Below the pieces are notes generated by a model. The model was given only the letters and a program-made list of their open reading frames with translations, was not told the DNA's origin and made no database searches. The position numbers and the translations under genes are program-made. From contig OZ243972.1 in NCBI GenBank assembly GCA_965214705.1, positions 416,001 to 480,000 on the forward strand: 64,000 nt of DNA, written 5' to 3'. This DNA is from Alphaproteobacteria bacterium. GTDB lineage: Bacteria; Pseudomonadota; Alphaproteobacteria; UBA828. This document shows positions 1-64,000 of the stretch, in pieces; the stretch's first letter is position 1, and the number at the start of each line of letters is the position of its first letter.

Positions 1-2
1 CC

Positions 3-3000
3 GAGGGGATATCTCATGACCGCAGCCTCTCCCGGCAGGATCGCGCGCAGGACAGGCGCCAGTCGCGAGAGACCCACAAGGGCCGGCCCTATGTAAGGAC
101 GGAACAGGAGCTGCGGCCCGACCACCAGGGCCTCAGCCCCCGCGAGATCGTCTGGCGGGCGGTGGAGCATCTTGCTGAGCGCGCGTCGGTGCTGCGGGAG
201 AGCGATATCCGGGCGATCGCGCTGAGCCATGCGCCTGGCCGGCACGAGCTCGGCGAGATCGACGCGGCGGTGACGGGGCTGCTGGCTGACGGCCACCTGG
301 TGGAGGCCAGGGTGCGGAGCGGCCGCTCCTTCGTGACGGGCGAGGCGCTGCGGTCCGAGCGCGAGATCGTGGTCCGCATGCGCGATGGCGTAGGTGCTGG
401 GGACGCGCTGGCGGAGGAAGCGCGCGTATCGCATCGAATGGAACAGACCACCCTCACCGAGGGTCAGAGGGAGGCGGTGCGCACGATCCTGCTGTCGCGC
501 GACCGGTTCGTGGCGGTGCAGGGCGCGGCGGGGACGGGCAAGACGACGATGCTGCGCGAGGCGCTGGACCTTATCGGCGAGCGCAAGGCGATCCTGCTGG
601 CGCCGTCGGCGGCGGCGGCGCGGGTGCTGGCGGACGAGACCGGCGCCAGGGCGCGCACGCTGCAATGGTTCCTGACGCGCTACGGCGACATCGGCAATGC
701 GCAGAAGATGGCCAGTGCAAGGCGCGAGCACGAGGGCTCGGTGCTGGTGCTGGACGAGTCGTCGATGACGTCGACGGCGCAGATGGAGCTGTTGATGCGG
801 ATCTCGGAGCGCCTGCGGGTCGCCCGGCTGGTGCTGGTCGGCGACCGCGGCCAGCTGCGCGCGGCCGGCGCGGGCGAGCCCTTCCGCGCCCTGCAGGATG
901 CGGGCATCGCGATGGCGGAGATGGACGAGATCCTGCGCCAGCGCGATCCGGGCCTCAAACGCGCCGTGGAGGCCCTGCAGCAGGGCCTGCCGGCGGAGGC
1001 GGCGCGGGAACTCGAAGTGCGCGAGGTGGCACACGAGGAGCTGGGGGCGGAGGCGGCCCGGCTCTGGCTCGCGCTCGACGGGGAGCAGCGCGAAGGAACG
1101 GCGATCCTCGCGCCCACCCACTTCCTCCGCGCCGAGATCCACCGCGTGGTGCGCGAGGGGCTCGCCCGGGAGGGGGTCTTGCACGGCCGCGAGATCGAGT
1201 TCGAGCGCTACGTGAACCGTCACCTGACGGCGGCCCAGAGGGCGGACGTGCGCAACCACGAGCCGGGCGACGTGGTGATCTTCCACTCGCGGGTGCCGCC
1301 GCTCAGGGTGGACGATGGGGACGCCTGCCGGATCGCCCGCGCCGAAGGCGGGCTGGTCTTCCTCGAGCACCCCTCGGGGCGCACGGTCCACATCCGGCCG
1401 GACGACCACTGGGTGCGCTACCGCTTCGGGATCTACGAGACGGCGCGCATCCACATCCGGGCGGGCGACCGTGTCCGCTGGACCAGGAACGACAAGCGGC
1501 ACGGGCTCGTCAACGGCGGGGAGGCGGTGGTGCTGGGGATCGACTCCCGCCGGGTGAAGTTCGACCTCGGCGGCGGAACGCGGCTGTCGCTTTCCCGCGA
1601 CGACCCGCAGCTTCGCCATATCGACCACGCCTGGAGCACGACGGTGCACGGGGCGCAGGGCATGACGCGGGATGCGGCGATCGGCGTGCTGGATACCGGG
1701 CACGGCCGTCTGACCGGCCAGGCGGGTCTCTACGTGGAGGCGAGCCGGGCGCGGGACCGCTTCGTGCTGGTGACCGACAACCGGGAGAGCCTGGAGGAGG
1801 CGCTGGAGGAGAACGCGGGTATCCGCATGACGGCGCTGGAGGCCGTGGGGGACGACGATGCGCCCCCCGGCCCGGCTGATGCAACCATCGGGATGCTGCG
1901 CGAGCTGAGGGACGACTGGCGTGCCCTCGTGGCGCGGGCCGCGGCCGAGCGTACCGCGCTCGACCGGATTGACGGCTACGCCCGGATCGTGACCGGCGTA
2001 CATGCCCTTGCTGCCGAAACGGATCTGCCGCCGGAGATGCAGGGCTTCGTCGACGAGGTGCGTGAGCGGGACGCCGGGATCGTGGAACGGCGGCGCGACG
2101 CGCTGGCCTTCGTGCACGAGGCGGAGATGCACTGCCGCCGGCAGCCTCTCCTCAAGTGGGCGGCGGAGGAGCGCGGCGTGGCGGTATCCGCGCTGCCGGA
2201 GCATGCGGCGTGGCGGGCCGAGGGCGCGGCGCTGGAGGAGACCGGTAGGCGGATGCAGGAGACCCCCGGCTTCATCGGGCGGATCGCGGCCGCTCTGGGG
2301 CGGATCGCGCAGGGCTTCCGGCTCGACGAGGGAGAACGGTTTTGCGAAGCGGTCGCCCGCCATGAGGCGGAGGCGCAGAGACTGGGGATCGACCCCGGCG
2401 GGATGGCGGGGGCGGCGGGGCTCGTGCAACGGGCGGAGGCGCTGGGGCGCCACGAGCTCCCCGAAGCCGTGCGCCGGACGGTCGCGGCGTGGGTCCCGAT
2501 CACCGAGCCGTCTTCTCGGGAAACGGTGCAACGACTCACTCCGGATGACCTTGAGGCCGGCCGCCGCATCGAGGCGTTCATGCGCGACTGCCGGCAGTGC
2601 CTGGAGGCAGCCGTGCCTGCGGCGCAGGAACTGGACCCGCGGATCGACGCGGCTGAACAACTTCGCCGCGAGGGACTTCGGCTGCTCGGCGAGGGCGAGG
2701 GAGCGAAGCTCGACGATCCGGCGCGTGCGCGCCTGTCCCGCGCGGCCGACGAACGGATGAGGGTGCGCGATGCCGTGGACGCGCTGGGGGCGGAAGTTCA
2801 AGGGCTCCGTTCGCGGGCGTTCATGGAACTCAGCGGGACCGTCACCCGGCAGGGCCTTGAGGCGCGCTGCGATCCGGTCGACTTGCCGGCATGGGGGAAC
2901 TTGCGGGATCGCGCCGAGGCGCTCCGGGGCGAAGCGGGCCTCGCGCCGGACGCGCGGGAGGCGGTCGATGCGGTGCTTGCCCGTTCTGCCCGCGTGGAGG

Positions 3001-4295
3001 CCGAGATCGCCCCCGTCAACGCGTTCCTCGAAGAGGGTACCCGGCACCTGGATCGGCGCGCGGCGCTGGACGAAGGGCGCGGCATCGTCGAGCCTCCATC
3101 CCCGGATGCGGTCCCGGTCTGGCGGGAACGCTCGCGGGAGCTTCGCGAGACCGCCCTGAGCCTTCTGGGAGAGTCGCCCGCCGACAACCGGCAGACACAG
3201 GCGGCGGCCCGGCTTGCCGACATGCCGCGGCTTCAGGCCAGCGTCCGGGAGGTGCTGGACCGGCTGGAGACCGTGGAGCTGGGCGACGAGGTCGCGGACT
3301 TCCGCAAGCTCGCGGCCACGGTCGAGGGGCGGGCCAGGCGGCAGGAAACGCTGCCGCTCCACGCCGAGGGCTACGGCCAGGTGACCGCGATGGCGCAATC
3401 CCTCTCCAGCAACGCGGTCTTGCCGGAAGCAGAACGCCATCAGGCGGCGGCGTGGCTCGACCGCGACCGGGACTGGAACGAGGAGCTCGCCGCGGCGCGG
3501 AAACTCACCGCGACGCAAGAGCAGGATGTCGACACGGCGGGCCTTGCCGAGGCCCTCCGCCAGGCCGCGCACCTGCCCGCCGCGAGGTCGGCCATCAGGC
3601 AGGAAACCGCCCTGCTCGCACGCTCGACGGCGCCGGAGCGGTGGACGGCGTGGACCGGCGACGCGCCGCTGGTCGCGGGCGACCGTATCGCCTGGCGCGC
3701 GCGCGGCACGGTGCACCAGGGGGCGGTGGCGTTCCCGGGGGAGACAGGCGGCGTGCGCGCGAGCGACACGCTGCTGGTGAAAATCGTGCAGCCGGCAGAC
3801 GGCTCCGTTCTCGAAGACGCGGGCCAGATTGTAGAGATCCATGCTCAGGCCCTGCGGGACGTCAGATGCGTCCGCGCCGCGTGGTCCGACGAGGGGCTCA
3901 GGCAGCTGGAAGCCGCCCGGCAGTACTCGGTGCCCAGCGCCGCCTGCCGGCTCGCCTGTCCCGAGCCTGTCGCGGGCGACCGCATCGCCTGGACCGAGGC
4001 TGTCGGCCGGAACGAAGCGGTGCGGACGGTCGAGGCCGTGGTCGCCACACGGACCGAAGTCTCCGACGAGCACGAGTTGGGGCTGCGGGTGATCCACGCC
4101 TCAGGTCCCGACGCGCCGGAGCCCGGCGCCTCGATCCGGCGCACCGCAGACGAGGTCACCGCGCGCGGCTGCTACCGCGCCGCGTGGTCCGACGAGACCC
4201 GGCGCGAGGCCGAACTCGACCCGCAGAAGGAGGTGCGGGAGCAGACCCTGAAACAGGGCCTCGAGCACTCCCGCGGCGGGGGGATCGGCATGTGA
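3..4295 (+). CDS. MOBF (TrwC/TraI/TraA-like) relaxase-helicase, 5' end outside window
   Basis: Frame is open from position 3. SF1 helicase motifs: VQGAAGTGKTT (Walker A), VLDESSM, VGDRGQL, HAWSTTVHGAQGMT, YVEASRARD. Ends ...HSRGGGIGM, like relaxase tails. The HUH relaxase domain is not in the window. Confidence 0.85.
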   Translation, partial: EGISHDRSLSRQDRAQDRRQSRETHKGRPYVRTEQELRPDHQGLSPREIVWRAVEHLAERASVLRESDIRAIALSHAPGRHELGEIDAAVTGLLADGHLVEARVRSGRSFVTGEALRSEREIVVRMRDGVGAGDALAEEARVSHRMEQTTLTEGQREAVRTILLSRDRFVAVQGAAGTGKTTMLREALDLIGERKAILLAPSAAAARVLADETGARARTLQWFLTRYGDIGNAQKMASARREHEGSVLVLDESSMTSTAQMELLMRISERLRVARLVLVGDRGQLRAAGAGEPFRALQDAGIAMAEMDEILRQRDPGLKRAVEALQQGLPAEAARELEVREVAHEELGAEAARLWLALDGEQREGTAILAPTHFLRAEIHRVVREGLAREGVLHGREIEFERYVNRHLTAAQRADVRNHEPGDVVIFHSRVPPLRVDDGDACRIARAEGGLVFLEHPSGRTVHIRPDDHWVRYRFGIYETARIHIRAGDRVRWTRNDKRHGLVNGGEAVVLGIDSRRVKFDLGGGTRLSLSRDDPQLRHIDHAWSTTVHGAQGMTRDAAIGVLDTGHGRLTGQAGLYVEASRARDRFVLVTDNRESLEEALEENAGIRMTALEAVGDDDAPPGPADATIGMLRELRDDWRALVARAAAERTALDRIDGYARIVTGVHALAAETDLPPEMQGFVDEVRERDAGIVERRRDALAFVHEAEMHCRRQPLLKWAAEERGVAVSALPEHAAWRAEGAALEETGRRMQETPGFIGRIAAALGRIAQGFRLDEGERFCEAVARHEAEAQRLGIDPGGMAGAAGLVQRAEALGRHELPEAVRRTVAAWVPITEPSSRETVQRLTPDDLEAGRRIEAFMRDCRQCLEAAVPAAQELDPRIDAAEQLRREGLRLLGEGEGAKLDDPARARLSRAADERMRVRDAVDALGAEVQGLRSRAFMELSGTVTRQGLEARCDPVDLPAWGNLRDRAEALRGEAGLAPDAREAVDAVLARSARVEAEIAPVNAFLEEGTRHLDRRAALDEGRGIVEPPSPDAVPVWRERSRELRETALSLLGESPADNRQTQAAARLADMPRLQASVREVLDRLETVELGDEVADFRKLAATVEGRARRQETLPLHAEGYGQVTAMAQSLSSNAVLPEAERHQAAAWLDRDRDWNEELAAARKLTATQEQDVDTAGLAEALRQAAHLPAARSAIRQETALLARSTAPERWTAWTGDAPLVAGDRIAWRARGTVHQGAVAFPGETGGVRASDTLLVKIVQPADGSVLEDAGQIVEIHAQALRDVRCVRAAWSDEGLRQLEAARQYSVPSAACRLACPEPVAGDRIAWTEAVGRNEAVRTVEAVVATRTEVSDEHELGLRVIHASGPDAPEPGASIRRTADEVTARGCYRAAWSDETRREAELDPQKEVREQTLKQGLEHSRGGGIGM

Positions 4296-5560
4296 GCCAG
4301 CCAAGCCTGCACCGCTGCCTCCAGAGAGAGCATGTTCGGATATCCCGTTCAAGCTGCTTGCCGGGGACGCGTCCGAGGATGATCGCAGCGTCGCTCAACC
4401 GAGCAGCGGCGGCTTGCGCGCCATCCAGTCCCGGAACTGCCGCTCGACCACCGGCCCGGCGTCCGGGCCGAACACCGCCACGAGCAGCGGCCCGAGCTCG
4501 TGCTCCCGGCTCTGCAGTACGAGGTCGTCCAACGTCGTCATGAGCAGCAGCTCGACCGACTGCCGCAGCCGTTCGATCGACCCTCCGGAGGCCGTCGACA
4601 GCATACTCTCGGCCAGGCGGTCCACACGGTCGAGCAGCCGGCGCTGTTCCGCCTCGCTCAGCGCCAGAGCCGGCGCGTTCGCCTGCGCGGGGTCTAGTGT
4701 CCTGATCCATAAGTTCGTATTACTGCATTGTTGATTGAAGCGAGGAGGCTCATTCCGTGGCGAGAACAGCGGTGGACATCATCCTGACAGATGAAGAGCG
4801 CAAGGAGCTGGATCGGCTGAGCCGGAGCCGCAAGTCGTGGCAGGCCTTGGCGCTGAGAGCGCGGATCGTGCTGGCGGCAGCGGACGGTCTGTCCAACAAG
4901 GAGATTTCGGCCCTTTTGGAGGTCACGGAGTTGACCGTCGGCAAGTGGCGCCGCCGCTTCGCCGAAGACCGCCTCGACGGTCTGCATGACGCGCCGCGTT
5001 CGGGCGCGCCCCGGCGCATCGGCGACGACGAGGTTGCCGAGGTCGTTCGCATGACGCTGGAGGAAACACCGCCCGACGCCACCCACTGGAGCCTGCGCTC
5101 GATGGCGCGCGCCACCGGTTACGGCGCCTCGACCATCCATCGCATCTGGCAGGCCTTTTCCCTGCAGCCGCACCGCAGCGAGACCTTCAAGCTGTCGGCG
5201 GACCCGTACTTCGTGGACAAGGTGCGCGACATCGTCGGCCTGTACGTGGACCCGCCGCAGCATGCCATGGTTCCCTGTGTGGACGAGAAGTCCCAGGTTC
5301 AGGCCCTCGACCGCACCCAGCCCTTGCTGCCGCTGCGGCCCGGCCAGGTTGAGCGGCGCACCCATGACTACAAGCGCAACGGCACGACCTCGTTGTTCGC
5401 CGCCCTCGACGTCGCCACCGGCGAGGTCATCGGCAAGTGTTTCCACCGTCACCGAAGCCGGGAGTTCCGCAAGTTCCTGGACCACATCGAGGCCAACGTG
5501 CCCGAGGATCTCGACATCCATATCGTCATGGACAACTACTGTAAGAGGGGCAAATCTTGG

Positions 5561-6231
5561 GAGCGCCAGGCTAACTCTGTCGTGGATAGCCGGTGAAAGT
5601 CCGGTGAAGGGAAGGACTAACGAACCACCCTTGCCTTGAGCCGTGCGTCGGCCTTCGCGAGGAGGCAGGCGAAGCGTCGGTAGAGGTGCGCGTGGGCAGG
5701 ACATTGAGCACCGAAAATGCCGTCATTCGGAGTGCCGAGGCCATCCAGAAGGTCGAAGGCAACACCGGCCGCCCGCTTTCGTGAGGGCCGGCAGGGCTCC
5801 GCGGTGTCCAAGACCCCAGGCACGCGCGTACGTCCACACAGGGGACCTGGGAGGCCTCTTCATCACCCGTGCCTCAGAGTGCGGGTCGTGACGGGAAGGG
5901 TGGATGCCCATAGCCGTCGATGTACGATGGGGAGGAATCTGACTCGGTCGTAGTACCGTTGAAACGGGGGAACAAAGGGGCGTGACAACCTTGGCGGACT
6001 TCGTGGAGGAAAGGACCGGGGCCAACGGGAGATCGGGGACCTGAAGCATGTGCCGGGCACAGAACCGGGTAAGCATGTCACAGGAGGGTCTCCGAACACG
6101 CCGCCGTGCGAGACGTCGCAAGAGCGACGAGAGTGCGCCGGACGTCTGACCGGAGGCAGGAGCCGGATGCCTTAGCGGGCACGTCCGGATCTGCGCGGGG
6201 GGCGCTGGGTAACCAGCGTCCCTACCGCGAA
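5561..6231 (+). ncRNA. ORF-less group II intron (IIB, class E-like)
   Basis: Domain V GAGCCGGATGCCTTAGCGGGCACGTCCGGATCTG (6160-6193), followed by a domain VI ending CCCTACCGCGA. Domain I motifs GGTGAAAGTCC and GAGTGCCGAG..GAAGGCAACAC. DII/III motif AATCTGACTCGGTCGTAGTACCG. No RT ORF. Confidence 0.85.
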
Positions 6232-6278
6232 GATGAAGCGGCGTGGTTCCGGCTTTGAGGTCCGGTTTGGGCAGGACC

Positions 6279-7946
6279 TCAGATGGCCTGCGGAGCGAGC
6301 ACTGGGCCAGCGGTCGGTCGCTGGCGCGCGAGGTCGGGGAGCCAGGGGACACTTTCGGCACCTGGGATGCCCAGGCGGTCACCGAGGTAGTTCCAGAATG
6401 AGATGCCGTGGCGGGCACAGGTCTTCATGTGGGTGAGGAAGGCGTCGCGGCAGGCACGGCCTTGATCCGAGCGGGTTCCGCCCGAGACCTTGCGGCGGAC
6501 GACACAGACGCGCAGGTCGTTCTCGGTACCGTTGGTGTGGGCCGGCACGTCGGGACGGTCGAGCACGGCGAGCAGCTTGTCGCGGTTGGCGAGGGTGCGC
6601 CCGATCTGCTCGTCGAGCAGGCGGTAGCCGGTGCCGGTCCGGAAGGTACGCGCGAAGCTGCGCTCGACGACGGCGCGTCTGCGCGGACTTGGCTGGCGGC
6701 AATAGGCACCGAGCAGCCGGTACGTCCGCCAGATGCCGCCGCGCACCTGATCGACGGCCGCACGGCTCGCGTCGCTCCAGACCGGCAACGTGCGATAGAG
6801 CCTCTCGGCATGGATCCAGCACAGGAACTGGTGCAGGCCGAGGTCGAACTGGCCGGCGTCGTCGCTCAGGATGGCGCTGTCCTCGCGCAGCAGGCCATGG
6901 GCGAACAGACAGCCGAGCCGGGCGCCCTCGGTGGCGAGGAGCCGGGCCCTGGGGGCGTCGATCCCGAGCCCGTCGAGGAACGCCATCCACAGGTCAGGCC
7001 CGTCAAACCGACCACCGGCATGCCCCCTCAACGCGTCAAGCGCCCGACGCGGCATGCTGTGGCTCTCCATGTGCCGGAACGCTTCATCGTTCAGCACGTA
7101 CTCGTCGAGGGCGCCGCACATCGTGTCGAGGAAGCTCAGACGGCTCTTCGACCCCGTCGTTCCGAACCAGCCGAAGCAATCGTTGCCGATCGAGATGCAA
7201 TAGCCGTTGCGCCCTTGATGGCGCGCGCCAGTGTCGTCGACCGAGATCCAGGCCGCCCCCTCAAGACCCGCCTTCAGTATCTCCGCCGCCTCGCCGACGA
7301 ACGGTTCCCTGTTCCCGGTCAGCAGGCGCCGCACCTGACGCTCCGAGATGTCGAGGCCGATCGCATCGAGCAGGGCAGTGATGCGCGGGATCGTGCTCTG
7401 GCCCTGGTGGTAGAGCATCAGCACGAAGCGATGCAGCTCCAGGTTGAAGCCGCCGATCACGCCGTCGGGCAGCTCAGCGACGATGATGCGCCCATCCGGC
7501 GTCACCACGCGCTCGCGCTGAAAAACGACGTTGTGGACTTCGAGTTCCAGCAGTTGGGCGTGATAGTCCTGGTAATCTTTGTGGACCGAGCCCTCGGGCG
7601 CGTCCTCTACGCAGACGACCACGCGCTTCGCGTCCTTGCGGCCCTGCTTGGGGCCTCGCCGCTTCTTCGAGGCGCCCGAAGAGCGCCGGCCTCCCTCCAG
7701 GCCCTTGCCGCCCGAGCCCTTGCCGTCTCCGTCGCCCGCGCCCGGTTTGATATCCGGCTTGCCGGGCAACCTCTTGAGTTGGCGGATCTCGGCCTTGAGC
7801 ATCTCGATCGTCTCGGTGTGCACTGCGACCGTCTCCTTGAGACGCTCGTTCTCGGCACGCAGCTCAAGGATCGTTTCCGCCTGCGCGGCGTTCGTCGCCC
7901 GCAGTTCCTCGATCAACCGAGCCTGGGTTTGAAGCGAATCGACCAT
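6279..7946 (-). CDS. IS66-family transposase (TnpC-like)
   Basis: N-terminal coiled coil, SVDDTGARH, LSDDAGQF, LCWIHAER, HTNGTENDLRVCVVRRKVSGGTRS. Confidence 0.9.
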   Translation of the reverse strand: MVDSLQTQARLIEELRATNAAQAETILELRAENERLKETVAVHTETIEMLKAEIRQLKRLPGKPDIKPGAGDGDGKGSGGKGLEGGRRSSGASKKRRGPKQGRKDAKRVVVCVEDAPEGSVHKDYQDYHAQLLELEVHNVVFQRERVVTPDGRIIVAELPDGVIGGFNLELHRFVLMLYHQGQSTIPRITALLDAIGLDISERQVRRLLTGNREPFVGEAAEILKAGLEGAAWISVDDTGARHQGRNGYCISIGNDCFGWFGTTGSKSRLSFLDTMCGALDEYVLNDEAFRHMESHSMPRRALDALRGHAGGRFDGPDLWMAFLDGLGIDAPRARLLATEGARLGCLFAHGLLREDSAILSDDAGQFDLGLHQFLCWIHAERLYRTLPVWSDASRAAVDQVRGGIWRTYRLLGAYCRQPSPRRRAVVERSFARTFRTGTGYRLLDEQIGRTLANRDKLLAVLDRPDVPAHTNGTENDLRVCVVRRKVSGGTRSDQGRACRDAFLTHMKTCARHGISFWNYLGDRLGIPGAESVPWLPDLARQRPTAGPVLAPQAI

Positions 7947-8196
7947 GGACCCTCCGCGCGCAGGCTGTCCATAAAGCGCGCGAAGTCCAGCGAAAAATGC
8001 GCGCTCAACCCCCTGATCCGGATCGGCAACGCGGTCGCGTCACATGGCCGGGCCCATGGCCGCTGCACCCGGAACTGGAAGCGCGATGGCCAGGAAACGC
8101 TGAAGGTGGCCCGATGCCATCACCAAGGACTACCGTCAGCGCCGGGCGTAACAAACAGGTACCCCCAAGCGACATCACACCAGTTGCGCGCGCTCA

Positions 8197-8485
8197 CCAA
8201 GTCCCCTGTGTGGACGTACGCGCTCACCTGGGGTCTCGGACACCGCGGAGCCCCGCCGCCCTCACGAAAACGGGCGGCCGGTGTTGCCTTCGACCTTCTG
8301 GATGGCCTCGGCACTCCGAATGACGGCATGTTCGGTGCTCGATGTCCTGCCCACGCGCACCTCTACCGACGCTTCGCCTGCCTCCTCGCGAAGGCCGACG
8401 CACGGCTCAAGGCAAGGATGGGTCGTCAGTCCTTCCCTTCACCGGATTTTCACCGGCTGTCCACGACAAAGTTAGGCTGGCGCTC
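8197..8485 (-). ncRNA. Truncated group II intron fragment (domain I only), inverted copy of 5561-~5850
   Basis: Reverse complement starts GAGCGCCAGCCTAAC and matches the left-end intron with scattered substitutions up to ...CACACAGGGGACTTGG. Confidence 0.8.
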
Positions 8486-9536
8486 CCAGGATTTGCCCCT
8501 CTTACCAACTACTCGACGCACAAGACAAAGGAAGTCCGCGCCTGGTTCGCCAAGCGGCCTCGCTGGCATGTCCACTTCACGCCGACCTCGGCGTCGTGGC
8601 TCAACCAGGTGGAGCGGTTCTTCTCCGATCTGACGGAGAAGCAGATCCGTCGCGGGGTTCACCGCTCGACCGTCGAGTTGGAGCAGGCGATCACCGCGTA
8701 CATCGAGGCCGTCAACGAGGACCCCAAGCCGTTCCGCTGGCACAAGTCAGCCGACGAAATCCTGGCTTCCATCAAGCGCTTCTGCCTGAGAACCCTCGAA
8801 CTCGCGCCAGCTCAATCATAGCTATGCGAACTTCGGAATCAGGACACTAGTGTCGTGTCCCACAGATACGCGTAGTATAATGATGACCTCTCAAGCGCCA
8901 GGAGGTCGTCATGCCGCGCGGACGCCAACTCCCGCCACTGGTTCTCGCTGCCGATCAACGGGATCAGTTGGTGACCCTTTCGCAATCGACCTCGATGCCG
9001 CACGGCCTTGTGCAGAGGGCCCGCATGATCCTGGCCTGTGCGGAGGGCCTGACCAACACCGCCGTGGCCGAGCGGCTGGATGTCTCGCTGTCGGCGGTCG
9101 GCAAATGGCGGCGCCGGTTCCTGGAGCAGGGGGTTCAGGGGCTACATGACGAACTTCGCCCGGGACGTCCCCGCAGCTATGGCGACGAGAAGGTGGCCGG
9201 ACTGATCAACCGCGCCCTGCAGAAGAAGCCGGACAACGCCGACGCCTGGAGCGTCCGCCTGATGGCGGAAGCCGAGGGTGTGTCAAAGAGCACCGTGCAA
9301 CGCTGGTTCTCGCTGTTCGGGGTCAAGCCGCACCGGAGCGACACCTTCAAGCTGTCCAGCGATCCGTTCTTGCCGTGAAACAGATTCCGGCGAGGCACGC
9401 GTGGTGACGGTCCAACCCGCGAGTTGTGCGGAGTTGGCTGAGATCGCCGGCGTCGGCGCGGCAGTGACGAGCGGTGGACTTCCCCGATGTGGCCCGAAGC
9501 CGGTCCCGCGTAGCCGACAGGCGTGATGCAGGCTGC

Positions 9537-10787
9537 TCAGGCGACCTTGAGTTCCGCGTCCACGGGCTCGATGTAGCCGTAGCGGCGGAGCATGCGGATC
9601 CACCGAGGGGCGTTGCGCTTGACCATCAGCGCGTCGTAGTCGGCCGTGCGGTCGTAGTAGGGCCTGCCGGTCTTGAGGACGACATAGATGATGCGCAGCA
9701 TCTTGTGTGCGCCGGCGACGATGGCGCGCTTGTAGCCGCGCCGGGCGGCGAGGGCGCGGTGGTGAGCCTCGAACTGGCACCCCTTGGTTCGGGCCGCGCC
9801 GTGGGCACACTCGACGAGGCAGGCGCGCAGGGTCTTGGAACCCATGCGGGTGCGCGCGTTGCGGCGCTTGCCGCCACTTTCGTTGTTGCCGGGGCAGAGG
9901 CCGGCCCAGGCGGCGAAGTGCTCCTTGGAGGCGAACGCCTCGATATCGGGGCCGATCTCGATCAGGATCGTGGACGCGGCGATGCGGTCGATGCCGGGGA
10001 TGGTGGTCAGCAGGCGGAGCTGCTCCTCCCACGGGGTCATCTGCCCGTCGATCTTCTTGGTGTAGGACGCGATGCGCGCCTCGAGTGCGTCGTGCTCCTC
10101 CAGAAGATCGTTGAGCATGAAGCGATCGTTGTCGCCCAGGCTCAGGGAGAGCGCCTCGCCGAGCCCCTCCAGCTTGTTCGCGACGTGGCGGGTGAGGGAG
10201 GCGAGGATGACCTCCCGCTCCGTGCCTTGAGCCAGGCCGTCGAGGATCTTGCGGCCGTTGACGCCGAAGACATCGGAGATGATGCCGCCGATGCGCGCAC
10301 CGGCACGGTCGATGATCTTCTGCACACGGTTGCGAACGGTGGAGCGCTGCCTGACCAGGACGCGGCGCTGGCGGCTCAGAGCGCGCAGCTCCCGGAACGG
10401 CTCAGGCGGAACATGGGACGGCGTGCAGAGCCCGAACTGGCACACACAGGCCAGCCACACGCTGTCGGCCACATCGGTCTTGCGCCCCTTCAACTGCTTC
10501 ACCTGGCGCGCGTGCACCAGGATCGCCTCGATCCCGGCCGCCTCCAGGGCCGCGAAGGGCGCCTGCCAGTAGACCCCGGTCCCCTCCATGACCGCAGCCT
10601 CGACGCCGTGAGCGGTCAGCCATGCGACCATCTCCTCCAGACCGCTCGGCAGCGTGCTGAAGCAGCGCGTCTCCACCACCGGCTCGCCCTCGCCCTCGCA
10701 GAGGCGAACCGTCGCGGTGATCTCCATCTTGTGCACGTCCAGACCCGCCGCGCGCGGCCGGACGACGTGCAAGCCTTCCGTCTTCAT
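9537..10787 (-). CDS. IS110-family recombinase (DEDD RuvC + Tnp20 domain)
   Basis: [45 protein letters not shown]. Start at MKTEG with RBS GAGGAGGAAGG. Confidence 0.92.
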
Positions 10788-10799
10788 CGCCTTCCTCCT

Positions 10800-11141
10800 C
10801 ATTTGCGCTCTCGCCACGGCGGCGTACGATCACGCCGTGGCATCGCCACGGTGGAGGCGGGGACAGCGGTCGGAAGGACACGCATCCGCCGAGCGGGTGC
10901 GGTTCGATTTGCCGCGCGTCCACGGCCAAAGGCCGGGTACAATACGGGGTGCGGAGCCGACCGCCGGAAGCAGTTTTGTCATCGGGAACTACGTCACCGA
11001 TATAACGACGCTCACACGTCCCCGCCTCCGCCAACACCCATCCTGACACGGCAGAACCAGTGCAGGCGTGAGAAAAACGTCAGCCCAAGCGCCCCTGTTT
11101 CATGCCACGGGGTGGCTCAGAACCGCGGGGACCATGACTGT
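10800..11141 (-). ncRNA. Candidate IS110 bridge RNA (long 5' non-coding end)
   Basis: About 350-nt hairpin-rich non-coding left end upstream of the recombinase. It contains target-like GACAAA (10975-10980) and donor-like CGGCAAA (10908-10914). Confidence 0.6.
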
Positions 11142-11911
11142 TTTGTCGAGAAGGTTCGGGACTTGACCGGTCTGTACCTGAACCCGCCGGACCACGCGCT
11201 GGTGCTGTGCGTCGATGAAAAGAGCCAGATCCAGGCCCTCGACCGCACCCAGCCCACGCTGCCCATGGGGCTGGGCTACGTCGAGGGCTACACCCATGAT
11301 TACGTCCGTCACGGAACCACGACGCTGTTCGCCGCGCTGGATGTGGCGACCGGCAAGGTGATCGGTAAACGCAGCAAACGCCACCGTCATCAGGAGTTCC
11401 TCGCCTTCCTGCGGATCATCGACCGGGAAACGCCGCCCGAACTCGACATCCACCTTGTCCTGGACAACTATGCCACCCACAAGCATCCCAAGGTCTGCGC
11501 TTGGCTGGCCAAGCGACCTCGCTACCATCTTCACTTCACGCCCACCTCCGCCTCCTGGCTCAACCAAGTGGAACGCTGGCTCGGCCTGATCGGCCAACGC
11601 GCCATCAAGCGCGGCTCGTTCCACAGCGTCCCCCAGTTGGTCGAGACCATCGAGACCTTCATCGCCAGCTACAACCAATCCGCAGCCCCTTTCGTGTGGG
11701 TCGCAACGGCCGAGTCGATCTTCGAGAAACTCCAACGCCTATCCACGCGTATTTGCGGGACAGCACACTAGCTGCACGTTCAGCCCCGCCGAGATCACGT
11801 GGTCGTTGATGGACACGTCCCGGCTCTCCGCGACCTCGCGGATCCGCTCCCACTCCGATTCCAGGCACGAGATCGCAATCCGCGCCCGGGGCGTCGCGGG
11901 CTGCTCCGCCA

Positions 11912-12232
11912 TCACGGGCCGCTCCGGCGCGACTGGATCGCGCGCTGCATGAAGGCGATCGCGCCGAACACGGAAAGGTCGGTGCCCGACAGCGACTCCC
12001 CCAGCGCGCGGCGCACCCGGTCCATCGCCTCCACCCGCTCGTACAGGGTCCGCTGCCGGTCTTCCGACAGCACCAGCCGCGGCTCGTCCCGGCGTGGCCC
12101 ACCCGCATCCTCGTGCAGCGCGCAGGCGACCAGGTATCCCGAGACCGGCATGCCGAGCGCGGTCGCGCGTTCCCTGATCTCGGCCCTCTCCGCCCGGCTG
12201 CAACGCAGCGTGCGGCGCACCACGTTCCCCAT
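11912..12232 (-). CDS. MobC-like ribbon-helix-helix protein
   Basis: RRTLRCSRAERAEIRERATALGMPVSGYLVACAL is a typical RHH/MobC signature. The stop overlaps the next gene's start. Confidence 0.75.
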   Translation of the reverse strand: MGNVVRRTLRCSRAERAEIRERATALGMPVSGYLVACALHEDAGGPRRDEPRLVLSEDRQRTLYERVEAMDRVRRALGESLSGTDLSVFGAIAFMQRAIQSRRSGP

Positions 12233-12273
12233 CGCTCAGGGCTGCGGCACGGGGCCGCCCTCGGGATCGGCGC

Positions 12274-12618
12274 TCACCGAGACCGCGCGCAGCGTTCGGC
12301 AGTACCTGGATCGGTCAGCCGGTCGAGCTCCGCCTCCCGGTCGAGCCACGCATCGACGGCATCGCCGAGCGCCTTCCAGTGCTCCTCCAGCCCCATGTCA
12401 GCCATGCGCCGTTCCTCGATCTCCGCGAGCAGCAGAAGCTCGCGCACCGCGCGGCGCAGAACGGTATCGGGCAGCGGGTCTGCCACGGTCGCCCTGTGCA
12501 CGATGTAGCGCGAGAGATCCATGCCTGCGTCGGCCGCGAGTTCGCGGATGCGTGCCCATTCGCTCGCGGTCGCCATCACCGCGTGCTGTGTGCGGCGCTC
12601 CGCCGGCCTGCGCCTCAT
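12274..12618 (-). CDS. Ribbon-helix-helix protein (C-terminus frameshifted relative to its copy)
   Basis: HAVMATASEWARIRELAADAGMDLSRYIVHRA. Paralog at 13708-14091. Confidence 0.65.
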   Translation of the reverse strand: MRRRPAERRTQHAVMATASEWARIRELAADAGMDLSRYIVHRATVADPLPDTVLRRAVRELLLLAEIEERRMADMGLEEHWKALGDAVDAWLDREAELDRLTDPGTAERCARSR

Positions 12619-13004
12619 GAGAGCGCCCCGGAGGCAGTGCGACAAGGCGTGACGCGCCTCGTCCGGCCCGCATTCCGGCCACAATCACCTATATTTCTCC
12701 ATATAATGTCGATGACACGCTGCCATCCCGATACGCCGCGAGCCGCCATCGCCTTGTCGCCTCTATACAAGCATGTTTCCACCGCAACTCCTTCGCAACG
12801 ACAGATCCGATCCATCAGACATACGGCTTTACTTCCCAGATTGCAACTGAGGCCCAGCGTCTCGAATTTTTATGTCAGACAAGAACCGCCACATTTTACT
12901 TGCGCCATCCCACAACCATCTGTAACATAACACATAACTGAGAGACAAAGCGACCCGCCCAAACGACTGAATCACTCCACCAAAATCAGTTAAGGACTCA
13001 CACC

Positions 13005-13320
13005 GAGCCGGCCGAGCTAGGTCGAGACGCGGCAAACAGGCGTCTTGGATGCGCGCCGCTGCCACCGGGCTCGGCACGGGCTCCTGTGTCTGAATAGCCC
13101 GGCCACGGCTTGGAGTTGTCCGCAACCAACAAGAACTTTGGCTGGACGCCGCTTCTCTGAGCGATGTGATCCAAGAGCCCACCTGAGTCGAAACGGTCGT
13201 AGTTGCCGCCGAATCCGTGATCCTGAATCACCGCGAGAAACGGCGGTGGAGTGCCATCGTCCTGGCAGTACAGTGCGTCGTAGCTCGCAATACCGTCACC
13301 GCCGATGAACAGGATCGCAA
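13005..13320 (-). pseudogene. Internal fragment of a hypothetical gene trapped between the inverted arms
   Basis: Open frame without a start: AILFIGGDGIASYDALYCQDDGTPPPFLAVIQDHGFGGNYDRFDSGGLLDHIAQRSG... Confidence 0.55.
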
Positions 13321-13707
13321 GGTGTGAGTCCTTAACTGATTTTGCTGGAGTGATTCAGTCGTTTGTGTGGGTCGCTTTGTCTCTCCGTTATGTGTTATGT
13401 AACAGATGGTTGTGGGATAGCGCAAGTAAAATGTGGCGGTTCTGGTCTGATATAAAAATTCGGGGCATTGGGGGCCCAGTTGCAATCTGGGAAGTGAAGC
13501 CGTATGTCTGATGGACCGGATCTGTCGTGGCGGAGGGAATGCGGTGAAAACATGTTTCGATCGAGTACATAAGGCGGTGGCAGGCTTCGACGTATTTGGA
13601 AGGCATTGTGTGATCTGTATTATATGGAAATATGCAGGTACTGAAAGCCGAAATAGGGGCTTGGCGAGGCGCGTCACCCCGTGTTGCACTGTCATCGGGG
13701 CACCCTC

Positions 13708-14091
13708 ATGAGCCAACGGCCGGCGGAGCGCCGCGCACAGCACGCGGTGATGGCGACGGCAAGCGAATGGGCGCGCATTCGCGAACTCGCTGCCGACGCG
13801 GGCATGGATCTCTCGCGCTACATCGTGCACAGGGCGACCGTGCCGGACCCGCTGCCGGATAGCGTTCCGCGCCGCGCGGTGCGCGAGCTTCTGCTGCTCG
13901 CGAAGATCGAGCAGCAGCGCATGGCCGACATGGGCCTGGAGGAGCGCTGGAAGGCGCTCGGCGATGCCGTCGATGCATGGCTCGACCGGGAGGCTGAGCT
14001 CGACCGGCTGACCGATCCGGGCGCCGCCGAACGCTGGCACGCGGTCTCGGTGAGCGCCGATCCCGAGGGCGGCCCCGCGCCGCAGCCCTGA
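13708..14091 (+). CDS. Ribbon-helix-helix protein (second copy)
   Basis: MSQRPAERRAQHAVMATASEWARIRELAADAGMDLSRYIVHRA... Confidence 0.65.
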   Translation: MSQRPAERRAQHAVMATASEWARIRELAADAGMDLSRYIVHRATVPDPLPDSVPRRAVRELLLLAKIEQQRMADMGLEERWKALGDAVDAWLDREAELDRLTDPGAAERWHAVSVSADPEGGPAPQP

Positions 14092-14264
14092 GCGATGGCG
14101 AGCGTGGTGCGCTGCAGCCGGGCGGAGAGGGCCGAGATCAGGGAACGCGCGAAGGCGCCCGGCATGCCGGTCTGGGGATACCTGGTCGCCTGCGCGCTGC
14201 ACGATGAGGTGGCCCCGGAAAATCGGACAGGTCGTTAAGGTGTATTCCACCGTCTGACGGAGGA

Positions 14265-14555
14265 ATGCAGATGAGCGGCAAGCGACGCAGGTTTTCGGGG
14301 GAGCAGAAGGCGAAGATCGCGCTTGATGCGCTACGGGGCGATCGGACGCTCCAAGAGATCGCCTCGCGTCACCAGGTGCATCCGAACCAGGTCGGCGCCT
14401 GGAAGCGCCAGGCGATCGAGGGACTGGCGGAGGTTTTCTCGAACGGAGGCGAGCGCCGGGCGCGGGATCATGAGAGCGAGGTCCGCGAACTCCATGCCAA
14501 GATTGGGGAGTTGATCGTAGAGCGGGATTTTTTGTCTCGCGGGTCCGGTCGATGA
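14265..14555 (+). CDS. IS3 OrfA (HTH)
   Basis: KRRRFSGEQKAKIALDAL..IASRHQVHPNQVGAWKRQ. Confidence 0.9.
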   Translation: MQMSGKRRRFSGEQKAKIALDALRGDRTLQEIASRHQVHPNQVGAWKRQAIEGLAEVFSNGGERRARDHESEVRELHAKIGELIVERDFLSRGSGR

Positions 14556-15036
14556 GCCGGGCCGAGCGTCGGGCGATGGTGGTGCGCGACCATCCGTCGT
14601 TGAGCCTGAGCCGGCAATGCCGGCTGCTGTCGATCGGGCGCTCGTCGCTCTATTACGAGCCGAAGGGGGAGAGCGCGGAGACGCTGGCGCTGATGCGTCG
14701 GATCGACGAGCTGTTTCTGAAGTATCCGTTCTACGGCGCCCGCCAGATGGTTCGGCATCTGCGCCGCGAGGGGGTGCGGATCGGGCGGCGCCGGGCCGCT
14801 CGGCTGATGCGCCTGCTGGATCTTGAGGCGGTCTATCGGGCGCCGCGCACCAGCGATCCGCACCCCGAGCACCGGGTGTGGCCCTATCTTCTCAAGGGCT
14901 TGCGGATCGAGCGGGCGAACCACGTCTGGTGCGCCGACATCACCTACATCCCGGTGCGCCGCGGCTTCCTCTACCTGGTGGCGATCATGGACTGGGCAAG
15001 CCGCCACGTCCTGGCCTGGCGGCTGTCGAACACGCT

Positions 15037-15926
15037 TGAGCGCACGCACAATGATCGATGATGTCGCTTTCAGATTATTTGATGGTCGTGCTGCGGTACT
15101 TGGCTGATCCGCGACTGCCGTGGGCGCCTGGGGCGGTTCAGCACGGCCGGAGCAGCATCTCGATCCAGGGCAGGACTGCGGCGCACGACCCCAGCGTTAC
15201 CCGTTACCGTTACCGTCGCTCCGTAGGGGTTGGAGGCGGTAACGGTTTTCGGTAACGGCCCCTCATCGCGTGCCGTTGGTGGTGGCGGCTTTGCGGAAAG
15301 TGCTACTTGGAAAGGAATGCTCGCTCGGTGTGTCGTTCCCGTTCCCGTTCCCTTCAACGCTTAAGCGTTTGCCCCGGGAACGGGCTCTGGAACATTTACT
15401 CAACTGGTTGGCATTGATGCTGTTGGCCCTGGTGGGGCTGCGGGCAGCTCTGGAGACCCGTATGGGGGTCTGCGCGGCTGAGCCTTTGGCGGCCGTCGGG
15501 AACGGCTGCGACCGCAGATTCGGCGCCGAAAGAGCGCATTTGCAGCCTCATGAGGGGAAGTGCGTTCACGGTAATTGCTGGGAATCGGGGCACAAAGAGG
15601 CGGGAACGAGAGGTTTTATTGTTCTACATCAGTCCACTACCGAAGAATTTCATGAATCTAAGCGTCACGATACGTGAGGGATTCCTCCCAGGAAATGCCT
15701 GTCCATCGACGACCGCGAACGCGACATCGCGTTCACAATCGGCTCCAGTTGCGGAGTCACGCACCTGCTTATGCAGAAAACCCCTTGTCGGGCTGCTCAC
15801 GCCGCTCAACAGCAGCTTTCAGTAGGGCCGCATATGCTCGCAGTGATTGAGGGAGATAAAACACTTTCCATCAAGTAATTTGAGCGGATTCGACCGAAAT
15901 TCCATCGATTATTGTGCGCCCTCTCA
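15037..15926. mobile_element. 890-bp non-autonomous element, copy 1
   Basis: 24-bp imperfect IR TGAGCGCACGCACAATGATCGATG / CATCGATTATTGTGCGCCCTCTCA. 6-bp TSD CACGCT. No transposase. Confidence 0.9.
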
Positions 15927-16061
15927 CACGCTGGATGCGGGCTTCTGTGTCGAGGCGCTCGAGGAGGCCCTGGAGCGCTATGGCTCGCCGGAGATCTTCA
16001 ACACCGATCAGGGCAGCCAGTTCACCGGCTTCGCCTTCACCGGGTGCCTGCAGGCGGCCGG

Positions 16062-16952
16062 TGAGCGCACGCACAATGATCGATGATGTCGCTTTTCAGA
16101 TTATTTGATGGTCGTGCTGCGGTACTTGGCTGATCCGCGACTGCCGTGGGCGCCTGGGGCGGTTCAGCACGGCCGGAGCAGCATCTCGATCCAGGGCAGG
16201 ACTGCGGCGCACGACCCCAGCGTTACCCGTTACCGTTACCGTCGCTCCGTAGGGGTTGGAGGCGGTAACGGTTTTCGGTAACGGCCCCTCATCGCGTGCC
16301 GTTGGTGGTGGCGGCTTTGCGGAAAGTGCTACTTGGAAAGGAATGCTCGCTCGGTGTGTCGTTCCCGTTCCCGTTCCCTTCAACGCTTAAGCGTTTGCCC
16401 CGGGAACGGGCTCTGGAACATTTACTCAACTGGTTGGCATTGATGCTGTTGGCCCTGGTGGGGCTGCGGGCAGCTCTGGAGACCCGTATGGGGGTCTGCG
16501 CGGCTGAGCCTTTGGCGGCCGTCGGGAACGGCTGCGACCGCAGATTCGGCGCCGAAAGAGCGCATTTGCAGCCTCATGAGGGGAAGTGCGTTCACGGTAA
16601 TTGCTGGGAATCGGGGCACAAAGAGGCGGGAACGAGAGGTTTTATTGTTCTACATCAGTCCACTACCGAAGAATTTCATGAATCTAAGCGTCACGATACG
16701 TGAGGGATTCCTCCCAGGAAATGCCTGTCCATCGACGACCGCGAACGCGACATCGCGTTCACAATCGGCTCCAGTTGCGGAGTCACGCACCTGCTTATGC
16801 AGAAAACCCCTTGTCGGGCTGCTCACGCCGCTCAACAGCAGCTTTCAGTAGGGCCGCATATGCTCGCAGTGATTGAGGGAGATAAAACACTTTCCATCAA
16901 GTAATTTGAGCGGATTCGACCGAAATTCCATCGATTATTGTGCGCCCTCTCA
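16062..16952. mobile_element. 890-bp non-autonomous element, copy 2
   Basis: Apparently identical to copy 1 except for one extra T. 5-bp TSD GCCGG. Confidence 0.9.
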
Positions 16953-17291
16953 GCCGGCATCCGCATCTCGATGGACGGCCGGGGCCGGTGCATGGACAAC
17001 ATCTTCATCGAGCGGCTGTGGCGCTCGCTCAAGTACGAGGCGGTCTACCTCCACGAGATCGCCGACGGCTTCACCGCCCGGCGCGTCATCGCCGAGTGGA
17101 TCGGCTTCTACAACACCGAGAGGCCTCACTCGGCGCTCGGCGGGCGGACGCCGGCCGAGGCCTACCGGGACGGTGCGCCTGTGGATATGATGGACAAGCC
17201 GCTACGCGCCTTGCCCACAGATCCACAGGCGCAACAGCAGCAACGGGAAGATCGATTCAAGGGGATTCTGGCGGCCTGAGGAACAACCGGA

Positions 17292-17458
17292 AAGGCTTAT
17301 CCCCTTACATCCGGCTTCTCCATATGTGGGGTGCCGGATCGCTGGGCACTTTACGGGCAACCCGTTGAGACACGGAAGGAACTGCGACCGTGTCGGATAC
17401 CGCCGCCGAGGTGATCGGTACAACATGTTGGGGAACCGGAGCCAGAGGGATAAGCCTT
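17292..17458. mobile_element. 167-bp MITE of IS1595 type
   Basis: IR AAGGCTTATCCC/GGGATAAGCCTT. 8-bp TSD CAACCGGA. Confidence 0.9.
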
Positions 17459-17597
17459 CAACCGGAATACACCTTAACACGCACCTGCGGTGCTAACTAT
17501 CTGAACAAGGGTTGTTTTTTCTCCCCCACATTGTTGCATCCGGACGGATCCGTCAACTCCCGGTTCCCTGGCTGCAACCGAAACTGGAAGAGGGGAG

Positions 17598-18722
17598 ATG
17601 CCTAGAACCCACCTTACCGACGCCCGCGTCCGCGCCTTCAAGCCCCGCAAGACCGCATACGACATTCGCGACGGCAAGCTAAGGGGGTTCGGCCTCCGGG
17701 TATTGCCCTCGGGCGCCAAGCGCTTCTTCGTCCACTGCCAGCATCGCGGCGAGCGCGTCTGGAAGATCATGGGCGACGACGCCACCATGGATGTCCGCGA
17801 GGCGCGATCGCGCGCCGTGACCGTCCTCGCCGCGGTCCGCCTGGGGGAGAACCCGCCACCCGATCCTGCCGAGACCCTCTTCGAGGCCGTCGCCGAAACC
17901 GTGTTCGAGCGCCGCAGCCGGGTCTGGAAGGCGGGAACGCTGGCGGTGAACCGGGCCTACCTGCGAAGCCAGATCCTGCCGCACTTCGCGGGACGGCAGA
18001 TCGCCGACATCGACAGCCGGGACGTCGCCAACTGGTTCGCCTCGCTGCGCGCCACCCCGGTCGCCGCAGACCGGTCGATGCCGGTGCTCTCCGTCATCAT
18101 GCGCGAGGCCGAGGCAATGGGCTTCCGTCCCGAAGGCTCGAACCCGTGCAAGGGCATCCGGCGCTGCCGCCGTGAGGGGCGGGAGCGCTTCCTCTCGGAC
18201 GATGAGATCCGCCGCTTGTCGGCGGCACTCACGGCCCATGAGGGGCTGCATCCGGAGCAGGTGGCGGTCGTGCGCCTCCTCCTGCTGACCGGATGCCGGA
18301 AGGGCGAAATCCTGACGCTGCGCTGGTCCGACTACCGAGAGGGGCGCCTGTTCCTCCGCGATTCGAAGACGGGCCCCCGAACCGTCTGGCTGTCCGAGCC
18401 GGCCAGGAACATTCTCGACGCCCTGGAGCGAAAGGGCCGCTGGGTGTTCCCCTCGTGCCGGACGGCAGGCCCGCAGGGCAACAACTGGCTGGACCGGTTC
18501 TGGTGGAAGCTCCGCGCCGAGGCGGAGCTGGACGACGTTCGTCTCCACGACCTCCGCCATACCCATGCCAGCATCGCCCTGCGCGAGGGAGAGACCGTGC
18601 TCGCGATCGGTCGGCTGCTCGGCCATGCCAACCCGGAGACGACCCTCAAGTACACGCACCTCAGCGACGTCATGACGATGGAAGGCGCCGAGACCGTCGG
18701 CGCCGTGCTGGAAGGAAACTGA
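17598..18722 (+). CDS. Tyrosine integrase with N-terminal arm-binding domain (tandem pair A, gene 1)
   Basis: RDGKLRGFGLRVLPSGAK; TGCRKGEI; LHDLRHTHAS; LLGHANPETTLKYTH. Confidence 0.92.
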   Translation: MPRTHLTDARVRAFKPRKTAYDIRDGKLRGFGLRVLPSGAKRFFVHCQHRGERVWKIMGDDATMDVREARSRAVTVLAAVRLGENPPPDPAETLFEAVAETVFERRSRVWKAGTLAVNRAYLRSQILPHFAGRQIADIDSRDVANWFASLRATPVAADRSMPVLSVIMREAEAMGFRPEGSNPCKGIRRCRREGRERFLSDDEIRRLSAALTAHEGLHPEQVAVVRLLLLTGCRKGEILTLRWSDYREGRLFLRDSKTGPRTVWLSEPARNILDALERKGRWVFPSCRTAGPQGNNWLDRFWWKLRAEAELDDVRLHDLRHTHASIALREGETVLAIGRLLGHANPETTLKYTHLSDVMTMEGAETVGAVLEGN

Positions 18723-18725
18723 TCG

Positions 18726-19895
18726 ATGGCCGGCAGGGAACGCATGCGGCTGACCGACGCAGCCGTCGAACGTCTCCGTCCGCGAGAACGGGAATTCACC
18801 GTCTGGGACGACCGTACCCGCGGCCTCGGGGTCCGGGTCCGGCCCGGCGGCGGGAAGAGCTATGTGTGGCTGCGGCGATCCGGCGGGCGCTCGAAACGCA
18901 TCTCGCTGGGCCCGGTGTCGCTCAGGACCGTCGCCGAGGCGCGCAGGGAATGCCTCGCGCGGCAGCTCGCCCCGGAGCCCGACAGGGAGAGCGTGCCCAA
19001 AGGCCGCGCCCCCTCGTTCCGGGAGTTCGTCGAGGGCGAGTGGAAGGACGCGCATTTCGCGCGCTACAAGCCCTCCACGAAAACGGGTGTCCGCTCGCTC
19101 CTCGCGAGCCAGCTGATGCCGGAGTTCGGCTCGATCCCGCTCGACCGCATTGCCCCCTCGCGGGTCAGGCGGTGGTTCGACGCGTTCAGCCGGACCGCCC
19201 CGGTCAACGCCAACCGCGGCCTCGACGTCCTCCGCCAGATCATGAACTTCGCCATCGACCGCGGTCACGCCGGCGCCAACCCGGCCGCAGGCATCGAACC
19301 CAATCGCCGGCCGAAGCTCACACGCTTCCTCTCCCGCGAGGAGATCGCCCGCCTCCACAGGGCGCTCGACGGGCAAGCCGGGCGGGGCAACCGCCAGCAG
19401 GCCGACCTGATCCGGCTCCTGCTGCTGACCGGGTGCCGCAGGGGCGAGATCGTGCGCCTGCGCTGGTCCGAGGTCCAGGGCGACATGCTCATGCTGGCCG
19501 ACAGCAAGACCGGGCCCCGGAAGGTCCCCCTCAACTCGCAGGCCCGGCGTATTCTCGAACGGCAACCTCGGGGAGAGAGTCCATTCGTGTTTCCGTCGGC
19601 GCGCGATCCGTCCCGGCCGCGCCACCAGGACTTCAAGCTCTGGTACCGGGTCCGCAAGGAAGCCGGCATCGAGGATGTGCGCCTCCACGACCTCCGTCAT
19701 ACCGTGGCTAGCCACGCAGTGATGAACGGTGTGCCGGTGCCAGTGGTTTCGCGGCTGCTCGGACACTCCAATGTGCGAATGACCTTGCGCTACGCTCACC
19801 TCGCAGATCGCGACATTGAGGCAGCAGCCGAGAGGATCGGCCAGGCAATCGTTAGGAGAATGGGACTGGACGCACAACTGCCCCCCTTGGGTTGA
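18726..19895 (+). CDS. Tyrosine integrase with arm-binding domain (tandem pair A, gene 2)
   Basis: WDDRTRGLGVRVRPGG; TGCRRGEI; LHDLRHTVAS; LLGHSNVRMTLRYAH. Confidence 0.92.
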   Translation: MAGRERMRLTDAAVERLRPREREFTVWDDRTRGLGVRVRPGGGKSYVWLRRSGGRSKRISLGPVSLRTVAEARRECLARQLAPEPDRESVPKGRAPSFREFVEGEWKDAHFARYKPSTKTGVRSLLASQLMPEFGSIPLDRIAPSRVRRWFDAFSRTAPVNANRGLDVLRQIMNFAIDRGHAGANPAAGIEPNRRPKLTRFLSREEIARLHRALDGQAGRGNRQQADLIRLLLLTGCRRGEIVRLRWSEVQGDMLMLADSKTGPRKVPLNSQARRILERQPRGESPFVFPSARDPSRPRHQDFKLWYRVRKEAGIEDVRLHDLRHTVASHAVMNGVPVPVVSRLLGHSNVRMTLRYAHLADRDIEAAAERIGQAIVRRMGLDAQLPPLG

Positions 19896-19921
19896 GCCCG
19901 GCAAACCGACCCCATCCGGGC

Positions 19922-21121
19922 TCAAGATTTGGGCGGCCCGAACACCATCGGCGCATGGACAGCCGCAAACAGCGCGAAAGCGAGAGACCAGGCGCCGGCG
20001 GTTGCCCACAGGAGACTGACCTCGTAAGCGATTTCGAAGGCTGCGCGCGTGAACACCGGCACCGTGGCCAAAACGTAGATCGCCACGACCCAGGGCCCGG
20101 CGTGGAGATCGCGTCCGGTGTGGCCGCGGATCGCACGCGTCATGACCGCGAGCGTCATGCTTGCCATCGCGCCGATGGTCAGCACGTGCAGTGCCATTGC
20201 CTCGGACAGCCACTCCCCGAGCAGGGAGACCCCAAGCAGGCCGAGGCCGATGGCGAGCCACAGATAGCCGACATGTAATATGGTCAGAAGCGGCTCGGCC
20301 AGCGTCCTCCAGCCGCGCCAGCGCGCGAGCCGCGCGAGGTGGAGCAGACCCGCTGCGGTCAGGAGACCGCCCGCAACCGGCGCCGGCGCCGATGCCACCC
20401 AGGTCGCCAGTCCCACCCCCGTCACGGCGAGCGTGACTTTGTCGAACCTGCCCATGGGCGCCGCGATCTTCGGGCCGTCCCGCTTCGCGAACCAGTTGCG
20501 CGTGAAGCTCGGCACGATGCGCCCGCCGACCAACGCCAGCAGCAGCGACGCCACGGCGATTGAAAGCCGAACGGCAACCTCCTCGAGGTTCGCCGCGTCC
20601 ATCGCGGAGAGGTGGAACAGCACGTTGGCGGCGACCATCAGCCCGAGCCCGGCGAGGACCGGCAGGTTGCGCCAATTGCGGCCTGCGACGATCTCGTTGG
20701 CGACGAAGACCGCGAGCCCGGCCAGAAAGACGAGATCGAGGAGAGCCGTCGGAACCGGGCCGATTGCGTTGCTCCACCATATGGCGGCCCGGCCGGCGAG
20801 CCAGGCGAGCGCGAGCACGGCAAGCGGCAAGCCGCGCACGGGCAGGCGCCCGGTCCAGTTCGGCACTGCGGTCAGCACGAAGCCGCCGAGCACGGCACCG
20901 ACATAGCCGAACATCATTTCGTGGGCGTGCCATGTTACGGGACCGAACCGACCAGGGTACGAAATCGCGCCCGTCCACACCGCGATCCATAGCGGTGTGG
21001 CGAGCGCTGCCCAGAGCCCGGCCATGAAGAACAGGGGCCGAAATCCTTCGCGCAGAAACTGCGGACCGGAATAGCGGCGGCGCCATTCGAGCCGTGTCTC
21101 GTTGGATATGTCTGTGCTCAT
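19922..21121 (-). CDS. nnrS: NnrS family haem/copper membrane protein (NO response)
   Basis: GFRPLFF, WHAHEMMFGY, FVLTAVPNWTG, GGRIVPSFTRNW, LHVGYLW, MTRAIRGHTGR. RBS GGGAGGG precedes the ATG at 21121. Confidence 0.92.
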   Translation of the reverse strand: MSTDISNETRLEWRRRYSGPQFLREGFRPLFFMAGLWAALATPLWIAVWTGAISYPGRFGPVTWHAHEMMFGYVGAVLGGFVLTAVPNWTGRLPVRGLPLAVLALAWLAGRAAIWWSNAIGPVPTALLDLVFLAGLAVFVANEIVAGRNWRNLPVLAGLGLMVAANVLFHLSAMDAANLEEVAVRLSIAVASLLLALVGGRIVPSFTRNWFAKRDGPKIAAPMGRFDKVTLAVTGVGLATWVASAPAPVAGGLLTAAGLLHLARLARWRGWRTLAEPLLTILHVGYLWLAIGLGLLGVSLLGEWLSEAMALHVLTIGAMASMTLAVMTRAIRGHTGRDLHAGPWVVAIYVLATVPVFTRAAFEIAYEVSLLWATAGAWSLAFALFAAVHAPMVFGPPKS

Positions 21122-21153
21122 GATCGCTTCGTCCCTCCCAATGGCAGACATGC

Positions 21154-22645
21154 CCTAACCCGAACTTCCTGAGCAGATATTGAGCTAAGTCGTTGCGGTG
21201 GCTTTCCAAACCACCGTTTCGCGGAGTCGCGTACTGGGTACGCTACAGGCTGACGCCGAGCAGATCGAGCGCCTGGCGCTGTACCGGCGTCGGCTTGGTG
21301 ACCAGATCGAAGGGCGGTGCTCCGGCGAGTTTCGGTTGAACGCGGTTCCTGGCGATGGTCGCCAAATCATCGAGGAGCGTGCGGAAGCTGTGCACCGGCA
21401 TCCCGTCTGGCGTGCGTTTGCCGGCGGCCTTGCGACGGGCGGAGGGCGAGGGCTTTGCCGGTGAGACGATGGAAGCGCGCGCGGCGTCCGCAGCGGCCGG
21501 GTCGTCCTCGTCGAACAGGATGGGGGCGAGCCTTTGGCGCATGTGCCATTCGACGTGGTAGGCGAGCATGCACAGCAGCACGTGGGCGCGCACGCGCTCG
21601 GGGAGGTAGTGGTGGATGGGCCGCACCTTGAGGTCGACGGTCTTGACGCTGCGCAAGGCGCGCTCGATGCGGCTCAATCCCTTGTAGGCGCGCACCGTGT
21701 CCTCGGCTCCGAGCTCGCCCTCGGGCACGCTGGTGCGGATGACGTAGAGACCATCGAGCGCCGCCTCCTCGGCGATCCGCTCCCGGTTGCGCTGCCAGGT
21801 GAAGCCGTCATCGGCGATCTCCAGCTCGAAGTGCCTGGCGACCTTGTGCCTGCCGATGACCTTGCCCACGCGCAGGCCGATCTTGTCCTTGCCGGCGAGG
21901 CGGCGCTTGGCGCTCGGATCTCGTCGAGGTCGCGCTCGGTGGCCTGGAGCAGGGCCTCGCGCTTGCGCGCCCTCTCGACGGCGAGCAGCGGGTTGCGGCA
22001 GGCGATCAGGCGTTCGCCGGGGAAGTCGGGATGATGGATCTCGGCCAGGTCGCGCTGGTCGAAGAGCGAGGGCTGCAGCGTTCCGCCGGAGGCCAGCTCC
22101 CGGATCGCCGGCGCCCGCAGCGCGCTGATCCACTCCAGCCCGGCCGGCTTCACTTCCTCGCGGATGCGCGCCTCGGTGAGCATGCCGCGATCGCCCACCA
22201 GCACCACCCGCGAGAGGCCGAAGCGCCGGCGCAGCTTGTCGATCTGGGAGCCCAGGGTGGCGGGATCGGCGGTGTTGCCCTCGAACACCTCCACCGCCAC
22301 CGGGCAGCCCTGCGCGTTGCACAGCAGCCCGAACACGATCTGCAGCTTGCCGCGCTTGCCGTCGCGGGAGTAGCCGTGATGCGCCAGCGGGCAGCAGCGC
22401 CCCTCCAGCCATGTCGAGGTGACGTCGTAGAGTACCAGAGCGCCGTCCTCGAGGTGACGCTCGGCCAGACGCCGTTCGACCCTGCCCTGGCGCTCAAGCA
22501 GCCAGTCCATCGCCTGGTAGAGTTCGTCTTCGTCGACCTCGCCCAGGTCGAGGGCCTCGCCGAGGCCGCAGCTCAGGGTGTCGCCGCTGAGCCCGCGTGC
22601 GGTGGCGAGCTTCGAGCGCGGCGCCACGATGCGGGCGGCGATCAT
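21154..22645 (-). mobile_element. IS1634-family remnant; transposase (21243-22645) 5'-truncated and frameshifted
   Basis: LYDVTSTWLEG, GYSRDGKRGKLQI, VGDRGML, DGLYVIRTS, RPIHHYLPERVRAHVLLCMLAY. End sequence CCTAACCCGAACTTCC. Confidence 0.85.
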
Positions 22646-23212
22646 GGCTGGAGGTCCGCGCCGGTCCCCTCCCGGATGATGGTGAGCGCATGTCGCACCT
22701 CGGTCTCGCAGCCGAGCGCCCGCGCATCGGCCGCAAGCTCCTCCACCCGTTCGGACGCATAGTCGTCGATGTCCGCTCGCCCGATGCCGGAGTCACGGTC
22801 GCCGAAGAAGGCTAGGATACCGTAGCGCTGGGCGATCCAGCGGTCCTCCGCGACAATCTTGGTCAGCGGCTCGGGCGCCAGCGTCCCGTCGCGGTCCTGG
22901 CACGAGAGCCGGCGGATGAGGCAGGCATGGAGCGCCGCGATACACACCGCATCCTCAAGGCGCGTGCAGACGTCGCAGATGCGCAACTCCATCGTTGGAT
23001 AGGCGTGGGAGGGGCGGATGTCCCACCAGAGCGCGCTGGCATCCGCGATGAACGTCCGCCGCCGGTACTCCGCGACGAGCGCGTCGTAGTCCGAGCGCGA
23101 CTCCAACAGGCGGGCAGGCCGCCGAAGAGCGTGAGGCGGTAGGACTTGAAACCCGTCTCGCGCCGGGCAACGAAGGGCGAGGAGGTTGAAAGCGCATGGA
23201 GCAGCGGCAGAT
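22642..23212 (-). pseudogene. Glutamate-cysteine ligase GCS2/YbdK-like fragment
   Basis: LPLLHALSTSSPF..ETGFKSYR and, in another frame, LWWDIRPSHAYPTMELRICDVCTRLED. Confidence 0.8.
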
Positions 23213-23473
23213 GCCGTCCGCTGCCGGCCGGGCTTCGCCTCCCGTCGGCGTGCGGGCAGCGGCGCGGCGCGAGGCGTGCCGGGGTGGCGGACGCCGCCGC
23301 TTCGTCATCCGGGGACGCTCGAGGCGGAGGACGGGTCGTGCGTCGGCCTGTCGCAGCGTTCCGGCCGTGGCTATGATGGCGACCCGGCGGCAGAGACCAC
23401 TCCGCTGCAACCATTCGGCCGGTGGCCCGGCGGCGGGTAGGCCCGGCAGCTCAAGGAAGGCAAGTCGTTCGGA

Positions 23474-24316
23474 ATGCGGGAAGGCGGTTCAGGATCGGCG
23501 CCCGGCGCCACGGTCGTTGCAACGGTCAAATGGTTCAATCCGGTGAAGGGGTTCGGCTTCCTGGCGCCCGCCGACGGCTCTCCCGACGTGTTCTGCCATA
23601 TCTCGGCGGTGTCGCGGGCGGGCTTCGACACTCTGCCCGAGGGCGCGACCGTCACGTGTGAGGTCGAGCAGGGTCGTCAGGGTCTGCAGGTCTGGCAGAT
23701 CCATGCCGTCGATACGTCGACCGCGACTGCGGGCCCGGCGAGGAGCGGCGTGCCGCCGCGCGGCGATTACGGACATTTGCACGGCGAGCGGGGTCCGGCT
23801 CCGTCCCGCCGCGTTGTGGCTGCCGTGAAGTGGTTCAATCCGGCGAAGGGTTTCGGCTTTCTGGTTCCCGACGACGGCTCGCCCGACGTGTTCTGCCATG
23901 CCTCGGCGGTCCGGGACGCCGGATACGACACGCTGCTGCAGGGCGCGAACGTGACCTGCGAGGTGGCGGAAGGCCAGCGGGGTCCGATGGTGTCGTCCAT
24001 CGTGGCTGTCGATACCTCGACCGCCATCGTCGAACCAGCGGGCCGCGACGAGCCGTACCGGGACCGGCGTGAGCGAAGGTGGGACCGCGTCGAGCCGGCC
24101 GGGCCGGTCGAGGAGCGTTCCGGCCTGGTCAAGTTCTTCAACGCCGCCAAGGGATACGGCTTCGTGGTGCCGGACGACGGCGGGCCGGACGTGTTCGTGC
24201 CGGGCAGCGTGCTCGATCGCGCGGGTCTGGGCGGCCTGCATACGGGCCAGCGCGTGAGCGTGGTGGTGGAGCAGGGAGCGCGCGGCCTTCAGGCGAGGGA
24301 TATCGAGCTCATCTGA
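23474..24316 (+). CDS. Cold-shock protein with three tandem CSD domains
   Basis: Three copies of VKW/FFN..KGF/YGF..DG.PDVF. Confidence 0.92.
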   Translation: MREGGSGSAPGATVVATVKWFNPVKGFGFLAPADGSPDVFCHISAVSRAGFDTLPEGATVTCEVEQGRQGLQVWQIHAVDTSTATAGPARSGVPPRGDYGHLHGERGPAPSRRVVAAVKWFNPAKGFGFLVPDDGSPDVFCHASAVRDAGYDTLLQGANVTCEVAEGQRGPMVSSIVAVDTSTAIVEPAGRDEPYRDRRERRWDRVEPAGPVEERSGLVKFFNAAKGYGFVVPDDGGPDVFVPGSVLDRAGLGGLHTGQRVSVVVEQGARGLQARDIELI

Positions 24317-24403
24317 GGCGGAACTCCGGCGCGCGCCGGTACGTCTCACATGCCGGGATGTACAGCCGGATCGAGGGCGCCGTTCCGGCAAAGCGGCGGG
24401 GAG

Positions 24404-24745
24404 CTATTCCACCATCCGCCTGAGGCCCGCCAGGGGCTGAAGCTTGACCGCCGCCGAGGCCGGCTTCGCAGGCACGTCGATCTCCTCCCCCGTCCGCGGC
24501 GAGATCATCGTCCGCGCCTTCCTGGCGGACTTGCGCACGCGCCTGATCCTGAGCAGACCGGGCAGCGTGAAGGTGCCGACGGCGCGCTTCCTGATATGGC
24601 GGTCGATGACGAGCCCGAGCTCATCGAGGACCGCAGCGACGTCCTTCTTCGGAAGCCCGGTCGACTCCGAGAGCGACGCCAGTAGCTGGCTCTTGGTCAT
24701 CGCTTCCTTGAGCGCCGTGGCCTTGCGGGAACGGGATGTCGTCAT
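24404..24745 (-). CDS. HU/IHF-family DNA-binding protein
   Basis: MTKSQLLASLSESTGLPKKDV..FTLPGL..ARKAR..SPRTGEEIDVPAKPA. Confidence 0.88.
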   Translation of the reverse strand: MTTSRSRKATALKEAMTKSQLLASLSESTGLPKKDVAAVLDELGLVIDRHIRKRAVGTFTLPGLLRIRRVRKSARKARTMISPRTGEEIDVPAKPASAAVKLQPLAGLRRMVE

Positions 24746-25056
24746 GTGCTGGACCTCCGGTGATTGTGGGGCGGCTGCATACTACGCCGAGGAGCGGGCG
24801 CCAAGGACCGCCGCCCCATTCCGGGGCCTCGCCGGCAGTTTCCGGGTCCTCGAACCGGGTCTGGGCCGGCCGGCGGCCGAGCGGGCGGTCTCCACACGGT
24901 TCGGTCGGGCGCTCCCGCTTGCGCTCCGGCAGGCGTGCAAGCTCGTCCAGGAGATCGCCGCTGAAAGACTGCGCCCTCTCACCCAGGTGCGCCGGTCTCG
25001 CGGCTTGCCCGAACAATCCGTGTGGGTAGTTTGACGGGTAGAGGGGGCCAGCAAGC

Positions 25057-25830
25057 ATGGCAGCGAGGACGGACAACGATCGGCCCACGGTCCGCATCGC
25101 CACCTGGAATGTCGCGTGGGCAGTAGCGGACAGCGAGCGGGGCACTCGGATTGCCGCTGCCCTGAAGGCGCCCGATTGCGACATCGTGTGCGTGACCGAG
25201 GGGTGCGCGGACATCCTCCCGGCCGGCGGCCATGCCATCGATGCCGGACCGGCTTTGGGCTACGGCCTCGAAGAGACGCAGCGCAACGTCCTGCTCTGGA
25301 GCAGGCACCCGTGGGCCGCCGCGGACATCGGCATCTCGAGTGCGCTCCCGGCCGGGAGGCTGGTGGCGGGGATCACCCTGACCGCACTGGGCCCGCTGAC
25401 GGTGGTCGGGGTCTGCATTCCCCGGCGGGATGCGAACGTGCGCTCGGGCCGCAAGGACCGCAGCCAGTGGCAGGAGCACGAGGCGTGGCTGGCGGGGTTC
25501 GAGAGTCTGCCGTACCGGCATGCGAAGAGACGCACGGTCGTTCTCGGCGACTTCAATCAGCGGGTTCCGCGACGGTCGCAGCCGAAGGGGGTGCATGCGG
25601 CGCTGCTGCACGCGTTCGAGGGTTTCTGCTTCGCGACTGCCGGGGAGATGGAGGGTGCACCGGGCAGGGCGCTCGATCACATCGCCCATACGCCGGACAT
25701 GGCGCTGGCCGGCGGCATCGGGTTGTGGCCCCGGGAAGACCGTCACGACAATCGCCTGTCCGGCCGCTTCGGAGTATGGGGCGACTTCGCCTTCGGCGCG
25801 ACCGGCAGGCGGCTCGCAAGATGGGCTTGA
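25057..25830 (+). CDS. Endonuclease/exonuclease/phosphatase (EEP) family protein
   Basis: RIATWNV, DIVCVTE, VVLGDFNQ, LDHI. The C-terminal SDH motif appears as SGR. Confidence 0.8.
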   Translation: MAARTDNDRPTVRIATWNVAWAVADSERGTRIAAALKAPDCDIVCVTEGCADILPAGGHAIDAGPALGYGLEETQRNVLLWSRHPWAAADIGISSALPAGRLVAGITLTALGPLTVVGVCIPRRDANVRSGRKDRSQWQEHEAWLAGFESLPYRHAKRRTVVLGDFNQRVPRRSQPKGVHAALLHAFEGFCFATAGEMEGAPGRALDHIAHTPDMALAGGIGLWPREDRHDNRLSGRFGVWGDFAFGATGRRLARWA

Positions 25831-26084
25831 GGATTGTCGCGTCATTGCCGGAGGGAGCGTGCCGGACCGGCGCGTCCGGTCGTGGCCGTTCCCGGATCGA
25901 TGGTCACTTGGCGGGATGGCTGAATTGCGGGAGGAGAAACCGGCGGCTTCGCGTTGACGCGGCCGGTCAGCGCGAGACCGTCTTGCCCGGGATTTAGTCC
26001 TTCTGCCGGGCTTGAACGCAGTCGGGAATCTTCCCATCCTGACGAAGGATAGTTCCATGGTCGTCGGTCCGCGTCGAGCAGCGC

Positions 26085-28079
26085 ATGCGCGCCGGCGGGC
26101 GACTGGAGTCTCGCACGGAGGAAAGGTCGATCCTGGTGCAACCCATCGCTTGCGTGCCGGAGGCGGCCGCGGAAGACGGCCTCCAGCCGGCGGTGCTGCC
26201 GGAGTTCGTGACGCCGGACTGGCTGAAGGAGAACCACCACCTGATGAGGGCCGACCTGCGGAAGCTGGCGTCGGCGATGGCGGAGGACTATTCGGACTGG
26301 CCGGCGGCGGTGGACGGCAGCGACGAAGGGACGTTCTGGCGCGCCGTTCACACCCTTGCGCAGCGCTGGGCGTGGTTCCTGTGGCTGTTCGAGGAGCGGA
26401 TCCTCGAACTGTTCGGCCGGGTCAAGGGGCGCAAGAAGCAGCTCGGCCGGCTGGTTCTCAAGTCGGCCTCCGAGCGGGCGCAGGCGCTGCGCCCCGCCAC
26501 GCCGGGCGTCTCCGAGGAAACGATGCTCGACCATCTCGAGACGCTCTGGGAGGAGGGGGAGCGCGAACTTGTCGCGCAATCGGTCTGGGTCCTGTGGTGC
26601 ACCGGAGGCCCCGAGGCCCGCTATATGATGTCATCCTGGCTGGAGGAGCCCGAGATCGAGCGCCTGGTAGGGCATGCGGTCCATCGCAGCCGCTTCCGGG
26701 GCCTTGGCGATCGCGACGATCTGGTGGATCGGCTGGCCTGCGAGGCGGCCGGGCCGCATCTGGAGAGGCTGGCCGCGCGCGCCGACGACGACTGCGCCCT
26801 GCTGCGCAAGGACATGGCCGATGCCTACAGCAGGCTGAAGACGTATGTCACCGAGCATGACGAAGCGTCAGCGAGCCTTTTGTCGTACCTGGTTCTTGAG
26901 TTTGCAGCGCTCGCTGACGAGCTTGCCGAGATCGAGATCGCGCGGAACCTGGCCCTTGCGCGCAGCCGCCACGGCGCCCTGCGCACGCTGCTGGAGGGAG
27001 CCGTCGGGGCGGCGGGGCAAACGGCGCCTGCCGAGGAGGCGGGTGCGCTGACGGGGCGAATCGAAGCGCTGTTGCGGGACACCGCCCTGCCGCGCTGTAT
27101 CCCCGACCCCGAGTGGGAGAACTGCCGTGAGCAGGCGGAGCGCTTCCGCAGCGCGATCGTCGAGCCGGGCGCGCACGAGCTTGCCCTGCGGGAGGCGTCC
27201 GGCCGCTACGCCGAGAACCCCAGCGCGGAGAACCTCGAGGCGCTGCACGCGGCGGCCTCGGCCGAGCGCGAACACCCGCGTTCGCTCGAGCCGGCGAAAG
27301 AGGCGCTGGACGAGGTCACCGCCTGTCTCGGCGATCTCGTGCAGCGTTTCGGTTCCCTGGCGGACCGCGACGGAGCGGAAGAGGAGGAGGTCGACGGCGG
27401 GGAGGCGTTCGGCGGCAGGACGCGTGATCACGAGCGCGCGCTGCGCGCCGAGATCGGCGATCTGAAGGCTGCGAACCGGACGGCGGAGGAGCGGATTGCA
27501 GCTCTCGAGCAGGCTCTCGCCGACGCCGGAGCGGAAAACGACGGGCTGCGGCGCGAGAAGCACCGGCTGCAGCAGCGGCTCGCCGCCATCGATGGCGCAC
27601 GGGATCCCTCCCCGGCGGAAGACGAGACGGTGCCTGCGCTTGAGAGCTACGCCGATCTTCCGTCCTGGGCGGAGCGGCATTTTCAGGGGCGCGTGGTGCT
27701 CGCCGGACGCGCGCTCAGGGCGCTCAAGAGCGCGGGGTTCGAGGACGTGGGTCTCGTCGGCAGGGCGATCGAGGTGCTGGCAGGAAGCTACTGGCGGATG
27801 AAGACCGGCGGCGGCGGCAAGGCGCTGCGCGATGCCTTCGAGGGCGAACTGCGCGAAGTGCGGCTGCAGGAGACGAAGAGCATCAGCCGGGACCGGCAGG
27901 GCAAGGCGCGCGACGACTTTTCGATCGACTGGGACGGCCGCAGGCTCATGCTGGACCGCCAACTGAAGAACAACACGAAGACGCGCGATCCCAGGCACTG
28001 CCTTCGTGTGTATTTCACCTGGGACGAGGCGACCCGGCAGGTCGTGATCGGTCATCTTCCCGGACACATGAGAACATAA
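26085..28079 (+). CDS. Large hypothetical protein: helical/coiled-coil body with a RelE-like C-terminal domain (tentative)
   Basis: 664-aa ORF with host-like codon usage. Coiled coil around 27430-27590. C-terminus LKNNTKTRDPRHCLRVYFTWDEATRQVVIGHLPGH. Confidence 0.7.
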   Translation: MRAGGRLESRTEERSILVQPIACVPEAAAEDGLQPAVLPEFVTPDWLKENHHLMRADLRKLASAMAEDYSDWPAAVDGSDEGTFWRAVHTLAQRWAWFLWLFEERILELFGRVKGRKKQLGRLVLKSASERAQALRPATPGVSEETMLDHLETLWEEGERELVAQSVWVLWCTGGPEARYMMSSWLEEPEIERLVGHAVHRSRFRGLGDRDDLVDRLACEAAGPHLERLAARADDDCALLRKDMADAYSRLKTYVTEHDEASASLLSYLVLEFAALADELAEIEIARNLALARSRHGALRTLLEGAVGAAGQTAPAEEAGALTGRIEALLRDTALPRCIPDPEWENCREQAERFRSAIVEPGAHELALREASGRYAENPSAENLEALHAAASAEREHPRSLEPAKEALDEVTACLGDLVQRFGSLADRDGAEEEEVDGGEAFGGRTRDHERALRAEIGDLKAANRTAEERIAALEQALADAGAENDGLRREKHRLQQRLAAIDGARDPSPAEDETVPALESYADLPSWAERHFQGRVVLAGRALRALKSAGFEDVGLVGRAIEVLAGSYWRMKTGGGGKALRDAFEGELREVRLQETKSISRDRQGKARDDFSIDWDGRRLMLDRQLKNNTKTRDPRHCLRVYFTWDEATRQVVIGHLPGHMRT

Positions 28080-28259
28080 CCAGGCACCGGCCTCCGATGA
28101 CCGCAGCCCGATCGGCGAGAGCCGGCCGGCCCGGCTGGCATCCCCGTTGTCCTTTGCGCTCAGCAGATCCTCCCCGATGCTGGCGGCGATCCGCGAAGCA
28201 GCCTCGTGCACGGAGTCCTGCGCCAAGTGCGCGTGTCTGGCGATCGTCTCCACTTTGGG

Positions 28260-28670
28260 GTGAGCCGGCCGGCGTCGATGCGCCCGTCCCGGCGCTCACG
28301 GAAGGCGCCGCCGGCGCAGCGGAGGATCTCCGCCACGCCAGCGCGCTCGGGCACCACGGCGGTTCAGCTGCGCAGGACCGGGAAGCCCGAGAGGGGGTGG
28401 TCGAGGGCCTCGAACATCTTACCGGTGGCGCGCGCGTAGCCGCGGGTCGTGTCGGCGCTTCGATGCCCGAGCGCGTCGCGGATCACCTCGATGTTGCCGC
28501 CGCGCTCAAGCAGATGGGTCGCGGCCGAATGACGCAGGCTGTGGAAGCTGTGGCAGGGGGCGATGCCAACCCGCTCGCGGGCCTTCTTGAAGGCACGGTG
28601 CAGGGTCGCCGCCGAGATGTGCTCGTCGAGCGAAGCGCCGTAAAATGGCCAGCTTGCCGGCTGCGGCCAG
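28260..28670 (-). pseudogene. Remnant of an integrase + IS91-transposase element (integrase C-terminus 28364-28670, transposase N-terminus)
   Basis: HSLRHSAATHLLERGG..GHRSADTTRGYA then ERAGVAEILR, paralogous to 49420-51546. Confidence 0.8.
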
Positions 28671-28865
28671 GCCTCGCTGGCGGAGACGATCACCTGGCTG
28701 CCCGCCGTCGAGAACCGGGGCGAAGGCGTGTTCGTCTCGTTCAGGCAGGACCGGGTGGAGAAATGGCTGTCGCGACTTGGCGTTCAGGCGCGCGCCCGCC
28801 GGATCGAGGCCGGCTGGACGGCATGGGCCCGGGAGCGTCAGCGTCCGGAGGATGGATTCCCCGGA

Positions 28866-30353
28866 AAGGCTTATCCCTCTGGGTCCGGTTGCACAAGATG
28901 TTGGGGGGGGGGGTCTTTGCGAACGGGGTGGACGAGGCGCGGGGCTCACGGGCCTGGAAAGGCGCTGTCGGAGCCGTCCGGCGAGTTGGGAAGCCGCTGT
29001 GGCGGCGCCGATCGGATTGGCTCGGCGAGCGTCGTCGTCGGCCGGCCGCTGGGATCAGGCGCGTTGTTCGACGATGTCGCGGTAGCTGGCGGGTGGCACT
29101 CGGGTGCCGATGGCGAGCAGGGTGTCGAAGGCCGCCGCAGTGTGGCGGCGGCGGTTCCATCGGAACACGAACTCGTCGAGGTAGCGGGGCAGATGGGCGC
29201 GGCGCAGGCCATGGAAGGTGCCGAGCGCCCAGCGTTTCAGGTTCGAGAACACGCGATGGGTCCACTTGAGCACGAGATGGGCGGGCGTCTCGCCGACCAC
29301 CCTGGGCTCGTGGTCGTGCTCGGACAGGCCGCCATAGCCGCTCCAGCCGTCGGTGATCACCAGCGCGCCCGGCGCCGAGGTCTCGGCAACGAAGGCGTGA
29401 AGGCTGGCTGCGGAGAAATCCTCGATCGGCGCCAGCCGGATGCGACGCGGCTCGCCCGCAGGCGACAGCTCGACCGCGCCGGCAATCGGCATCTTGCCTT
29501 GCGCGGTGTGCAACGGCAGCGAGGCTTCGTCGATCTCGACCAAGTCCTCAAGAAGGCTGCGCTCGGGATCGACCATGGCGCGGCGCAGCTTGTGCAGCAG
29601 CAGCCACGCACTCTTGTAGCTGCCGAGCCCGAGCTGGGGCCTGGAGTTGCAGGGCGAAGATGCCGTTCGAGTGGCTGCTCACGATATGCGCAGCCGTGAA
29701 CCAGGTCTTCAAGGACAGATGGCTGCGGTGCATGATCGTGCCCGCGGTCACCGAGGTCTGCTTGCCGCAGGCCGCACATTCCCAACTCGCTCGCCCCCGC
29801 TTCAACCCCCAGCCCTTGTCATGGCCGCAGGCGGGACAGACGAAACCGTCGGGCCATCGCTGGGCCGCAAGGTGCTTCGCACAGGCTTCGTCGTCGGGAA
29901 AGCGCGCCTCGAAAGCGGCGCGGGACATGGGGCGGTCGTTTTTCCAGCGGCTGGGCATGCCCAGAACATTACACGAACACTCAGCCCCTGACAACTCTCA
30001 TCTCAACATCTTGTCAGGGCTCGTTTTTTGTCCGACAAGGCGCGGCGTGGGCATGTTCAGCGACCCATTTTGGGACGCATTTTGTTGTCTGAGCGCCGGT
30101 TTGGGCCTCGTGTGAGGTAGAACCAACCGTGCCTATCCGCTTGTCACATACACCCGCTAGGGATGGGGTGTGGGCAGAATGGACGTGAGTGGACGCATCC
30201 TAGATGTAGTGGCTGTCTGCGCTAACCGGATAGGCACGGAACCAATTTCGCGGGCGGCCACTCCGCACTGATTCCTGGCACTCGATGACGACAAAAAATT
30301 GGTCCTGTCTCATCTCAGCATCTTGTGCAACCGGACCCAGAGGGATAAACCTT
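28866..30353 (-). mobile_element. IS1595-family element #1; frameshifted transposase 29055-29958
   Basis: 35-bp IR AAGGCTTATCCCTCTGGGTCCGGTTGCACAAGATG. RFPDDEAC, CPACG, VEIDEA, ITDGWSGY, YLDEFVFRWNRR. Flanks are not duplicated. Confidence 0.88.
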
Positions 30354-30600
30354 CCGTACTTTACGGCACGTGTTCTCGTGAGCGCCCCGTTCCCGGCAAG
30401 GAAGCGGCGGACTTCATCCTCGCCCACCGTGTCACAGTCCCTGTCCTCTCCGATCCGGCGACAGAACGTATCGAGGGTCTCGGCGCTTGAGCGGAACTTG
30501 GTGCCGTGGTCACGCTGCCACGCAACATAGCGGTCAACGGCCTCACGCAGCGTCATCGAGCAGCTCCTTCAGGCAGATGTCGGCGACCGGGCGAAGCGAG
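30354..30600 (-). pseudogene. RIT-like integrase remnant (tail of one integrase coupled by ATGA to the head of the next)
   Basis: SLRPVADICLKELL then MTLREAVDRYVAWQRDHGTKFRSSAETLDTFCRRIG. Cut on both sides by IS1595 elements. Confidence 0.6.
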
Positions 30601-30641
30601 CGCGATTATCCCCTTGACACGTCAGCACGGGAATCCTTAGC

Positions 30642-31133
30642 ATGACGGGATGCGTAAACATGCCGCTGTCGCCTCGGGAGAAATATCGGCTTTTTGGTGG
30701 AGGTGGAGTAGTGGAGGCCCTGGGAGTTTCTGTGCCCCTGGAGGCGTGGGCCGCTATGACAGCTATTGGCGTCGGGGGGTTGGTGGCTGTTTATGCGCGA
30801 GAGATGCAGGCGCTCGCGATGGGAATGTGGAGTGGTTTCCCGGACAGAAAATTCAAGGCTCTCCACGACGCCATTGTTGCAGAATTAGATCGGATTGAGA
30901 GAGGAAACCAAGAATCCGAGGCCGTGCGGATAGCCAAACGACAGGTTTTGGAAAGCAAGCTGAAGCGCCTGAAAATCCGCTGCCCCGCGCCGCAGAGCGA
31001 GGCCACATGGCGGATTTTCCTGATGCGCCTTTTGGTCTATTCGAACGATGGCGATGTGAAGAGCGCTCGTTCTTGGCTGGACAAGTTGGAGCAGCACATC
31101 GTTGAGCGCCAGATAATGAAGCGGGACGTCTAA
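30642..31133 (+). CDS. Hypothetical passenger protein with N-terminal TM segment
   Basis: 163-aa lower-GC ORF with hydrophobic AWAAMTAIGVGGLVAVYA. Confidence 0.55.
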   Translation: MTGCVNMPLSPREKYRLFGGGGVVEALGVSVPLEAWAAMTAIGVGGLVAVYAREMQALAMGMWSGFPDRKFKALHDAIVAELDRIERGNQESEAVRIAKRQVLESKLKRLKIRCPAPQSEATWRIFLMRLLVYSNDGDVKSARSWLDKLEQHIVERQIMKRDV

Positions 31134-31411
31134 TGAATCCTGGTCCGATGCCACACGTTCACAGTGAGGACGATCAAAGCGGCGGGTGCGGCGCTTGCTA
31201 CGAGCACGGTTGCAGCAAGTATCTCGCCGTAGCCTCTCATGGTGTTGATCCAGTGATAGTGAGGGACTGTCTTGGCACCCCGAACTGCCGGCAGACCTGT
31301 CAGTTCTCTCACAGCAACAAACAATTCGTCGATCAGAAAAATGGTCGCAAACCACCATGTCGATGCGGCGGCGAGACTGAACAGAAGGGTGATGAGCATC
31401 CTCGAAAACAT
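31130..31411 (-). CDS. Small hypothetical membrane protein
   Basis: Two hydrophobic segments; convergent overlap with the preceding stop. Confidence 0.4.
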   Translation of the reverse strand: MFSRMLITLLFSLAAASTWWFATIFLIDELFVAVRELTGLPAVRGAKTVPHYHWINTMRGYGEILAATVLVASAAPAALIVLTVNVWHRTRIH

Positions 31412-31636
31412 CGCAGTGCTCCCCGTCAGTCACGGCCCGACGTGGTGTCGGGCCGTTGTCATCGCCATGCGTGAAGCACAGGGACCCCGCCTATTCGCCT
31501 TGACCCGGGGAGCAACCCCAGGTCCGGTACAGGCTCTTGTATTCAACGGGCGACCCGACGCAGCGGGACGCATGGCGATGACAGGGGAAATGGTGGACCG
31601 GCTGGGGCCGGCTGTCTACCCCATCGGAGGACAGGC

Positions 31637-31966
31637 ATGACGGACGACGAAAAACGGGTCGAGACAGGTCGCCTCGTTGAGCGCTACGCGGAAATCAAGC
31701 GCACCATTGCGTGCTTGCGAAGCCGGCTCCGCGAGACGCAGCGCTCATTCGTTTCGATGGGGCAGGCTTTGAGAAATCCTGAAGAGATCGATCCGTCCCC
31801 TACAGCCAACGCCTATGATCTGATGGGGATGAGGGGCCAGCCTCGGGTCGTTATCGACGAGGCGCAGCTACGCGCCGATATCTCCGACCTCCGGGAGGCT
31901 CTGGATGAACGGGAGCGGATTGAGCGCGACCTGCGGCATATGAATCTCGGGGATGTTCTCGAATGA
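31637..31966 (+). CDS. Hypothetical coiled-coil passenger protein
   Basis: RBS GGAGGA followed by ATG; 109 aa. Confidence 0.6.
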   Translation: MTDDEKRVETGRLVERYAEIKRTIACLRSRLRETQRSFVSMGQALRNPEEIDPSPTANAYDLMGMRGQPRVVIDEAQLRADISDLREALDERERIERDLRHMNLGDVLE

Positions 31967-32035
31967 AGCCGGCTGACGTGCTGCCGCCCGAGATCGCGCG
32001 GCGCCGTTTCGAGGCGCTCCTGGAGGCAATGGTGG

Positions 32036-32887
32036 TCAGAGGTTCTCCACCAGATCGGAAAAAATTGCGTTGGGCCGCTTCCGGCGATTGTAGCGGTACT
32101 CGAACTCCTTCACGTACTTCGGAAGATGCTTCCCCGAAACGTGGACGTGAGTCCCGCGGATCGAGTTCTTCAGCCGGGCCCAGAAGCCCTCGACAGCGTT
32201 GACATGGCAGTCGTCGCGCACATATTCGCCAGCGCTGTGGTTCACGCTCTCGTGCGTGTAGCCCGAGGACGGCAGGCTCAGGTAGGATCGCAACTCGTCC
32301 GTGTGGACGGTGCTGCCGGCCTTGACGTTTTCGCGAATGATCGGCTCCAGAGTGCGCCGTTTCACGTTCGGAACGACCTTCGCCATGAGGTCGCCGCCGC
32401 GTTCGATCATCCCGAAAACCGTGGTCTTGTTCCCGCGATAGCCCCGGCCTTTGCCCTTCACTTTGCCGCCGACAAACGTTTCGTCTGCCTCGACCACGCC
32501 GCCCAGCGACGTCTCGCCGTCCACTTCGGCCATGAACTTGCGAATCTCGTGCGCCATGCGCCAGGCCGTCTTGTAAGTCACGCCAAGTTGGCGTTGCAGC
32601 TCCTTCGCGGAGACCCCGTGGCGTGTCGTGGCGAACAGGTGCATGGCGTAGAACCACTTGTGCACCGGCGTCCGAGAGCGCTCCATGGGCGTGCCGACGC
32701 ACGGGTAAATGTGGTGTTTACAGTGCTGGCACAAGTAGGCGCGATCCCGCGTCAGCCGGTAGAACTTGCCGTGCGCTCCGCACTTCGGGCAGTCCAATTC
32801 AGTCCCGCCGTAGCGCGCTACCATGATATGCTTCAGGCACGCTTCATCGTCAGGAAACCGGCGCATGAACTCGAAAAATGTTGTCAT
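32036..32887 (-). CDS. IS1595-family transposase
   Basis: RFPDDEAC, CPKCG, VEADETFVGG, VHTDELRSY, HVNAVEGFW, YVKEFEYRYN. Confidence 0.92.
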   Translation of the reverse strand: MTTFFEFMRRFPDDEACLKHIMVARYGGTELDCPKCGAHGKFYRLTRDRAYLCQHCKHHIYPCVGTPMERSRTPVHKWFYAMHLFATTRHGVSAKELQRQLGVTYKTAWRMAHEIRKFMAEVDGETSLGGVVEADETFVGGKVKGKGRGYRGNKTTVFGMIERGGDLMAKVVPNVKRRTLEPIIRENVKAGSTVHTDELRSYLSLPSSGYTHESVNHSAGEYVRDDCHVNAVEGFWARLKNSIRGTHVHVSGKHLPKYVKEFEYRYNRRKRPNAIFSDLVENL

Positions 32888-33008
32888 CTTCCTTTCCCCG
32901 TCAGGAGCGGAACAGTGTCATGAGTGAGGTCAATGAACCGGGTCCAGAAGCTCCTGGGCTACGCGTTGAAGTTCTTGCCCAATTTGAAGTGCCAGAGCCG
33001 GCTCCAGG

Positions 33009-34649
33009 GGGTGGGCTTCTGGGATGGCGGATTGAGGGTGTGTAGATTCAATGGGTTAGGGTTACCCGGTTCGTGGGAATGCGGGGTTTGGTGACAATCT
33101 ACCCGACTCGGGGGTGATCTTGTCAGGATGGGGGCCGCGCGGCATCGAGGGGTGGGAATGCTCCAGACCGCAAGATGCGGTGCGATGTCGTCTTCAACCC
33201 CAACACCAGGAGCATCCCCATGCCAGTGTTGCAGCCTTGTGCCCAGCCCTCCATCGCTCTGTCGGACTTGCCCGATCCCGCTGCTGAGGCGGTGAGCCGG
33301 GTGCTCGCGCTGTTTGACGAACACGTCGGATCCGGTGTGGGTCCCGACGACTTCGAGGCGGCCGAGCGGGATGCACTCAGTGCCATGAAGGAGGTCTGCT
33401 GCCTGCTGCTGCGCAGCGTCATCGAGAGCCGCGATGACGGCGCCGCGCGGATGGAGCGGGACGGGCAGGTCTGGTACCGGGTGGAGGAGACCGCCAAGAC
33501 GGTGATGACGTCTGTGGGCGCGGTCGAGTATCTGCGCCCGCGCTACCGTCGGGACGGCATGTCGGCTTCGATCGTTCCGGTAGACGAGAGCCTGGGTCTT
33601 GTGAACGGCTGTCTGACCCGGACGGCGGCGCATCTCGGCGCTTGGCTGATGGGTCATTGCCCGGCCCGCGAAGCGGAGGCCTTTTTCCGGAAGATGGGGA
33701 CCATGACCCCGTCGGCGAGCACCCTGCAGCGCCTGGTCAAGGCGGTGCACGGGAACTGGGAGACAATCAGCGGGACGGCGCTGGACGAGATCCGGGTTGC
33801 GGAGGGCATACCTGCGGCAGCGGTCACGGCGGCGGTCTCGCTTGACGGCATCATGGTGCCGCTGCGAGCAGGCGAGGACGGCCGCGCAGAGGCGGCTTGG
33901 CGCGAGGCGTCCTGTGGCACGGTCTCGTTCCACGACAGCGACGGCGAGCGGCTGCACACACTCTACCTGGGGCGCATGCCGGAAAGCGGCAAGGTCAGCC
34001 TCAAGGCCGAGCTCAAGGCCGACGTTGCCCATCTCCAGGCGTCCCGTCCCGACATCGCAATCGTCGCCATCGCAGACGGCGCCCCCGACAACTGGACCTT
34101 CCTGGAGACCCTCTCGCCCATGGAGGAAGCCGTCGACTTCTGGCACGCTTGCGAACACCTCGCGACGGCGTCTGACCATGCCCTCGCCCACAACTGGTTC
34201 GAGAAGTACCGTGAGATCTTGCGTCATGATCCCGACGGGGTGGAGAAGGTCATCCGCGCCCTGCGCCACCTGCTCGGCAGAGCGACCTCGGGGAAGGCCG
34301 AGATCGAGCGGGAACTCGCCTTCTTCCGCAAGAACCGGCACCGCATGCGCTACCGCGCGCTGAAGGATCGCAAGATGCCCATCGGCTCGGGCGTCGTCGA
34401 GGCGGCCAACAAAACCCTGGTGACGCAGCGTATGAAGAGGTCTGGCATGCGCTGGCGGATCGCCGGCGGGCAGGCTGTGCTCACCTTCCGCGCGCTCATC
34501 AAGTCGGGACGCTTCGAGCGGGCCTGGGACGCCCTGGTCGCCAACCTCATGGCACCCGCCAATGACAACCGCATCATTCACGATATGGCGCTGGCTGCCT
34601 GAGCAGAATGACCATCAAAACACAGTCCCGCCATACGAGACTTGCTCCC
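33009..34649 (+). mobile_element. ISKra4/ISLre2-like (Mutator superfamily) element, copy 1
   Basis: Imperfect IR GGGTGGGCTTCTGGGATGGCGG / CCGCCATACGAGACTTGCTCCC. 8-bp TSD GCTCCAGG. Confidence 0.85.
33220..34602 (+). CDS. ISKra4-like transposase (UPF0236-like)
   Basis: SLDGIMV, IADGAPDNW, VDFWHACEHL, IGSGVVEAANKTLVTQRMKRSGMRW. Confidence 0.88.
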   Translation: MPVLQPCAQPSIALSDLPDPAAEAVSRVLALFDEHVGSGVGPDDFEAAERDALSAMKEVCCLLLRSVIESRDDGAARMERDGQVWYRVEETAKTVMTSVGAVEYLRPRYRRDGMSASIVPVDESLGLVNGCLTRTAAHLGAWLMGHCPAREAEAFFRKMGTMTPSASTLQRLVKAVHGNWETISGTALDEIRVAEGIPAAAVTAAVSLDGIMVPLRAGEDGRAEAAWREASCGTVSFHDSDGERLHTLYLGRMPESGKVSLKAELKADVAHLQASRPDIAIVAIADGAPDNWTFLETLSPMEEAVDFWHACEHLATASDHALAHNWFEKYREILRHDPDGVEKVIRALRHLLGRATSGKAEIERELAFFRKNRHRMRYRALKDRKMPIGSGVVEAANKTLVTQRMKRSGMRWRIAGGQAVLTFRALIKSGRFERAWDALVANLMAPANDNRIIHDMALAA

Positions 34650-34799
34650 GCTCCAGGAGTTCGTCAGCGACTGGAGGCTGGTCAAGAGAAGGTCTTATTC
34701 GAAGCATCACTAGGCGGGAACCGTCTTCTCCGAGTGATTGGCCAACCTGAATGACGCTCATGATTTCACCTCCTTAGTTCCCAATATGGGGAAGGTGGG

Positions 34800-36080
34800 A
34801 TGACGTGTCAAGGGGATAATCGCGCAAACTGGCGCAACCGCACCCTGTTCCACGGCGACAATCTCGGTTTCCTCCGGGCCATGAACTCGGAGTCGGTGGA
34901 CCTGATCGCCACCGATCCGCCGTTCAACAAGGGCCGTGACTTCCATGCGACACCGGACAGTCTCGCAGCGGGTGCGAAGTTCCAGGACCGTTGGTCTTGG
35001 GAGCGGGACGTGCATGAGGAATGGGCGGATCAGATCACCGACGATTATCCCCGTCTCATGGAGGCGGTCGAGAGCGCCCGCTACGCACATTCGGACGGCA
35101 TGGGAGCGTTCATGTGCTTCATGGCGGTGCGACTGCTGGAAATGCGCCGCGTCCTGAAGGATTCCGGCTCAATCTACCTGCACTGCGATCCGACGGCCAG
35201 CCATTACCTGAAGGCCGTCATGGACGCTATCTTCGGATGGCGGAATTTTCAAAACGAGATTGTTTGGTGCTACAAATCGGGTGGGGCAAGTCCAAAGCGA
35301 CGTTTCAGCAAAAAGCATGACTTGATCTTGTGGTACTCGAAATCAAAACACTACGTATTCAATCCTCAAAGCGAAAAGTCATATAATCGAGGTTTGAAAC
35401 CTTATCGATTCAAGGGTGTTCAAGAATTTTGCGATGAAATTGGGTGGCACACTGTCGTTGGAATGAAAGACTATTGGGAAATTGATATGGTGGGGCGGAC
35501 CAGCAAAGAACGAATCGGTTATCCCACACAAAAGCCATTAGCACTTTACGAGAGAATGATCTGCGCTAGCTCCAATGAAGGTGACATTGTATGCGACCCA
35601 TTCGCCGGGTGTGCCACAACCCTTGTCGCCGCCGAACGGCTTCAACGCCAGTGGGTCGGAATGGACATATGGGAACGCGCCCATGAGGTGGTGGTCGAGC
35701 GCCTTCGGGACACCACCGGCCTGTTCGGCAAGGTGACATTCACAGACAAATTGCCGCACCGGACCGATGACGGCGAAGAGGCCGCGCCGTTCCTACGGGT
35801 GAAAGTCCGCGTGAAGGAGCCGGAAGGCCCGCGTTGGACCCGCGCGGAGATGTACGAGCACCTGCTGGAGCAGAACGGCCCGCGTTGCCAAGGCTGCGAT
35901 CGGACATTCGACGATCCCCGCTATCTGGAGCTCGACCACAACACGCCGCGCTCGGACGGCGGGCTCAATCACATATCCAACCGCATCCTGCTATGCGGGC
36001 CATGCAACCGGCTCAAGAGCAATACCTACACGTTGTCAGGGCTGCGGCGAGAGAACCGAAAACGGGGGCACATGCAATGA
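34800..36080 (+). CDS. N4/N6 DNA methyltransferase (beta-type motif order) fused to a C-terminal HNH endonuclease
   Basis: FHGDNL, IATDPPFN, YPTQKP, DPFAGCATT. C-terminal CQGC..ELDHNTPRSDGGLNHISNRILLCGPCNRLK. Confidence 0.9.
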   Translation: MTCQGDNRANWRNRTLFHGDNLGFLRAMNSESVDLIATDPPFNKGRDFHATPDSLAAGAKFQDRWSWERDVHEEWADQITDDYPRLMEAVESARYAHSDGMGAFMCFMAVRLLEMRRVLKDSGSIYLHCDPTASHYLKAVMDAIFGWRNFQNEIVWCYKSGGASPKRRFSKKHDLILWYSKSKHYVFNPQSEKSYNRGLKPYRFKGVQEFCDEIGWHTVVGMKDYWEIDMVGRTSKERIGYPTQKPLALYERMICASSNEGDIVCDPFAGCATTLVAAERLQRQWVGMDIWERAHEVVVERLRDTTGLFGKVTFTDKLPHRTDDGEEAAPFLRVKVRVKEPEGPRWTRAEMYEHLLEQNGPRCQGCDRTFDDPRYLELDHNTPRSDGGLNHISNRILLCGPCNRLKSNTYTLSGLRRENRKRGHMQ

Positions 36081-36094
36081 CAGGAAAACCCGAA

Positions 36095-36427
36095 TTGAAC
36101 GAAGCCGCTACGCGGAGTTAGCGGCGTAGAGTTCATTCATTTCCGAGGCGTCGCGGGTGCCGTTTGCCCTGTGCGTTCGCTTCCCGGTTGCGTCAGTGGC
36201 GCACCGCCCGTCGAGTGGCGGATCCCCGGCAGCCTCCCGATCACCAGTGGTTAGCATCGATCCCTGTGACGGACCGTCGCCGGATCGGTCCGGCGGCGCA
36301 CCGTCGCGATCCAGGGAGATCGATGATGACCGAGACCGCGTGCGACACGAACACCGTCACCCCTCTTCGCCAGCGCATGGAGGAGCAGCTCCGCATCGCC
36401 AATCTGGCCGCGAGCACGTCCAAGGCC
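36095..36427 (+). mobile_element. Truncated end of the integrase/IS91 element (inverted copy of ~51445-51777)
   Basis: TTGAACGAAGCCGCTACGCGGAGTTAGCGGC.. and the MTETACDTNTVTPLRQRMEEQ start. Confidence 0.85.
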
Positions 36428-36614
36428 AAGGGAAAAGATCGGCTTGAACGGCGTGCCAAAATCTGAATAGTGTCTGTCCCAGCGACATGGGGCCGCCCTC
36501 TCTGTCGACGTTGTCCGAAACCCGACAGGAACAAAGAGCGGTCCCGATTTCCAGGACAATCTGACCGCCACGGCGGCAAAATCCCGCTCAAATGCGGAAT
36601 TCTGCAAGTGGCTC
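36425..36614 (-). mobile_element. Left-end fragment of the IS5/IS1182-like element seen at 62348-63815
   Basis: Reverse complement GAGCCACTTGCAGAATTCC...ATGTCGCTGGGACAGACACTA matches the other copy's start and its right IR. Confidence 0.8.
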
Positions 36615-37910
36615 GATAGAAACAGTAAATGTTCCTGTTCAGACATCCAGTCTTGCTGCTGCGCCGAAGCGAGGCGCTCCAGACCGCGCTGATCGCGGTC
36701 GCGTTCTGGACGTTGGCTGTCATCGCTCTGACCAGCCTGCGGGATCTGCATGCTTGGGGGATGCCGCAAGTCGAACGCGTCATCGCACGGGCGAACATGG
36801 CATGCGTCGTTATCCTGGTGGGCCTGGTTGGAATTCGATGCTTGATTGCCTGGCGTATGTCCGGCTCACCGGTCTCTGTCCTGAACACGCTGTGCGGAAT
36901 GCCTGGCGTGTTGTTGTTCGGCGCGGTGGCGTCCTATCTGACAATCGGCTTTAGCGGGATGGACGAGGCGGACTGGCGGCCGGGCACGGCTGAGGCACTG
37001 AGGTTTTCAGTGCTCGCTTTCGGCGTGCTCGTGGCTGCCGCAGTCGGTGGCCGCGCGGTGCTGGAACGAGTCGGCACCGACCGGTTGTTGCAGGGCGTGC
37101 TTGTCGTCCTGATTTCGAGCTGCGTCATCATTCTCGCTTCGCCGATTCTGCGCGATCTCGGCATCCTGCCGCCTTATAGAATTCCGTTCCGCCTGACCGG
37201 CGCTTTTGTCAATCCCAACGGCGCCGGCTTGATCGGCAGCATGACGGTGGGACTCGCCGCGGCGTTCCTGACCAATGGCGGGCCGCGCACGCTCGGTTGG
37301 CTGGGCCTAGCCGCCGGCGTCGCCGCAACCGTGGGATCGGCGTCCCGAACCGCGTTGGTCATACTCGGTGCGTTGATGGTCTTGTTCCTGTTGATCAACG
37401 TCAGCGGCAAACCGAGGGCCTTCGTCCTGGCTTTGGCGGCTACAGGATTGGTCGGAATTGCGGGCTTCGTCGGCGTTGCGGCTTTCTCCGACGGTCTGCT
37501 GTCCCAGTGGTCGATGTTGCGGAACGTTCCCGGCGACGTGTGTTGTTTCGCAGTTTAAGTCGATAGAAGGCCGGGCTTTTTGGTCACACTGATCCGACGG
37601 CGGATTTCCGGGGATGTTGGCTGAATGTGGGAAGGGCGCTGTCCGCGGCTCTTCTTTTGATCCTCAGCAATATCCTCATTGCTGTTGAAGCTGTGGAGCG
37701 GTGGGCGCGAGATCGGCGAGTGTGGTCAGGCGGTGGGCAAGCGCCAGCTTGTCCACGGGCTGTCCACACGGTCCGCAGGACGCCGATCGGTCCGCAGGAC
37801 GCGTCCACGGCTCCACAGCTTGGCGGCGCCGGGGGGCGTCCGTAATCTCGGCCTCTCTCTGAACGACGAAGAGAGGCCCGGGGGACGGAACTCCCGCCGG
37901 GCCATGGCCG

Positions 37911-38721
37911 GTGCAGCTTCGGTATGAAAGGCTTATCCCGTTGAGCACGGCTTCTCAATATGTGGGGCACCGGGTCGCCCGCCATTCGGCGGGTAAGTCC
38001 TTGAAACAGGAAAAGAACCGGGACCATGACGAATGATTTCGCCGACGCGGCCGGTACAGCATCTTGGGAAGCCGGAACCAAAGGGATAAGCCTTCGGTAT
38101 GAAACGGGGCTTACCGGCGAGGAATACGTTAGGGCCGAGGCGTGGCGCGATGCAAGGCTCGATCGGTGCCCGAATCATCCGCATGGCGGATGCTCTCTGG
38201 CCCATCACGGCACCTATGAGCGCAAGACGCCCGAGGGCACGAAGATTGCTCGCTGGTACTGCCGTGAGAGCCACACGACCATCAGCCTTCTGCCGGACTG
38301 TCTGGCGGCGCGGCTGCCGGGCACGCTCGATGCGCTGGAAGATGTTGTGGTGGCGGCGGAGGAGGCCGGCAGCCTGGAGGAGGCAGCGGACGAGGCGCGC
38401 TGCCCCGAGGACGATGACGCCATCGAGCTTCCCGGCGCGCTTCGTTGGCTGCGCCGGCGGCTGGATCTCGTCTACGACGCGCTTGCCCGTGTCATCGGTC
38501 TGATCCCCGAGAAGCTCGCGGGCTGCGCGGCCACCATGAGCGCGGTTCGCGAGCGTCTGAAGAGCGACAGCGCGTTGATGGCGCTGCGCGGCCTGGTCGC
38601 CGGGCAACTGCAGACGCTGCCCGCGCCTCTGGGCTTCCAACCCCACGGAATCGGCGTGATGAGTCGCAAATCTGCGTTCCAACAACGGGCGGGGCCGGAC
38701 CCGCCGCCGGAGAGTTCGTAG
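37911..38721 (+). CDS. Transposon ORF1 (Cys/His Zn-binding + HTH-like), interrupted by a MITE
   Basis: Intact copy at 59909-60544. CPNHPHGGCS..HGTYER..WYC..LLPDCLA. Confidence 0.7.
37928..38094. mobile_element. 167-bp IS1595-type MITE
   Basis: IR AAGGCTTATCCC/GGGATAAGCCTT. 8-bp TSD CGGTATGA. Empty site visible in the second transposon copy. Confidence 0.92.
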
Positions 38722-38767
38722 CGTGACGATCCCGGGGCCAGGGAGCCCCACGAATGAGGATCGCACC

Positions 38768-40102
38768 ATGAACAACTCAGACGACGACCTTCGCCAGGAG
38801 ATCGCGCTCTTCCGATACACCGTCATTGCCGACCTGGTGCATCTGCCGGTGGGCGCGCAGGGCATCGGCGAGAAGCTGCGCGACAAGGCCAGCCGGACCT
38901 ACACCATCCCCGGAAGCGACCGGACCCATGTCGCCGCCAACACCATCCGGGGCTGGGTCAAGCGCTACCGCTACCGCTACGGCGGCTTCGACGCGCTCTA
39001 CCCCAAGCCGCGCACCGACCGGGGGCAGCCCCGGCGGCTGCCGCCCGAGGTCGCCGCGCAGCTTATCGAGCTGAAGACCGACAACCCGGCATGGTCGGTG
39101 CGCAAGGTCATCCAGAAAGCCCGCGAGGACGGTGTCGATCATCCGCTCGCCCCGTCCACCGTGCACCGCCTGCTGAGCCGCGAGGGCCTGTTCGACAAGA
39201 AGCCGCCCGACGGTGCCGACCGCCGCCGCTTCGCCTTCCAGGAAGCCGGCGAGCTGTGGATGAGCGACGTCATGCACGGGCCCAAGGTCCGGCACGGGCG
39301 CAGCCGGCGCAAGACCTACCTCATCGCCTTCATCGACGACGCCACCCGCGTCATCCCCTTTGCCGCCTTCGCCCTGGCCGAGAACGTCCAGGCCTTCCTG
39401 CCGGTGTTCAAGAACGCCCTTGTCCGGCGCGGCCTCGCAGCGCGCCTGTACGTCGACAACGGTGCCGCTTACCGCTCCCGCCAGCTCGCCCTGGTCTGTG
39501 CGAAGCTCGGCATCGCGCTGATCCACGCCAGGGCCTATCAGCCAGCCGGGAAGGGCAAGATCGAGCGCTTCTTCAGGACACTGCGGGCCGGCTGGCTGGC
39601 CCACCTCGAGCCCGAGGCCCTGGACAGCCTCGAGGCGCTCAACCGCAGCCTCTGGGCCTGGATCGAGGGGGAGCACCACAACTCCCCCCATCGCGGCCTG
39701 GACGGGCGCACGCCGCTCGAGCAGTGGGCGCTGGCCGGCGCAGGCGTGCGCTATCCCGAGCCCGCTCTCGACCTTGACGAGATCTTCCTCTTCGAGGTCG
39801 GGCGGCGCGTCCAGAAGGACCGCACCGTCAGCCTGGACGGCCGCCTCTACGAGGTCGATCCCCTCCTCGTCGGCCGCAGCGTCACCTTGCGCTACGACCC
39901 CGACGCGCCGCCGTCGCGCCCCCTCGACGTCGTCTGTGACGGAAAGCCTGCCGGGAAGGCAACCCGCCTCGACGCCTACGCAAATACCGCAGTGAAGCGC
40001 GGCCACTGCTCCAAGCAGATCGAGACCGACGACCCGGCGCCCGAGCCGCCGCCCTCGCCACTGGCCATGCGGAACCTCAGGAAGAAGCAGGAGGACGACT
40101 GA
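38768..40102 (+). CDS. DDE transposase (IS481/Mu-like, rve + Mu C-terminal-like domain)
   Basis: WMSDVMHG, FIDDATR, YVDNGAAY, GKGKIERFFRT, RRVQKDRTVSLDGRLYEV. Confidence 0.9.
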   Translation: MNNSDDDLRQEIALFRYTVIADLVHLPVGAQGIGEKLRDKASRTYTIPGSDRTHVAANTIRGWVKRYRYRYGGFDALYPKPRTDRGQPRRLPPEVAAQLIELKTDNPAWSVRKVIQKAREDGVDHPLAPSTVHRLLSREGLFDKKPPDGADRRRFAFQEAGELWMSDVMHGPKVRHGRSRRKTYLIAFIDDATRVIPFAAFALAENVQAFLPVFKNALVRRGLAARLYVDNGAAYRSRQLALVCAKLGIALIHARAYQPAGKGKIERFFRTLRAGWLAHLEPEALDSLEALNRSLWAWIEGEHHNSPHRGLDGRTPLEQWALAGAGVRYPEPALDLDEIFLFEVGRRVQKDRTVSLDGRLYEVDPLLVGRSVTLRYDPDAPPSRPLDVVCDGKPAGKATRLDAYANTAVKRGHCSKQIETDDPAPEPPPSPLAMRNLRKKQEDD

Positions 40103-40902
40103 TGTACCTGCGACACTTCGCCTTCACCCGTCTGCCCTTCGAGACCCCGGCAGAAACCGACGAGCTCTTCGAATCCAATGCGCGGCGCGAGGCCGAGGCC
40201 AGGCTCGGACACCTCATCGACTTGCGCGGCATCGGCATGCTCACCGGCGAGGTGGGCTCCGGCAAGACAACCGTCTGCCGCCACCTCACAGCCCAGCTCC
40301 ACCCGGGCCTCTACCGCATCCACTACGTCTCGCTGACCACCGGCAACGTGCTCGACATGTACAAATCCATCGCATGGGAGATCGGCATCGCCGTCGAGCG
40401 CTCGCGATCCTCGGCCCACCATGCGATCAGGACCGAGATCACCCGGCTTGCGAACGAGGCCAAGCAGCTGCCCGTCCTCGTCGTCGACGAGGCCCACCAC
40501 CTGCGCAACGACGTGCTTGAGGACCTCCGCCTGCTCACCAACTTCGCCATGGACGCGGAGCAGCGCATGTGCCTCATCCTCGTCGGCCTGACCGAGCTCA
40601 GGCGCAGGCTGTCCATGGCGGTGCACGAATCCCTCAGCCAGCGCCTCGTCGTCCGTCACCACCTCACCGGCCTCGATCGAGAGGAGGTCGACGCCTATCT
40701 CACGCACCGCCTCCGTCTTGCAGGGTGCGAGTTGCCGCTCTTCGAGGCGCCGGCCGTCGAGGCCCTGTTCCAGAGTGCGCGCGGACTGCCGCGCCAGATC
40801 AACCGCATCGCGCACTACGCGCTGGCCGCCGCCGCCCTCGACAAGGCAAGAACCGTCAACGCCGACCACCTCCAGCACGCCCTCGACGAGCTCAGGCCAT
40901 GA
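40102..40902 (+). CDS. ExeA-like AAA+ ATPase (transposition helper)
   Basis: GEVGSGKTT, VVDEAHHL, LILVG, GLPRQIN. Confidence 0.9.
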   Translation: MYLRHFAFTRLPFETPAETDELFESNARREAEARLGHLIDLRGIGMLTGEVGSGKTTVCRHLTAQLHPGLYRIHYVSLTTGNVLDMYKSIAWEIGIAVERSRSSAHHAIRTEITRLANEAKQLPVLVVDEAHHLRNDVLEDLRLLTNFAMDAEQRMCLILVGLTELRRRLSMAVHESLSQRLVVRHHLTGLDREEVDAYLTHRLRLAGCELPLFEAPAVEALFQSARGLPRQINRIAHYALAAAALDKARTVNADHLQHALDELRP

Positions 40903-41120
40903 GCATCGTCATCGACCTGCCCGACGAGATCAGCGACGAGACCGCCGCCAGGATCCGCGACGTCCTCCATGAACTCGGCGACGCCTTCTACCAACTCGGC
41001 AGGGCAGTCGAAACCAGGTACGCCGGCCAGATCAGGCGATACTACGAGCCCGACTGCCCGCCGCCCCTCGACGACGGGGAACAACTGCCGCTGTTCCCGG
41101 AGTTGGATACCCCGTTCTGA
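40899..41120 (+). CDS. Small hypothetical protein of the transposon
   Basis: ATGA-coupled start MSIVIDLPDEISDETAARIRDVLHEL...; present in both copies. Confidence 0.7.
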   Translation: MSIVIDLPDEISDETAARIRDVLHELGDAFYQLGRAVETRYAGQIRRYYEPDCPPPLDDGEQLPLFPELDTPF

Positions 41121-41766
41121 GACGCCCGCGCGGCCGAGGGCGCAGCAGTGGCCGGCACCGACCATGGTGCCGCCACCGCTCGTTCCCGTCCCCTGAAGCC
41201 CCTGAGCGTCGCGGGCAGCCTCGTCCCAACCAGCAGGACCAAACCATCCGTTCAACCCTCAAGGGGCGAACGGATATGCGTCGTCGCAGCTTGCTCATCG
41301 ATCCGGAAAAGCCGGATCTATCCGAGAAATCCGCGCCTCCGGCGCTCAAATCAATCCGGCAAAGCCGTCGTCATATTGCGTGCGAAACAACAACGTGCTT
41401 GAGGGGAAGCTGTTCTGCGATCCTTCCCCGACCGACAGCCCTGGCACGGACTGCGCCATTCTGCTGGCAACGAGGGACATCCTGGCCGGAGACATTGCCC
41501 TCAACTGGAGCCGCACCGTGCCCGTCAACGGTTGGCGGGGCGTGACGGTGGAAGGCCCGGAGGGACGCGTCACCGGGCTGGATCTGGCGGGATTTGGATT
41601 GAACGGCCGTATCCCCCCGGATCTTGGCCGCCTGGACCGCCTCGTTTCGCTGTCCCTTGGACGCAATCGGCTTACCGTAAGCGGTATCGGGCCCCCATAC
41701 TTCCAGCGGATCTGATTTCGGGGCTGACTCTCCGCCTTGACCACGAGCCACACAGGAGAGATCGCG

Positions 41767-42192
41767 ATGACAGATTCGATTTTGGCATCTGGCGACGGTG
41801 TCGTTGTTGCTTCGGTTGAGATTCCAGCTTCTGAGGGAGCCGCCCCGGCTCCGTCTGAGCCGGCCCCCATGCGACGCTGGCCGGACGATGAGAAGGCGCG
41901 GATTGTCTCGGAGAGCTTTGAGCCGGGCTCTTCGGTTGCGGCGGTCGCGCGCCGCCATGGCGTCAGCGATACGACCCTGACCAAGTGGCGGCGGCGCGCG
42001 CGGGAGGGAACTCTTCCGGGCGCTCGGATTGGTGGCTCTGCACCGCCATTTGTTCCCGTGGTGGTTGATAGCGTGACGTCCGAGCGGACGGTGGCGATCG
42101 AGGCGCTGGGCGTGGTCGTTCGCCTTCCGGTGGAGAGCGCGGTCGATCGGATCGTGGCTGTGGCCTCGGGTCTGGGTCGGGCGTCGTCATGA
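41767..42192 (+). CDS. tnpA: IS66 TnpA (HTH)
   Basis: RRWPDDEKARIVSESFEPGSSVAAVARRHGV; FVPVVV. Confidence 0.88.
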   Translation: MTDSILASGDGVVVASVEIPASEGAAPAPSEPAPMRRWPDDEKARIVSESFEPGSSVAAVARRHGVSDTTLTKWRRRAREGTLPGARIGGSAPPFVPVVVDSVTSERTVAIEALGVVVRLPVESAVDRIVAVASGLGRASS

Positions 42193-42539
42193 TCGCGGCC
42201 CCCTCGCTTCGCATCGTGCTGGCGACGCGGCCGGTTGATTTTCGTCGCGGCCACGACGCGCTTGCGGCGACGGCGGCGGGGGAGCTGGATCTCGATATCT
42301 ATTCCGGGGTGATCGTGATCTTCCGTTCGCGCCGCGGCGACAGGCTCAAGCTTCTCACCTGGGACGGGACCGGCCTGGTGATGACCTACAAGCGTCTGGA
42401 GCAGGGCCGCTTCGCCTGGCCCCGGATCGAGGACGGTGTGATGCGCCTCACGAAGGGCCAGTTCGAGGCCCTGTTCGAGGGCCTTGACTGGCGCCGGGTC
42501 AAGGCCCTCCCGGTTCGCCGCCCGCTGGCGGCGGAGTGA
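42189..42539 (+). CDS. tnpB: IS66 accessory TnpB
   Basis: PVDFRRGHDAL, FRSRRGDRLKLLTWDGTG, KRLEQGRFAWP. Confidence 0.92.
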   Translation: MIAAPSLRIVLATRPVDFRRGHDALAATAAGELDLDIYSGVIVIFRSRRGDRLKLLTWDGTGLVMTYKRLEQGRFAWPRIEDGVMRLTKGQFEALFEGLDWRRVKALPVRRPLAAE

Positions 42540-42632
42540 GGCGGCACGCAGGCGGGGCCGCAGATTTCGGTCGCGGTCCCGCCTGCACTTTTCCCTGGTC
42601 ATGCATTGGCGAATCGGATTAAGGGGTGGCCC

Positions 42633-44571
42633 ATGCCGAAGGTCACGCCCTCACCCCTCAGCAGCGCCGGTTCGCCGTCGCCTGCGGTGGTTTCGGCGGC
42701 GCTGGCGGCCCTGCATGCGGAGCTTGACGACGAGCGCGCGGCGCGCCGGGCGACGGAAGCAGCCCTATGCGAAGCGGAGCAGGCACGCGGCGCGGCGGAG
42801 GCGGCGAGGCAGACGGCGGAAGCGCGGGCGGCACGGCTGGAGGCCGAGAACGCGCACAGCGCGGAGCAGATCAGCCGGCTTGAGCATCTCAACAAGGAGC
42901 TCAGGAAGGCGCTGTTCGGTCCGCGCTCCGAGAAGCTCAACGAGGACGAGCGCCAGCTTACGTTCGAGGAGTTTTGGGCGGCGATCGCTGAAGCCGGCGG
43001 TCGGCCTGAGGCAGATGACCAGGAGCAGGACGAGGGGGCTGGCGGCAAGCGCCGGCGGCGCTCTTCCCGGGGGTCGCGCAGCGGGGTGCGCTTCGGGCCC
43101 CAGGTCGACCGGCGCGAGGAGGTGATTGAGCCGGACACGATCATGTGCCCCTGCGGCTGCGGCGAGATGACGAAGATCGGCGAGGACCGCAGCGAGCGTC
43201 TGGACTATGAGCCGGCGAAGTTCACCGTCATCGAGACCGTGCGCCCCCGCTACGCCTGCAACAAGTGCAAGGGGGGCGGGGTGGTGCAGTCGCCGGCGCC
43301 GGCCGCTCTGGTCGAGGGCGGCCTTCCCACCGAGGCTCTTCTGGCGCAGGTGCTGATCGCGAAGTACGGCGATCATTGCCCGCTCTACCGTCAGTCGCAG
43401 ATTTACGAGCGCTCGGGGATCGAGGTTCACCGTGCGACGCTGGCGACGTGGGTGGGCCAGGCGTCGTTTCACCTGCGCCCCGTGGTCGCTTGCCTGGAGG
43501 ATGAGCTGAAGAAGTCGGATCACCTGGGTCTGGACGAGACCACGATCCGCGTTCTCGACCCGGGCCGGGGCAAGACGAAGACGGGCTACATGTGGACCCT
43601 TGTGCGCGACGAGCGCCACTGGAGCGGCGCCGACCCGCCGGGCGTTGTCTATCGCTATGAGCCCGGTCGCGGCGGCAAGTATGGCGCCAGGCTCTTGAAG
43701 GGCTTTTCGGGGACGGTGCAGCTCGACGGCTACTCGGGCCACAACACCCTGGCGCGGCCGGACCGGGCGGAAGGCCCTGTGACGCGGGCCCTCTGTTGGG
43801 CGCACGTAAGACGGAAGCTGAAAGAGGTATACGACTCGAGCGCATCGCCGATCGCGCTGGCCGGTCTGAATCGGATCGCGAAGCTCTATGCGATCGAGAA
43901 GAAGATCCGGGGCAAGCCGCCGGCGGAGCGCCGCGCGATCCGTTGGGAGGAGTCGGCGCCGATCGTGAACACCTTCGGTGTCTGGCTCGACGAGCAGCGC
44001 TCGCGCGTCTCACCGCGCTCCCGTCTCGGCGAGAAGCTGACCTATATCGCCAACCAGTGGGACGGGCTGCTGGAGTTCCTGCACGACGGCCGCGTCGAGA
44101 TCGACTCGAACCTGGTGGAAAACCGAATCCGGCCGCTGAAGCTCAGAGCCTGGCCGGAAATGAATTGAGTGGAATCAGACACTTGTGATTCACTTCCTGT
44201 GCTTCACAACACGGGGAACCACAAGATGTGAATCGACGCCAACCGGGAGAAGTATGAGCGCGGGGGACTTCGCGCACTCGCCTAGCTCCTGATCGCCAGC
44301 ATCCAGCCCTTCATCTGGAGACTCGCAACGCTATGAAAATAAACGATTCATTTCCGGCCAGGCTCTCACAGCCAAGAATGCGCTCTTCGCCGGCAACGAC
44401 GAGGGTGCGCAAGCTTGGGCCCGCATCGCCTCGCTGATCGAGACCTGCAAGATGAACGGCGTCGAGCCCTACGCCTGGATGCGGAGCACGCTCGAGAAGA
44501 TCGCTAAGGGCCACCCGCAGTCGGGCATCCAGGAGCTTCTGCCGTGGAACTTCCAGCCCGAGGCAAAGTGA
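42633..44571 (+). pseudogene. tnpC: IS66 TnpC interrupted near the 3' end by a MITE
   Basis: FGPRSEK, CPCGCG, LDETT, LCWAHVRRK, NRIRPLKL|TAKNALFAG..SLIETCKMNGVEP..LLPWN. Confidence 0.9.
44146..44365 (+). mobile_element. 220-bp internally deleted IS5 (IS1031 group) MITE
   Basis: IR GAGCCTGGCCGGAAATGAAT; TCA duplication. Retains transposase N-terminal (..DANREKYERGGLR) and C-terminal remnants. Confidence 0.85.
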
Positions 44572-44724
44572 CTCGCGCGCTCACGGCGCTCATCCAAAAC
44601 TCTCCGTAGTCAACCCAGATTCCGGTATGGGGTCTGCGTACCGCTTACGTTGTGCCGACGCCGATCCTGGATCGGGAAGTTGCCGAACGACCTGGCCCAC
44701 TGCCTGTCTGCGGCAAGGCCGCGC

Positions 44725-45441
44725 TCATGGCGGCAGGAGCGCCATCAGCGGCGCGTTGGAGAGGAACTCGACCTGGTCGGGCCGCAGCTTGGCGAAGGCG
44801 AGGCAGGCGGCCGCCTCGGCCTCGGTCTCGAAGGTCCCCAGCTCCCGCGAGGTCTGCAACTCGATCACGGTGATCTGCGGCGGCCGGAGCGCCACCAGAT
44901 GACGCTCGGGTGCGCGGGAGTTGGAACGATATGCGCAACGCGGACAGCGGGCTGCGCCGCCGGCAGGCGCCTTGCAGTCTACGCAGATGCTCTGCGCGCG
45001 CCTCGCGGCATAGCGGCGCTTCCCGGCGGCGCTCTTTTGCCCGGGACGGATGCGCTCCTTCTCCAGCGCGAGGCACCGGCCGCAGCGCGACAGGCCTCCG
45101 ACCGTGGGCTGCGTGCAGCGTACGCAGCGGCCGGCAGCCTGGCGTGCGGCATAGCGCCGGCGGTCGCGTGCGCGCCTGGCCTCGCGGCACGGCTCGCAGA
45201 CGGAGCGATCCTCCTCCGGTCGGCGGCGGCCGCACGACGAGCAAAGTCCCGCCGCCTGACGCGCCCGGCGGGCGCGCTCGGCGGCGCGGCGCTTCTCGGC
45301 GCAGCCTGTACACACCGAGCGGCCGGGTTCGGGCGGAACGCGGCCGCAGCGGGTACAAGTTCCGCTCGCACTTCGTTCGGCGTGGCGCTGACGGTTGCGG
45401 CGATCCCGCGCCTTCTTCTTCACAGGGTCCCTGAGCGGCAC
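44725..45441 (-). CDS. Protein with four tandem CxxC-x(n)-CxxC zinc-finger repeats
   Basis: CTRC..CTGC, CSSC..CEPC, CVRC..CGRC, CVDC..CPRC, separated by Arg-rich helices. Confidence 0.75.
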   Translation of the reverse strand: MPLRDPVKKKARDRRNRQRHAERSASGTCTRCGRVPPEPGRSVCTGCAEKRRAAERARRARQAAGLCSSCGRRRPEEDRSVCEPCREARRARDRRRYAARQAAGRCVRCTQPTVGGLSRCGRCLALEKERIRPGQKSAAGKRRYAARRAQSICVDCKAPAGGAARCPRCAYRSNSRAPERHLVALRPPQITVIELQTSRELGTFETEAEAAACLAFAKLRPDQVEFLSNAPLMALLPP

Positions 45442-46041
45442 GGCCGGCCATCCCGGTCAGCGCGCGTAGCGGGCGGCGAACAGGCCCGTCGCATTCAAGC
45501 CGTAGAGCTGGATCCCGGAGCCTGCAAGCTTAACGCCTGTGCAAACGATGATCTCGTCGGATTCGGGCCGCATCTCACGAACGGCCCTGCGCGAGACGAT
45601 CGTCCTGCGTGGCCTGCGACGGCTCTTTGTCTTGGGCTGCTCCGCCTGGATGGGCTCGATCCCGCCGTTGGGCTGCGAGCGGTATTTCTCGACAACGTAG
45701 CGGCTGTCCTCGAGGCCTTGCCCAAACAGGTGAACCAGAAACGTCTGCGCGTCGCGATGGAACATCCGGCCGGTCCGCATTGTGCCGTCTCCCCCGGTGG
45801 TGGTTGCCGACGGCGGGGACCCGCTCCGCAGCGCCGCCCCCGCCGCCCGCGTCACGGCCTGTCCTCCGCCTATCCCGGACGCGCAGGCACGACATGGCTG
45901 AGCGGCGACAGGCGAATGGCGCGTGACACGAACAGCGACCAGGCTATTGGCGTGAACGCCGCACCCGGCACGCTCATGGCCGGGAGGAGCACGCGGCGGC
46001 GCGATGGCCGGAGGGTGCATCCGGTTGATATGATGCAAACT

Positions 46042-46902
46042 ATGCCCAGGCGGAAAGCGTGGACGGCGGCGGCGGGGGACGCTCAGCCGGACCTGTTCGC
46101 CGAAGGTTACCGGGTCCCTGCGCCCCCGACCGGCCGGGTGATCGTGCCTGCCGACGGCCTGGAGGCGGCCAGGAAGCTCGGCGACGAGACGTTGATCGCG
46201 ACGCTTCGGCGATCGAGCCCGTCCAAGATCGAGCCTTTGTGCTCGGAGGTCGTGTCACGGTCTCTGGAGGGGGCGGTGCCGGTATTGGAGGAGCTGTGGC
46301 GGCGCTTCGTCGGTTTCGGCATCGACGTGCCGCTGCGGGAGCAGCGCGCCGTGTTGCGCACCCTGGCGCGACTTGACTGTGCCTCTGCCCGTGCGGCGCT
46401 GAAGAGGATCGTGTTGTGGAAGGGCTTGCCGGCTTCGCAGCTGCCGCTCGCGCTTCGGGCTGCGGCGGACGCCGGGCTCGTGCTTCCTGCCGCCTTCGTC
46501 GGCCCGCTGCTGGGCCACGGGGACGCGGCGGTTCGGGAGCCGGCGTTCGCACTAGGGCTGAAGGCCGGCGTCTCCGACCTCCTGCTTCGTGGCGGCCTCA
46601 CGGACCTGTCGGTGCCGGTTCGCCGAGCGGCGGCGGTCGCGCTGGGCAACCGGGGCAATGCCGATGTCAGGGAAGCCTTGATCGCCGAGCTTGCAGCGGA
46701 TCCGTCGCGGGCCGTGATCGAGGCGCTCGCGGCCATCGGCGGCGACGACGGGATCGTCCACCTGGGCCGCTGCGCCGAGCGCCACCCCGCGCTCGCGGGT
46801 GCCGTGGTCGTCGCCCTGCGCGACATGGAGAGCCCGCGGGCTGAACGACTGGCCGGGCGCCTGGAATCGCAAGGCCGGGTCCCGGGCGCCGATGGCGCCT
46901 GA
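46042..46902 (+). CDS. HEAT-repeat protein
   Basis: LLGHGDAAVREPAFAL; LTDLSVPVRRAAAVALGNRG; VIEALAAIGG. Start reassigned to MPRRK. Confidence 0.7.
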   Translation: MPRRKAWTAAAGDAQPDLFAEGYRVPAPPTGRVIVPADGLEAARKLGDETLIATLRRSSPSKIEPLCSEVVSRSLEGAVPVLEELWRRFVGFGIDVPLREQRAVLRTLARLDCASARAALKRIVLWKGLPASQLPLALRAAADAGLVLPAAFVGPLLGHGDAAVREPAFALGLKAGVSDLLLRGGLTDLSVPVRRAAAVALGNRGNADVREALIAELAADPSRAVIEALAAIGGDDGIVHLGRCAERHPALAGAVVVALRDMESPRAERLAGRLESQGRVPGADGA

Positions 46903-46953
46903 GAGGCCCGTGGTCGCCCGCAGGCGGCCGGCGACGGGTACCCGGCCCTCTCG

Positions 46954-47364
46954 ATGGTGGTGAAGGCGGCAGGCGCCGACAAGCGCCGGCGATCCGCCGC
47001 TGTGGATGCAGGCGAGCGGCCGGGCTATGCCCTGCCGTCCGACCTGGAAGGCTCGCTGCGTTACCTCTCTGACGGCGAGCTCGACCGGCTGTTGCGTGCG
47101 GTCGCCGGGGAGGCGCGGCGGCGCGGACGCCCGCTTGCCGGCGAGCCCGCCCCGCCCGCGGTCTCGGCATTGGAGAAACAGGCGGCGTCACCGGCAAAGG
47201 GCAGAACGAAGACGCGGCCTGTGCCGGTCCCACCGGGTCAGGCGAGGCTCATCCGCGCCGCCCATGAAGCGGGCGTGAAGCCTGGGGCCATCGCGCGGGA
47301 GCTGCGGCTGTCGCGCGCGCAGGTGGAACACGTCATCGGCGCACCGAGGCGAGGGAGGGGCTGA
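46954..47364 (+). CDS. Hypothetical protein with C-terminal HTH
   Basis: GQARLIRAAHEAGVKPGAIARELRLSRAQVEHVI. Confidence 0.65.
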   Translation: MVVKAAGADKRRRSAAVDAGERPGYALPSDLEGSLRYLSDGELDRLLRAVAGEARRRGRPLAGEPAPPAVSALEKQAASPAKGRTKTRPVPVPPGQARLIRAAHEAGVKPGAIARELRLSRAQVEHVIGAPRRGRG

Positions 47365-47428
47365 GCAGCGTCGCCACCGGTCCTGCGCTGCGACGCCGTC
47401 ATCGCAGGCGCGGGTGCCGCCGCGCTCC

Positions 47429-49021
47429 CTATCCGGCGCCGGGCCAATGGCCCCCGTCCGGCAGGCCCAGGGCGAGACCGTACTCCTCCTCCTGCCAGGC
47501 CGCGATGCTGGCGGTGAGGATGTGCTCCATGATCGGCACCTTCTTCAGCGCCCGCCCGTCGAGCAGCGCCGCTGCCGTCGCCGCGAAGGACCGCCACTCC
47601 CCGGCCCCGCTGCCGGCCCTCAGGACGTGCGCGGTCCTCAGCATCAGAAGTGCCCAGTAGCCGCGCCGCTCCTCCAGGCGCGTCCACAAGGCCGCTTCCA
47701 GCTGCCGCGGGCCGGGCGCACGGTCGAGCGCCTCGTCCACCACCACCGTGCTCTCGCACCAGGCGACGATCAGCGGGTGATCGAGCGGCCACCCGGCGCT
47801 GCGGCGGACAAGCCCGTTCCGCTCGCGGGCCGAGAGCCCCGCAATCCCGTCTTCCGGATCGACGAGCGCCAGCCACTCCGCCGCCGCCATCGGCCGGGGC
47901 CGCAGGTCGCCCAGGCCGCAGGCGTCCGCCACGTCCAGAAGGCCCGCCGCCGGCGGGCGCCCGGCCTCGAGACCGTCCGCCAGCGCCGCCGAAAGCGCCG
48001 GCTCCAACGCCGGCCAGGCCACGGCGAAGCCGCCGGACTCGGCCACATGGCTCGGCACCACCTCCTCGATGCCCTCCCCCTGCGCCAGGAACGCCTCCTT
48101 CACCCCCTCGCCGCTCTTGAGCAGCACCAGCGCCGCAGCAGGGCCGTCCTCGCCCTCCAGCGAGGCCGCAAAGGTCTGGCCGCCCGTGCCGTCCGGCACC
48201 GTCTCGAACAGCTGCAGCCGCCGCAGGCCGCGCCCCTCCAGCGGACCCACAGGTCCGCGCCGCCGCGCCTCGCGCAGCGCCGTGTCGAGAAGAGAACGTG
48301 CGCCGTCGGCAGGAAGCCAGCTCCGGAGCGGGGGCAGCGACCCCGCAGTCCCGGAATCGAGGGCGCCACGGCGCGCCCGTTCCAGTAGTCCCCCGGCAGC
48401 AGCGTGGCGGACCTCCTCCGCACGGTCCAGCAGCCAGTAGAGCGCAAGGCGGCCGCACAACGCCTCGTCCCGCACCGCGACACCGTGCACGAAGCCGGGA
48501 CGCTGCGGCGCGGGTATCAGGCTCAGCATGTCCTGCAGCGTCGCGTGCAGGCGGTGCGTGTCGTCCCCCGCCTCCCGCCGCAGGCTGTCGAGCTCGGCGA
48601 CGAAGTCGCCCGAATACCCGTCGCTCGCAGCCTGCGCCTCGATGGCGCAGAGCAGGAACGAGGTCAGGGTCTCGGGCGCGTCGATCTCCGCGCGGGCGTA
48701 GGCCCGCCCGAGCGACAGGGCGGTCCCGGCGTCGAGGCCGCCTGACGCGGCCAGACCCTCGATCGTCTCCTGCGCCTCCGCCAGGAAGCCCGCGCCAAGG
48801 CGCCCCCCGTTCTCCCGGTCCAGGCCGGCCTGCCCGACCAGAGCCTCGAACAGACGCAGACGCCGCGCCGCGTCCCGCTGCGGGTCCAGAAGAAGCGTCC
48901 GCGCGATCCCCGGCGTTCCCAGCAGCGCAGGGGCGTGGCGCATCGCCAGGCGTATCGCGGCCGCAGAGCCGTTGCCGCCAAGCTCGTCGAGCCACTCGCC
49001 GATCCCATCGCCGCCGGGCAA
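47429..49021 (-). CDS. Hypothetical helical protein (~530 aa)
   Basis: Long ORF with normal protein composition; competing frames are Arg/Pro-rich. Start uncertain. Confidence 0.65.
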   Translation of the reverse strand: MPGGDGIGEWLDELGGNGSAAAIRLAMRHAPALLGTPGIARTLLLDPQRDAARRLRLFEALVGQAGLDRENGGRLGAGFLAEAQETIEGLAASGGLDAGTALSLGRAYARAEIDAPETLTSFLLCAIEAQAASDGYSGDFVAELDSLRREAGDDTHRLHATLQDMLSLIPAPQRPGFVHGVAVRDEALCGRLALYWLLDRAEEVRHAAAGGLLERARRGALDSGTAGSLPPLRSWLPADGARSLLDTALREARRRGPVGPLEGRGLRRLQLFETVPDGTGGQTFAASLEGEDGPAAALVLLKSGEGVKEAFLAQGEGIEEVVPSHVAESGGFAVAWPALEPALSAALADGLEAGRPPAAGLLDVADACGLGDLRPRPMAAAEWLALVDPEDGIAGLSARERNGLVRRSAGWPLDHPLIVAWCESTVVVDEALDRAPGPRQLEAALWTRLEERRGYWALLMLRTAHVLRAGSGAGEWRSFAATAAALLDGRALKKVPIMEHILTASIAAWQEEEYGLALGLPDGGHWPGAG

Positions 49022-49115
49022 GGGTCCCTTCCCTTCAGTCGGGGAGAGCGAGGGGAAGCCGGAGCGTCACCTGGAAGGTGCGCGCCATCGCGCCCGGCGG
49101 CGCTCGTCCAAGGTT

Positions 49116-49157
49116 AAGGGTTGGGCAGGTTCTCGAGAGAGAACCTGCCCAACCCTT
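49116..49157. repeat. Perfect 19-bp-stem hairpin abutting the IS91-like end
   Basis: AAGGGTTGGGCAGGTTCTC-GAGA-GAGAACCTGCCCAACCCTT. Confidence 0.85.
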
Positions 49158-49419
49158 TTGAACGGAGGCGCGGGCCACGAGAGGCGAAGTTGAGCTATGT
49201 GGAAAGTGCGCCGATGTCAGCGTCAGGCGGCATCCACCGGCAGCAGAGTTGCGCATGAGATCGACGCTCGCGGCGGTCTTTCGGCAGGCATGCGGGCGCA
49301 CGCTGCGAGGACTGAGCGGGGTGTGAGCCGAGGGCTGTCAGCCCGGCTCAAACGGAGACAGGTTCGGTCGTGCGTCGGCGCTTTGGCGCCGTTGCGCGGG
49401 GCCGAAGCGAGCGGGCGTC

Positions 49420-50661
49420 TCACGGTTTCCCCCTGTGGGTCGGCGGCACGGGCGGCGGGCCGCGCGTCGAGCGGGGCTCATGGCGGCGGCGGATTTCGCG
49501 GACGAGGCGCATGACGCCGCCGCAGTGGGGGCAGGCCACGGGCGCGGTGTCGATCACGGTCTCTTCGTCGGGCTCGGCCCGAGCGCCGCCCACGCTTTCC
49601 TCGGGGACGGCGCAGCCGAGGGCGCCGAGAGCGTGGCGTGCTCTCTCCAGCGTACTGGCGCGGCAGCCGTTGGCGAGGATGCCGAAGTAGCGGATGCGGT
49701 GCATGCCGTCCGGCAGGACGTGCATCAGGAAGCGGCGGATGAACTCGTCGGCGCTCACGGTGGCGATGCCGTAGCGCGGCTTTCTCTGCCCCGGCGCCTT
49801 CGGCTTGCGGTGGCGGAAGGAGACCGTCTCGCCGTCGAAGGAGACGATGCGGCTGTCGGAGATGGCGATTCTGTGAGTGTAGTGCGAGAGGTACCGGAAG
49901 ACCTGCTCAGGCCCGCGGAAGGGCCGCTTGGCGTAGACCACCCAGTCCCTGGCCCGGGCGGCGGCAAGCGTGGCGTGGAACTCGCCGGGATTGGCGAGGT
50001 GGGCGAGGGTGCCGTGGAACTCCAGGTCCCCCCGGCCGTGGGCGCGGGCGAGCTCCTCGAGGAAGAGGCGGCGGAACAGGCTGCCGAGGACCTTGACGGG
50101 GGCGAGGAAGGTGGTGCTCCCCGTCTTCCACTCGCCGCTGTCTACGTCGAAGCCCGCGTTGGGCACGACCACGTGCAGGTGCGGGTGGAAGCGGAGCTTC
50201 TGATCCCAGGTATGGAGGACCGCGGTGCCGCCGATGCGCATGCCGCCGTGGCGGGGATCGGCGGCGATGGTGCGCAGGGTCTCGGCCGTGGCCCGGAAGA
50301 GGATGTCGAACACCACCCTTCGGTTGCAGAAGGCAATGGCGGCGACCTCCTTGGGCAGGGTGAAGACCACATGGAAGTAGGGCACCGGCAGGATGTCCCC
50401 GGCGCGGGCCTCGCTCCAGAGGTTGGCGGCGAGACCCTGGCAGGTCGGGCAGTGGCGGTTGCGGCAGGAGTTGAAGAGCGGATGCTCGCGCCCGCAGCCC
50501 TCGCAGGCGTACATGTGGCCGCCGAGCACGGCGGTGCGGCACGCCTCGATGGCGCCCATGACCTTGAGCCGGGCGGCGTCGATGCGCCCTTTGTGGCGCT
50601 CACGGAAAGCGGCGCCGGCGCGGCGGAGGATCTCCGCCACGCCCGCGCGTTCGGCCTCCAC
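49420..50661 (-). CDS. IS91-family Y2 (HUH) transposase with Zn-binding N-terminus
   Basis: CRTAVLGGH, NSCRNRHCPTCQ, YFHVVFTLP, HPHLH, YLSHYTHR, FLMHVLP..RIRYFG. Confidence 0.93.
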   Translation of the reverse strand: MEAERAGVAEILRRAGAAFRERHKGRIDAARLKVMGAIEACRTAVLGGHMYACEGCGREHPLFNSCRNRHCPTCQGLAANLWSEARAGDILPVPYFHVVFTLPKEVAAIAFCNRRVVFDILFRATAETLRTIAADPRHGGMRIGGTAVLHTWDQKLRFHPHLHVVVPNAGFDVDSGEWKTGSTTFLAPVKVLGSLFRRLFLEELARAHGRGDLEFHGTLAHLANPGEFHATLAAARARDWVVYAKRPFRGPEQVFRYLSHYTHRIAISDSRIVSFDGETVSFRHRKPKAPGQRKPRYGIATVSADEFIRRFLMHVLPDGMHRIRYFGILANGCRASTLERARHALGALGCAVPEESVGGARAEPDEETVIDTAPVACPHCGGVMRLVREIRRRHEPRSTRGPPPVPPTHRGKP

Positions 50662-50667
50662 GCGCCG

Positions 50668-51546
50668 TCAGTTGCGCAACGCTGCGAAGCCTGAGATCGG
50701 GTGGTCGAGGCCCTCGAACATCTTGCCGGTGACGCGGGCGTAGTGACGGGTCGTGTTCGCGCTTCGATGGCCGAGCATGTCCCGGATCACCTCGATATCG
50801 CCGCCGCGCTCGAGGAGATGGGTCGCCGCCGAATGGCGCAGGCAATGGAAGGTGTAGCTGCGGTCGAGCTCGGCAATGTCGCGCGCCCTCCTGAAGGCGG
50901 CCTGCAAGGTCTCCGTTGCGATGGGCCTGTCGAGCGAGACGCCGTAGAAGAGCCAGCTCGTCGGACGCGGCCAGATGTTCCTGTAGTAGGCGCGCAAGTA
51001 GTGGATGACGCTGTCCGGCAACGGTGCCATTCTCTCGTGGCCACCTTTGCCGGAGGGGATGTGTAGCAGCTTCTTCTCCGACAGGATGTCGCCGACCTTG
51101 ATGGCCAAGGTCTCGGAGATGCGGAGCCCGCCGCCATAGCCGGTGACAATGGCAGCACGGTGGCGGAGGTCGGGCGTCGCAAGGATGAGGTGCTCGACCT
51201 CCTGCTCCGACATGTAGCGCGGCAGCTTGCCGGGCTTCTTGCGGGAGCGCAGGCCGGCGACATGGTCAGGCCAGCCGAGTGTGTCGATGTAGAGGAAGTT
51301 CAGCGCGGCGAAGGAGACGTTGGTCGTGCCCGGACTGAGCCCCTTGTCGATCCGCCCCAGGTACCACTGGCGCACCTGCTCGGCGTCGAGCTCGTCCGGC
51401 GAGGCGTCGTAGTACCTGGCCAGGTTCTTGATCTCGCAGATGTAGGCCTTGGACGTGCTCGCGGCCAGATTGGCGATGCGGAGCTGCTCCTCCATGCGCT
51501 GGCGAAGAGGGGTGACGGTGTTCGTGTCGCACGCGGTCTCGGTCAT
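50668..51546 (-). CDS. Tyrosine recombinase (integron-integrase-like N-terminal SAM domain)
   Basis: TPLRQRMEEQLRIANLAAST, YGGGLRISE, GKGGHER, HCLRHSAATHLLE, LGHRSANTTRHY. Confidence 0.9.
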   Translation of the reverse strand: MTETACDTNTVTPLRQRMEEQLRIANLAASTSKAYICEIKNLARYYDASPDELDAEQVRQWYLGRIDKGLSPGTTNVSFAALNFLYIDTLGWPDHVAGLRSRKKPGKLPRYMSEQEVEHLILATPDLRHRAAIVTGYGGGLRISETLAIKVGDILSEKKLLHIPSGKGGHERMAPLPDSVIHYLRAYYRNIWPRPTSWLFYGVSLDRPIATETLQAAFRRARDIAELDRSYTFHCLRHSAATHLLERGGDIEVIRDMLGHRSANTTRHYARVTGKMFEGLDHPISGFAALRN

Positions 51547-51910
51547 GATCGATCTCCCTGGATCGCGACGGCGCGCCGCCGGACCGATCCGGCGACGGTC
51601 CGTCGCAGGGATCGATGCTAACCACTGGTGATCGGGAGGCTGCCGGGGATCCGCCACTCGACGGGCGGAGCGCCACCGACGCAACCGGGAAGCGAACGCA
51701 CAGGGCAAACGGCACCCGCGACGCCTCGGAAATGAATGAACTCTACGCCGCTAACTCCGCGTAGCGGCTTCGTTCAAACCGCGTCCGGCGGCCAGGATCG
51801 AGGGGCGAGACCGGTCCGCGTCGGCAAATGGCGGATCGTCTCGCCCCTCTCGTAGTCGGCGCAGGGAGATCGCGGGGGCCGGCGCTCAGCGTCAAACGAG
51901 CGCGGGACGG

Positions 51911-52255
51911 CTAGACGAGCTTGATGAGCGCGACGATAAGAGCCACCGCGCCCACCATCATCGCACCAAGGCGAATGGTCATGCGCTGCTCGAGCTCGCG
52001 CATCTCGCTTCGCACTGCCTTGATGTCGCCCCGTAGCGCGGTCTCGGTCTTCTCAAGGTCGCCCCGCAGCGCGGTCTCGGTCTTCTCAAGGTCGCCCCGC
52101 AGCACCTCAAGGTCGGCCTTGGTGGCCAGGGTCTCGCCCATGCCTTCGGCGAAGGTGTCGACGAGGATCGCGGCCTGCTTCTCGTCGAAGCCGCCTTCGT
52201 CGCGCAGCTTGCGCGCCGCCCTGAGCGTGTCGAACGCCACCATCATGACGCTCAT
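51911..52255 (-). CDS. DUF1640/CCDC90-like coiled-coil protein with C-terminal TM
   Basis: AFDTLRAARKLRDEGGFDEKQA..LATKADL; 33-bp tandem repeat encoding LRGDLEKTETA; TIRLGAMMVGAVALIVAL. Confidence 0.85.
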   Translation of the reverse strand: MSVMMVAFDTLRAARKLRDEGGFDEKQAAILVDTFAEGMGETLATKADLEVLRGDLEKTETALRGDLEKTETALRGDIKAVRSEMRELEQRMTIRLGAMMVGAVALIVALIKLV

Positions 52256-53061
52256 CCTATCGCCGTCGCCGGCGGACGCAACCGCACGCACGCCACCATG
52301 CGCGCAGCGCACGTCGTCGCTCCGGCGCCGGTGTTTTGATTCCGGTTTCGGGGGCGCCGTCGGCGGGCTCGCGCGGCGTTCCGGCCCGAGTCGCTACGAG
52401 TCGCTACGCGGAGCTACGCTGGAGTTGGAATTCACTCGCTTCCGCAGTGATTACGGTGGGCGATTTCAGGAGCTGTCAGAGAGGGCTGATTAGGGAGCTA
52501 AGCGGCTGGATTGATGCAGGAAACTGAGGTTGTAGCCTTTATCCTGCGCCCAGGCTCTCCTTTGGTTCTAGGAGGCCTCAGCCCGAGGGCTCGCGTTGTC
52601 AAACCGTATGGCCGCCATCTTGGTCGTGACGACTCGGGAACTTAGCCGTACTCTAGCACTCCAGCACACGCTCACCAAGATGTCTACTCAGGGCAACGCA
52701 ACCTAGCTGAAACCCCGCCCGAAGGAAACAACTGACAAGCAATCCGTCCCTCGCTCCCGAGCCCATCAAAAGGCTTCCGCCTCCCTGTCGATGCAGCCCT
52801 CCCGCACATCAGCGACGCATCCTCCATGCCGCACAACGTGCCGTCCCCAAATAGCGCCACAACCGACGCGCCTTTGCAAGCCCAAAATCACACTCCGCAA
52901 TTCAAGTCCAGCCCCCGAGCCGCGACCGCCCTGCGTAGCCAATACGTCCGCAGCGTACCTGGACACCAGACCCTCCGAATTCGTCCGCCGGAAGCGCTCA
53001 TGCACCCCAAGCCCATAGCATGGCGGAAGCGTGCGCGGCAGCGCCGACCGTCCCGAGCGGC

Positions 53062-53424
53062 TCAGGCTTCGGAGGGAGCACTCCAGGCCGCGACCTTGCC
53101 GAGCCTCTCGGCAAGCCGGTCCTGTTCCCGTTCAAGGTCGTACTGACTCTGCAGGCCCATCCAGAACTCCGCCGAGTTACCGAAGAAGCGCGAGAACAGC
53201 AACGCCGTCTCCGCCGTGACCGAGCGCTCGCCGTGAACGATCGCATGAACGCGGCGGGGGTCGACGCCGACCGACCGCGCCAGCCGGTACTGGCTGATCT
53301 TCAGCGGAACCAGAAACTCGTCCCTCAGTATCTCCCCCGGGTGGATGGGAGGCAGCTTGCGACCCCGTCCCCGCGTCGACTTGCCCAGGTCCCTGCGCTC
53401 CTCGCCCGGCATCCGCCTCACCAT
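53062..53424 (-). CDS. higA: HigA antitoxin (Xre HTH)
   Basis: PIHPGEILRDEFL..SQYRLA..TAETALLFSRFFGNSAEFWMGLQSQYDL. Confidence 0.92.
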   Translation of the reverse strand: MVRRMPGEERRDLGKSTRGRGRKLPPIHPGEILRDEFLVPLKISQYRLARSVGVDPRRVHAIVHGERSVTAETALLFSRFFGNSAEFWMGLQSQYDLEREQDRLAERLGKVAAWSAPSEA

Positions 53425-53705
53425 CAGTGGTAGTCCACGATCTCGACGTCGTACGCGTCTCCCCGCCTCCAGGAGAAGCATATCCGCCAGCGATCGTTGA
53501 CCCGAATGCTGTACAAGCCCTTGCGCCCGCCCGATAGTGCTTCCAGCCGGTTTCCCGGAGGCACCCGCAGGTCGTTCAGACTTCTCGCGTTGTTCAGCAT
53601 CATCAGCTTCGCCTGTGCGCGCCGCTGGATGTCCGCAGGGAACCGCCTCACCCGCTCCCGCTTTGCGACCGCCGCGGTCCCAACGTCTTTGTAACTCTTG
53701 ATCAT
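53424..53705 (-). CDS. higB: HigB (RelE-fold) toxin
   Basis: DLRVPPGNRLEALSG..SIRVNDRWRICF..VEIVDYH; toxin gene upstream of antitoxin. Confidence 0.93.
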   Translation of the reverse strand: MIKSYKDVGTAAVAKRERVRRFPADIQRRAQAKLMMLNNARSLNDLRVPPGNRLEALSGGRKGLYSIRVNDRWRICFSWRRGDAYDVEIVDYH

Positions 53706-53798
53706 CTCGCAAATGGCACAACGCGCTAATAGCGTGTGGCGCCATATGATGTCAACCGGCGTCGCCGGCGCTCGAACGGCAAAGCCGACCGGTTGTGC

Positions 53799-54968
53799 TC
53801 ATGGCAGAATGTCCTCTCCGATGCTGGCCGCAACCAGCGCCGCCGACTCCTTAACTGAGTCTCGCGCCAGGTGGGCATAGCGTGCGGTGGTCTGGATCTT
53901 CTTGTGGCCGAGAAGCTTGCCGATCATCGTGAGGTCTTCGCCCAGCGCCAGTGCCCGCGACGCGAAGGAATGACGCAGGTCGTGAAGCCTGACGTCGTCC
54001 AGCCCGGCGCGCTCCCTGACCCGGTACCAGTAATCGGCGATGTGCGTCTGCCGCGCGCCAGGCTTGCGGCCCGCAATGACCCACGGATTGCCAGGGGGGC
54101 GGGGAATGCCCGCGAGAACCCGCGCCGCCGCCGGCGACAGCGGAACGACGCGAGGACCGGTCTTGCTGTCGCGCAACCGAATCTCGTTCCGCTCCAACGC
54201 CACGTCCTCCCACCGAAGCGTCAGCACCTCGCCGCAGCGGCACCCCGTCAGCATCAGAAGCCGGAGCGCCGCCGCCGCATGAACCGGAAGCCGGCCCCCA
54301 GTCTCCAGCTCGTCAAGGGCGTGCCCGAGGCGTCCAAACTCCTCCTCCGTCAGGAAGCGCTCCAGCCGCCGCGTCCGGTACGGCGTGACGAAGCGGCAGG
54401 GATTGCTTCCCGCCGAAACCAGTCCCCACGCCTCCGCACGGTTCAGCATCCGCGACAGAGCGCCCACCGTGTCGTTCGCCGCAACCGGCGTCTTGCGCAG
54501 ACGGTAGTGAAGCTCGGCTACGTGCTCACGGCCAACGGCGGCGATCGGCAACTTGCCCAGAGCGGGAAGAATGTGCCCGTCGATCATCTGGCGGTAGCCC
54601 TTCACCGTGAGCGGCTTGCAGCGGACCTCGACATGCTCTCGCAGATACCTCTCGGCGAGATCGGCCACCGTCGGCCCGTTCCCGACGCCCGGCTCTGACC
54701 CCGGCTCCTCGCCCGCCTTGATGCGGATCAGGAGCGCAGCACCCCGGCGCCGCGCCTCGTCCGCCGGGATCGTGCCGTGCCGGCCCACCGTGATCCGCTT
54801 CGAGCCTCTGGGGCCCCGACCCTGCACCAGGTATGTCTTCGCGCCGTTGGGATAGACCCGCACCCCGAAACCCGGAAGGTCCCGGTCCCAGTAGATGACC
54901 TCCTTGTCGCCTGCCCGCAGGCCGTCGACCACGCGGTTCGACAATGTCTTGCATTCCAGTCTCGCCAT
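53799..54968 (-). CDS. Tyrosine integrase with arm-binding domain (tandem pair B, gene 2)
   Basis: WDRDLPGFGVRVYPNG; TGCRCGEV; LHDLRHSFAS; LLGHKKIQTTARYAH. Confidence 0.92.
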   Translation of the reverse strand: MARLECKTLSNRVVDGLRAGDKEVIYWDRDLPGFGVRVYPNGAKTYLVQGRGPRGSKRITVGRHGTIPADEARRRGAALLIRIKAGEEPGSEPGVGNGPTVADLAERYLREHVEVRCKPLTVKGYRQMIDGHILPALGKLPIAAVGREHVAELHYRLRKTPVAANDTVGALSRMLNRAEAWGLVSAGSNPCRFVTPYRTRRLERFLTEEEFGRLGHALDELETGGRLPVHAAAALRLLMLTGCRCGEVLTLRWEDVALERNEIRLRDSKTGPRVVPLSPAAARVLAGIPRPPGNPWVIAGRKPGARQTHIADYWYRVRERAGLDDVRLHDLRHSFASRALALGEDLTMIGKLLGHKKIQTTARYAHLARDSVKESAALVAASIGEDILP

Positions 54969-54984
54969 GGCGGAATTCCCTTCC

Positions 54985-56202
54985 CTAAGCCGGCGTGACC
55001 GGCGTCGATTCACGACCGTCGGCATGGGCGCTCTCCGCCCGCAGGACGTCAGCTTCGATGCTGTCGCCCACACGGGCCACAGCAATCTTCTCCGCCTCGC
55101 GCGAGAGATGGGCGTAACGGGCGGTGCTGCCAATGTCCGTGTGGCCGAGAAGTCGGCCGATCATCGGAAGCGCGAGGCCCAGCGCCAGAGCCCGCGAAGC
55201 GAAGCTGTGACGGAGGTCGTGGATCCGCACGTCCTCCACCTCGGCCCGCTCCCGCACACGATGCCAGTAGGGCCTGAGATCCGACAGATGGCGATCGCGC
55301 CTCTTGCCCGAGAACACCCAGGGGCTCCGCCTGACCCGCACGATCCCCGCCAGCACCTGTAGAGCGGTGGGCGTCAGCGGCACCATGCGCGCTCCCGTCT
55401 TCGCGTCGCGCAGGCGAAACTCGCCGGACTTGCGGTCGATGTCGCTCCACTTCAGCGTCAGCACCTCTCCGACCCGGCACCCCGTCAGCATGATCAGGCG
55501 CAACGCCGGCGCAGCCCGCGCCTGCGCGGGACCCTCCGCCTCCAGCTCGCGCAGCGCCTGGCCAACCCGGCGGTACTCGTCCTCCGTCAGAAAGCGCTCG
55601 CGCCGGCCCTCCTTGTAACGCAGCACGAAACGGCACGGGTTGCCTCCCGGCGGCGCCTGGCCCCACGCCTCCGCCAGCGAAAATATCTTCGACAACACCA
55701 TCAGCGCCCGGTTCGCAGCCCGCGGCGTCTCGCGCAGACGGTAGTGAAATGCCGCAACCTCGGCCCGCCCGACGGAGGCCACCGCCATCGTGCCGAACGC
55801 GGGCAGGATGTGGTTCCTCAGAGAGCCCGCGTAGATCCCTTGCGTGTGCGCGTTGCAGCGCACCTTGACGTGGCCCTCCATGTAGCGCTCGGCCAGGTCG
55901 GCGACGGTGTGTGTGCGCTTGAGCGGCCTCGCCGAGGGGTCTTCGCCCTGCTTGATGCGGGCGATGGCGGCGGCGGCCTGCTTGCGCGCCTCCTCGGCGG
56001 TGATCGCTCCGTGTCGGCCGAGTGAGACCCGCTTGATGCCGTTCGGTCCCCGGCATTGGGTCACGTAAACCTTGCTGCCCGAGGGGTAGACCCTCACGCC
56101 GAAGCCCGGCAGTTCCCGGTCCCAGAACACGGCTTCCTTGCCCTCGACGGAGAGCCCATCGACGGATTGCTTCGAGATGGTCAGCTCGCCTCGTCTTGGC
56201 AT
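54985..56202 (-). CDS. Tyrosine integrase with arm-binding domain (tandem pair B, gene 1)
   Basis: WDRELPGFGVRVYPSG; TGCRVGEV; IHDLRHSFAS; LLGHTDIGSTARYAH. Confidence 0.92.
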   Translation of the reverse strand: MPRRGELTISKQSVDGLSVEGKEAVFWDRELPGFGVRVYPSGSKVYVTQCRGPNGIKRVSLGRHGAITAEEARKQAAAAIARIKQGEDPSARPLKRTHTVADLAERYMEGHVKVRCNAHTQGIYAGSLRNHILPAFGTMAVASVGRAEVAAFHYRLRETPRAANRALMVLSKIFSLAEAWGQAPPGGNPCRFVLRYKEGRRERFLTEDEYRRVGQALRELEAEGPAQARAAPALRLIMLTGCRVGEVLTLKWSDIDRKSGEFRLRDAKTGARMVPLTPTALQVLAGIVRVRRSPWVFSGKRRDRHLSDLRPYWHRVRERAEVEDVRIHDLRHSFASRALALGLALPMIGRLLGHTDIGSTARYAHLSREAEKIAVARVGDSIEADVLRAESAHADGRESTPVTPA

Positions 56203-56248
56203 CGGGCACCCCTCGAGTCGCGGTCGGATTCCGGGCCGGCGCGACTGT

Positions 56249-56278
56249 CGTAATCACCGTAATCACTTCGTAAGCCAC
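56249..56278. repeat. CGTAATCAC direct repeats upstream of integrase pair B (candidate arm sites)
   Basis: CGTAATCAC x2 plus CGTAAGCCAC. Inverted copy AGTGATTACGGTG at 52446-52458. Confidence 0.55.
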
Positions 56279-56477
56279 CGACATCCAACTCCGGCGTATT
56301 GAAGCGTAGGTTTGTCCGGTCGTCAAGTGTCGTCAGGGAGTGTTGTGGTCACATCAACTTATTGTTACGACAAGAAATACATCCTTTTGTCGTTCTCCAG
56401 CGTACCGGAGCGTGCCAGAGCGTAGCCCTGTCATGGACTAGCCAATTTGCGCCCAAACAAGAGGAGAGCCTCAAGTC

Positions 56478-57237
56478 ATGAAGAAGACGAAGCTGAAGAG
56501 CGGACTCGCCAGGAGCAGCGCGATTGCCCTCGTGTTGGCCGCACCCCTTGCGATCGCGGCATGCAACGGCGGCGATGTCTCCCAGGCGGAACTCGACGCG
56601 GAGAGGGAGGCGAGGCTGGCTGCGGAGGCCGAGGCTGAGAAGGCCAGGATGGAGGCCGAGCAGGCAGCGGCAGAGGAACGGGAGCGGGTCCTGACCGAGC
56701 AGGAGGCCAAGGACGTCCAACAGGCGATCGCGATCGCGGCCGCTGCGGTGGCCGCGCTGACCGATGAGTCCGACGACGATGCGATCGCGGCGGCGCTGGC
56801 TGCTGTTTCGGCCGCATCGGACGCGGTGCAGAATGCGGAGCGTCTGACCCAGGCGCAGATCGATATGTACACCTCGCAGGTCGTGATCGTCGGTCTTCGT
56901 CTTGCGGCGGCCGAGGCGAATATCGAGGCGGCGAGGAACCTGGCTCGCGCTGAGGAAGCCGAGGGCGACATCCAGGCGGTCGAGGATGCCAAGATGGCCG
57001 TTGCGACCGCCCTTACGGATCTTGGGGCGGCCCAGACGGCTAAAGCCGCCGCTCAGACTGCTCTCCAGGATGCCCTAGCCGCTCTCGATGCCGCTGCCGC
57101 GGCCTTGGGCACCACGGACGATCCCGAGGGTGAGGTCGCGGCGTTCACGAGCGCTCAGACTGCGCTAACGGCTGCGCAGGCGGACTACGCTGCCAAGACC
57201 GGTGCTTTGACGGCGGCGCAGCAGGCCCTTGAGGCGG
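56478..57237 (+). pseudogene. Ala-rich lipoprotein truncated by transposon copy 2
   Basis: Basic N-terminus plus lipobox LAIAAC; long Ala/Glu coiled coil running into the transposon end at 57238. Confidence 0.8.
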
Positions 57238-57509
57238 TGTTGTTTCGCACGCAATATGACGACGGCTTTGCCGGATTGATTTGAGCGCCGGAGGCGCGGA
57301 TTTCTCGGATAGATCCGGCTTTTCCGGATCGATGAGCAAGCTGCGACGACGCATATCCGTTCGCCCCTTGAGGGTTGAACGGATGGTTTGGTCCTGCTGG
57401 TTGGGACGAGGCTGCCCGCGACGCTCAGGGGCTTCAGGGGACGGGAACGAGCGGTGGCGGCACCATGGTCGGTGCCGGCCACTGCTGCGCCCTCGGCCGC
57501 GCGGGCGTC

Positions 57510-57731
57510 TCAGAACGGGGTATCCAACTCCGGGAACAGCGGCAGTTGTTCCCCGTCGTCGAGGGGCGGCGGGCAGTCGGGCTCGTAGTATCGCCTGATC
57601 TGGCCGGCGTACCTGGTTTCGACTGCCCTGCCGAGTTGGTAGAAGGCGTCGCCGAGTTCATGGAGGACGTCGCGGATCCTGGCGGCGGTCTCGTCGCTGA
57701 TCTCGTCGGGCAGGTCGATGACGATGCTCAT
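57510..57731 (-). CDS. Small hypothetical protein of the transposon
   Basis: Copy of 40899-41120. Confidence 0.7.
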   Translation of the reverse strand: MSIVIDLPDEISDETAARIRDVLHELGDAFYQLGRAVETRYAGQIRRYYEPDCPPPLDDGEQLPLFPELDTPF

Positions 57732-58528
57732 GGCCTGAGCTCGTCGAGGGCGTGCTGGAGGTGGTCGGCGTTGACGGTTCTTGCCTTGTCGAGGGCGGCG
57801 GCGGCCAGCGCGTAGTGCGCGATGCGGTTGATCTGGCGCGGCAGTCCGCGCGCACTCTGGAACAGGGCCTCGACGGCCGGCGCCTCGAAGAGCGGCAACT
57901 CGCACCCTGCAAGACGGAGGCGGTGCGTGAGATAGGCGTCGACCTCCTCTCGATCGAGGCCGGTGAGGTGGTGACGGACGACGAGGCGCTGGCTGAGGGA
58001 TTCGTGCACCGCCATGGACAGCCTGCGCCTGAGCTCGGTCAGGCCGACGAGGATGAGGCACATGCGCTGCTCCGCGTCCATGGCGAAGTTGGTGAGCAGG
58101 CGGAGGTCCTCAAGCACGTCGTTGCGCAGGTGGTGGGCCTCGTCGACGACGAGGACGGGCAGCTGCTTGGCCTCGTTCGCAAGCCGGGTGATCTCGGTCC
58201 TGATCGCATGGTGGGCCGAGGATCGCGAGCGCTCGACGGCGATGCCGATCTCCCATGCGATGGATTTGTACATGTCGAGCACGTTGCCGGTGGTCAGCGA
58301 GACGTAGTGGATGCGGTAGAGGCCCGGGTGGAGCTGGGCTGTGAGGTGGCGGCAGACGGTTGTCTTGCCGGAGCCCACCTCGCCGGTGAGCATGCCGATG
58401 CCGCGCAAGTCGATGAGGTGTCCGAGCCTGGCCTCGGCCTCGCGCCGCGCATTGGATTCGAAGAGCTCGTCGGTTTCTGCCGGGGTCTCGAAGGGCAGAC
58501 GGGTGAAGGCGAAGTGTCGCAGGTACAT
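57728..58528 (-). CDS. ExeA-like AAA+ ATPase
   Basis: Same protein as 40102-40902. Confidence 0.9.
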   Translation of the reverse strand: MYLRHFAFTRLPFETPAETDELFESNARREAEARLGHLIDLRGIGMLTGEVGSGKTTVCRHLTAQLHPGLYRIHYVSLTTGNVLDMYKSIAWEIGIAVERSRSSAHHAIRTEITRLANEAKQLPVLVVDEAHHLRNDVLEDLRLLTNFAMDAEQRMCLILVGLTELRRRLSMAVHESLSQRLVVRHHLTGLDREEVDAYLTHRLRLAGCELPLFEAPAVEALFQSARGLPRQINRIAHYALAAAALDKARTVNADHLQHALDELRP

Positions 58529-59862
58529 CAGTCGTCCTCCTGCTTCTTCCTGAGGTTCCGCATGGCCAGTGGCGAGGGCGGCGGCTCGGGCGCCGGGTCG
58601 TCGGTCTCGATCTGCTTGGAGCAGTGGCCGCGCTTCACTGCGGTATTTGCGTAGGCGTCGAGGCGGGTTGCCTTCCCGGCAGGCTTTCCGTCACAGACGA
58701 CGTCGAGGGGGCGCGACGGCGGCGCGTCGGGGTCGTAGCGCAAGGTGACGCTGCGGCCGACGAGGAGGGGATCGACCTCGTAGAGGCGGCCGTCCAGGCT
58801 GACGGTGCGGTCCTTCTGGACGCGCCGCCCGACCTCGAAGAGGAAGATCTCGTCAAGGTCGAGAGCGGGCTCGGGATAGCGCACGCCTGCGCCGGCCAGC
58901 GCCCACTGCTCGAGCGGCGTGCGCCCGTCCAGGCCGCGATGGGGGGAGTTGTGGTGCTCCCCCTCGATCCAGGCCCAGAGGCTGCGGTTGAGCGCCTCGA
59001 GGCTGTCCAGGGCCTCGGGCTCGAGGTGGGCCAGCCAGCCGGCCCGCAGTGTCCTGAAGAAGCGCTCGATCTTGCCCTTCCCGGCTGGCTGATAGGCCCT
59101 GGCGTGGATCAGCGCGATGCCGAGCTTCGCACAGACCAGGGCGAGCTGGCGGGAGCGGTAAGCGGCACCGTTGTCGACGTACAGGCGCGCTGCGAGGCCG
59201 CGCCGGACAAGGGCGTTCTTGAACACCGGCAGGAAGGCCTGGACGTTCTCGGCCAGGGCGAAGGCGGCAAAGGGGATGACGCGGGTGGCGTCGTCGATGA
59301 AGGCGATGAGGTAGGTCTTGCGCCGGCTGCGCCCGTGCCGGACCTTGGGCCCGTGCATGACGTCGCTCATCCACAGCTCGCCGGCTTCCTGGAAGGCGAA
59401 GCGGCGGCGGTCGGCACCGTCGGGCGGCTTCTTGTCGAACAGGCCCTCGCGGCTCAGCAGGCGGTGCACGGTGGACGGGGCGAGCGGATGATCGACACCG
59501 TCCTCGCGGGCTTTCTGGATGACCTTGCGCACCGACCATGCCGGGTTGTCGGTCTTCAGCTCGATAAGCTGCGCGGCGACCTCGGGCGGCAGCCGCCGGG
59601 GCTGCCCCCGGTCGGTGCGCGGCTTGGGGTAGAGCGCGTCGAAGCCGCCGTAGCGGTAGCGGTAGCGCTTGACCCAGCCCCGGATGGTGTTGGCGGCGAC
59701 ATGGGTCCGGTCGCTTCCGGGGATGGTGTAGGTCCGGCTGGCCTTGTCGCGCAGCTTCTCGCCGATGCCCTGCGCGCCCACCGGCAGATGCACCAGGTCG
59801 GCAATGACGGTGTATCGGAAGAGCGCGATCTCCTGGCGAAGGTCGTCGTCTGAGTTGTTCAT
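58528..59862 (-). CDS. DDE transposase (IS481/Mu-like)
   Basis: Same protein as 38768-40102. Confidence 0.9.
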   Translation of the reverse strand: MNNSDDDLRQEIALFRYTVIADLVHLPVGAQGIGEKLRDKASRTYTIPGSDRTHVAANTIRGWVKRYRYRYGGFDALYPKPRTDRGQPRRLPPEVAAQLIELKTDNPAWSVRKVIQKAREDGVDHPLAPSTVHRLLSREGLFDKKPPDGADRRRFAFQEAGELWMSDVMHGPKVRHGRSRRKTYLIAFIDDATRVIPFAAFALAENVQAFLPVFKNALVRRGLAARLYVDNGAAYRSRQLALVCAKLGIALIHARAYQPAGKGKIERFFRTLRAGWLAHLEPEALDSLEALNRSLWAWIEGEHHNSPHRGLDGRTPLEQWALAGAGVRYPEPALDLDEIFLFEVGRRVQKDRTVSLDGRLYEVDPLLVGRSVTLRYDPDAPPSRPLDVVCDGKPAGKATRLDAYANTAVKRGHCSKQIETDDPAPEPPPSPLAMRNLRKKQEDD

Positions 59863-59908
59863 GGTGCGATCCTCATTCGTGGGGCTCCCTGGCCCCGGGA
59901 TCGTCACG

Positions 59909-60544
59909 CTACGAACTCTCCGGCGGCGGGTCCGGCCCCGCCCGTTGTTGGAACGCAGATTTGCGACTCATCACGCCGATTCCGTGGGGTTGGAAGCCCA
60001 GAGGCGCGGGCAGCGTCTGCAGTTGCCCGGCGACCAGGCCGCGCAGCGCCATCAACGCGCTGTCGCTCTTCAGACGCTCGCGAACCGCGCTCATGGTGGC
60101 CGCGCAGCCCGCGAGCTTCTCGGGGATCAGACCGATGACACGGGCAAGCGCGTCGTAGACGAGATCCAGCCGCCGGCGCAGCCAACGAAGCGCGCCGGGA
60201 AGCTCGATGGCGTCATCGTCCTCGGGGCAGCGCGCCTCGTCCGCTGCCTCCTCCAGGCTGCCGGCCTCCTCCGCCGCCACCACAACATCTTCCAGCGCAT
60301 CGAGCGTGCCCGGCAGCCGCGCCGCCAGACAGTCCGGCAGAAGGCTGATGGTCGTGTGGCTCTCACGGCAGTACCAGCGAGCAATCTTCGCGCCCTCGGG
60401 CGTCTTGCGCTCATAGGTGCCGTGATGGGCCACAGAGCATCCGCCATGCGGATGATTCGGGCACCGATCGAGCCTTGCATCGCGCCACGCCTCGGCCCTA
60501 ACGTATTCCTCGCCGGTAAGCCCCGTTTCATACCGAAGCTGCAC
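59909..60544 (-). CDS. Transposon ORF1 (intact, Zn-binding motif)
   Basis: MQLRYETGLTGEEYV..CPNHPHGGCS..HGTYERKTP..WYC. Confidence 0.75.
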   Translation of the reverse strand: MQLRYETGLTGEEYVRAEAWRDARLDRCPNHPHGGCSVAHHGTYERKTPEGAKIARWYCRESHTTISLLPDCLAARLPGTLDALEDVVVAAEEAGSLEEAADEARCPEDDDAIELPGALRWLRRRLDLVYDALARVIGLIPEKLAGCAATMSAVRERLKSDSALMALRGLVAGQLQTLPAPLGFQPHGIGVMSRKSAFQQRAGPDPPPESS

Positions 60545-60914
60545 CGGCCATGGCCCGGCGGGAGTTCCGTCCCCCGGGCCTCTCTTCGTCGTTCAGAGAG
60601 AGGCCGAGATTACGGACGCCCCCCGGCGCCGCCAAGCTGTGGAGCCGTGGACGCGTCCTGCGGACCGATCGGCGTCCTGCGGACCGTGTGGACAGCCCGT
60701 GGACAAGCTGGCGCTTGCCCACCGCCTGACCACACTCGCCGATCTCGCGCCCACCGCTCCACAGCTTCAACAGCAATGAGGATATTGCTGAGGATCAAAA
60801 GAAGAGCCGCGGACAGCGCCCTTCCCACATTCAGCCAACATCCCCGGAAATCCGCCGTCGGATCAGTGTGACCAAAAAGCCCGGCCTTCTATCGACTTAA
60901 ACTGCGAAACAACA

Positions 60915-62347
60915 CCCATGCCAGTGTTGCAGCCTTGTGCCCAGCCCTCCATCGCTCTGTCGGACTTGCCCGATCCCGCTGCTGAGGCGGTGAGCCGGGT
61001 GCTCGCGCTGTTTGACGAACACGTCGGATCCGGTGTGGGTCCCGACGACTTCGAGGCGGCCGAGCGGGATGCACTCAGTGCCATGAAGGAGGTCTGCTGC
61101 CTGCTGCTGCGCAGCGTCATCGAGAGCCGCGATGACGGCGCCGCGCGGATGGAGCGGGACGGGCAGGTCTGGTACCGGGTGGAGGAGACCGCCAAGACGG
61201 TGATGACGTCTGTGGGCGCGGTCGAGTATCTGCGCCCGCGCTACCGTCGGGACGGCATGTCGGCTTCGATCGTTCCGGTAGACGAGAGCCTGGGTCTTGT
61301 GAACGGCTGTCTGACCCGGACGGCGGCGCATCTCGGCGCTTGGCTGATGGGTCATTGCCCGGCCCGCGAAGCGGAGGCCTTTTTCCGGAAGATGGGGACC
61401 ATGACCCCGTCGGCGAGCACCCTGCAGCGCCTGGTCAAGGCGGTGCACGGGAACTGGGAGACAATCAGCGGGACGGCGCTGGACGAGATCCGGGTTGCGG
61501 AGGGCATACCTGCGGCAGCGGTCACGGCGGCGGTCTCGCTTGACGGCATCATGGTGCCGCTGCGAGCAGGCGAGGACGGCCGCGCAGAGGCGGCTTGGCG
61601 CGAGGCGTCCTGTGGCACGGTCTCGTTCCACGACAGCGACGGCGAGCGGCTGCACACACTCTACCTGGGGCGCATGCCGGAAAGCGGCAAGGTCAGCCTC
61701 AAGGCCGAGCTCAAGGCCGACGTTGCCCATCTCCAGGCGTCCCGTCCCGACATCGCAATCGTCGCCATCGCAGACGGCGCCCCCGACAACTGGACCTTCC
61801 TGGAGACCCTCTCGCCCATGGAGGAAGCCGTCGACTTCTGGCACGCTTGCGAACACCTCGCGACGGCGTCTGACCATGCCCTCGCCCACAACTGGTTCGA
61901 GAAGTACCGTGAGATCTTGCGTCATGATCCCGACGGGGTGGAGAAGGTCATCCGCGCCCTGCGCCACCTGCTCGGCAGAGCGACCTCGGGGAAGGCCGAG
62001 ATCGAGCGGGAACTCGCCTTCTTCCGCAAGAACCGGCACCGCATGCGCTACCGCGCGCTGAAGGATCGCAAGATGCCCATCGGCTCGGGCGTCGTCGAGG
62101 CGGCCAACAAAACCCTGGTGACGCAGCGTATGAAGAGGTCTGGCATGCGCTGGCGGATCGCCGGCGGGCAGGCTGTGCTCACCTTCCGCGCGCTCATCAA
62201 GTCGGGACGCTTCGAGCGGGCCTGGGACGCCCTGGTCGCCAACCTCATGGCACCCGCCAATGACAACCGCATCATTCACGATATGGCGCTGGCTGCCTGA
62301 GCAGAATGACCATCAAAACACAGTCCCGCCATACGAGACTTGCTCCC
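60915..62347 (+). mobile_element. ISKra4-like element copy 2, left end removed
   Basis: Matches 33217-34649; begins 3 bp before the ATG. Confidence 0.85.
60918..62300 (+). CDS. ISKra4-like transposase (copy 2)
   Basis: Same protein as 33220-34602. Confidence 0.88.
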   Translation: MPVLQPCAQPSIALSDLPDPAAEAVSRVLALFDEHVGSGVGPDDFEAAERDALSAMKEVCCLLLRSVIESRDDGAARMERDGQVWYRVEETAKTVMTSVGAVEYLRPRYRRDGMSASIVPVDESLGLVNGCLTRTAAHLGAWLMGHCPAREAEAFFRKMGTMTPSASTLQRLVKAVHGNWETISGTALDEIRVAEGIPAAAVTAAVSLDGIMVPLRAGEDGRAEAAWREASCGTVSFHDSDGERLHTLYLGRMPESGKVSLKAELKADVAHLQASRPDIAIVAIADGAPDNWTFLETLSPMEEAVDFWHACEHLATASDHALAHNWFEKYREILRHDPDGVEKVIRALRHLLGRATSGKAEIERELAFFRKNRHRMRYRALKDRKMPIGSGVVEAANKTLVTQRMKRSGMRWRIAGGQAVLTFRALIKSGRFERAWDALVANLMAPANDNRIIHDMALAA

Positions 62348-63815
62348 GCTGTGGCGGTCAGATTGTCCTGGAAATCGGGACCGCTCTCTGTTCCTGTCGG
62401 GTTTCGGACAACGTCGACGGAGAGGGCGGCCCCATGTCGCTGGGACAGACACTATCCGGATTCTGGCATCACATTCAAGCGGATCTTTTCCCGTGGCTTG
62501 AGGAGGAGCTCGGGCCGCTCGGCGAGAGGTACCGGCGCTTCGTCACCGTGCTTGAGCTTGCGCGGGTCGAGAGCTTCCTTCCCCATTTCCATGGCCTGCC
62601 CGGCCGGCCGGTCGAGGATCGGGCGGCCTTGGCCCGCGCCTTCATCGCCAAGGCGGTGTTCGACGTACCCACGACGCGCGCCCTGATCGAGCGCCTTGAG
62701 AACGACAAGACGCTACGCCGTCTCTGCGGCTGGACCTATGCCGCAGAGATCCCGAGCGAGGCGACGTTTTCGCGGGCGTTTGCGGAGTTCTCCGAGAGTG
62801 CGTTGCCCGCTCGCGTGCATGAGGCGCTGATCAAGCAGACCCTCGGAGACCATCTGGTCGGGCACGTCTCGCGCGACTCGACGGCGATCGAGGCGCGCGA
62901 GAAGCCTCAGCCCAAGCCCAAGGCGGAGAAGCCGAAGCGCAAGCGCGGCCGACCGCGCAAGGGCGAGGAGCGGCCCAAGGAGGAGCGCCGCGTGAAACGC
63001 CAGCTCACGATGAGCTTGCCCCAGATGCTCGACGACCTGCCGAAAGCCTGCGACGTCGGCACCAAGCGAAACGCCAAGGGCCATACCACATCGTGGATCG
63101 GTTACAAGCTGCACATCGACGCCGCCGATGGCGGCATTCCGATCAGTTGCATCCTGACGTCCGCCTCGCTGCACGACAGCCAGGCCGCGATCCCGCTGGC
63201 GAGTATGACCGCCGACCGCGTCACCAATCTGTACGACCTCATGGACTCAGCCTATGACGCGCCCGAGATCGGCTGGCACAGCTACCTGCTGGGCCACGTC
63301 CCGATCATCGACATCAACCCTCGCGACAAGGAGTACAAGGAGGAGCTGGCGCGCGAGGCCCGGGCGCAGAGAGGCGTCGGTCACCGCCACCCGGCGGACG
63401 AGCGCTACAACGAGCGCTCGAACATTGAGCGCATCAACGGTGGGCTGAAGGACAACTGTGGGGGCCGCCATGTCCGCGTGCGCGGCCATGCCAAGGTTCA
63501 TTGCCACCTGATGTTCGGCATCCTGGTGCTCACGGTCGACCAGCTGATGCGCTTTCTGACCTGAGCCCCGCCTTCGGTCCCGTCCCTGTCGTCCTCGCAC
63601 GTCCCCCTCGACGGGGGCGCAAAGAGCCATGTCCGCATCGCGACGGCGGGTCCAAAATGCGCCCGCATGGGCATCGGTTTGCGGCGAATCGGCGCCCCGG
63701 CGGCAGCCAGCGACGTCCGCTCGTCCCGAAGTTCATGTTACGTTCCGACCGCCAATGTCCTCACGCCGGGCTCCCGGGAAAAGCAGACCGCGCCTGGGAG
63801 TTTTGCAAGTGGCTC
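62348..63815 (+). mobile_element. IS5/IS1182-like element lacking its left IR
   Basis: Right end GGAGTTTTGCAAGTGGCTC complements the left IR preserved at 36596-36614. Confidence 0.75.
62434..63564 (+). CDS. DDE transposase (IS5/IS1182-like)
   Basis: PSEATFSRAF, HVSRDSTAIEARE, GYKLHID, LMDSAYDA, RSNIERING. Confidence 0.88.
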   Translation: MSLGQTLSGFWHHIQADLFPWLEEELGPLGERYRRFVTVLELARVESFLPHFHGLPGRPVEDRAALARAFIAKAVFDVPTTRALIERLENDKTLRRLCGWTYAAEIPSEATFSRAFAEFSESALPARVHEALIKQTLGDHLVGHVSRDSTAIEAREKPQPKPKAEKPKRKRGRPRKGEERPKEERRVKRQLTMSLPQMLDDLPKACDVGTKRNAKGHTTSWIGYKLHIDAADGGIPISCILTSASLHDSQAAIPLASMTADRVTNLYDLMDSAYDAPEIGWHSYLLGHVPIIDINPRDKEYKEELAREARAQRGVGHRHPADERYNERSNIERINGGLKDNCGGRHVRVRGHAKVHCHLMFGILVLTVDQLMRFLT

Positions 63816-64000
63816 TAATAGCGGGTAGTTGGCTTATGGGGCCCCTTGCCCTGCAGTTGCTTGGGCCGGCGCATGGGAAGCGTCACAAGGCCCCGAAAAT
63901 GCTGTCGAATCAGCCCGTGCCGGCGTGGAACAAGCGTACCCCGCTGCTGGCGACAGTCTGGGATGCCTACGTTTCACGAAATGAGCCATAGGGATAGAGA

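Follow-up and report, generated by a model that had tools for sequence, protein, structure and literature searches.

The insertion sequence (IS) at 5541-8505 of the window analysed here, a stretch of 64,000 nucleotides from an alphaproteobacterial genome, is very probably part of a nest of separate mobile elements, in which a group II intron has homed into the terminal repeats of the IS, and not the built-in chimera of IS and intron that the initial annotation had proposed. The evidence on which this explanation rests is of several kinds, namely the existence of intron-free copies of the IS, independent gains of the intron, its occurrence at an IS91-like site, the match between its EBS1 and IBS1, a relic that travels with the IS, the supply of reverse transcriptase (RT), public samples, and precedent. 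Three elements would be nested, an IS66-like IS having inserted into an IS630-type element and the intron in turn into the IS; the locus would be a clear natural case of three layers of selfish DNA, the history of which can be read from copies that represent its successive states, with the site empty, with one intron, with two in tandem or with a truncated relic. No new mechanism is opened by this.

Table 1. Features of the nested insertion locus. Positions are those of the window.
Feature	Position	Strand	Support or remark
IS630-type transposase gene, 5' part, split by the IS66-like element	4757..5540	+	Pfam HTH_32, HTH_29, DDE_3
Target-site duplication CAACTACT, left copy	5533..5540	.	
Left IS tip, outer 20 bp of terminal inverted repeat (intron 5' exon)	5541..5560	+	
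IBS2 (GGCA) and IBS1 (UCUUGG)	within left IS tip 5541..5560	+	
Complete ORF-less group II intron, 671 nt, putative recent insertion	5561..6231	+	RF02005; 5 identical genome copies
Candidate EBS2 core (UGCC), pairs with GGCA of the IS tip, 4 contiguous pairs only	5718..5721	+	inferred from RF02005 internal-loop position and alignment
EBS1 (CCAGAA), hairpin loop, pairs with the final 6 nt of the tip (UYYUGG)	5745..5750	+	
Domain V, catalytic hairpin, AGC triad 6161-6163	6160..6191	+	RF00029 32.8 bits; covariation
Domain VI, bulged branch-point A at 6224, 7 nt before 3' splice site	6194..6229	+	
IS body	6232..8196	-	5 genome copies, mutual identity 94.7-100%
IS66-like DDE transposase gene, 555 aa, N-terminal coiled coil	6279..7946	-	intact ORF
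Relic left by an earlier intron insertion, comprising intron nt 1-290 alone (domain I, without domain V/VI)	8197..8485	-	RF02005 154.7 bits
Right IS tip, outer 20 bp of inverted repeat	8486..8505	-	
Target-site duplication CAACTACT, right copy	8506..8513	.	
IS630-type transposase gene, 3' part	8506..8821	+	frame reads on once the IS is removed

The IS begins with GTAAGAGGGG... at 5541, ends with ...CCCCTCTTAC at 8505, and is flanked on both sides by the 8-bp target duplication CAACTACT (Table 1). As a description of the locus the initial annotation proved accurate: its coordinates all hold, as do the 8-bp duplication, the GTAA..TTAC tips and, by alignment, the imperfect inverted repeats of ~310 bp, within which group II intron sequence begins exactly 20 bp inside each IS tip. 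The inverted repeat can be followed in two parts, 5541-5788 pairing with 8258-8505 (248 nt, 96%) and 5786-5850 with 8197-8261 (65 nt, 89%). The interrupted IS630-type gene also exists without the interruption, since contigs of two public runs (X6 and X8) go from 5540 straight to the sequence that follows 8513.

Stripped of intron sequence, the IS would have a core of ~2.0-2.07 kb with one transposase of 555 aa; its terminal inverted repeats, which begin GTAAG, would be 22 bp long and its target duplication 8 bp. Members of the IS66 family are characterised in ISfinder by an 8-bp target duplication and by terminal inverted repeats beginning GTAA, and canonical members have accessory tnpA and tnpB genes upstream of tnpC. 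Such a duplication was found at copies A (the copy in the window), B and C in this genome and at three intron-free relatives elsewhere (L021/L051, L052 and L053), and none at copy D or at L054. The initial annotation spoke of an intact IS66-type transposase; the ORF is indeed intact (as it is throughout copies A-D), but the match to Pfam DDE_Tnp_IS66 (PF03050; 42.6 bits, cutoff 23.1) covers only profile positions 147-281 of 284, which is the C-terminal half, and the score against the NCBIfam IS66 model (NF033517; 83.2 bits) lies under the cutoff of 180, so that "IS66-type" must here be read as a distant, single-ORF relative. With the single-ORF members of the family, which we take to be the ISBst12-like group of ISfinder, the element has in common a match to the DDE_Tnp_IS66 domain, the 8-bp duplication and inverted repeats starting GTAAG; it differs from the family at large in these partial profile matches and in consisting of one long ORF, with no ORFs resembling tnpA or tnpB, an arrangement that fits the single-ORF subgroup alone.

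Domain I was recognised in both arms by the Rfam model RF02005 (group-II-D1D4-6; gathering score 49), over its full length in each case: at 5596-5816 on the + strand (model positions 1-225 of 225, 168.1 bits) and at 8231-8450 on the - strand (154.7 bits), these being the sole gathering-level Rfam matches in the 64-kb window. The check by Rfam models that the initial annotation had suggested came out well for domain I and for the inverted, diverged fragment, but domains V and VI, matched by RF00029 at 6158-6231, scored 32.8 bits, which is under the gathering threshold of 40 (E-value 6.5e-4, for a search space of 3.25 kb). Despite that score, the predicted helices of these domains are supported by covariation: in an alignment of 14 related intron 3' ends, 93.3% of cells were paired (0/500 shuffles reached as high a value, and slid controls gave 40-52%), and 11 of 26 pairs had changed on both sides. 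A minimum free energy fold of the intron (-312.4 kcal/mol; z = -3.1, from 20 shuffles only) has the EBS1, domain V and domain VI hairpins, but was not relied on for the overall architecture.

The intron is present in five copies in this genome, at four loci and with intact exon junctions, and all are identical at 671/671 positions. Its limits, which agree with those originally given for a complete ORF-less intron, can be regarded as exact, because the four other copies are identical over precisely this length and because intron-free ends join ...CAAATCCTGG directly to GATGAAGCGG. Canonical group II introns begin GUGYG and end AY, and the usual pair after the catalytic triad of domain V is G·U; this intron departs from both boundaries (5' GAGCG, 3' ...GCGAA) and has G·A beside the AGC triad, the G·A being found in 13 of the 14 aligned sequences. 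Both the GAGCG 5' end and the G·A are also found in multi-copy RT-encoding relatives, with which intron positions 1-547 and 588-671 align, and are on this account read as features of the lineage. The intron would be able to splice and to move, to judge from the identity of its copies and the structure of its sites.

A further argument for insertion comes from comparing the copies. Of nine IS ends, six have intron sequence immediately after tip base 20 (the left ends of A and B and the right ends of A, B, C and D), and the remaining three (C-left, D-left and E-left) are empty, reading GTAAGAGGGGCAAATCCTGG|GATGAAGCGG. The full-length intron occupies three of these ends (A-left, B-left and D-right), the last as a head-to-tail pair abutting at C1:1859845-1861186, 20 bp inward of copy D's right tip; its other location is an IS91-like transposase gene, at GGGGCAGAATCTGG|G, where 1 of 11 copies of the site contains it. 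Copies B and C are identical at 1962/1962 nt of the body and 289/289 nt of the relic (2251 nt), yet the left intron is present in B only, a comparison that tells against the built-in chimera, as does the existence of intron-free relatives of the IS. Conversely, copies A and B differ at 22 positions of the body, yet their introns are identical; had the intron been inherited since A and B separated, 7.5 differences would have been expected, and the probability of finding none is 5e-4. The full-length left intron thus appears to have been gained separately and recently in copies A and B, arriving, as we envisage it, by reverse splicing followed by reverse transcription. Of the two interpretations that the initial annotation had offered, homing to the IS terminal repeat is accordingly the one that fits, the intron-free copies and the identity of introns in differing IS being joined by the complementarity of EBS1 to the tip.

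It might instead be supposed that copies A, B and C descend from an IS that already had the left intron, which was carried along by DNA transposition and was later lost precisely from C (and from D and E), with gene conversion accounting for the identity of the surviving copies. Precise loss of an intron by recombination with spliced cDNA is known in principle, and A and B do have the intron at the same position. This history seems very improbable, however: the identity of B and C over 2251 nt would require a loss that was both extremely recent and exact, the low probability of zero differences since the A/B split has just been given, and the copies at the IS91-like site and in the D-right tandem are identical as well, which retrohoming explains and inheritance does not.

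The homing site would extend over the outermost 20 bp of the IS repeat plus a G at +1; EBS1 (CCAGAA) would pair with the six bases that end the tip, and EBS2 (UGCC), which is short, with GGCA. The EBS1 loops of five intron lineages are each complementary to their own 5' exon (the pairings were read by hand); for the 671-nt intron 6/6 positions of EBS1-IBS1 pair at D-right, the tandem end, and 5/6 at the other sites. The +1 base is G at all four kinds of site, including the first base of the intron itself, and since recognition of a +1 G also fits the intron's own first base, the head-to-tail pair is explained. Because the tips form an inverted repeat, each IS offers two sites, one per strand, and insertion at either leaves the intron reading towards the interior of the IS. 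Related introns were examined at seven loci in seven other genomes, as four copies in genome G004 and as four other lineages in the present genome, and none of them lies at an IS66-like tip.

The right-hand arm has a different history. An earlier intron would have inserted there, after which a deletion of intron nt ~291-671 would have left a dead domain I relic; the deletion that truncated the relic also took ~30 bp of IS sequence. The relic is 94.5% identical to the active intron, is common to copies A, B and C, and lies upstream of the transposase gene in the same sense; in copy D two full introns stand in its position. The target duplications of A, B and C are all different (CAACTACT, CATCTCTC and GATTGCAA), from which it follows that the relic travels with the IS, and it appears to have been carried by DNA transposition to at least three sites. 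Such an IS could go on transposing, despite the 289 nt of dead ribozyme at one end, because insertion at 20|21 spares the outer repeat and because the intron starts with GA, as does the IS at that point. The proposal that the whole unit had transposed together consequently survives for the truncated right-end fragment, with its three duplications, but not for the left intron; the finding that the initial annotation had named as its refutation, other copies without the intron ends, was made for the full intron, the right-end relic being common to A, B and C. On this account the ~310-bp "long inverted repeats" result from the insertion of an intron twice into a target that is itself inverted, and do not belong to the IS as such; in annotation generally an IS with unusually long "inverted repeats" should be checked for introns before a new architecture is claimed.

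The second interpretation in the initial annotation, that the ribozyme has been co-opted, would make group II sequence functional in the IS ends, whether as repeats for transposition or as a 5' leader regulating the transposase, with the unit moving whole. The position and sense of the right-end fragment in A, B and C, with their different duplications, can be cited in its favour, as can the fact that the fragment still scores at the level given above against RF02005 with its EBS1 unchanged. The remaining evidence makes co-option very unlikely: relatives with clean 22-bp repeats and good duplications exist in three other genome records, copy D lacks the relic and its transposase ORF is intact, three of five left ends are without the full-length intron, and a scan of 5400-8650, although a weak test, found 0 promoter-like sites. 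Terminators scanned for in the same stretch also numbered 0. Nor is there any sign of extra constraint on the relic, which between A and B/C has 7/289 differences as against 22/1961 in the body (odds ratio 2.2, p = 0.087), so that it evolves at least as fast as the body of the IS. That the relic is not inert, acting as a regulatory leader, as a decoy for the intron RT, or as one arm of a long dsRNA or DNA hairpin that tunes transposition, is likewise improbable. Least credible of all is an origin of the long inverted ends by DNA rearrangement (inverted duplication, or recombination between intron-bearing IS copies): the lack of a matching target duplication at copy D does imply rearrangement in the history of that copy, so that such events occur at these elements, but the arms differ in age (the relic and left intron of copy A are 94.5% identical, the active copies 100%), they start exactly at 20|21 of each tip as expected of the homing site in both orientations, and copy D has full introns at the right-end site.

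Outside this genome, homing into a pre-existing IS is further favoured by intron-free copies of 2073 bp with clean 22-bp inverted repeats (GTAAGWGGGGCAAATTCTGGGG) in genome G004 (L021/L051) and at L052 and L053, flanked by the 8-bp duplications TGGCCATG, ATTGGGAA and CTTGGTAC; L054 has clean IS tips and no matching flanking duplication. An Rfam search for the RF02005 domain I found none at any of these loci (L021/L051, L052, L053 and L054). In public runs, the data from which are contigs and so bear on presence and junctions and not on expression, one contig (of run X1) joins the 20-nt tip directly to 6232, which is an empty left end, and the unique middle of the intron (5821-6187) was covered in 4/4 runs from four studies with 0-3 differences; two RNA runs contained 0.04 of the sequence words. 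A distant DNA search of a plasmid collection with tip plus intron returned 3634 records, none with at least 80% query coverage and none above 90% identity, the matches being ordinary related introns with ltrA. Scans of metagenome contigs for the tip-intron junction and for the EBS1 region gave 0 matches each, which as exact-pattern matching is only weak evidence of rarity. A nested intron suspected at a further locus (L020) was not confirmed, as Rfam gave domain I of the outer intron only.

Since the intron has no ORF, RT would have to act in trans, supplied by one of the introns in this genome that encode an RT and belong to the same Rfam type. There are nine full-length RT ORFs without stops (65-100% identical to the query RT), all with Pfam RVT_1 and without an endonuclease domain, and their introns match RF02005. 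A parent intron that encodes an RT and shares this EBS1 was looked for in this genome, in 40 related genomes and, by exact pattern, in two scans of metagenome contigs, and none was found; in domain I, identity to the closest introns with an RT is only 66-82%, and ~66-72% for those in the same genome. For introns with an endonuclease-less RT a strand bias relative to replication is expected. Each of the five full-length introns is on the + strand of its contig; on C3 the occupied site and two empty IS91-type sites fit insertion on the lagging-strand template, provided that origin and terminus are indicated there by the cumulative GC skew, and on C1, where the skew is weak, irregular and non-monotonic, the intron sites fit no simple replication-strand model.

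The initial annotation knew of no group II ribozyme forming the long terminal repeats of an IS66, but a precedent in another IS has been published, namely RmInt2, which homes into both terminal inverted repeats of ISRm17 in Sinorhizobium meliloti GR4 (Martinez-Rodriguez et al. 2014, PMC4615759). As far as the available text of that paper goes, the likeness is close: two target sites per IS on opposite strands with all copies identical, relaxed EBS2 pairing for which 4 nt suffice, head-to-tail doubles in which +1 recognition fits the intron's first G, and an RT without an endonuclease domain, as in the relatives of the present intron. Within the same text (PMC4615759) the differences are that RmInt2 encodes its own RT, of class D, whereas the present intron is ORF-less, that the class D C-terminal motif quoted there is missing from the RTs of the present intron's relatives (the ORFs were read by eye), and that no truncated relic fixed in an IS lineage is reported in that portion. 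ISRm17 is, moreover, filed as ISNCY/ISDol1 (PMC10194956), whereas the present IS matches the Pfam IS66 DDE domain. Targeting of IS inverted repeats is thereby suggested also for a different type of IS and for a non-autonomous intron. A Sinorhizobium IS found by tblastn (L036; 2239 bp, repeats GTACGTGGGGCAAATCGGGTGGC) has a transposase 41% identical to that of the window; no link between it and ISRm17 was found, and group II models gave no match in it or in two other loci (L037 and L038).

The site of RmInt1 lies inside ISRm2011-2 and not in its terminal repeats, which is taken to mean one site per IS. RmInt1 resembles the present intron in being a bacterial group II intron with a natural homing site in an IS, ISRm2011-2 (IS630 family) being its canonical target in S. 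meliloti, and its spread is, in the available part of the source, tied to IS copy number (PMC5894124). ORF-less introns mobilised by "driver" RTs of other introns are described from Thermosynechococcus elongatus (Mohr, Ghanem and Lambowitz 2010, PMC2882425), where the TeI3 introns are close to their drivers, unlike the present intron with the same-genome values quoted above, and where, in the accessible sections, they are not described as targeting IS termini, as the present intron does. IStrons are similar in that they too physically join a ribozyme to a DNA transposon (PMC4227781, as far as its accessible text extends). An IStron is, however, a group I intron carrying an IS200/605- or IS607-type transposase, a single unit the splicing of which makes insertion harmless, whereas the ribozyme here is of group II, lies in the IS ends, is missing from many copies and has no means of splicing the IS out of a transcript; the enzyme here is a DDE transposase of the IS66 kind, and ribozyme and transposase are found separately. 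Among openly accessible papers, no account was found of a group II intron without an ORF in repeats of the IS66 type, or of an IS spreading an intron relic. Peculiar to this case are the absence of an ORF from the intron, which would presumably be mobilised in trans, and the continued transport of a fossil ribozyme domain by the IS.

Some further points belong to the improbable reading on which the relic is not inert. It is fixed in an actively transposing IS lineage, and its intact EBS1 and EBS2 could pair with the IS's own tip; in copies that also have the full left intron, it forms one side of the 310-bp inverted repeat. More widely, on the same reading, a non-autonomous retroelement could gain another way of spreading when IS copies laden with it are moved by DNA transposition.

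The comparisons between copies support a reading in which a group II intron has homed into the tips of an IS66-like insertion sequence, the intron and the IS being separate elements. This is one of two possibilities raised in the initial annotation (homing with hitch-hiking), and it draws its support from the existence of both empty and occupied IS ends, from identical introns in differing IS copies and from complementarity between the intron's exon-binding site EBS1 and the IS tip. The initial annotation's coordinates for 5541-8505 were all borne out. The two ends are inverted copies of each other over about 310 bp, in a stretch of 248 nt with 96% identity and another of 65 nt with 89%, and the Rfam group II intron domain I model, RF02005, is matched at full length at 5596-5816 (plus strand, 168 bits) and at 8231-8450 (minus strand, 155 bits); no other Rfam match in the 64-kb window reaches the gathering score. 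The transposase ORF, intact in copies A-D of the IS (A being that in the window), matches the C-terminal half of the Pfam profile DDE_Tnp_IS66 at 42.6 bits (cutoff 23.1) and scores 83 bits against the NCBIfam IS66 model, for which the cutoff is 180; given the partial Pfam match and the sub-cutoff NCBIfam score, the element is named IS66-like. As to its surroundings, contigs from two public sequencing runs (X6 and X8) join 5540 directly to sequence 3' of 8513, so that an uninterrupted form of the flanking IS630-type gene must exist elsewhere. Just downstream of the element, at 8911-9378 and about 10900-11771, come more fragments of IS630-type transposase genes, and the window is therefore a cluster of nested, broken mobile elements.

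Features of the IS66-like element, its intron and the interrupted gene (window positions)
Feature	Position	Strand	Details
IS66-like element	5541-8505		bounds GTAAGAGGGG... and ...CCCCTCTTAC; direct repeat CAACTACT on both flanks
IS630-type transposase gene, 5' part	4757-5540		Pfam HTH_32 and DDE_3 matches; frame picks up again at 8506
Transposase ORF	6279-7946	minus	555 aa, single long ORF, N-terminal coiled coil
EBS1 loop	5745-5750		CCAGAA; in intron 5561-6231
EBS2 candidate	5718-5721		UGCC; short; faces tip GGCA
AGC-triad G and facing A	6162 and 6189		columns 26 and 53 of alignment A2
Branch-point A	6224		7 nt before intron 3' end

The left arm of the element (5561-6231) is a complete ORF-less group II intron. 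Five copies are present in the source genome, identical at 671/671 positions (BLAST against the genome); positions 1-547 and 588-671 align with relatives in the same genome that encode a reverse transcriptase (RT), compared with which the intron lacks about 1.25 kb of domain IV bearing the RT gene. Domains V and VI together score 32.8 bits, slightly under the Rfam threshold of 40. When 14 related 3' ends are aligned, the helices of these domains are 93.3% paired, with both sides changed in 11 of 26 pairs; among the controls, 0 of 500 shuffles were as high, and slid controls gave 40-52%. The intron is odd in starting with GAGCG and in having a G·A next to the catalytic triad; both look like lineage traits, since multi-copy RT-encoding relatives have them too. 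In domain V the AGC-triad G lies opposite an A in 13 of the 14 lineage introns, the remaining genome, G035b, having U at that point; the Rfam consensus at this position is a G·U wobble pair.

The source genome contains five copies of the IS body (A, B, C, D and a truncated copy E), and all nine of their ends begin GTAAGNGGGGCAAATYYTGG. Three ends are empty (C-left, D-left and E-left), the tip being followed directly by IS sequence (GATGAAGCGG...); three carry the intron at full length (A-left, B-left and D-right, the last with two copies head to tail); and three (A-right, B-right and C-right) carry a 289-nt 5' piece of it. Copies B and C show no difference in 1962 nt of body or 289 nt of fragment and have their own 8-bp duplications (CATCTCTC and GATTGCAA), and the left intron is present in B and absent from C. 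The introns of A and B are identical, with 22 differences between the bodies, where about 7.5 intron differences would be expected under inheritance (P = 5e-4). Relatives of the IS with 85-87% identity and a length of 2073 bp, found in a genome of the same genus (G004, loci L021/L051) and in two other genome records (L052 and L053), carry simple inverted repeats of 22 bp and are flanked by duplications TGGCCATG, ATTGGGAA and CTTGGTAC. A further relative of 2518 bp, from another genome record (L054, 72% identical in protein), also has clean tips and bears a passenger gene; Rfam found no match to the domain I model in L021/L051, L052, L053 or L054. In addition, a 1751-nt contig from public run X1 has the 20-nt tip joined directly to position 6232. 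The intron is a later arrival, separate from the IS proper, and the proposal that the two form a chimera is not supported, given the clean relatives with 22-bp repeats and a B/C pair in which the left intron is confined to B.

Two side observations concern individual copies. The passenger ORF of L054 (L054:3157-4001), which lies between IS tip and transposase gene and contains a DPPY motif, resembles a DNA methyltransferase gene; the source genome holds some 20 copies like it, at about 73% identity in DNA. Copy D (G000:C1:1859825-1863187), whose body is 95% identical to A-C, has the two identical head-to-tail introns at its right end and lacks a matching target duplication at its flanks, a sign of a later rearrangement.

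Target recognition was approached by reading EBS1 pairings by hand from a domain I alignment of five intron lineages of the source genome, in all five of which the EBS1 hairpin loop complements the final six bases of its own upstream exon. In the present intron the loop pairs 6/6 with the D-right tip (UUCUGG), which is the tandem-bearing end, and 5/6 with the remaining tips and with the single non-IS66 site. Insertion between positions 20 and 21 leaves the outer repeat unaltered, the intron starting with GA as does the IS at that point. All four kinds of site have G directly 3' of the point of insertion. One of them is the start of the intron itself, which accounts for the entry of a further copy between a tip and the intron already there. 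The inverted orientation of the IS repeat gives every IS two sites, one per strand. The fifth intron copy (G000:C3:1789188-1789858) lies in sense orientation within an IS91-like transposase gene, between GGGGCAGAATCTGG and G, where it splits a conserved motif (H-T-W-G-Q-N-L/G-Q-H, at the slash); this site is occupied in one of 11 copies in the genome and empty in ten.

The right arm is the fossil of an intron insertion. The fragment at 8197-8485 corresponds to intron nt 1-290, with 16 substitutions and one single-base deletion relative to the active intron in A, and 11 substitutions and the same deletion in B and C. Copy D shows the earlier state of this site: at its right end the introns are complete, and next to them stand about 30 bp of the IS that are missing in A-C. 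A single deletion therefore took away 380 nt from the 3' side of the intron together with a short piece of the IS. As the fragment is common to A, B and C, which have different duplications, and B is identical to C, at least two IS transpositions must have followed, one of them (given the B/C identity) very recent. Between A and B there are 7 differences in 289 fragment positions and 22 in 1961 body positions (odds ratio 2.2, p = 0.087); the fragment thus shows no extra conservation relative to the IS body, and the idea that the ribozyme has been co-opted as an IS end finds no support. The system is of use chiefly as a natural series in which the successive stages of an IS being invaded by an intron can be read cleanly.

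A search of the source genome with a related intron RT gave 59 matches, of which nine are full length, stop-free and 65-100% identical to the query; the resident RTs fall into three groups, at 100%, about 69% and about 65% identity. These RTs match RVT_1, with no endonuclease domain match among them, and their introns fit the same Rfam model (RF02005). We infer that the ORF-less intron is mobilised in trans by the RT of another intron; no parental intron that encodes an RT and shares this EBS1 was found in the source genome, in 40 related genomes or in exact-pattern scans of metagenome contigs. Several RF02005-type RT-encoding introns are about 2 kb too long (for example C2:398565-402499, C3:92354-96288, C3:26520-30377 and C1:2612724-2616479). 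Downstream of domain I and ahead of the RT gene proper to each, they contain a second RT ORF, only 32% identical to their own RT and present in about 17 copies in the genome. These may represent one intron nested within another; a second ribozyme in one RT-encoding-intron locus (L020) was not confirmed by Rfam. The cumulative GC skew of contig C1 is weak and irregular, reaching its minimum at 2.02 Mb and never coming back to zero, and the reported contamination of the assembly is 8.7%; the genome may have an unusual replicon organisation, or the assembly may be atypical.

The nearest parallel is RmInt2 of S. meliloti GR4. According to the account of Martinez-Rodriguez et al. (2014, PMC4615759), all seven of its copies, which are identical, lie in the inverted repeats of ISRm17, where each IS has two sites on opposite strands; four EBS2 pairs are described as enough, and head-to-tail copies are attributed to the ability of EBS3 to pair with the intron's first G. 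A 2018 review (PMC5894124) agrees as regards RmInt2 and ISRm17. Mobilisation of ORF-less introns by the RTs of other introns is reported by Mohr et al. (2010, PMC2882425). The present case is a combination of targeting of the RmInt2/ISRm17 type with an ORF-less intron presumably mobilised by the RT of another intron. It differs from RmInt2/ISRm17 in the type of IS, in an intron that has no ORF, in a relic that travels with the IS and, on our reading of the ORFs, in related RTs that lack the class D C-terminal motif. Identity as an IStron can be rejected, because here the ribozyme is group II, the intron and the IS also occur apart, and splicing is unable to remove the IS.
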